Positions 1 to 64,000 of a stretch of DNA of 64,000 bases are shown piece by piece. Source of the DNA: Octopus vulgaris. Its lineage: Eukaryota. Both the position numbers and the translations under genes were made by a program. Positions within the stretch are counted from its first letter, which is position 1, and each line of letters begins with the position of its first letter. The DNA lies in assembly GCA_951406725.2 (NCBI GenBank), contig OX597832.1, forward strand, positions 52,452,001 to 52,516,000, read 5' to 3'. The notes under the pieces are model-generated. The model saw only the letters and a list, made by a program, of their open reading frames with translations. It ran no database searches and was not told where the DNA came from.

Positions 1-182
1 TTCCCACCTGAACAGGACGTCGGTCCGTCGCAGGATTATTTATTTTTGTTAGCTGAATGAACTGAAACAAAGAGGAATGAAGTGATTTGCTCAAGAAATT
101 AACGCGTCGCCCGGTCCAGGAATCGAAACCCAATCTTATGATCATGAGTTCAACACCGAAAGCACTAAGCCACGCGCCTCCA
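1..182 (-). mobile_element. tRNA-derived SINE (family D), partial
   Basis: Minus strand begins GGAGGCGCGTGGCTTAGTG with B-box-like GGTTTCGATTCC. Related copies at about 37380-37665 and 41003-41109. Confidence 0.6.
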
Positions 183-964
183 CACATCATAGAACGGTTG
201 GGAATAGATGTGACTTTGTCGGAGCACTGGTCTGGATCATTCCAAGATATTTGACAGGATAGACCACATCTCCAAGACAAGCTCTTCAGGTATGAGTGCG
301 CCAACAGCCGAACCGAGATGTAAGCAGGGGTACGAAAGTGTTCTGCATGCAATCGTTAAGTGCCCGTGAGTTAGCGATGTGTGGACTTGTGTCAAACAGC
401 TGTTGCCTCCCGTGAGACGAATCCGGCTGTCTTTCGAGTGTATAGCAAAAACCGATGCGCTGCCTTCCTTTGGCAAGAGAAGGGAGGTAGATCTTTCTCT
501 GCTTAGAGGCTGTGGCGAAAGCGGTTGTGTGGTGGACCCGTCTGAAAGGTTTGAGAACAGGCACTTTCCTGTCTGGCCAAGCAATCGTTAATTTCTTCGA
601 GTATCATTTGAAAAAGAAGGTGAGGGTATAGGGGAAGGTGTTACCTTCTAGTGTTTTTATCGAAAGCTGGATGAGAGGAACAAGACCAGTGAGTCTAAAT
701 GGGCCTACCCTGGGTATGTTTTCTTTTTTCTTAGTAGGAGAAAAGAAACTGGAAAAAGACAGGTTTGATGTCCTGGGGATGACAGAATGATCCAGGCCTT
801 TTTGCACGGAGCTTTCCCCGAATACTCTACTTGGACTACTCCGCTGTTGAGAATTCTATTTTCATTTCTGAATTCTATGTTTATTTTTGAATTCTATTTT
901 TATATTTATTTTGTTTTCTCCTTGTTGTCGGTTCGCTTTTGATCGACGTAATTCCCACCCTATT

Positions 965-1467
965 GTTAGTTAGTTAGTTAATTAATTTTTGGGCTCAAAA
1001 GGCAAAAAGCAAGGCCATGTAGGGGGACATGGAGTTATGTACAGGGTGGTGTTCATGTAAAGAGTTCAGGCCACTTGTGATCAAGGGAGACTTTGAACCG
1101 AGCTGTCGTCGGCATCTTCACTATCTCGTCTGGCAGCTTATTCCACGGATCCGCATCCCGGACGGAGAAAGCCCCTCTCCTTCGATTGAGATTAAATCGT
1201 CGCAGATAGAGCTTTTCGGAGTGACCCCGCAGCCGACGCTTTGGAGCAGGAGTGAAGAACAGCTCTTTCGAGAGGTTACACTTTCCGCTTATGATGTTGT
1301 GAGCAAGAATGAGATCACCACGGCGTCGTCGTTTTTCTAGAGAATAAAGGTCGAGCGTCTTCAACCTTTATTCATAAGACAAATGCTTGAGACCAAGAAC
1401 CATGCGGGTAGCCAGCTTCTGGACTCTTTCGAGATGCTGTATGTATTTGAGGAGATAAGGAGAAGAG
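965..1467 (-). mobile_element. CR1/L2-clade LINE 3' end (ORF2 C-terminus)
   Basis: LYSLEKRRRRGDLI...RRGAFSVR...WNKLP...FK motif typical of the CR1 ORF2 C-terminus; short (AACT)n tail. Confidence 0.8.
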
Positions 1468-2769
1468 TGTTGTATTTTGTCCTTTCATATTGTCCTCAAT
1501 GTCTTAAAACCTCGGTGGGGGGGGGGGGTAAAAGAAATCAGCAGCAGCAGCGACAGTAGCAGCAGCAGTAGTGGTAGCAGTGAGATGGCAAGCTGGCAGA
1601 AACGTTAGCACGTTGGGCAAAGTGCTTAGCGGCATTTTGTCCGTTTTTTACGTTCTGAGTTCAAATTCCACCGAGGTCAACCTTGCCTTTCATCTTTTCG
1701 GGGTCGATAAAATATGTACCAGTTGAATACTGGGGCTTGATGTGATCGACTTATCCTCTTACCCTAAATTGCTGGCCTTGTGCCAAAATTCAAAATCATC
1801 ATCATCATCATTTTTAGGACAGTAGTTGGTGACAAGTCACAGTAGATTACTGGTATTTAATTACGTTCCTATACATTCGTTCTCAGTTCAAACTCTGTTG
1901 ATTTTTGTCTTCTGAACTCATAAAAGAGTCTCGCCCCAATCATATACTGATCGAACATATCAATTAAAATTCTTCCCTGCGTATTTGTTGGCGAGTGACG
2001 GTGCCATTATTACAGCCATAACCAGGAAGATAGATGTAACAACAACCAATAAGCAGTCAGCCAGTTCGTTAATCTAAAATCCTTTTAGAAACCCGTAGTT
2101 CGTTCCATGCACCCGAAAATGTCCTGTGAGTTAACGTTCTAAATTATTAAGATTTTGGAATTCCGCACCTATTGACTGAGTGATGTTCAAAGTAAACGAT
2201 TGAATTATTTGGAAAGGTCAAGTGCAATACAGTCTGATGTAATGGCATCTTATCTCTGACAGGAGAGACAAAGTATTCTGTCAGTTCAAGTTACTAAGAT
2301 ACAACTAAGAAATGCCAGACAGCCGAAAGTTCTACACTTCGACCGACATTTTATTTCGTTTATTTTAAATCGTCTTGATGTAATAGAATTATTTTAACGA
2401 TATTGTAATCGTTGTAATTATTATCGAAAATCATTTATAATTTTCTTCTCATTATCATTCAGTCAGACAAAATAATAATTTAACTTAAAATGGTTATAGA
2501 ATTTATTGTGTTCGTGTTTGAAAAATAACATTTTCGTTGTGTGAATTCAAAAAGAGAAGAATAATCATCGTGTCCATTAACGTATTCATGGGTGACAAAG
2601 AACGACTGCATGTTATGTCAATGTTTAAAATCATTTTAAAATTTCTTAACGAGAATTCATTCTTCCAAACATTGTTCACGCTTTTATTTATTCAATTTCC
2701 AAAATCAATAAATCAATTAATTGTCTCAAGCCATTACCATAAACAAGTTTAATGTCACGGTGTGCAGGT

Positions 2770-3500
2770 TCGTGAACAGGTGGGTCGATTTCACAGTGAA
2801 CGGGTGGTTCACTCGCACAGGGACAGGCGTAGTCACCTCATAGTAAACAGATGGCCCATTTTCACAGTGAGCAGGTAGTGGATCTTTTCGGTTTGAACGG
2901 CAGTTTTTTTTCTAGCGGTGTCATATGAAATTGTCACCCATAATTATGACCCTAGTATCGATCTATTGCATTTCAATTTGCTTTAGGGTTAGGGTTGGGG
3001 TTAGGGGTGGGGGGAAGGGTATCTTTTTTTTCTTCACAAATGTAAATAAACACAATCTGTTTCTTAAACGAGGGACATATTCATACGGCACAGAATGTTT
3101 TTTACCTCAATAGATTGGTTGAAATTGCAGAAATTGAAGAAAAACAACAACAAATATCTTACAAACCATAGAATTTTCTCAATGAAGCCAAGAGAAAAAG
3201 ATGTTTTATAAACACATTCTACCAGTATACGAAGTTTAAAATTTTTTAGTTACGTGGAAATTATGTTAAAAACTGCCGTTCAAACCGAAAAGATCCCAGG
3301 TAGTTAATTCTAGTGAACAGGTGGTTCACTCTCACCATGAACAGTTGTTTCAGTCTCATAGCAAACAGTGAGTTAATTTTCACAACGAACGGATGGTTTG
3401 ATCACATAGTTAACAAGTGATTTAATCTCTTAGTGAATAAGTGGTTCGATTTCCTAATGAACAATTAGTCCAATCTCATAGTAGGACAAGTGGTTAATTT
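2770..3500. repeat. Degenerate ~24-bp minisatellite (GTGAACAGGTGGTTCACTCTCACA-like) interrupted by a MITE
   Basis: About 13 imperfect units on either side of 2880-3296. Confidence 0.7.
2880..3296 (+). mobile_element. MITE with ~30-bp TIRs, 8-bp TSD and internal TTAGGG tract, copy 1
   Basis: TIR GGATCTTTTCGGTTTGAACGGCAGTTTTT; TSD CAGGTAGT at 2872-2879 and 3297-3304. Confidence 0.92.
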
Positions 3501-3517
3501 CATCATCATCATCATCA

Positions 3518-3578
<61 letters not shown>

Positions 3579-3833
3579 CATCATCATCATCATCATCATC
3601 ATCGTCCAGACGGCGAGCTGGCAGAATCGTTAGTACGTCAGGCGATGTGCTTAGCGGTATTTCGTCTGCCACTACGTTCTGAGTTCAAATTCCGCCGTGG
3701 TCGACTTTGCCTTTCATTCTTTCGGGGTCGATAAAGTAAATACCAGTTGCGCACTGGGGTCGATCTATTCGACTGGCCCCTTCCCAACAAATTTCAGGCC
3801 TTGTGCCTATAATAGAAAGGATTGTTATTATCA

Positions 3834-3900
<67 letters not shown>

Positions 3901-3901
<1 letters not shown>

Positions 3902-4590
3902 GTCTTTGCACAGCTTCTAACGTTAGAGATGTACTACGGTGTCAGCAGTTCACTACCAGTGAACTAAGTTAATATCCCTTATTTTTCGAGCACCATCCGA
4001 AGTATTCGAGTGGTTCCAAGCAGTGCTGTTTTCTACAAGTGCTCCATCCTTATTGCAGCCCCTATTTGTTCCATATATTTCTCGAGATTTTTACTCACTA
4101 TTTCCAGGGCTCCGATAATTATTGGTAGGTACTACTCCCACTTTTTTCAGTGACCACAACTGCTTAACCTCCCAAGTTAACCTGTCATATCTATCGACTT
4201 TTCTTTTTTTCTTTATCGCATAACTTGTTGTCATCTGGGCAGGCTATATCTATGATCCAGCATCATTCGCTTTCTTTTTCAATTAACACTATGTCTGGGT
4301 TTTCTATTCTCTATCTCATGGTCACACTGAATCATAAAATCCCATAGGATCTTTGCATTATCATTTTCGATGATGCCTTCGGGTTTATGTTCGTACCACT
4401 TTTTTGCTCTGTCAAGTCCATATTTGTTGCAAGGTGCCCAATGGACAACCCTTGCTACATTGTCATGACGTGTCTTATATTCTTTCTGAGCAAGTGGCGT
4501 ACATTGACTGGTAATATGCCATACGGTTTCACCATTTTGTCCACAAATTCTGCACTTATCGCTTTCTGATGTGTTGTCTATTCTGTATTT
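3901..4590 (-). mobile_element. R4/Dong-type (RLE) non-LTR retrotransposon 3' fragment
   Basis: Minus translation KCRICG..ETVWHITSQC (CCHC knuckle), RHDNV, LWDF, RKPDIVL..IIDIACP (PD-D/ExK nuclease); runs into an (AAT)n tail at 3830-3900. Confidence 0.82.
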
Positions 4591-4744
4591 GTGGTACTTA
4601 ATTTATCGATCCCGAAAGGATGAAAGGCAAAGTCGACCTCGGCGGAATTTGAACTAAGAACGTAAAGACAGAACAAATACTGCTAAGAATTTCGCCCGGC
4701 ATGCTAACGTTTCTGCCAGCTCGCCGCCTTATATATCATATATA

Positions 4745-4950
4745 TATATGTGTGACCGCGTGTGTACCGTTGGCGATCCTCCGTCTACCCTTCTTTGGAT
4801 CTTTCCTTTTCCTATGTTTCTGACGAAGAGCTCCGCTCGAAACGTTAAACCATCCTTCTTTCCTTCTTTCCTGAGCGTCCAATAACACTATACTTGTTCC
4901 ACGTCCTTGCGTTGTTGTGTTTTCTCTTTGTGTTTTCATGTTTGGATTAA
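4745..4950 (+). mobile_element. ~200-bp (TA)n-embedded element with a minimal hammerhead motif (Penelope pLTR-like)
   Basis: GTTT-CTGACGA-A-GAGC-TCC-GCTC-GAAA-CGT-T-AAAC at 4816-4850; homologous copies at 62353-62550(-) and 22659-22737(-, partial). Confidence 0.7.
4816..4850 (+). ncRNA. Minimal type-I hammerhead ribozyme motif
   Basis: Core CUGACGA and GAAA; helix II GAGC/GCUC; helix I GUUU/AAAC; palindromic ACGU helix III. Confidence 0.62.
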
Positions 4951-4962
4951 CTTTATATATAT

Positions 4963-5117
<155 letters not shown>

Positions 5118-6101
5118 CTATTATTTAAAACTAAAGAAAATTTAAACAAATGTGTGAAATAAAAAATATATTTAAAATATTTTTATGCTTCACAATCTCT
5201 ACGAAATTACATAAAAAGTTGGGGAATTTTTTTTTTTTCTATTACGATCAAACTGCTCTTGCCTGAAGCAGACCATGCATAGATGCCAACCGGTTGACAA
5301 ATATCAGACAAGTCATTATCAGAAATAAGAGAATCACTGATACATCTCAATAATTATCATCGCGTCTGTTCACTGGCCAATCATTAGTGTCAACACGGGG
5401 ATGATGAGTAGATCTTTATCAATGACTTCAAAGAGGATATTCATAAACGTTTGGGTTCGTTGTTACAGAAATCCATCTACAGCTATAACTCTCAATATAA
5501 CGATAGACATCTAAAGAAGAGTATCATCCATATCAATTTTATACGTGATACACCATGAAACACCGAAACAGGTGCCATTAAATTAGCAATTATATAGATA
5601 AGATCTCGAGTACAGAGTCAGCTGTTCCCACAAGCTAGTGTGCAGAGAAATATCTAAGCAATAATACGTGAAGGAGCATGAAACGGGTGCAAATTGTAGA
5701 GAGAAAAAAAATTGTATAATTGTTGTAGATCGCTTCCGGGGCGATTTCGTTTCGCCTGGTTCTGAAGTATATTTTGTTTTAACACAATACGTCTACAAAG
5801 GGATTTTTCTCGGACGAAAAACTGCAGCCTCTGGATTTTTCAATGACACACATATATTAACTATGTTATATATATAAAAAAAAAAAAAAGATTTTACTCT
5901 AAAGCAGCTTCTATTGCATAATTAGAATTTTATTCTGTTTAAGCAGCGTCATTTCTACTTCTATATACTTCATACTGGTTGATTCGATCTTGTTTCGGAA
6001 GCGACACGTGTACGTGATATTGTCAAGGACAACAACGGCAAAATAGCTATCTGTCGGTCTTGCAGTCGCTTCCGGAGCGAATTTCGTCTTGAATTTTGTT
6101 A

Positions 6102-6532
6102 GGATCTTTTCGGTTTGAACGGCAGTTTTTTCTAGCGGTGTCATATGAAATTGTTACCCATAATTATGACCCTAGTATCGATCTATAGTATTTCAATCTG
6201 TTTTAGGGTTAGGGTTAGTTAGGGTTAGGGTTAGGGGTGGGGGGAAGGATATCGTTTTTTTCTTCACAAATGTAAATAAACCCAATCTGTTTCTTAAACG
6301 AGGGACATATTCATACGGCACAGAATGTTTTTACCTCAATAGACGTCATTGATTGGTTGAAATTGCAGAAATTGAAGAAAAAACAATAAATATCTTACAA
6401 ACCATAGAATTTTCTCAATAAAGCCAATAGAAAAAGATGTTTTATAAACACATTCTACCAGTATACGAAGTTTAACATTTTTTAGTTACCTAGAAATTAT
6501 GTTAAAAACTGCCGTTCAAACCGAAAAGATCC
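6102..6532 (+). mobile_element. TTAGGG-containing MITE, copy 2
   Basis: Same TIRs; TSD TTTTGTTA at 6094-6101 and 6533-6540. Confidence 0.92.
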
Positions 6533-6833
6533 TTTTGTTACAAGTATCGTATAAAGAACGGATCAACAAAATAATATAATTTTCTAATAGCAAAAGAACT
6601 CAGTTTTTCATTCGTGTGTTTTCTATTACATCCTTGTTTATTTTCTTTCCTCTCTGTAATGATGTCTGTTATTTGTAGGTTATTATTGTCAGCATTGTAG
6701 GGTGAAATTTTCCATTTACAAAACATTTGTTGACACCTTGTAACATTTGAACCAAGATTCATTCTATTAAAGCAACTCAGTTAAATTAGTTAAGGGCAGA
6801 CATTACATGGAACGAATTTATATTGGAAAGTAC

Positions 6834-7258
6834 GGATCTTTTCGGTTTGAACGGCAATTTTTAACATCATTTCTAGGTAACTAAAAAATTTTAAACTTCG
6901 TATACTGGTAGAATGTGTTTATAAAACATCTTTTTCTCTTGGCTTTATTGAGAAAATTCTATAGTTTGTAAGATATTTGTCGTTTTTTTCTTCAATTTCT
7001 GCAATTTCAACCAATCACCTCTTGAGGTGAAAACATTCTGTGCCGTATGAATATGTCCCTCGTTTAAGAAACAGATTGGGTTTATTTACATTTGTGAAGA
7101 AAAAAAGATACCCTTCTCCCCACCCCTAACCCTAACCCTAACTAACCCTAACCCTAAAACAGATTGAAATGCAATAGATCGATACTAGGGTCATAATTAT
7201 GAGTGACAATTTCATATGACAGCGCTAGAAAAAGCTGCCGTTCAAACCGAAAAGATAC
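6834..7258 (-). mobile_element. TTAGGG-containing MITE, copy 3, flanked by a 129-bp direct repeat
   Basis: Same TIRs; 6705-6833 is duplicated at 7259-7387. Confidence 0.9.
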
Positions 7259-7586
7259 AAATTTTCCATTTACAAAACATTTGTTGATACCTTGTAACAT
7301 CTGTACCAAGATTCATTCTATTAAAGCAACTCGGTTAAATTAGTTAAGGGCAGACATTACATGGAACGGATTTCTATTGGAAAGTACATCTTTTGATAAT
7401 GGTTGATAAATTTTTAGAGTTCCTTCTTTACTTCAGGTATGTCTGCTGCACCTGCTTATTATCAGAACCGCCTTGAAGATGTGGGGGAAAATTCCGTGCA
7501 GTACTTCCTTCGGCTCTTTAAGTTATGAGTTCAAATCCCGCCGAGACTAACTTTGCTTTTCATCCTTTTAGGGTCAATAAATAAAG

Positions 7587-8011
7587 GGATCTTTTCGGTT
7601 TGAACGGCAGTTTTTTTTAAATAATTTCCACGTAACTAAACACTTTTAAACTTCATATACTGGTAGAATGTGTTTATAAAACATCTTTTTCTCTTGGCTT
7701 TATTGAGAAAATTCTATGGTTTGTAAGATATTTGTTGTTGTTTTTTCTTCAATTTCTGCAATTTCAACCAATCAATGATGTCTATTGAGCTGAAAACATT
7801 CTGTACCGTATGAATATGTCCCTCGTTTAAGAAACAGATTGGATTTATTTACATTTGTGAAGAAAAAAGATACCCTTCCCCCCACCCTTAGCCCTAACCC
7901 TAACCCTAAAACAGATTGAAATGCAATAGATCGATACTAGGGTCATAATTATGGGTGACAATTTCATATGACACCGCTAGAAAAAAACTGCCCTTCAAAC
8001 CGAAAATATCC
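7587..8011 (-). mobile_element. TTAGGG-containing MITE, copy 4, inserted in an old SINE-A
   Basis: TSD AAATAAAG at 7579-7586 and 8012-8019. Confidence 0.92.
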
Positions 8012-8434
8012 AAATAAAGTACCAATCAAGATATTTAATCGACTAATCTATCCCGTAGGTTATTAGTACTACCTAATGTATTATAAAGAAGTGTATACAG
8101 ATCGAGGACCCACAGAAATCATACTGCTGGTTGCTCACAAAGAAAATACATTCTAGGTATGGTGCGATCGTTTACCACTGTTACCATCTCGTGCGTTTGT
8201 TAATTTAAAATCCTATTCGTACAAATCAATGCATGTTTTGTTTATCAATGTCTATACTGGAACAAATATTTTATATTTAGCTCGAAACACCGGAGGTATT
8301 CATCACTGAGGAGACTAAATAAGTTCTAAACATTGCGTCTGGCGATTCACGGGCGTTATGAGTGATGCCTTGGGTTTTTAACACGGAAACTTCTTTGACA
8401 TACTTCTCCGTGACATAATATTACAGCTAGTTTA

Positions 8435-8668
8435 AGACGGCGAGCTGGCAGAAACGTTAGCACGCCGGGCCAAATGCTTAGCGGTATTTCGTCTGCCGTT
8501 ACGCTCTGAGTTCAAATTCCGCCGAGGTCGACTTTGCCTTTCATCCTTTCGGGGTCGATAAATTAAGTACCAGTCGCGCACTGGAGTCGACGTAATCGAC
8601 TTAATCCCTTTGTCTGTCCTTGTTTGCCCCCTCTGTGTTTAGCTCCTTGCGGACAATAAAGAAATAAG
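8435..8668 (+). mobile_element. tRNA-derived SINE family A (representative copy)
   Basis: Head GGCGAGCTGGCAGAA, B-box GAGTTCAAATTCC, central GCCTTTCATCCTTTCGGGGTCGATAAA..AGTACCAG, A-rich tail; TSD AATATTACAG(C/T)TAGTT. About 20 further copies, e.g. 1585, 3608, 4590(-), 9880, 13835(-), 14090, 20334, 24002, 40769(-), 46934, 47891, 54785(-), 56270, 56820(-), 61260(-), 61485(-). Confidence 0.9.
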
Positions 8669-9185
8669 AATATTACAGTTAGTTCCGTTCCATATATGTA
8701 TACACACTATAAATACTACACACGTTGGTATTTTAATGTCAAGCCGTTTCAAGATCGTAAATCAATTTAATTAAAATTTAAAGTGGTAATTCGGTCTTGC
8801 ACGGGTCGGAGAGGTCGACCTTCTTAAGAACAAAGCAGTTCGTCACCAAACTTCTTTCAGGAGAATAGAATTAAAACATAGCAGTATCTTTGTCTTTTCC
8901 TTGTTTTAATCGTTGGCCGGCGGCCATGGTGAGGCACTGCTTTGAAGTGTTTTAGTCGAACAAATGGCCCCACCCCAATTTCGTTTTAAATCTGGTTCCT
9001 ATTTTATTGGACTCATTCGCTATTAACACTGATTATCATGCAGTGGTGGAGGGGGGGACAGACACAAGCACCAACATACACACACGCATACATACACACA
9101 CATATATACACTAAATATATATATATATATACACTTAAATATATATATATACACATACATTTATATACCTCTATATATATATAAT

Positions 9186-9263
<78 letters not shown>

Positions 9264-9326
9264 TATACATATACATCTGTGCAGATGTATACACACACAC
9301 ATATACACACATACACACACACACAC

Positions 9327-9359
<33 letters not shown>

Positions 9360-9385
9360 CATTATATATATATATATATATATAC

Positions 9386-9431
<46 letters not shown>

Positions 9432-9494
9432 CATGTATGTATGTATGTATGTATGCATGCATGTATATATATGAGATATAAATGTGGGATAACA

Positions 9495-9793
9495 GTTTCA
9501 CTTTAATAGTTTCAGTATTAATAATGAAACTATTAAACTGAAAGTATTTCGCATTACAACAGAGATATTATGGTTTCACTTTTGATACGTAATAGAGATA
9601 AGAGATTGCTCCGGGCTCGTATTAAGCAAGAAGTTGAAAGTTTTTTGGGCCCATGACACAGCATGGACCCTAAGTAAGGCATGTGTAAAATTCGAATGAA
9701 ATCGGTTGGGTAGTTCTTGAGTTTTAGTGATACACACATACAAACACACACGCAGGCAGACAGACAGGCATTCTCATTTTTATATATATAGAT
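9495..9793 (+). mobile_element. Possible Helitron/Helentron-derived non-autonomous 3' end
   Basis: AAATTCGAATGAAATCGGTT..GTAGTT..GAGTT, then an (ACAG)n tract and terminal TATATATAGAT, resembling Lep1-like elements; hairpins near 9496-9543 and 9647-9670. Confidence 0.35.
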
Positions 9794-10101
9794 GATGCAA
9801 ATCCCACTAAACCCTGTATTCATGTTTCCAGTGTGTTTAATTCATCATCAAAAAATGCTGTTGCATCTAAATCTTCTAAAGAGGTGTGCTAGCAGAAGAA
9901 CCGTTAGGATGTCGGGCAAAATGCTTAGCAGTATTTCTCCCAGCGTTTTACTTTCTGAGTTCAAATTCCACCGAAGTCAGTTTTGCTTTAATCCTTTCCG
10001 GGACGATAAAATAAGTACCAGTAAAATACTGGGGTCGATATAATCGATTATCCCTCTCATCCAAAATTTCAGGCATTGTAATCATAATAGAAAGAAATAT
10101 A

Positions 10102-10384
10102 GTTCTATATTTAAGGGATGAGGAATTCTGTACATTATTTACATTATTTACATCCGACGGATATTTGTCCTCATCTTGTTTGTTGTTGACACAACGTTTC
10201 GGCTGATGTACCCTCCAGCCTTCATCAGGTGTCTTGGGGAAATTTTGAACCTGGGTTCTCATTCCAGTAACTCCTCTTATATATTCTAGGAATGAATGCT
10301 GGAGGGTATATCAGCTGAAACGTTGTCTTAACAACAAACAAGGTGAGGACAAATATCCGTCAAACGTAAATAAAGTAAATAATG
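10102..10384. mobile_element. Fold-back hammerhead element, locus 1 (internally deleted)
   Basis: Inverted arms; intact hammerhead motif at 10188-10233(-); TSD TAGAAAGAAATATA at 10088-10101 and 10385-10398. Confidence 0.8.
10188..10233 (-). ncRNA. Minimal type-I hammerhead ribozyme motif
   Basis: GACAC-CUGAUGA-A-GGCUG-(10-nt loop)-CAGCC-GAAA-CGU-U-GUGUC: perfect 5-bp helices I and II and an intact core. Confidence 0.75.
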
Positions 10385-10602
10385 TAGAAAGAAATATATC
10401 CAAATATTTTCGTTTCAAGTATATACAAACAATTAGACCTAACTGGTGTCGCATTCTCAGCGGTTGTGTCGTACATGAAGGTCTTGGGGGCAATAATGCT
10501 GTTCCTTATTTCATGCTTCAATCAATTTTTACCATTTTTCTCCGTCACTTATTTTTCGGGTGATTCGATTGTTTTCCAGAAAGTTCCAATCAAAGATTGG
10601 TT

Positions 10603-10648
<46 letters not shown>

Positions 10649-10944
10649 AGTAATGCGTTTTCAATAATCTCGCATTCACATGAATACACATACATATGTA
10701 TGTATATCGTTTGCTTCTTTCAGTCATTGGACTGCGGCCATACTGGAGCACAGCCTTGATGTGTTGTAAGTCGAACAAATTGCCCCCACACAGTTTCAGT
10801 CAACGAAATTCACTCGCAAGGCATTGGTCGGCACAAGGCTGGCTACTAGTAAAAGACACTTGCTCAAGGTGCCGCGCAGTGGGACTGAACCCGGAACCAC
10901 GGAATAGCACGGCGAGCTTCTTAAGCACACAGCCATGCAAATGC

Positions 10945-11540
10945 ATACATACATACATACATACATACATACATACATACATACATGCATGCATGCATAC
11001 ATACATACATACATACATACATACATACGTACGTACGTACATACGTACGTACGTACATACGTACGTACATACATACATACATACATACATACATACATAC
11101 ATACATACATACATACATACATACATACATACATAAATACACGCTTGAAAAAATACATACGCACACAGACATATAGATACACACATGCATACGTACATAC
11201 ACACACATACATACTTACATACACACATACATACACACACATACATACATACATACATACATACATACATACATACATACATACATACATACATACATAC
11301 ATACATACTTATATAAATACATGCCTGCCAAAATACATACGCACACAGACACATAGATACATACATACATACATACATACATACATACATACATACTTTA
11401 TAAATACAGACATGCAAAAATACATACGCACATAGATACACACATATATACACATACATACATACATACATACATACATACATACATACATACATACATA
11501 CATACATACATACATGCATACATGAATGCATACATGTATG
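10945..11540. repeat. Compound (CATA)n microsatellite
   Basis: Direct reading. Confidence 0.95.
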
Positions 11541-11983
11541 CACTCATAGATACATAAACAGATATGTGTGTGCGTATGTGTGCGTATATGGGGTGAGTTA
11601 AGGGTACATCATTATTTAATATTATTCTACATATGTACCGACTGATAAACAGCTAAAATGACAAACAGGCTGCTTTGCATATGCAAATAGGCAGATATAA
11701 TGGAGTTACAATATATTACATGCCATGCCAACTGAAGCTATTTCAATCAACTCAAAAACAAAAGCGTACGTACACGCATACACACACAGGGATAGAAACG
11801 TAGGTATGGGTGTATGTGCACACACATACATATGCATATATGTGTGTGAGTGTGTGTGTGTATGTATGTATGTGTTTGTTATATAAGTATATGTATGTAA
11901 ACATGTATATCTATATATACATACACACGCACATACTTATATATACATACATATGTATACATGTATGCATATATATATGTATA

Positions 11984-12522
<539 letters not shown>

Positions 12523-14450
12523 TCTCGTCTTACATTTTCAATAAACAAATAGAAGGAATGTCATCAAGGAAGTGAATGTTACAATACCCACATTTCTCTG
12601 CTGCTTTTCCAATCCACTGATCAATGGCGACATCATGTGAATTCAATTCTCTGTTTTATTAGCCTTCATTGCTATATTTCCACTTCGTCACAGAAGCGTT
12701 TTTTGCTTCTCTTTTCCTTTCTCTATTCTTCGTATGAATAATTACCATTTTGTTTCAATAATTTAACGTGCAAAAGAAAACAATATAATTGAAACGATGT
12801 TATTAAAAGACAGAAAAAGAATTGAGATAAAACTACACAAAAGCCAGCTGCTATTTGGTGGAATCTCAGAGACAAACAACAAGATGGAGATTTTTGCTAT
12901 GCGTTTATTTCCAATGTAATGCAACAAACTTTGTTTTATACTTTTCTTTTATTGTATTATTGTATGTTCTATCTTCGAATTTCAGATGTCAAATTTCCTT
13001 TTCAACTAATATATTTATTTCTGTTATGTATTTCCATGGCTTTTATATACTTTCGCTTGTATTCTTTCATAGCTGTACGCCAGAGTCTTTTTTCCCCGTT
13101 TTTGTCTTGCCTCGTCCTTCAAAACAATGGATTACCTGCTGTCGACATTCCTAATAACTGGAAGGTCAATTGAAAATTGTGTTGTTTGTTTCAGTTATAA
13201 ATATTATAATTCTAAACTAATTGAAAAATATTGTTTGTTTCAAAGGTAAACCTTTCCCATATCATGGTTGTTAAGTTTACCATTTCTGTGTATCTTTAAT
13301 TTTGTTGTTGTTGTTGTTGTTAGTATGATATTTTTTGTTGCTGCCATCTTATTGTTTGCTCTTTTTCAAGAATACAATCCATTTTGTTTTGTCTGTATTA
13401 TGGGCAAAACTTTTGGCAAAAAAGCGCGAAGAAATCTTTTTATTTTATTTAATCATTTTTCCTTTAATAGTTGGTCAAATGTTTCAATCAGTTTTAATCT
13501 CCATTGAAGGAATATATTGAACTTGAAAATGGTCTCCTCGTAAACATGGCCAGACATATTGTGTTTCCCCAAGACAGAGGAACGGCGAGAAACTAAAGTA
13601 TGCAACGGTAAGAGAGGAAATTGAGGTAATATTGTTTTTGCAAGTAACAGCGGGAATAACAAGGGAAACTTCTGAAGCGGTGTCTACAGCGACAGGAATA
13701 AAGAACTTAATATGGTGGTCGAGGAAGGGAAGATGCAATAACAAACCGAACAATGGCAGAAACAACGAATTCTAACGGCAGCAACTGAACAAGAACGATG
13801 ATAATCAACAACAATGTCATCGGCAGTCAATATCGGTTTCAAATTTTGGTACAAGGCCAGCAGTTTCAGAGAAGGGGATAAGTCGGTTACATCAACTCCA
13901 GAGTTCAACTGGTACTTATTTTATCGACCCAGAATAAAGGATGACAGGCAAAGTCGACCTCAGCGGAATTTGAACTCAGAACGTGCAGACGGACGATATG
14001 CCGCTAAGCATTTTGTCCGGTCTGCTAACGATTCTGCCAGCTAGTCTCTTTTGATAAATTAAACGAATATCGTCAATATTAACAATAGCAAGGCAACGAG
14101 CTTGGCAGAATCGTTAGCACGCCGGGCAAAATTTTTCGTACGTTCTGAGTTCAAATTCCGCAGAGGTCGACCTTGCTTTTCATCCTTTCTGGGTCGATAA
14201 AATAAGTACCAGTTGAATACTGGGGTCGATGTAATTTACTTACCCACCCACCCGAACTTGCTGGCCTTCTACCAAAATTTGAAACCAGTATTAACAGTAA
14301 CAAGGTAACGAACTGGCAGAATCGTTAGCACGTGGGACAAAATGCTTAGCAGCATTTCGTCCGTCTTTACGTTCTGAGTTCAAATTTCGTCGAGGTCGAC
14401 TTTGCTTTTCATCTTCTCGGGGGTCGATAAAATAAGTACCATTTGAGTAC

Positions 14451-14779
14451 TTTCTTCGTCTTCTTAATCCTTTTTGCCCCTTGTGGAGCATACGGCCTCA
14501 ACAGTTTTCCACTTTTTGCGGTCGTTGGCGTGTTTCTTGGCTGCTTCCCATGTCAGGCCGGTTGTCCTGAGCTCGTCCAAAATGCTCCGCTTCCATGTCT
14601 GCTTGGGGCGTCCTCGCCTTCTTTTCCCCTGCGGGTTCCAGTCAAGTGCTTGTCGTGTCACATTTGAGGGTTTTTCCGCAGTGTGTGTCCGATCCATCTC
14701 CATCTCCTTCGTCTAATCTGAACATGTATGAGCTCGTGGTTGGCCCTTTCCGACAGGTCGCTGTTTGGCACTCTGTCGA
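14451..14779 (-). mobile_element. RTE-clade LINE 3' fragment inserted in a SINE-A
   Basis: VTRQALDWNPQGKRRRGRPKQTWKR motif; GAA-type tail; imperfect TSD ACCA(T/G)TTG(A/C)GTACT. Confidence 0.8.
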
Positions 14780-14956
14780 ACCAGTTGCGTACTAGAACCT
14801 ATGAAATCGAGTTACCCTCACCCCTGAAATTGCTGGCCTTGTGCCAAAATTTGAAATCAGTACTAGCCAGTAGCAATCACAAGGGTTCAAGCAACAACAA
14901 ATGTAATGTTAACACCAACAGCCATAACGTTGCACGAGAAGCAGTAACGTAATTTA

Positions 14957-15736
14957 TTATCCTTTCTACTGTAAGCACAAGGCCTGAAATTTGGGAGAAG
15001 GGATTAAGTCGATTACATCGACCCCAGAGCATAACTGGTACTTATTTAACCAACCCCGAAAGGATGAAAGGCAAAGTCGACCTCGGCGGAATTTGAACTC
15101 ACAACGTAACGGCAGCCGAAATACCTATTTCTATTTCTTTATTACCCACAAGGGGCTAAACACAGAGGGGACAAACATGGACAGACATAGGTATTAAGTC
15201 GATTACATCGACCTCAGTGCGTAACTGCTACTTAATTTATCGACCCCGAAAGGATGAAAGGCAAAGTCGACCTCGGTGGAATTTGAACTCAGAACGTAGC
15301 GACAGACGAAATACCTATTTCTTTACTACCCAAAAGGGGCTAAACAGAGGGGACAAACAAGGACAGACATAGGTATTAGGTCGATTATGTCGACCCCAGT
15401 GCGTAACTGGTACTTATTTAATCGACTCCGAAAGGATGAAAGGCAAAGTCGACCTCGGCGGAATTTGAACTCACAACGTAACGGCAGCCGAAATACCTAT
15501 TTCTATTTCTTTATTACCCACAAGGGGTTAAACACAGAGGGGACAAACAAGGACAGACATAGGTATTAAGTCGATTATGTCGACCTCAGTGCGTAACTGG
15601 TACTTATTTAATCGACCCCGAAAGGATGAAAGGCAAAGTCGACCTCGGCGGAATTTGAACTCACAACGTAACGGCAGCCGAAATACCGCTAAGCATTTCG
15701 CCCGACGTGCTAACGTTTCTGCCAGCTCGCCGCATT
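14957..15736 (-). mobile_element. SINE-A multimer (one head plus four bodies)
   Basis: Units of ~182-190 bp; single TSD GTAACGTAATTTA at 14944-14956 and 15737-15749. Confidence 0.85.
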
Positions 15737-16515
15737 GTAACGTAATTTAGAATAACACTTGAACTTTGTCGATAAAGAAGATAGAATAGACTAAAACAGC
15801 TATTTTTAAATGGAGCCCATATGACTCTTTATTATACTTTTTCTTTTATTCTTTTACTTGTTTCAGTCATTTGACTGCGGCCATGCTGGAGCACCGCCTT
15901 TAGTCGAGCAAATCGACCCCAGGACATATTCTTTGTAAGCCTAGTACTTATTCTATCGGTGTCTTTTACCGAACCGCTTAGTTACAGTGCCACGCAGTGT
16001 CAATAAACCCGAAACAACTCCGTTGCGAAACAAACTTCATAACTAATTTGCATAATTAAGAATGAAAATACAAAGAACTAAGGAAAATAACTCGAAGTGG
16101 CTAATGATATCAGTCTTGTAATAATTCCGCTTGTCATTACGTTACTTAGCCCGTCAGTAACGTTTTCACGTTATTAGAGAAAAAGGAGAAAGAAAAAAGG
16201 GAGAGAGAAGCGTCCATGACGTGAGGTAGAGGGAATGTAATTGTAATGCTTTCACGTGATTAGTTGAAAGGAAAGAGAGGACAAGAGAAAGAAGGGGGAG
16301 AGAGAAAAAGCGGATAAGGCGAAGAGTGGGGCAGAAAGAAAGAGAAAGAAAAAGAGGGAGATTGAAAAGACGACGAGAGAAGCGTCTATAACGTGTGGTA
16401 GGGGGGACGTAATATTTATTACGTGGTTGCAAAAGATAGTTGAAGGTAATGATATAGAGGAGAGTTTGGAATATAATTTTAGCAGAGGGGTGATGTTCTG
16501 ATTGGGAGATTAAAG

Positions 16516-16561
<46 letters not shown>

Positions 16562-17335
16562 GTGGTGGTGATGGTGGAGACGGCGGCAGTGGTGGTGGTG
16601 GTGGCGGCGATGGTGAGTGCATAGTGTAAAGTTTTTTTTTTTAATTGAATTAAGTTTTTTTTATATCACCTATCACTTAACGCATGCACATCCCAAATTT
16701 ACCATTCACTAGTTTCCCGTTCGGCTATCATATGCGATGACTATCAATAAATTACAAGGGCGGACGTTTGATAAAGTGGGGCTGTTCTTGCCTGAACCTG
16801 TATTCGGCCATGGTCAGTTATATGTCGCATTCTCAGTTATATGTTGCTTTCCCTATTATATCACAATGAGATTTGATATTTTTTGTATGTAGATGTTTAT
16901 AACGTAAGAATTGTGTAACCAGATTAGACTAATCTTTACATTCTCCTCTCCTTCCTAAATACGCTGTGTGAAAATTATCTGATGTAAGAGTTAAAGTTAT
17001 CAACACGAAGAGAAAAGAAGAGGGAAAATTTACAGAAAGAACATAGTCTGCAAAGAAGTATTGGATTGAACGGCGTACGTAAATTGAAATAGGCTTTGGC
17101 TCTGACCCATCACCTTAGCTTATAAGTTACCAGCGATATGGTTTTCAGAGTATGCCATGTTGCATTAAATTTTTACCCCCGTAAAATTGTGATCCCTGTA
17201 TTTTACATATAAAAGGTTTTTTTACTATAAAATTTTTGTCTTCTATATAGGTAATTGCGACCATGTAAATTTTAAAATGTAATTTATTCTGTTTATGGGG
17301 GAAATGGAAAATTAAGAGTGAATATTTATTTTATG

Positions 17336-17734
17336 GGATCTTTTCGGTTTGAACGGCAGTTTTTTCTAGCGGTGTCATATGAAATTGTCACCCATAATTA
17401 TGACCCTAGTATCGATCAATTGCATTACAATCTGTTTTAGGGTTAGGGTGGGGGGTATCTTTTTTTTCTTCAGAAATGTAAATAAACCCAATCTGTTTCT
17501 TAAACGAAGGACATATTCATACGGCACAGAATGTTTTCACCTCAAGAGGTGATTGGTTGAAATTGCAGAAATTGAAGAAAAAAACGACAAATATCTTACA
17601 AACTATAGAATTTTCTCAATAAAGCCAAGAGAAAAAGATGTTTTATAAACACATTCTACCAATATACGAAGTTTAAAAGTGTTTAGTTACGTGGAAATTA
17701 TTCTAAAAAACTGCCGTTCAAACCGAAAAGATCC
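17336..17734 (+). mobile_element. TTAGGG-containing MITE, copy 5
   Basis: TSD ATTT(T/A)ATG; the empty site is present in the paralogous block near 19068-19075. Confidence 0.92.
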
Positions 17735-17787
17735 ATTTAATGAGTGCTATGTATTAAGTCCATAAAATTGTACGTAGAGTACATAAA

Positions 17788-17849
<62 letters not shown>

Positions 17850-18344
17850 AGCATTAAGTAATCATTGTTTTCCAATTTCCTTCACTTTTCAATGAATACC
17901 AGATGAGCGATTATCCATACGGGCGACGCTTTCAGGCTTTTTGGATAAAGTTTTTAGAATAACTCAATAGGTTTACTATTAATTCTGTGAAATATTTTCG
18001 GATACCGCTAGTCTGATAAATAATTCTGGTTGTCATTGCGTTACTTAGCCGTCGGTAACGCTTTCACGTGATTAGAGGAAAAGACGGAGAGGGAAAAGGA
18101 GAAATAGAGGGAGGGAGAAAAGAAGGGAAGTGAAGCGTCGATGGCGTGAGGTAGAGGGAATGTAATTATTACGCTTTCACGTGATTAGTTGAAGGGGAAG
18201 CGAGGAGAAAGGAAAAGGAGAGGGAAAGAGAGGATAAGGCGAGGAGTGAGACAGAAAGAGGGAGAGAGAAAAAGAGGGAGAGAGAAGCGTAATATTTATG
18301 ACGTGGTTTAAAAAATTAGTTGATGGTAGGGGAGGAGAGGTTGT

Positions 18345-18785
18345 TTTTTTCTCTTTTACTTGTTTCAGTCATTTGACTGTGGCCATGCTGGAGCACCGCC
18401 TTTAGTAGAGCAAATCGACCCCAGGACTTATTCTTTGGAAGCCTAGTACTTATTCTATCGGTGTCTTTTGCCGAACCGCTAAGTTACGGAGACGTAAACA
18501 CACCAGCATCGGTTGTCAAGCGATGTTGGGGGGACAAACAAACACACACACACATACATACATACATACATACATACATACATACATACATACATACATA
18601 CATACATACATACATAAATATGACGGGCTTCTTTCAGTTTCCGTCTACCAAATCCACTCACAATGCTTTGGTCGGGCCGCGTTTATAGTAGAAGACACTT
18701 GCCCAAGGTGCCACGCAGTGGGAATGAACCCGGAATCATATGGTTGGTAAGCAAGCTACTTACCACACAGCCACTCCTGCGCCTA
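18345..18785 (-). mobile_element. tRNA-derived SINE family B (CORE-like; representative copy)
   Basis: Minus head AGGCGCAGGAGTGGCTGTGTGG, B-box GGTTCA(G/T)TCCC, CCTTGGGCAAGT core, internal microsatellite, GAAACAAGTAAAAGA tail. Further copies at about 10710(-), 15845(-), 19410(-), 22750, 23565(-), 32140(-), 35905(-), 36512, 36955(-), 38320, 44720, 52240, 55445(-), 63335(-). Confidence 0.88.
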
Positions 18786-19624
18786 TAATATAATTTAGCA
18801 GAGGGATAATGTTCTAATGGCGAGGTTAAAGAAAGGCAGATAATGGGGGGGGGTTGATTGGATAGTGAAAAGTGTATTTTTTAAAATTGAACTAAGTTTT
18901 TTTTTATATCACCTATCACTTAACGCATGCGTATAAGTGCAAATCAGTGAAATATTCACGCTTATTTACGTGGCAGATATATGTATTTTAACTAAAGGTT
19001 GTACCATATGTATGGAATGCTTTTTGTACTGTTTTGGGGGGAAATAGTAAAATAAGAGTGAATATTTATTTTATGAGTGCTGTGTATTAAGTCTATAAAA
19101 CTGAGCATAAAGTATATAAAGTATATATATAAAGTGCATTAAGTAAACATCGTATTCCAATTTCTTTCACTTTTCAATGATTAGTAGATGAACGACAATC
19201 TTTCTATACAGATACAACACAAGCTACGCTTTCTGGCTTTCAGAATTAACCCAATAGGTTTACCATTAATTCCGTGAAATATTCACGGGTCCTGCTAGTT
19301 TGGATAAACAGAGGAAAAACGAATTATAGGCCTGGGTGGGTGAATGAGGCGTCTGGGATTCACGGTATCAATTGCGAATCAGATATAGTAACATAAAGGT
19401 TTCGAATTTCGTTCTTTTACTTGTGCCGGTCATTTGACTGTGGCCATGCTGGAGCACCACCTTCAAGGGTTTTAGTCGACCAACTCGATCCCGGGACTGT
19501 TTTTAAGCCCAGTACTTATTCGATCGATCTCTTCGACCTAGCCGCTAAGTTACGGGGACGTAAACACACCAAAACCCGTTGTTAAGCGGGGATGGAGGAC
19601 AAACACAAAGACACACACATAGAT

Positions 19625-19678
<54 letters not shown>

Positions 19679-19716
19679 ATATAGAGAGAGAGATACATAT
19701 ATATATATATAGATAT

Positions 19717-19763
<47 letters not shown>

Positions 19764-21018
19764 CATACGTATATAGATACATATAGATATAGATGTGTAT
19801 ATATATATATACGACGGGCTCTTTTCAGTTTCTCTCTACCAAATCTACTCACAAGGCTTTGGTCGGCCCGAGGCTATAGAAGAAGACACTTGTCCAAGGT
19901 AGCACGCAGTGGGAATGAACCCGGAACCATGTGGTTGATAAGCAAGCTACTTACCACACAGCCACTCCTGCGTCTATATATAATATATAATATTTCATAT
20001 AATATATTATATATCATATATATAATATAAAAGATAGTAAATAAGATATAGAATAATTCTTGCTTCAATAATAGTACAAGGCGTTGCACCAGCATGGCCG
20101 TGACAAAAATTGCAAAGTGAGAATATAGACACATGTAAGGTTGTGTGGTAAGAAGTTTGCGATCACATGGTTTAGGGTTCAATCTCACTGCGAAGAAACA
20201 TGGACAACTGTCTTCTATAGCAGCGGGCTGACCAGAGGCTTGTGAGTGGATTTGGTAGACGGGAGATGAAAGAAACCCGTCGCGTACGTATCTATATATG
20301 TCTTTCTGTCTGTCTGTCTATATGTATGTATAAAGGCGGCGAGCTGGCAGAAACGTTAGCACGCCGGGCGAAATGCGTAGCCGTATTTCGTCTGCCGTTA
20401 CGTTCTGAGTTCAAATTCCGCCGAGGTCGACTTTGCCTTTCATCCTTTCGGGGTCGATAAATTAAGTACCAGTTACGCACTGGGGTCGATGTAATCGACT
20501 TAATCCGTTTGTCTATCCTTGTTTGTCCCCTCTGTGTTTAGCCCCTTGTGGGTAGTAAATAAATATGTCTATATGTATGTAAGTATCTATTTATGTATGT
20601 ATGTGTGTATATGTATGTTTGTGTGTATGTAACTATGTGTGAATGTATGTACGTCCTATATATGTGTGTATGTATGTATGTATGTATGTATGTATGTATG
20701 TTGCATGGTCGGGTCGTCGGCGACTAAACTGGCAACCCCATCAAGTTTGCTTGGTGAGGAAGGGTGATTGTTGGACACCCTGCTGTACGAAAAATAAGAC
20801 TTGTCAAAGGGCAGAAAGATCTCACGGGCAGTCAACGGCTATCCAACAATATGTGTACATGTGTATGTATGCGCAGGAACGTGGAAATACCTGGGTTGGT
20901 GTTCAGGCCCGCGATCGGCCCTGGGAAGTGAGAGGCCCCTCTGCTGTTGTCACAACATCTTCCGGGAGAGGGGAACTCTGAGAGAAAACCTGCAACACTG
21001 ACAACATTCGATGAGGTA

Positions 21019-22268
21019 TTAGGTTGTTCCGTAAATAATGGCCGCTCAAAGAGTTGTGTTTTGAAACGCAATTTTATCATAGTATTTTAATTATATTTGA
21101 AGTGATTTTCGACATACTTAATAATTGATGGATGCTCTTTAATAATTTTCTACTTATTTCAGACAGAAAACATTCTTGAAGAATAGGCGCCCTTAATTAT
21201 GAACATGGCAAAAAAGGACTTTAGCTTACTTTTCTTGCATGAGTTCAAGCTTGGGCACAATGCCTCCCAAACTGCTGCTGATATCAACAGAGCATGGGGA
21301 GAGGGGTCCACGAGTGATCACACAGTACAAAGGTGGCTTCAGAAATTCTGTAGTGGTGATGAGAGCCTTGAAGATGAAGAAGGTAGAGGACGGTCATACA
21401 GTCTTGACAGTGAACAATTGAAAGCAATTGTTTAACAAAACCCACGTCAAAGTGTCAGGGAAATGTCTCAAGCACTTGGTGTTGGTATTGCAACGGTCTC
21501 ACGCAATCTGCAGAACATTGGTAAGGTAAAAAAGCTTGATAAATGGATACTGCATTAGCTCAATGAAAATCAAAAAGTTCGGCGTTTTGAAGTGTGCTCG
21601 ATGCTCTTTCTGCGAAACACCAATGATCCTTTTGCTGCCCGAATAGTCACTCGTGACGAAAAGTGGATCCTTTATGATAACTGCAAACGATCAGGTCAAT
21701 GGCTTGATCGTGATGTGTCCCCAAAACATTTCCCAAAGCCAAAGTTGCTTCAGCAAAAGATTATGGTGACTGTCTGGTGGTCTGCAATTGCTGTTGTCCA
21801 TTACAGCTTTCTGAAAAGCAATCAGAGCAGCACAGCAGAGATTTACTGCAATCAACTCGCTGAAATGCATGCTCACTTGCAAAAAATGAGATCTGCATTC
21901 GTGAATCGGCGTGGCCCAATTCTGCTCCACAATAATACAAAGCCACATGTTGCAGGAATGACACTGCAGAAACTTAGACTTGGGATAAGAGACTTTACCA
22001 CATCCACCATATTCTCCTGATCTTTCACCCACTGACTACCATTTTTTAAAGCATTTAAACACGTTTTTAAGTGATAAAACTTTCAGGTCCAAACCAGAGG
22101 TGGAATCAGCTTTCAAAGATTTCTTAGCATCAAAGCCAATAAGTTTTTATCATCTCGTTGGTCGATGGCAGAGATGCATACTTTGACTAATCAAAATATT
22201 TCTGTTGTTAATTTTTCCCAAAAAAAATTATGTTTCTGAAATCGGCCATTATCTTCGAAACAACCAAA
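21019..22268 (+). mobile_element. Full-length defective mariner (DD34D) transposon
   Basis: TIRs TTAGGTTGTTCCGTAAATAATGGCCG and CGGCCATTATCTTCGAAACAACCAAA with TA TSDs; 1250 bp. Confidence 0.93.
21199..22190 (+). pseudogene. Mariner transposase pseudogene
   Basis: HTH N-terminus with GRGRS, WILH*L (WVPHEL-like), TRDEKW, MVTVWW, HNNTKPH and PPYSPDLSPTDY; premature stops and a frameshift. Confidence 0.9.
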
Positions 22269-22489
22269 TAGACTAGTTCTTCTTTCCGAGTTTATGTTGT
22301 CCATGTTCAGAGAGTGGGACTGGATTTGTGCAAATCCTTTCCCCTCACTGTAAAAAAAAAATCATCAGGCACAGGCATCGCTTGAAAAAACAGAAAGTAA
22401 GACCTATTACAAAAATGGTTGGTCGTAGCCTTCGCATGTGTGGGACTTTCCATCGGGCGATGGCAGTACTAGGACATGAGTTTGCAAGA

Positions 22490-22492
22490 ATG

Positions 22493-22524
<32 letters not shown>

Positions 22525-22658
22525 TGTATGTATGTATGTATGTATGCATGTATGCATGTATGTATGTATGTATGTATGTATGTATGTATGTATGTATGTA
22601 TGTATGTATGTATGTATGTATGTATGTATGTATGTATGTATGTATGTATGTATGTATA
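22490..22658. repeat. (TATG)n microsatellite
   Basis: Direct reading. Confidence 0.95.
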
Positions 22659-25028
22659 GTTAATCCAAACATGAACAAAGAGAAAACACAACAATGCGAG
22701 GACGTGGAACAAGTATAGTGTTATTGGACGCTCAGGATGTTATTGGATGTCCCTCAACATCGCTTGACAACCGATGGTGGTGTGTTTACGTCCTCGTAAC
22801 TTAGCGGTTCGGCAAAAGAGACCGATAGAATAAGTACTAGGCTTACAAAGAATAAGTCCTGGGGTCGATTTGCTCGACAAAAGGCGGTGCTCCAGCATGG
22901 CCACAGTCAAATGACTGAAACAAGTAAAAGAGTGTATATATAGAGGGAGAGGGGGAAGGAGGAGGGGAGACGCATACAAATGTGTGTGTATGTATGCATT
23001 TACGTATGTATATGCGTATGTAAATGTGTGCGCGCGTGCGTGTACGTTTGTGTTTCTCTCTCAATAGCGTTTGACAACCGGTGTTGGTCTCTTTATGTCC
23101 CCGCAATGTAACGATTTGGCAAAAGAGTCCTTAGAAAAAAATAACTGGGACGGATTTGTTCGACTAAAACCCTTCATAATTGTGCTCCAGCAAGGCCGTA
23201 GTCCAATGACTGAAACAAGTAGAAGATTAAAAATAAAAGATATTCTATGCATATACATTATACGATAACCACGCCTACAGGAATAAGTCAACGCCTCCCT
23301 CAATCATCAGCCAATCACAATACAGCCTTTCTTTCGCGTAAAATTTCCATTCACTTCACAACAAATATTGCTCAAAGACAAAATATTTCTAATAATAATA
23401 ACTGCGCTCCAGACACCAAGAAACGTTTCCATGAGAAAATAATTTGATACTGGTAGAAGTATCTCCATCTGAACTCAAGGTCAAAGACGTCATGCAGGGC
23501 TGGATAGAAACCCCAAAGAGGCCCTAAAAAGGCACTTAAAAGATTTTGGTGCCTTCATATATACTCTTTTATGTGTTTCAGTCATTTGACTGTGGCCATG
23601 CTGGAGCACCGCCTTTAGTCGAGCAAATCGACCCCAGGACTTATTCTTTGTAAGCCTAGTACTTATTCTATCGGTCTCTTTGCCCTAGTACTTGTTCTAT
23701 CGGTCGCTTTTGCCGAACCGCTAAGTTACGGCGACGTAAACACACCAACATCGGTTGTCAAGCGATGTTGTAGGAACAAACACAGACACACAAACATATA
23801 CACACACATATATATGCAAATATACGACGGGCTTCTTTCAGTTTCCGTCTACCAAATCCACTCAGAAGGTTTTGGTCGACCCGAGGCTCTTGTAGAAGAC
23901 ACTTGCCAAGGTGCCACGCAGTGGGACTGAACCCGGAACCATGTGGTTGGTAAACAAGCTACTTACCACACAGCCACTCCTACGCCTATATATGTGTAAA
24001 TCAGGCGAGCTGGCAGAATCGTTAGCACGCCGGGCGAAATGCGTAGTCATATTTCGTCTGCTCTTACGTTCTGAGTTCAAATTCTGCCGGGTCGACTTTG
24101 CCTTTCATCCTTTCGGGGTCGATAAATAAAGTACCACTTTCGCACTGGGGTCGATATAATCGACTTAATCCCTTTGTCTGTCCTTGTTTGTCCCCTCTAT
24201 GTTTAGCCCGTTGTGGGCAATAAAGAAATATATATATATGTGTAAATCAAAATATAAACAATGATAAATCATAAAATAAATTTTTATTTTGCTAAATGAA
24301 GCAAAACTAACAGTAAGATGGAAAACAATGTTTATTTTAAGGGACGTTAGCCATCTGAATGTGGCTAGGGACGTCCCTTATGTTATGGAGCAGTTACTGT
24401 CTATATCTCGTTTAGAGAATTATTATTAATGTTTATTTTTATATACTTATATTTGAAATTTTTTCTCCTACTTTTTTTTTTTTTAATTGCAAAGTCTTTG
24501 ATCAGATCCTCACCGTGACACCATGAACACTTCGAAACTATATTTCCGATCGTGTAAACCACTTCGAGTGTTATTTTGGCAAGTTTTGGCAAATGATTTC
24601 TTTCGTGCCGTAGACCATTTACCATTTCTCTGGTGTTCTCCGCCTTCCCTTGTTGCCCTAAGAACGTGCTTATTTTGCTTAATGGTTGATCCAGCGCTGA
24701 AGTCATGAGGTGTCCATTGGCTTGTCTGAACCTATGAAAACAAATTATGGTTTACGGCACAAAAGAAATCACTTTAAACTTATTTTGACATAGACACGTC
24801 CTCATCATGTTCAAGTAAAAATACCCAGAACACATTTCTTCAAAATTCTTTATAGTCGCAGACATAGCTGTGTGGTTAAGAAGCTCTTAATTCTTTGGGG
24901 TTTGGATAAATCACCCTTGGAAACATGGGTGTTTCGTTCAACATCCTTAAACAACCATGACGGGTATACTGGGCTTCGTATATTGGTATCCCAGTGTCAC
25001 TTTGATGGCATGCATTGCTCTCTCACTC

Positions 25029-25071
<43 letters not shown>

Positions 25072-25073
<2 letters not shown>

Positions 25074-25450
25074 GACCTGCTAATAGAAATTGAAAAAATG
25101 TGGCATCTCAAGGCCACTACAGTACCAGTGATTGTAGAATCTCTAGGAATGATAAAAAAAAAGGTACTGAAACCCATTTGAAAATGATTCCAGGCTTAAT
25201 ATCCCTACAGGAAGTGCAAAAAATCGTATTAACTGGAACGGCTCATGTACTGAGAAGAGCATTTTCGCTGTGAAAACAACATCCATCCATGAATTTATTT
25301 ATTTATTAATTTTTAAATACATATTTTATCTGTGAATTTGCGTGTGTAATCTGGGAATGCATACAAAGAGCTTCTCTTCCCTAGGTGTATGGAAAACACT
25401 CGGCGAGAAACGGAAGAAAATCTGAAGAAAGAAGGAAAAAACATAATGAT
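25072..25450 (+). mobile_element. R4/Dong-type LINE 3' fragment
   Basis: DLLIEIEKMWHLKATTVPVIVESLG...QEVQKIVLTGTAHVLRR; bounded by (AAT)n. Confidence 0.7.
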
Positions 25451-25462
25451 AATTATAATAAT

Positions 25463-26512
25463 AAGTGGCTTGAAAAACCTTTGGGAAGCTGATGTAGTAG
25501 CTGCAGTGCGTTGGTTGAAAGCCGAAACAGAAGGATTTATTCCAGCAGCACAAGACCAGAGTCTTCTCAGCCGGAACTATCAAGATAATGTCACATACAA
25601 TGAGGTAGACACAAAGTGTAGACTCTGCTATGACAAACTTGAGAGTATTGACCATATTATTGCTCGTTATTCAGTCCTTGCCCCTACAGACTATAAAACC
25701 AGGCATAATCGAGTTGACCATTACTTGCACTGGAGAATATGACGTCTCTAAAGTATCCCGCACCCTAAGGACAGGTATGAACATCATCTAGAGCCAATCA
25801 CTAAAGGAGAGAATGCTACCATTCTATGGGATTATGAAATACATACAAACAGGCAAATAAATGCTAACAGACCAGACATCGTTATCAAAGACCTAAAACA
25901 AACAAAAAATGCCTGTTAATTGATATGACAGGACCAACTGATAGAAACATCTCAGCAAAGGAATTTGAAAAACTGTCGAAATATAAGGACCTTGAGATTG
26001 AGTCCTTGCCCCAACAGAATATAAAACCAGGCGTAATCGAGTTGACCATTACTTGCACTGGAGAATATGACATCACTAAAGTATCCCGCACCCTAAGGGC
26101 TGGTATGAACACTATCCAGAGCCAATCCCTGAAGGAGAGAATGCTACCATTCTATAGGATTATGAAATACATACATTCAGGCAAATAAATGATAACAGAC
26201 CAGATATCGTCATCAAAGACTAAAACAAATTTTTTTTTAAATGCCTGTTAATTGATATGACAGTACCAACTGATAGAAACATCTCAGCAAAGGAATTTGA
26301 AAATCTGTCGAAATATAAGGACCTTGAGATTGAGATATCTAGGAAGTGGCAATTAAGAACCAAAACCATCCTGTTGTTGTAGCTGTCCTGGGAATGATCA
26401 AGAAAGGTACTGATAAATTTTTTGAACAGATCCCTGTGAAACCAATAATCTATGGGATTGAAAAAAACTGTGTTGACATCAACCGCCCACATTCTCTGGA
26501 AATTTCTCTCCA

Positions 26513-26564
<52 letters not shown>

Positions 26565-26662
26565 CCTTAGGTCTCTGGTTGAGACCAGTCGGAAGATGAG
26601 ATAAAAATGCAATTCAATCGGAAAATGCTGCTGATGATAATAATAATAATAATAATAATAAT
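25463..26662 (+). mobile_element. R4/Dong-type LINE 3' fragment with an internal ~328-bp tandem duplication
   Basis: LKAETEGFIPAAQDQ, KCRLC..ESIDHI, YKTRHN, ILWD, NRPDIVI, LIDM, EKLSKYKDLEIE; (AAT)n tail. Confidence 0.85.
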
Positions 26663-26771
26663 ATGCATGTGCCTGGTGTACCCTTATCGGACGGGTAGTC
26701 ATGATGGGTATACTGGGCTTCGTATATTTTACCCCAGTGTCACTTTGATGGCATGAACTGCTCTCTCACTC

Positions 26772-26839
<68 letters not shown>

Positions 26840-26906
26840 TAATAATAGGTGTATGGAAAACACTCGGCGAGAAACGGAAGAAAATTTGAAGAAAGGAAAA
26901 AACGTG

Positions 26907-26970
<64 letters not shown>

Positions 26971-26981
26971 TAATAATGAGG

Positions 26982-27023
<42 letters not shown>

Positions 27024-27109
27024 AAATAAATACTGGAGTTGATTTGTTTGTGTAACTCTTTCTAGGTGGTGCCCCAGCATAGCCGCAGTCCAATGACTGG
27101 AACAAGCGA

Positions 27110-28033
27110 GTGTTGCTGTGCTGAAGAAACATCCCGTGTCGCCGGTTAGGTTGATTCAGCTGGATTGTTCCGCTTTGTTTTTCTTTTGGGCGAAACATTT
27201 ACTGAATGCAAAGCTCTGCATTAGCCGTGTGGTTGTTTTCAAGCCCTTCGTATTGTATTAGCCCTTCCCAACCCAACCAAATGAAGATCTTCGTCTCGCG
27301 TGGATGCAGGTCAGGTTTGGTTCAAAGCGTTGCTTACTTGTCGAAACTCAGCCATTTTGTTTTCCCTCTACTTCATATTGACGTAAAGATGTCATTTTCC
27401 ATCGGGCTGTGACGATGCGGTAAAGAAATCTCTGTTTATGTTCATGAGTCACCTGTGTGTCCATGAGTGTCGTGTGAGCAAACTGTTAGCGATAGAGGAG
27501 CACAGGAGTTTGTCTTTGTCGTACGCCGAGGCTTCGAACCTTACCCTTCGAGTGAAGCTGACGATCAACGTTATCCCATCTGCCGAGTCAATTTCCTAGT
27601 GGACTTGCACAAATCCTCGTGGATGAGTTCGTTCAAGCGATCCTCATTGAACTGAGTAGGTCGGCCGGAACGCGTGGAGTTAATGAAGTTGAATCCCCCT
27701 CCTTGGAGCGTAAAAAGCATTTCTCTGCAGTTCTTTTAGTAACTGCGCCTTCTCTGTAAAACAGCATAAATATCTCGAGCGGTTTTGGCAGCTTTGGAAT
27801 CTTAATTGAAATCAAAGAGAAGCAGGTGTCGAAAATACTCATTTTCTTTTTCTACTTGACATTGCATCGTCATATGTCTGGAAAGAAATCTAATTTGTTC
27901 AAATTTCAAAAAAGATAAACAAAAGTTGTAGACGAAGAACAGAGCTACTCAGGCCACAAAAGGAACTGCTTTAGAAGTAATTTTCGTGTTAATTCAAATA
28001 TTGGAAAGGAACGAGCGAATTTATCTGACAAAC
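27110..28033 (-). mobile_element. Highly degenerate mariner remnant
   Basis: Frameshifted fragments EGAVTKRTAEK.F.R.KEGD, RLNELIHED and HPRETKIFIW resemble mariner HTH and catalytic segments. Confidence 0.5.
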
Positions 28034-28034
28034 C

Positions 28035-28083
<49 letters not shown>

Positions 28084-28539
28084 ACGTGCGTTTGTGTATA
28101 CATTATATATTTATGTATGTATGTATGTATGTATGTATATACTTGGTTATACTTTTACTTCTTCAAGCGACTACAACATTGCGCTTCAAGGGAATCGGGA
28201 ATCTCTAACTCCCTTTGATTTGCTTTACTAGATCCTCAATTTTACGTTGTATGTCGCTGCCATCGACGTCAATGTAGTTGAGTGATGTTTGTCCTCCATT
28301 AGGGCGCAGAAGTTTTCAAAATATATCGCCTGAGATAGCCCGGTGTCCAGCACGATAGCAGTGGTCAGCAAAGCCTACCCTGTGATGAGCATCAATTGTA
28401 GAGACGGGCGGAATTTGTCCATAAATTTCCTCTATTGTCTTGTACTTATGCCATGAGATATCTTGAGCCCTCGTGAAAAGCCTGGTTCATGCACCATCAA
28501 GGATGTTTTGAAGCACTTTATCCATAGTCCAGGTTTTGG

Positions 28540-29570
28540 CTCCACGGAGAAGAATTCTCTCCACATATGCCCGTAAGAAGGTCACCTTTACTGATTTTGA
28601 AGTACTTGGCTGCTAAGATGCTTTTAATCTTGTCCAGGCACATCTTTGTGTGTTGGGAATTCTTTCTTACAGACAGTAATACAGGACCCAAGGAACTTAA
28701 AGTCACCGACCTCCTATCGTTGGAACAAGACAGACGACTTTCATCTCCGTTGATGGACATGTATTAAATCTTGTTTGCATTGAAAAACCAACATTCTCCG
28801 AGAATGTTAACAAAAATCTTGTTCATCACGCAGTTGATGAGTGTGAAAGAAAAACATCTCCTTAGCCGAGGAAACAACAGCTTTCTTGGAGTCTTCAACT
28901 ATTCCACTTCCAAGGAAAGGTAATCTTCATTCACCAGTCTCAGAACAACAGAAAGAATCACGCTCTCATTTCTAGCCTGAAAGAACCTACAGCTCAATTT
29001 TCCTTTACAGAATTTCCCCTCACATTGATATCATCCTATGATCAAACCAAAATGGCTTCCACAAAAGCAGACCAACACTACTGAAGGCTCTTGCTCTTAG
29101 AAGAATCATAAAAGTGCTCAGAATCTCCATGCAAAACTCATCAATTGTATTTGTAAATTTCTCCAATGTATTTGATATAGTACCAACAGAAAGGTCAAGA
29201 TACATATCCGGTTGAATTAGGGTATCCTAGATGAGATTGTCAAAGCCATTAGCCTCTTTTATGAGACCCCATCAAGCTTTGTGCAAAACACAAACAAACC
29301 AACTAAAGAGTTCTTAATATCAGCGGAAGACACCCTAAGTTTAAGAGACATCAATGCTTCTTGTCTCTTTGTGATTTCAACGGACGGCATCCTTATACAA
29401 AGTTTTGACTCCTAGCCAAAACAAAGGTCTCACCATTCATTAAGCAGAAGCAAATAAAACTACAGCAGAGCCCGTATCTCTCTAACCTTGACGATTCATA
29501 GAGGTCAGTTGCCTGGCAGATGAGAACATCCAAAATTATTTATGGAAAACTACTTCGAAACTTGCAGCTC
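28540..29570 (+). mobile_element. Degenerate LINE reverse-transcriptase remnant
   Basis: Fragments LPRKGNL, NQNGFHKSRPT, LALRRII and IVFVNFSNVFD correspond to early RT motifs; many stops. Confidence 0.55.
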
Positions 29571-29949
29571 CTTTAGCCTGATTATCAATTCACAATCATA
29601 ACAATAATAATTAGTGCACTTCGGTTACGTTAGCAAATGTTTAGGTGACAATCTGGAAAGCTAAGATTTTCGGGGAAAGAAAAAATATTGGTAAACACGC
29701 ACTTTGCAAACACATTCTGGAAGCAGAGCAGTAAAAATATGCAAGATTGTTCAACACAGTTCAATGCTTACTGTTGTTATTATCCATATAGCAGCGATGA
29801 AATTTTGATTCTTTGTTAGAAACTAGAGTATGGATGATGGATGGTCAGGGAATGTTATGGAGGAATGATAATGGATAATGATACTTTGAAATTTACCTAT
29901 TTCTTATTTGGGGAAACGGTCGAGAAAGTATGAGGCAAATAATATATGA

Positions 29950-30341
29950 AACAAATTTAATTTGCATTTACACGAAAGTTACCACAAGAGGTTTGAAGTG
30001 AGTAATTTTTCAAGCAGTTTGTCATGCAGAACTGTTTTACGTATCAGTCCCCCAAATATCGTATCTCATCATATCTTCATTATTCGCTCTTCGGTTGCGA
30101 CATTCAAAGTTCGGTGTACTCTGGCGGAAGCGCTCGACTTGCTCCACTGAATACGCTCCCGTGATCATCAGAATGAGTACCAACAAAATGGACTTTTAGA
30201 GACATCTCACAACCAGTTTTGCTGCAGTTTTTCAACAGTCTCAATTGAGACTCCACATATTTTTCTGCCTTGTGATTGCCAAGGAAGCCACGAATCCCTG
30301 CGGCAAATCTGTCCCAATCTTTCTTTTTCTGTTGAGCATAA
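29950..30341 (-). mobile_element. Degenerate DNA-transposase C-terminus (tentatively Chapaev3/CMC-like)
   Basis: GFLGNHKAEKYV...GCEMSLKVHF..H.D...EQVERFRQ...MMRYDIW resembles the MSLKxHFLHSH...GERFHQ motif. Confidence 0.4.
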
Positions 30342-30357
30342 TGGGCAATTCTGTACA

Positions 30358-30503
30358 ATATTTACATTATTTACATTCGACGAATATTTGTCCTCATCTT
30401 GTTTGTTGTTAACACAACGTTTCGGCTGATATACTCTCCAGCCTTCTTCAGGTGTCTTGGGGAAATTTCGAACCTGAGTTCTCATTCCTAAGGTATTTTT
30501 CGA

Positions 30504-30535
<32 letters not shown>

Positions 30536-30886
30536 GTGTTCAGGTCACTGCTTGGAATCGAACTCGGAATCTTAAGGTTAGTAGCCCGCGCTCGGAACCT
30601 TGGGGTTTAGTAGGCCCACGGGCATATGGCGTTGTGGTTAAGAGTGCGGGCCACAAACCTCAAGATTCCGAGTTCGATTCCAAGCAGTGACCTGAACACT
30701 AATAAAATACCTTAGGAATGAGAACCAAGGTTCGAAATTTCCCCCATGACACCTGATGAAGGCTGGGAGGTATATCAACCAAAACGTTGTGTTAACAACA
30801 AACAAGATGATGACAAATGTCCGTTGAATGTAAATAATGTAAATAATGTACATAATTCCTCATCTCTTAAATATAGAACTGTATCG
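30358..30886. mobile_element. Fold-back hammerhead element with tRNA-like heads, locus 2
   Basis: Divergent arms; A-box TGGCGTTGTGG at 30627-30637 and B-box GAGTTCGATTCC at 30670-30681; hammerheads at 30411-30456(-, intact) and 30748-30793(+, G12A); TSD TGGG(C/A)AATTCTGTACA. Confidence 0.82.
30411..30456 (-). ncRNA. Minimal type-I hammerhead ribozyme motif
   Basis: GACAC-CUGAAGA-A-GGCUG-loop-CAGCC-GAAA-CGU-U-GUGUU. Confidence 0.72.
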
Positions 30887-31259
30887 TGGGAAATTCTGTA
30901 CATTCTAGGACAGTCGTGGGCAAACTACGTCTCACTGGATTTTCGGAATGGTATGTCTAACGAAAAATGATGTTACATTTTTCAGTAGTGCAGCCCGTCT
31001 GATGATTAGCTGTCTCATTCGGCCTGTTTCTCGAAAAACGGTTGGCTATTCCTACTCTCGGATCTTTTTTGGCCTGACAAAGATAACTAGTTCGACTTCT
31101 GCCTCAGACAGCTTAGGAAAGATCTCTTGAATGTACTTAAAGGCTACAAAATCATTATCAAGAGTCGTGACAAAGTAATTTTATGTTGAATCACGGGAAC
31201 AACACCTTCCAGGTGTCCAGCAATGGCTTGAACCTGACATTGTTACTCGTCACAGAAAA

Positions 31260-31700
31260 CTCGGTCTGCTGCAGTCAGTGTCGTCTGTGGTAGTGCGCCT
31301 GTCTCTGGTGTACTTACTTACTTGTACTTGTACTTGTGGAGACATTCACCCTGGGCGGGTTGAGTCGGCTTCTTCTACCACCCTCGAGGGTTGGAAGAAG
31401 TTTCGTGGCAATATGTGGATTTCACAAGCGGTCCCCAACAATCCCGCATGTAGAAACATCCTGTTTGCCGCAGATTGTACGACCGAGGAGCCGCCGGTTG
31501 CCGAAGCAGACACTCCGAGGATTTTCACCAGAGCCCCGTCTGCCGGGTTGTGGCCCTAATACCACTCGGTGTCAGACCAATCCGCCTTGGGTGGCCCTAC
31601 CAGGAACCGAAGTTCCCGACGGCATAGCTCTGACACTACCCGTTGTCAGCGTCCCCGCCACAGTGAGAAGGGGATGGACTTTGGGGACGCTCTGGTGTAG
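31260..31700 (-). mobile_element. Probable RTE-clade LINE 5' region
   Basis: GC-rich island; minus strand AGAGCTATGCCGT...GTAGGGCCACCCAAGGCGG..GGTCTGACA resembles the 5' segment of RTE/BovB elements. Confidence 0.4.
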
Positions 31701-33714
31701 CTGTTGTCCCAAAGGCAAAAATATCGAATAAACTTGGCAAAGCCACACTAGGGACTCATCAGGAATCTCACCATTTCGAAGGCTCCAATAATCTCCTAGC
31801 CACAATCATCATACTTCGAGGTACCTAGAAAGGTCTTGATGCAGTTGTATTGTTCTTTGCATTGCCCTGAATAAGCTAGAGGAAGACAGATATTTTTACC
31901 TCCTGTTATGGAGAGTCACGGCTTTGAGACTCAGGATGTCTTTCTCAGACAGACTGATCGCATCTTGACAGAAGCAGAAATCATGTTGATGGATAAAGGA
32001 TGTAGATGACACTTCTGATTTGTGACTCAGACACTTTCATCGAAACCAGTTCAATAGCATGAGGCCAAACGTTAAAAACTGGGCACTGGATTTGTGAAGG
32101 TAAGATATTTGGTCAAGTCATTGAAGTCTTTTGCCTTTTATTTGTTCCAGTCGCTGGGACACAACTTCGAAGGATTCAGTCGGATAAATTGACCTCAGTA
32201 CTTATCTTTTAATTCTGGTACTTATGCTATCGGTTACTTTTGCTGAACCGCCAAGTTGTGGTTGTCAAAAAAAAGACACATACATACGTTTATGTATGTA
32301 TGTCTCTTTTATTTTTTAATTATTATAAATCTTCCACAGAGGAGGGAGCCGGTTTCCAACAAAGATACAAGGCTCCATCTTTGGGATGTAGTTAACATGT
32401 ATGTATTCATGTACGTATGTATACAAACAACGGCCTTCCACGCAGTTTCTATCTACCAAAATTCACTTAAAACGCATTAGTCGGCCCAAAACTATAGTGG
32501 AAAACACTTGCCCAAAGTACCGCGGTACCATGCAGTGGGACTGAACCCGAAACCACCTGATTGCAAAGCGAGCTTCTTAACCACACAGCCACGCCTGCGC
32601 CTGTGATGGTAACTGTCCTTAATTTATTGGGAACAATATTTTATTATTTAATTACTATATTTTGTTATTTAATCATATTTTATTATTTAATTACTATAGT
32701 TTGTTATTTAATTATTATATTTTATTATTTAATTAGTCTCAAAGCAACGGTAAAGAAGAACTGTCTGTAGCTGAGGTAAACAAGTAAACGTCTGTCTTAT
32801 GCAATATATCGGTTATTTTTTTTTAGGAGAAACCGCACAAAGTGTTTACATGACATAATAATCGATATTAGGAGCTAAAAATTTGATAAATCCAGTGTAA
32901 AAAATTAAAATCTGCTCGTAAAATATTTTTTTTGAAAGACGAAATGATGGACGGGCAGACAACGTACTTAATGCGATGCGATTTTATTTATGGACTGAAG
33001 ATAACTGAAATGGGGAGGAAGAGAAAAATATGAAGCTTTACCTTTTGGAATACTTGTCTGTGACAATTATCATAATCTGGCAATTGCCTGTTGACTGGCA
33101 CCTCCTTTGATGTGTCTATGCTTTTGAAAAGGTCACAAGTTTTACCAATGCTGACAGCATGACATTTAACAAAAACAAAACGAGAAAACTGCCAAAAAAT
33201 CAGGTTCAGCGAAGTATTTTAACCTTACGCTGAAATTGAAATAAACTGCTTAATAAAATCATGTTTCTTTTCCTTAAATATCTTCATTGTCCATATTAAA
33301 TAAATAACTTTTAAAGTTTATTGCAGCTATTTTATGTGCACGATCTCTCTATTATATCTGTGCTACACGTCTATTCGTATGAATGGTTATGTTGTGCGCG
33401 TGTTGTCTGGTTATTATTATTTGCGTGTGGGCACTTTGCGATCGTGTGTGTGTATGAAGGGTGGTTGTGTGTGTGTGTGCGTGAGTATGTGCCCGTGTAT
33501 GTGTGTATGCTGTGTGTGTGTGTGTGCTTTGATTAATACCGAGTTAGATAATAGATTTGCGAAGTAATGTATACACCTATCTTATCACTAATATAAAGCT
33601 ATGAAGATGTAGCTAAGAATAAGACGAAGAAGAAATTCTATTACTAATTAAAAATGCAAGAAATAAATCGCAAAACAATATAATTGATTCAATCAATATA
33701 TCAATAAAGTAATC

Positions 33715-34100
33715 TATTATCTTTGCAATGGAATGTTCAAAGGAAGATGAACAGCGTCGACAATTCTTTTCAGGGTCTCCAAGAGTGGTGTAGGAAAGGT
33801 GGAGGGTACCCTCAGACAAGAGTTAAAAGTAGGCTACGGATTGAAGCTCCCAGACTTGACCCCATCCAACTGCAAGAACGGGGGCTTCTACACAGAAATT
33901 GTCAACCAAATTTACAATGTTTTTGGTTGAACTAAGGCTGTTGGTAGAAAGATAATTCTTGCCCAGATACACGTGTGTTTATCATAGCTTCCCAACGAGA
34001 TCGGTGGGGCCGTTTCCAGCAGAAAATTGGTTTGGAATCCAGACAACTGAAGAAAGACATCAACATAGCAACTGAAACCATTTCAAGGTGCTGCCGTTGA
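33715..34100 (+). mobile_element. Possible degenerate LINE APE-endonuclease start
   Basis: LQWNVQ...IQLQE motifs only. Confidence 0.25.
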
Positions 34101-34116
34101 TAAGAGACTGCAGGTG

Positions 34117-34885
34117 AGCGAGCTGGCAGAAACGTTAACACGTCGGGCGAAAAGCTTTGCGGTATTTCGTCTGCCGTTACGTTGTGAGTTCAAATTCCGC
34201 CGAGGTCGACTTTGCCTTTCATCCTTTCGGGGTCGATAAATTAAGTACCAGTTAAGCACTGGGGTCGATATAATCGACTTAATACCTATGTCTGTCCATG
34301 TTTGTCTCCTCTATGTTTAGCCCCTTGTGGGTAATAAAGAAATAGGTATTTCGTCTGCCGCTACGTTCTGAGTTCAAATACCACCGAGGTCGACTTTGCC
34401 TTTCGTCCTTGTGGGGTCGATTAAATAAGTACCAGTTACGCACTGGAGTCGATATAATCGACTTAATCCGTTTGTCTGTCCTTGTTCGTCCTCTCTGGGT
34501 TTAGTCCCTTGTGGGTAATAAAGAAATATGTATTTCGTCTGCCGCTACGTTCTGAGTTCAAATTCCGCCGAGGTCGACTTTTCCTTTCGTCCTTGTGGGG
34601 TCGATTAAATGAGTACCAGTTACGCACTGGGGTCGATATAACCGACTTAATCCGTTTGTCTGTCCTCTCTGTGTTTAGCCCCTTGCGGGTAGTAAAGAAA
34701 TAGCTATTTCGTCTGTCTTTACGTTCTGAGTTCAAATTCCGCCGAGGTCGACTTTGCCTTTCATCCTTTCGGGTTCGATTAAATAAGTACCAGTTACGCA
34801 CTGGGGTCGATGTAATCGACTTAATTCCTTTGTCTGTCCTTGTTTGTCCCCTCTATGTTTAGCCCATTGTGGGCAATAAAGAAAC
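34117..34885 (+). mobile_element. SINE-A multimer (one head plus four bodies)
   Basis: Units of ~172-185 bp; single TSD AAGAGACTGCAGGTG at 34102-34116 and 34886-34900. Confidence 0.87.
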
Positions 34886-35157
34886 AAGAGACTGCAGGTG
34901 GAACCCTTGTACTGACTAAAGCTAATCCATTCAGGAGAAGCGTACAGGGTAACGGGCGAAACACTTGTGATCATGAGATTCCTACTGAAGATATAGAAGG
35001 GTTTCCAATATTGCGAATACTTTAATCAGCTCCAGGAGAAGAACTTGCAATATTTTTAAGAAACTCTAACAGTTTCTGTATAAAGTATAGCATCTCTGAG
35101 TTTTATTTTACTAATATACATATATTTCTCTTCTCTTCACTCTCTCTCTCCCTCCCT

Positions 35158-35202
<45 letters not shown>

Positions 35203-35248
35203 GACTGCTATTTCCAGCAAACATTGGTGCCCTGTTGTGCCACTATTT

Positions 35249-35317
<69 letters not shown>

Positions 35318-37711
35318 GGGCGGACGGACGGACAGACAGACAGATATACATATATATATAAGCCTTCGAAAAGATAAGTTATGTTTTTATTTTAAGAAAT
35401 ATTGTTAAATGTTTTTCGATTATTTATAGTTAATACACGTATTTTTCTATATTTATTTGATAATTAGTATAAGTTAAGATAAGTATATTTATTCTATTAT
35501 TATTTTTTTTTATTGCTGTTGTATTTAGGAATGGTCATTTTGCCAGTTTAGCCAATAAAAACACACGCACTATATATTTGGTGTTAATTTGCTTCAGTGT
35601 TATTCATTCTTTACATTAATCTTAATCTTATTTCGGCCAGAGTTCTTTCGTCACCCTCCTGTGACCGCATCAGTGGTCCTTTGCTTTCTTCTTTCGTATT
35701 TGTATTTCTCTTTACTAACGGTCAGCCATTTTGTATTCCTATTGTATGTGTCTTTATTTGCTCATGCGTATACCTCTATGTATGTCTAAGTTTAGTTAGT
35801 GTGTGTGTGTGTGTAGGGGTGGGGGAAGTGCTTGTAATATTTGTATCTCCTGTTTATGCGCTCGTGTAATTTGTTTTTGTTTATTTTGTTCATGCGTTTA
35901 CACCTACTCTTTTACTCGTTTCAGTCATTTGACTGCGGCCATGCTGGAGCACCGCCTTTAGTCGAGCAACTCGACCCCAGGACTTATTCTTTGTAAGCCC
36001 AGTGCTTATTCTATCGGTCTCTTTTGCCGAACCGCTAAGTGACGGGGACGTAAACACACCAGCATCGGTTGTCAAGCAATGCTAGGGGGACAAACACAGA
36101 CACACAAACATATATATAAACATATATATACATATATACGATAGGCTTATTTCAGTTTCCGTTAACCAAATCCACTCACAAGGTATTGGTCGGCCCGAGG
36201 CTATAGTAGAAGACACTTGCCCAAGGTGCCACGCAGTGGGACTGAACCCGGAAACCATGTGGTTCGTAAGCAAGCTACTTACCACACAGCCACTCCTACT
36301 TATTATTTTTTATAAAGACACCATGTTTCTCTCTCAAATGCATTTAATTCAGGTTCTCAACAAACCCAGATGTTACTTTCACTCTATGACACTTCTTACA
36401 TAAACTTTAATATGATCTGTTTGTTTGGAGTGAAGGCAGCAAGCTGGCAGAAACGTTAGCGCGCTGGGTGAAATGCTTAACTGTATTTCGCCTAATTTAC
36501 AAATTTTTTTATAGGCGTAGGAGTGGCTGTATGGTAAGTAGCTTGCTTACCAACCACATGGTTCCAGGTTCAGTCCCACTGCATGGCACCTTGGCCAAGT
36601 GTCTTCTACTATAGCCTCAGGCCGACCAAATGAAATGCTTAACTGTATTTTGCCTAATTTACAAATTTTTTTATAGTCGTAGGAGTGGCTGTATGGTAAG
36701 TAGCTTGCTTACCAGCCACATGGTTCCAGGTTCAGTCCCACTGCGTGGCACCTTGGCCAAGTGTCTTCTATTATAGCCTCGGGCCGACTAAAGCCTTGTG
36801 AGTGGATTTGGTAGACGGAAACTGAAAGAATCCCGTCATATATATGTATATATATATGTGTGTGTGTGTTTGTTTTTCTGTGTTTGTCCCCCCTCCCACC
36901 GCAACATCGCTTGACAACCAATGCTGGTGTGTTTACGTCCCCATAACTTAGCGGTTCAGTCATTTGACTATGGCCATGCTAGAGCCCCACCTTTAGTCAA
37001 GCAAATCGACCCCAGGACTTATTCTTCATAAGCCTAGTACTTATTCTATCAGTCTCTTTTGCTGAAAACACACCAGCACCGGTTGTCAAGCGATGTTGGG
37101 GGGACAAACACAGACACACACATACATATATATACGACAGGCTTCTTTCAGTTCCCATCTACCAAATCCACTCACAAGGCTTTGGTCGGCCTGAGGCTAT
37201 AGTAGAAGATACTTGCCCAAGGTGCCACGCAGTGGGACTGAACCCAGAACCATGTGGTTGGTATAAGCAAGCTACTTACCACACAGCCACTCCTACGCCT
37301 CTTGTTAAAATTTATCTGGAATAAAGTGGTTATACTTCTACAATGCACAAAATATTCTGACAATTGAACCTAGAAAGTTAACCTCTGGGGCACAAGACTG
37401 GACAAGGTTATTTGTGGAAGACAAGCAGTTGCCCATACATATCAGTCTCTCCTCTCCACACCACTAAGGTTATCCAAGGGGAAGGCAAAGGGTGATACAG
37501 CTCTGCACCAGTGACATTGCAACTCATTTCTACAGTTGAGTAAACTGGAGCTATATAAAATAAAGTGTCTTGCTCAAAAACACAACACACAGCCCAGTCT
37601 AGGAATCGAACTCAGTACCTCATGATTGTGAGCCCGATGCTCTAACCACAGAGCCATGCACCTTCACTACTGTTTTTATACAATTTCCTAATAATATTTA
37701 ATTATATAACT

Positions 37712-37860
37712 ATGCTGTTGTGTCTGGGGAGAGTCATTTTCTTTTTGTGCCTTATAATTTAACACACTCACCGGTAAAATTTCCACTTTTTTCTTATTTT
37801 TATTTCCCTAAAATTTTCGTTGCGTCTTGCAACCTTTTCAATAGTCTTGACTCTGTCCGT
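37712..37860 (+). repeat. Unclassified dispersed repeat (second copy at about 58705-58818, minus)
   Basis: GAGAGTCATTTT..TTTTTGTGCCTTATAATTTAACAC..CACC.GTAAAATTTCCACTT shared in inverted orientation. Confidence 0.6.
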
Positions 37861-39074
37861 TATTTACACTGCGTTCCTTTTTGTTTGTTTGTGCGCATGT
37901 GTGTGGTTCAGTGTGTGTGTGCCTATGCATGTATGCATGTACATATGTATGTGTGTATGTATGTATGCATGTGTGTATGTATATATGTGTGTATGCATAT
38001 GTATATATGTGTGTATGTGTGTGCATCTGTAAGTATGATTTTTTTTTCAAATAAAAATATAATGACAGCTAGTGGGATCCATTTGAATAAAACAGAAATC
38101 AAAGGGGTTCATAGGTCAAAAATGGTCAAGAAACACTGTTCTACACTATTTCTCATTGAGCATCTCTTTTTTCAACATCTCTGACCCTGAGTAGCTTCCA
38201 CACAACCGATCAGCTGACATTATTTCCTCTCCTACTGAATTTCCAGCCCATTCTGAAGACATTCTTCACAATTTTATCTCATTCCAAACTGAAATATCAT
38301 AATGAGATCATTCTACACATAGGCGCAGGAGTGGCTGTGTGGTAAGTAGCTTGCTAACCAACCACATGATTCCGGGTTCAGTCCCACTCCGTGGCATCTT
38401 GGGCAAGTGTCTTCTGCTATAGCCCCGGGTCGACCAATGCCTTATGAGTGGATTTGGTAGACGGAAACTGAAAGAAGCCTGTCGTATATATGTGTATATA
38501 TATATATGTGTGTGTGTCTGTGTTTGTCCCCCTAGCATTGCTTGACAACCGATGCTGGTGTGTTTACGTCCCCGTCACTTAGCGGTTCGGCAAAAGAGAC
38601 CGATAGAATAAGTACTGGGCTTACAAAGAATAAGTCCCAGGGTCGATTTGCTCGACTAAAGGCGGTGCTCCAGCATGGCCACAGTCAAATGACTGAAACA
38701 AGTAAAAGAGTAAAGAGATCCGTTGACCAAATTTCCCTTGCACAGCTTTGACTGGAATTAAGTTGTTGGTAAAAGAAAGACACTTGTTCAGAAATATGCA
38801 CATATGCTTTCAGGTAGTTCAAACAATTTGAATTCTGATAATTCAGACACATTTCTGATTTGTCCAGCTGTATCTCATGTGAAAGAGAAATTGTAGACAC
38901 CACTTGCTATCTCTTCAAGTGTTTTGCTTGTGTCTGAAAACAGTGTGATAAATGCTAAATAAAACTAGCTGCTACATAAAAGAAATATTTACTCTTCTGC
39001 AAAACAATGTAAGTGACTGGATATCATAACATTTTATTCAAGAGATTTCAACTAACTTTCCTGAATTCTATAAT

Positions 39075-39555
39075 CCTCTACTCCTTACTCCAGCAGACCC
39101 TTTGTTCCCTAATTCAGATGACCATCTACTCCTTATTCCAGCAGACCCTTTACTCCTTAATCCAGCTGTGCCTCTGCTCCTTACTCCAACAGACCCTTTG
39201 CTCTTTAATCCAGCTGACCCTTTGCTCCTTACTCCAACAGACCCTTTACTCCTTTATCCAGCAAACTCTTTGCTCCTTACTCCAACAGACCTTTTGCTCC
39301 TTAATCCAGCTGCCCCTCTGCTCCTTAGTCCAGCTGTGCCTCTGCTCCTTACTCCAGCTGCCCCTCTGCTCCTTACTCCAACAGACCCTTTGCTCTTTAA
39401 CCCAGCTGACCCTTTGCTCCTTACTCCAACAGACTCTTTGCTCCTTAATCCAGATCTTCTGTTCCTCACTCCAATAGACCCTCTGCTTCTTAATCCAGCT
39501 TCCCCCCCCCCTACTCCTTTATACAGTTGACCCTGTATTCTTTAATCCAGCAGAC
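39075..39555. repeat. 24-bp minisatellite (CTCCTTA[C/A]TCCAGC[A/T]GACCCTTTG)
   Basis: About 19 units; gives 8-aa periodic ORFs (LLLTPTDP, SLLQQTLC). Confidence 0.88.
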
Positions 39556-39984
39556 CTACCTTTTAATACTTTTGCTTTCAGATCACTCTGTCAAATGTAA
39601 TGCATATCTATTCACGTTCTTTTCAATGGCTTCAAGATCTCAATGATAGGGTTGTTTATATTTAGAATGACATTGTAGAGTAGGTGTGAGAGGCCACATC
39701 TGGTCAGTTTGAACATAAAACAGTCAGAATATTTTGGTCAAATATGGGTGGTTCAAATACTAAAAGGCTAATCCAGTTGACTCTCCAAGATACACCATAT
39801 TTACTGGTAAAATAGTTGAATCCAAAGAACAGTACAACAAATTTTATGTCAAATAAAATTTCTTTCACTGTTGAAAGTATTTCTTCCTTCTTCGTGATTC
39901 ATTTCACCCAGAAAACTATTTGCAAAACATTCCTCTTCTTGATTCCTCCTTTCTAGTCTTGTTTTATCAACCAACCAGTTATAA

Positions 39985-41540
39985 CATCTTGTTTGATGCT
40001 TCTCCGCTTGGCAACTTGTTAGATCCTTGATCACTTGGCAACGTATTTGCTGCTTGTCCACTAGGCAACCTGTTTGATCCTTAATCACTTGGCAACTTAT
40101 TTGCTGCTTGTCCACTAGGCAACTTGTTTGATCCTTGTCCATTTCTTTGATGCTGGTGCACTTGGCAACCTGTTAGATCCTTGATCACTTGGCAACTTAT
40201 TTGCTGCTTGTCCACTAGGCAACTTGTTTGATCCTTGTCCATTTGTTTGATGCTGGTGCACTTGGCAACCTGTTTGATCCTTGATCACTTGGCAACTTAT
40301 TTGCTGCTTGTCCACTAGGCAACTTGTTTGATCCTTGTCCATTTGTTTGATGCTGGTGCACTTGGCAACCTGTTTGATCCTTAATCACTTAGCAACTTAT
40401 TTGTTGCTTGTCCATTAGGCAACTTGTTTGATCCTTGTCCATTTGTTTGATGCTGATGCACTTAGCAACCTGTTAGATCCTTGATCACTTGGCAACTTAT
40501 TTGCTGCTTGTCCACTAGGCAACCTGTTTGATCCTTGTCCATTTGTTTGATCCTTAATCACTTGGCAACTTATTTGTTGCTTGTCCACTAGGCAACTTGT
40601 TTGATCCTTGTCCATTTGTTTGATGCTGGTGCACTTGGCAACCTGTTTGATCCTTAATCACTTGGCAACTTATTTGTTGCTTGTCCACTAGGCAACTTGT
40701 TTGATGCTTCTCCACTTGGCAACTTCCTTCATATTTGTCCACTTGGCAACCTGTTTGATCGTTGTCTATTTATTTCTTTATTTCCCACAGGGGGCTAAAC
40801 ATAGAGGGGACAAACAAGGACAGACAAAGGGATTAAGTCAATTATATCGACCCTAGTGCATGACTGGTACTTAATTTATCAACCCCAAAAGGATGAAAGG
40901 CAAAGTCAACCTCGGCAGAATCTGAACTCAGAATGTAACGACAGATGAAATACCACTAAGCATTTCGCCCGGCGTGCTAACGTTTCTGCCATCTCGCCAC
41001 CTTCTTTTTACATGAAATAAAGCATCTTGCTCAAGGACACAACACATCGCCAGGAATTGAACTCACAACCTTATGATCGTGAGCCGAATGCCCAAACCAC
41101 TAAGCCACATTGTCTACTTGGCAACCTGTTTGATGTTTGTCCACTTGACAACATATTTGCTGTTTGTTCACTAGGCAACCTATTTGATCCTTGATCACTA
41201 GGCAATTTGTTTGATGCTTCTCCACTTAGCAACTTGTTTGATGCTTCTCCGCTTGGCAACTTGCTTCATATTTGTCCACATGGCAACATGCTTGATTGTT
41301 GTCCACTTGGCAACCTGCTTGATCCTTGATCACTTGGCAACTTGTTTGATGCTTGTCCACTAGGCAACTTGTTTGATGCTTTCCCGCTTGGCAACTTGTT
41401 TGATGCTTCTCCGCTTGGCAACTTATTTGCTGCTTGTCCCTTAGCAACTTGTTTGATGCTGGTCCACTTGGGAACACGCTTGATCATTGTCCACTTGGCA
41501 ATTTATTTGACCCTTGTCCATTAGGCAGCTTGTCTGATCC
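39985..41540. repeat. 27-bp minisatellite with 100-bp higher-order repeat, split by a SINE insertion
   Basis: Monomer CACTTGGCAACTTGTTTGATGCTTGTC; a 27+27+27+19 arrangement gives a 100-bp period (e.g. 40201 vs 40301). Confidence 0.88.
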
Positions 41541-41585
41541 TTATCCAAGTAACACTGAATCCATAAACATTTCCATGACAACAAT

Positions 41586-41712
41586 TAAACATGACACAAC
41601 CCCCAAGGCCATCAACAAATAAACATGACACAACCCCCAAGGCCATCAACAAATAAACATGACAACTCCCAAGGCCATCAACAAATAAACATGACACAAC
41701 TCCCAAGGCCAT
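41586..41712. repeat. ~34-bp tandem repeat x4
   Basis: AACATGACACAACCCCCAAGGCCATCAACAAATA. Confidence 0.85.
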
Positions 41713-42510
41713 AGTAGTCAGATGCAAGCAATAACAGCTGGAAACAGACTGGGAAAACAACAACAGCAGCAGCAGCAGCATGTATTAGTTAACAAAAAAT
41801 ATAAAACAAGTGTTTTGCAAAAGATCCGTTTAATTTTGAAAAATAGGTTCCAAAATTCAAGCACTGGTTTTTTTACCACTATTTAAATGCCACCAGTAAT
41901 CAACACAGATTTCATAATTTTCCATTATTATTATTATTATTATTATCCTCAAATTCTGCTTGCATTATAAGAAAAACCTTTTATATTTTAATAAATCACT
42001 TAGCGTTAGCAATAAGATTCCAAGTAAAACAAATACACCACTCAAGAAGATAAAGTATTCTTGTTTTTGTAAAGGTAACATAAAGACTGTTTTTGGTTTT
42101 AAAACATCTAAAAAATATTAACTAAATTATTTCCCAAATTGGAGATAAATCTATAGAAGTTGAATTTCTTTATCTGTCCATTTTATGTAAATCCTTCTTT
42201 GGAGATATTTCTTTAAACACTGAATATTATGCTCTCTGTTAGGCATATCCTAAATCAAACCCATGTTGATAATCTGTTGCATACAGCCCATGTATGCAAG
42301 CTTGTCTGTATAAACATCCCTCATTCTTCAATTATACACCAACAAAAATATAGCGAGTTATGGACTTATCCTTTTGCCCCTCACAAATTTGGCTTTGTAG
42401 AGCCTTTAGCCAAATCTGAAAATTCACAGAAAAAAAATTTAGAAAAAATTTCTATTTCATTCGTTAAACAACAAAAACTGCAGTCTGCTGTCATTGCATG
42501 AAACTTCATT

Positions 42511-63194
<20,684 letters not shown>

Positions 63195-63557
63195 TTACCA
63201 GCATTGGTTCTGTTTTGCATAGGAAAGACAACCAATCTTCTTTAGACAATAATTGTCAACTGTTAAATTCATAATCATCCAGATCCTGAGAAGATTGTAT
63301 TCCACAGCTGGAAAGTTCTAAAAATCAACCTTCTCTTACTCTTTTTACTCCTTTACTTGTTTCAGTCTTGACTGTGGGCATGCAGGAGTACTGCCTTTAG
63401 TCGAACAAATCGACCCCAGGACTTGTTCTTTGTAAGCCTAGTACTTATTCTATCAGTGTCTTTTGCTGAACCACTAAGTTACGGGGACGTAAACACACCA
63501 GCATCGGTTGTCAAGCGATGTTGGGGGGGGGGGGCAAACACAGACACACAAACATAT

Positions 63558-63589
<32 letters not shown>

Positions 63590-64000
63590 GCATATATATA
63601 ACGGGCTTCTTTCAGTTTCTGTCTACCAAATCAACTCACAAGGCTTTGGTCAGCCCAAGGCTATAGTAGAAGACACTTGCCCAAGGTGCCACGCAGTGGG
63701 ACTGAACCCAGAACCATGTGGTTCGTAAGCAAGCTACATACTACACACCCACTCCTACACCTATTTCTAGATTTTCCATAGAAATTATAGCAGCACTGAT
63801 TTTTGTTACATTTCGTACTTGGGACATCAGATATAAACAAACAATGAAATCGAAGTTGGAAAAATGAGTACTGGGCACATATGCCATATTTCAGGAATTT
63901 TTGCTCCTTCATAAGAACCCATCCAACCCTTTAATCATTCACGAACTCATTGCTTAGATAGCTACTAAATATAGTGGTGTAACGTTATTGTATATACTAA

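What the first reader, a model, noticed from the sequence alone, without database searches (positions are those of the whole stretch)
30342..30902. Fold-back retroelement combining tRNA-like Pol III heads with hammerhead ribozyme motifs
Seen: a ~530-bp unit of two divergent arms. Read from the centre outward, the complete plus arm has a tRNA-like head (A-box TGGCGTTGTGG, B-box GAGTTCGATTCC), an AAT-rich spacer and a minimal type-I hammerhead (GACAC-CUGANGA-A-GGCUG-loop-CAGCC-GAAA-CGU-U-GUGUY), followed by a conserved tail. The minus arm mirrors it but lacks the A-box. The whole palindrome lies between one 16-bp direct repeat (1 mismatch), and the architecture recurs at 10088-10398 and 51176-51759. 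Established: minimal type-I hammerheads with palindromic helix III mark Penelope-like element pLTRs and act as dimers, and Schistosoma Sm-alpha repeats couple a Pol III promoter to a hammerhead. Inference: a non-coding, Pol III-driven, ribozyme-bearing SINE/retrozyme-like family mobilised by a Penelope-like RT. I do not know of a description in cephalopods.
Basis: partly seen in the sequence, partly recalled or inferred. Interest (0 to 1): 0.85.

Follow-up and report, generated by a model that had tools for sequence, protein, structure and literature searches.

The report
Penelope retrotransposon with tRNA-derived head
The palindrome is two short end-pieces of an ordinary Penelope-type jumping gene, but this family is unusual in starting with a tRNA-derived sequence that likely acts as its RNA polymerase III promoter and likely explains why most copies are short and SINE-like.

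Summary
The palindrome and its 16-bp target duplication are real, but the unit is not a separate non-coding family. Each arm is the pseudo-LTR (pLTR) of a protein-coding Penelope/Poseidon-type element found in this genome (2,652-nt unit, 835-codon RT + GIY-YIG ORF). The ORF's ATG lies in the arm, so the hammerhead and the 'tail' are the ORF's first ~52 codons. Inverted tail-less arm + tailed arm + duplication is the published Penelope insertion form.

I found no published report of the tRNA-derived A/B-box head at the very start of the pLTR. In 59 loci chosen by 3' sequence, 30 of the 35 reaching the head stop at its first bases (1.8 expected). Genome-wide exact 20-mer counts fall from 5,148 to 848 across that point. 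So most templates likely began there, probably as Pol III transcripts. The whole unit has no TTTT on the sense strand, which suggests, but does not show, full-length Pol III transcription. RNA-seq was uninformative. Verdict: new variant of a known kind.

The parts
30342..30357 (+). left target-site duplication (16 bp)
   Evidence: (32 of 48 inverted pairs vs 3.2% control); flanking decayed frame continuous through it
30358..30619 (-). inverted, tail-less pLTR arm (unit positions ~17-242 plus a short duplicated head fragment at 30600-30619); no A-box
30411..30456 (-). minimal type-I hammerhead with intact core (A at variable position 7), 5-bp stem I, 6-bp stem II, palindromic loop-less stem III
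   Evidence: z -2.1; descriptor in PMC4209133; cleavage not tested
30554..30565 (-). B-box of the inverted arm
30618..30692 (+). tRNA-derived head (tRNA position 1 at 30620; A-box 30627-30637, B-box 30670-30681); inferred RNA 5' end at about 30618-30620
   Evidence: 5'-end pile-up; no cloverleaf
30718..30884 (+). first ~52 codons of the Penelope ORF (ATG 30718-30720); frame broken in this copy by a one-base insertion
   Evidence: insertion seen
30748..30793 (+). hammerhead of the plus arm, mutated (G12A at 30781, stem II mismatch at 30778); predicted inactive
30848..30884 (+). ~30-nt 'tail' between the two 3' end clusters (inferred reverse-transcription start sites), present on one arm only
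   Evidence: loose read ends at the same two places; PMC11167929
30887..30902 (+). right target-site duplication (16 bp, 1 mismatch)
10088..10398 (.). second insertion of the family: two head-less pLTR fragments between a 14-bp direct repeat
51176..51759 (.). third insertion: two arms that begin in the ORF end / 3' UTR, with a 15-bp duplication

Best explanation
[quoted passage not shown] Shown: the unit is head - AAT spacer - ATG - ORF (RT + C-terminal GIY-YIG, 835 codons) - stop - ~30 nt, then the next head. The hammerhead and tail lie inside the first ~52 codons. Most copies end 5' at the head's first bases and 3' at one of two sites ~30 nt apart, and come as inverted pairs between 10-16-bp duplications. 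Inferred: RNA starts at the head. The element's enzyme nicks the target and primes reverse transcription at the two internal sites (as shown in vitro for Poseidon of Anolis). When the primed site is the 5' pLTR or a solo pLTR, the enzyme runs off the RNA's 5' end after ~240-270 nt, and the two products are joined head to head, giving SINE-like palindromes as the family's main product. The hammerhead would act only as a dimer of two same-strand pLTRs, and is not needed for these short insertions.
For: Arm joined to the ORF end and to the ORF start: upstream sequence translates to RT and GIY-YIG motifs; 14 of 22 RT-bearing loci run through the stop into the head (four of the 22 are near-duplicates); 9 of 16 N-terminal copies have sense pLTR directly before the ORF, and one of them starts at the head. 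The hammerhead-encoded peptide is kept in a 57%-identical relative (TPDDG..PKRCV). The one common polymorphism in the ribozyme is at variable position 7 (T 91, A 58 of 151), which is an Asp/Glu change. 5' ends: 30 of 35 stop within -8..+5, 1.8 expected. Exact 20-mers: 7,482 at the ATG, 5,148 in the head, 848 just upstream of the head, 109 just past the tail; controls 0. Head best matches tRNA-Arg among 35 distinct tRNA sequences (z 8.6). Divergent arms at 24 of 30 and 21 of 29 loci; 3' ends cluster at 232-245 and 264-276. The same haplotypes occur in ORF-linked and head-start arms. No T>=4 run in the 2,652-nt sense unit.
Against: No direct evidence of Pol III use: RNA-seq shows equal depth in both mate orientations, 86-87% of reads running on into unlike sequence, and no pile-up of starts. 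A native 5-bp inverted repeat straddles the head's 5' edge and could favour fold-back there on longer templates. Only 1 of 16 N-terminal copies starts at the head. The T-run shortage is modest: codon-shuffle P 0.028, second-order Markov P 0.23, and other RT ORFs of this genome are also somewhat short of T runs (3 vs 5.3, 3 vs 5.5, 1 vs 2.0). The tRNA comparison covered only seven isotypes. No intact full-length copy was seen.
Confidence: 0.7

Rival explanations
1. The short arms are an independent non-autonomous SINE/retrozyme family (tRNA head + Penelope 3' end) with its own source copies, moved in trans by the Penelope enzyme.
For: Most copies start at the head and lack the ORF. Solo arms keep A/B boxes and both priming sites, so they could be secondary sources. 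Published parallels: Schistosoma Pol III + hammerhead SINEs (PMC6765202) and retrozymes as non-autonomous PLE derivatives (10.64898/2026.07.22.740005).
Against: The arm is the ORF-linked pLTR, including the head. The same three haplotypes occur in both classes (small, query-biased sample). There is no surplus of heads over downstream sequence (5,148 vs 7,482). The arm's 3' half is coding in the source element.
Confidence: 0.15
2. The head is a relic SINE insertion. The element is transcribed by Pol II from an internal promoter like other Penelope elements, and the 5' pile-up comes from a Pol II start, RNA processing, or reverse-transcriptase fold-back at the small inverted repeat at the head's edge.
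For: D. virilis Penelope has a TATA-less LINE-like internal promoter in its pLTR (PMC2377424, abstract; PMC8557442). A native inverted repeat spans the boundary. An uncapped Pol III RNA is a poor mRNA for an 835-codon ORF (general knowledge).
Against: Many junctions end cleanly at +1..+3 with no part of the inverted repeat. The end falls 7-9 nt before the A-box, where Pol III starts on tRNA-type promoters (general knowledge). The head has no acceptor stem or cloverleaf for tRNA-type processing. The unit lacks T runs, while seven related PLE ORFs have 45 against 43.2 expected.
Confidence: 0.15

Closest known systems
Penelope/Poseidon clade EN+ PLEs, e.g. Poseidon of Anolis carolinensis (PMC11167929; PMC8557442; PMC4209133)
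   Same: Single RT + C-terminal GIY-YIG ORF with DKG and CCHH motifs and no CX2-5CxxC linker; pLTR at both ends; minimal hammerhead overlapping the ORF start; two 3' ends ~30 nt apart (tail); inverted 5'-truncated partner copy.
   Different: The pLTR here opens with a tRNA-derived A/B-box head, and 30 of 35 copies reaching it stop there. No such head is mentioned in the passages read; D. virilis Penelope is described with a LINE-like TATA-less promoter.
TRIMp3 elements Helenus, Ajax, Cassandra (PMC10886601)
   Same: Small-RNA-derived Pol III promoter inside a terminal repeat; proposed origin by SINE insertion into the repeat.
   Different: Those are non-autonomous LTR elements with PBS/PPT, and the paper argues the autonomous partner must use Pol II and is unlikely to share the repeat. 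Here the coding element itself carries the head.
Schistosoma Sm-alpha / Sj-alpha SINE-like repeats (as reviewed in PMC6765202)
   Same: Pol III-type promoter followed by a hammerhead.
   Different: Those are non-coding tandem repeats released by cleavage. Here copies are dispersed inverted pairs that keep sequence on both sides of the cleavage site and derive from a coding element.
Non-LTR retrozymes (10.64898/2026.07.22.740005)
   Same: Type-I hammerhead in short PLE-pLTR-related sequences.
   Different: Defined by head-to-tail tandem units; the preprint has no occurrence of tRNA or Pol III. This family is mostly head-to-head.
Octopus tRNA-SINEs OK, OR1, OR2 (Ohshima and Okada 1994; OR2 and the reference seen in PMC4758252; paper not read; names OK/OR1 and a tRNA-Arg origin are recalled)
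   Same: Possibly a tRNA-Arg-type head.
   Different: Sequences could not be compared; identity with one of them is not excluded.

Membership tests
Penelope/Poseidon EN+ PLE | single ORF with PLE-type RT followed by C-terminal GIY-YIG endonuclease | tested here: met
   569-aa open frame in L211 and 835-codon majority frame; RVT_1 hits; EN read from motifs, not from a Pfam GIY-YIG hit; relatives carry PF00078 and some PF01541
Penelope/Poseidon EN+ PLE | CCHH motif in the EN, DKG motif, no CX2-5CxxC linker (PMC8557442) | tested here: met
   ADKG at 295, YSIPCSC 728, DEHR 751, ADH 768; linker pattern absent. No tree with named references was built.
Penelope/Poseidon EN+ PLE | pLTRs in direct or inverted orientation with optional 30-40-bp tail | tested here: met
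Penelope/Poseidon EN+ PLE | minimal type-I hammerhead in the pLTR | tested here: met
   core intact in 92 of 147 arms; minus arm of the locus folds as expected; no Rfam hit; cleavage untested
tRNA-derived SINE | tRNA-derived head with A and B boxes at the 5' end | tested here: met
tRNA-derived SINE | head absent from the autonomous partner; only the 3' end shared | tested here: not met
   the coding element carries the whole arm at both ends
tRNA-derived SINE | transcription by RNA polymerase III | tested here: inconclusive
   indirect only; RNA-seq shows no start sites
non-LTR retrozyme | head-to-tail tandem units each with a hammerhead | tested here: not met
   divergent pairs at 24 of 30 and 21 of 29 loci; direct tandems rare (e.g. 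L027)
non-LTR retrozyme | self-cleavage and circular RNA | not testable with these tools
   needs in vitro assay and divergent RT-PCR
TRIMp3 (Helenus) | non-coding LTR element whose two LTRs flank a short non-coding internal part | tested here: not met
   the pLTRs flank an RT-EN ORF

The most novel reading that the evidence does not exclude
The whole protein-coding retrotransposon was transcribed by RNA polymerase III from its tRNA-derived head. It purged Pol III terminators from 2.65 kb of sense strand, and the same promoter made its own SINE-like progeny: an autonomous element that is LINE and SINE in one.
Probability: 0.3. Interest if true: 0.85.

Novelty: new variant of a known kind. Interest (0 to 1): 0.58.

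Why it matters
How Penelope-like elements are transcribed, and why they leave inverted, tailed short copies, is still open. This family gives a sharp natural marker for the RNA 5' end and for both priming sites, so the insertion model can be tested on thousands of copies. If the head is a working Pol III promoter, it is a case of a coding retrotransposon capturing a tRNA-type promoter, which the TRIMp3 paper thought unlikely, and a route by which SINE-like families arise inside their partner. Practically, some of the 'SINE' or unclassified repeats in such genomes may be Penelope pLTRs.

Tried and rejected
Rfam and ARAGORN: no hammerhead or tRNA hit at the locus. Covariation or extra conservation among genomic copies: none; copies decay evenly. 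5' ends at the hammerhead cleavage site: a slight excess of alignment starts at unit 175-200, not separable from breaks at decayed CpGs; inconclusive. Independent SINE with the same head: no surplus of heads. RNase P-type processing of the head: no cloverleaf. Sequencing-run search: no RNA holder listed. Three raw RNA runs under the same species label as some holders, plus one contig set, were laid on a 5' copy: mostly reads of embedded copies, no start or end pile-ups. No solved-structure match. No earlier scan finding by sequence or by words. Literature searches found no report of a tRNA-headed PLE pLTR; Repbase, Dfam and most subscription journals are outside that library, and supplements of the bioRxiv preprint were not seen.

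Full report
Observation. The two divergent arms, the boxes and the 16-bp direct repeat are at the stated places. Two details differ from the finding. The plus-arm hammerhead (30748-30793) has G12A and a broken stem II pair and folds no better than shuffles, while the minus-arm one (30411-30456) is intact. The other two sites are not copies of the same architecture: 10088-10398 has no head, and 51176-51759 starts upstream of it. Rfam and ARAGORN see neither motif.

The arm is a high-copy repeat. All 30 loci taken from a search with the plus arm hold an arm covering most of it. A 37-nt hammerhead stretch has 2,099 exact matches. Forty arbitrary 10-kb stretches held 4 loci. From 7,482 exact 20-mers at about 94-95% identity per base I infer roughly 20,000-25,000 arms.

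The arm is the pLTR of a coding Penelope-like element. Three of the first 30 loci shared sequence upstream of the head. Walking on from it gave GIY-YIG and RT motifs, a 569-aa open RT+EN frame that ends about 30 nt before the head, and Pfam RVT_1. Of 22 RT-bearing loci, 14 run through the stop into the head; the other 8 break off or are rearranged (four of the 22 are near-duplicates). At the other end, 9 of 16 copies holding the ORF's N-terminus have sense pLTR directly in front, and one begins at the head. The majority unit is 2,652 nt with an 835-codon frame at minimum depth 9. Its ATG is at unit position 116, so the hammerhead and 'tail' are codons 1 to about 52. A relative at 57% identity keeps the hammerhead-encoded residues in the same frame. 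The only common polymorphism in the ribozyme is the variable position 7, an Asp/Glu third base. DKG and CCHH motifs are present and the CX2-5CxxC linker is absent, which by PMC8557442 (passages) places it with Penelope/Poseidon.

The fold-back is the family's normal insertion form. Divergent arms occur at 24 of 30 pattern-selected and 21 of 29 3'-selected loci. Direct repeats of about 10-16 bp flank 32 of 48 inverted pairs, 2 of 25 solo arms and 3.2% of 600 mismatched controls. 3' ends fall in two clusters about 30 nt apart, and the inverted partner usually lacks the tail. PMC8557442 describes this form for PLEs generally. PMC4209133 (part 1 of 4 read) notes opposite-strand hammerhead pairs 100-700 bp apart. 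PMC11167929 (passages) shows in vitro that the tail lies between two internal reverse-transcription starts, that the hammerhead overlaps the ORF start, and that cleavage is not needed for insertion.

What is unusual is the 5' end. The head aligns best to tRNA-Arg among 35 distinct tRNA sequences from 30 loci (z 8.6; only seven isotypes sampled); it keeps A and B boxes but no cloverleaf. In 59 loci chosen only by 3' sequence, 35 reach the head's start, 30 stop within -8..+5 and 5 go further; 1.8 stops are expected at the truncation rate seen downstream. Genome-wide exact 20-mers show the same step: 7,482 (ATG), 5,148 (head), 848 (just upstream), 109 (just past the tail), controls 0. Many junctions are perfect hairpins centred on this point, and RNA reads carry the same joints. 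I infer that most templates had their 5' end at the head, where Pol III would start.

Is the full unit a Pol III transcript? The sense strand has no run of four T in 2,652 nt, against 30 runs of four or more A. Codon shuffling expects 2.9 (P 0.028), and windows with 4 T of 5 number 4 against 9.8 (P 0.005). These nulls used the version, which also had none. Seven distant PLE ORFs show no shortage (45 vs 43.2). Against this: a second-order Markov null gives P 0.23, three other RT ORFs of this genome are also below expectation (3 vs 5.3, 3 vs 5.5, 1 vs 2.0), and only 1 of 16 N-terminal copies starts at the head. This is suggestive only. Three raw RNA runs (about 6% of each; 6,935-9,362 reads laid) cover the arm deeply in both orientations, 86-87% of reads run on into unlike sequence, ORF depth is about a hundredfold lower, and no start or end pile-up appears. 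That is what embedded copies in host transcripts give, and it does not test Pol III. Copies are about 5-6% diverged per base and decay evenly over core and boxes, so the family looks old.

Separate SINE or by-product? The same three haplotypes occur among 32 ORF-linked and 60 head-start arms (scored in full for 14 and 27 of them; the head-start set is biased by the queries), and heads are not in surplus. So the short arms are most simply products of the coding element's own pLTR. Secondary amplification from solo pLTRs is possible and not excluded.

Comparison and novelty. Membership in EN+ PLEs is met on sequence features. SINE and retrozyme membership each fail one defining feature, although the short copies behave like a SINE. 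The nearest design parallels are TRIMp3 elements (PMC10886601, passages) and Schistosoma Pol III-hammerhead repeats (PMC6765202, passages). D. virilis Penelope has a LINE-like internal promoter (PMC2377424, abstract). The retrozyme preprint 10.64898/2026.07.22.740005 (part 1 of 5 and passages) has no tRNA or Pol III mention. The Octopus vulgaris repeat paper PMC13282606 (passages and a supplement search) lists 190 Penelope-like families and no hammerhead. PMC6962438 (passages) counts 235 Hammerhead_1 hits in giant squid, so hammerheads in cephalopods are on record. PMC4758252 (passages) names octopus OR2; its sequence could not be compared. Eight searches found no tRNA-headed PLE; Repbase and Dfam could not be searched. 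Verdict: new variant of a known kind, interest 0.58.

Noticed in passing
window 29950-30357 and 30887-31200, minus strand: The element sits in a decayed reading frame that continues across the target duplication; the peptide looks transposase-like from recall, not tested.
   Followed up: partly
window 3607-3846, 8434-8673, 20333-20572, 34112-34893, 46929-48128, 53457-53696 and others: A different, much denser ~240-nt SINE-like family (11 or more copies in the window, some in tandem), plus further 230-300-nt families (D10, D15-D17, D20).
   Followed up: no
window 39028-39501 and 39926-41443: Tandem arrays of 24-nt and 27-nt (100-nt higher-order) units; the 24-nt array has a 166-codon open frame.
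   Followed up: no
L112:4912-7104 and L128:2861-5116: Two of 40 arbitrary 10-kb stretches hold 731- and 752-codon open RT frames that begin with near-identical peptides, next to AAT repeats in L128: probably a young, high-copy LINE family.
   Followed up: partly
L097:4436-7159: 908-codon open frame with no Pfam match.
   Followed up: no
L034, L035, L053, L191-L194 (contig C17): Near-identical Penelope-bearing segments with shared flanks, i.e. segmental duplications.
   Followed up: no
P0114: A clear PLE-type RT protein is labelled as coming from a bacterial metagenome-assembled genome, probably contamination.
   Followed up: no
family-wide: Thousands of perfect inverted pairs inside host transcripts would form long double-stranded RNA hairpins; both orientations are seen in RNA reads. 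Editing was not assessed.
   Followed up: no
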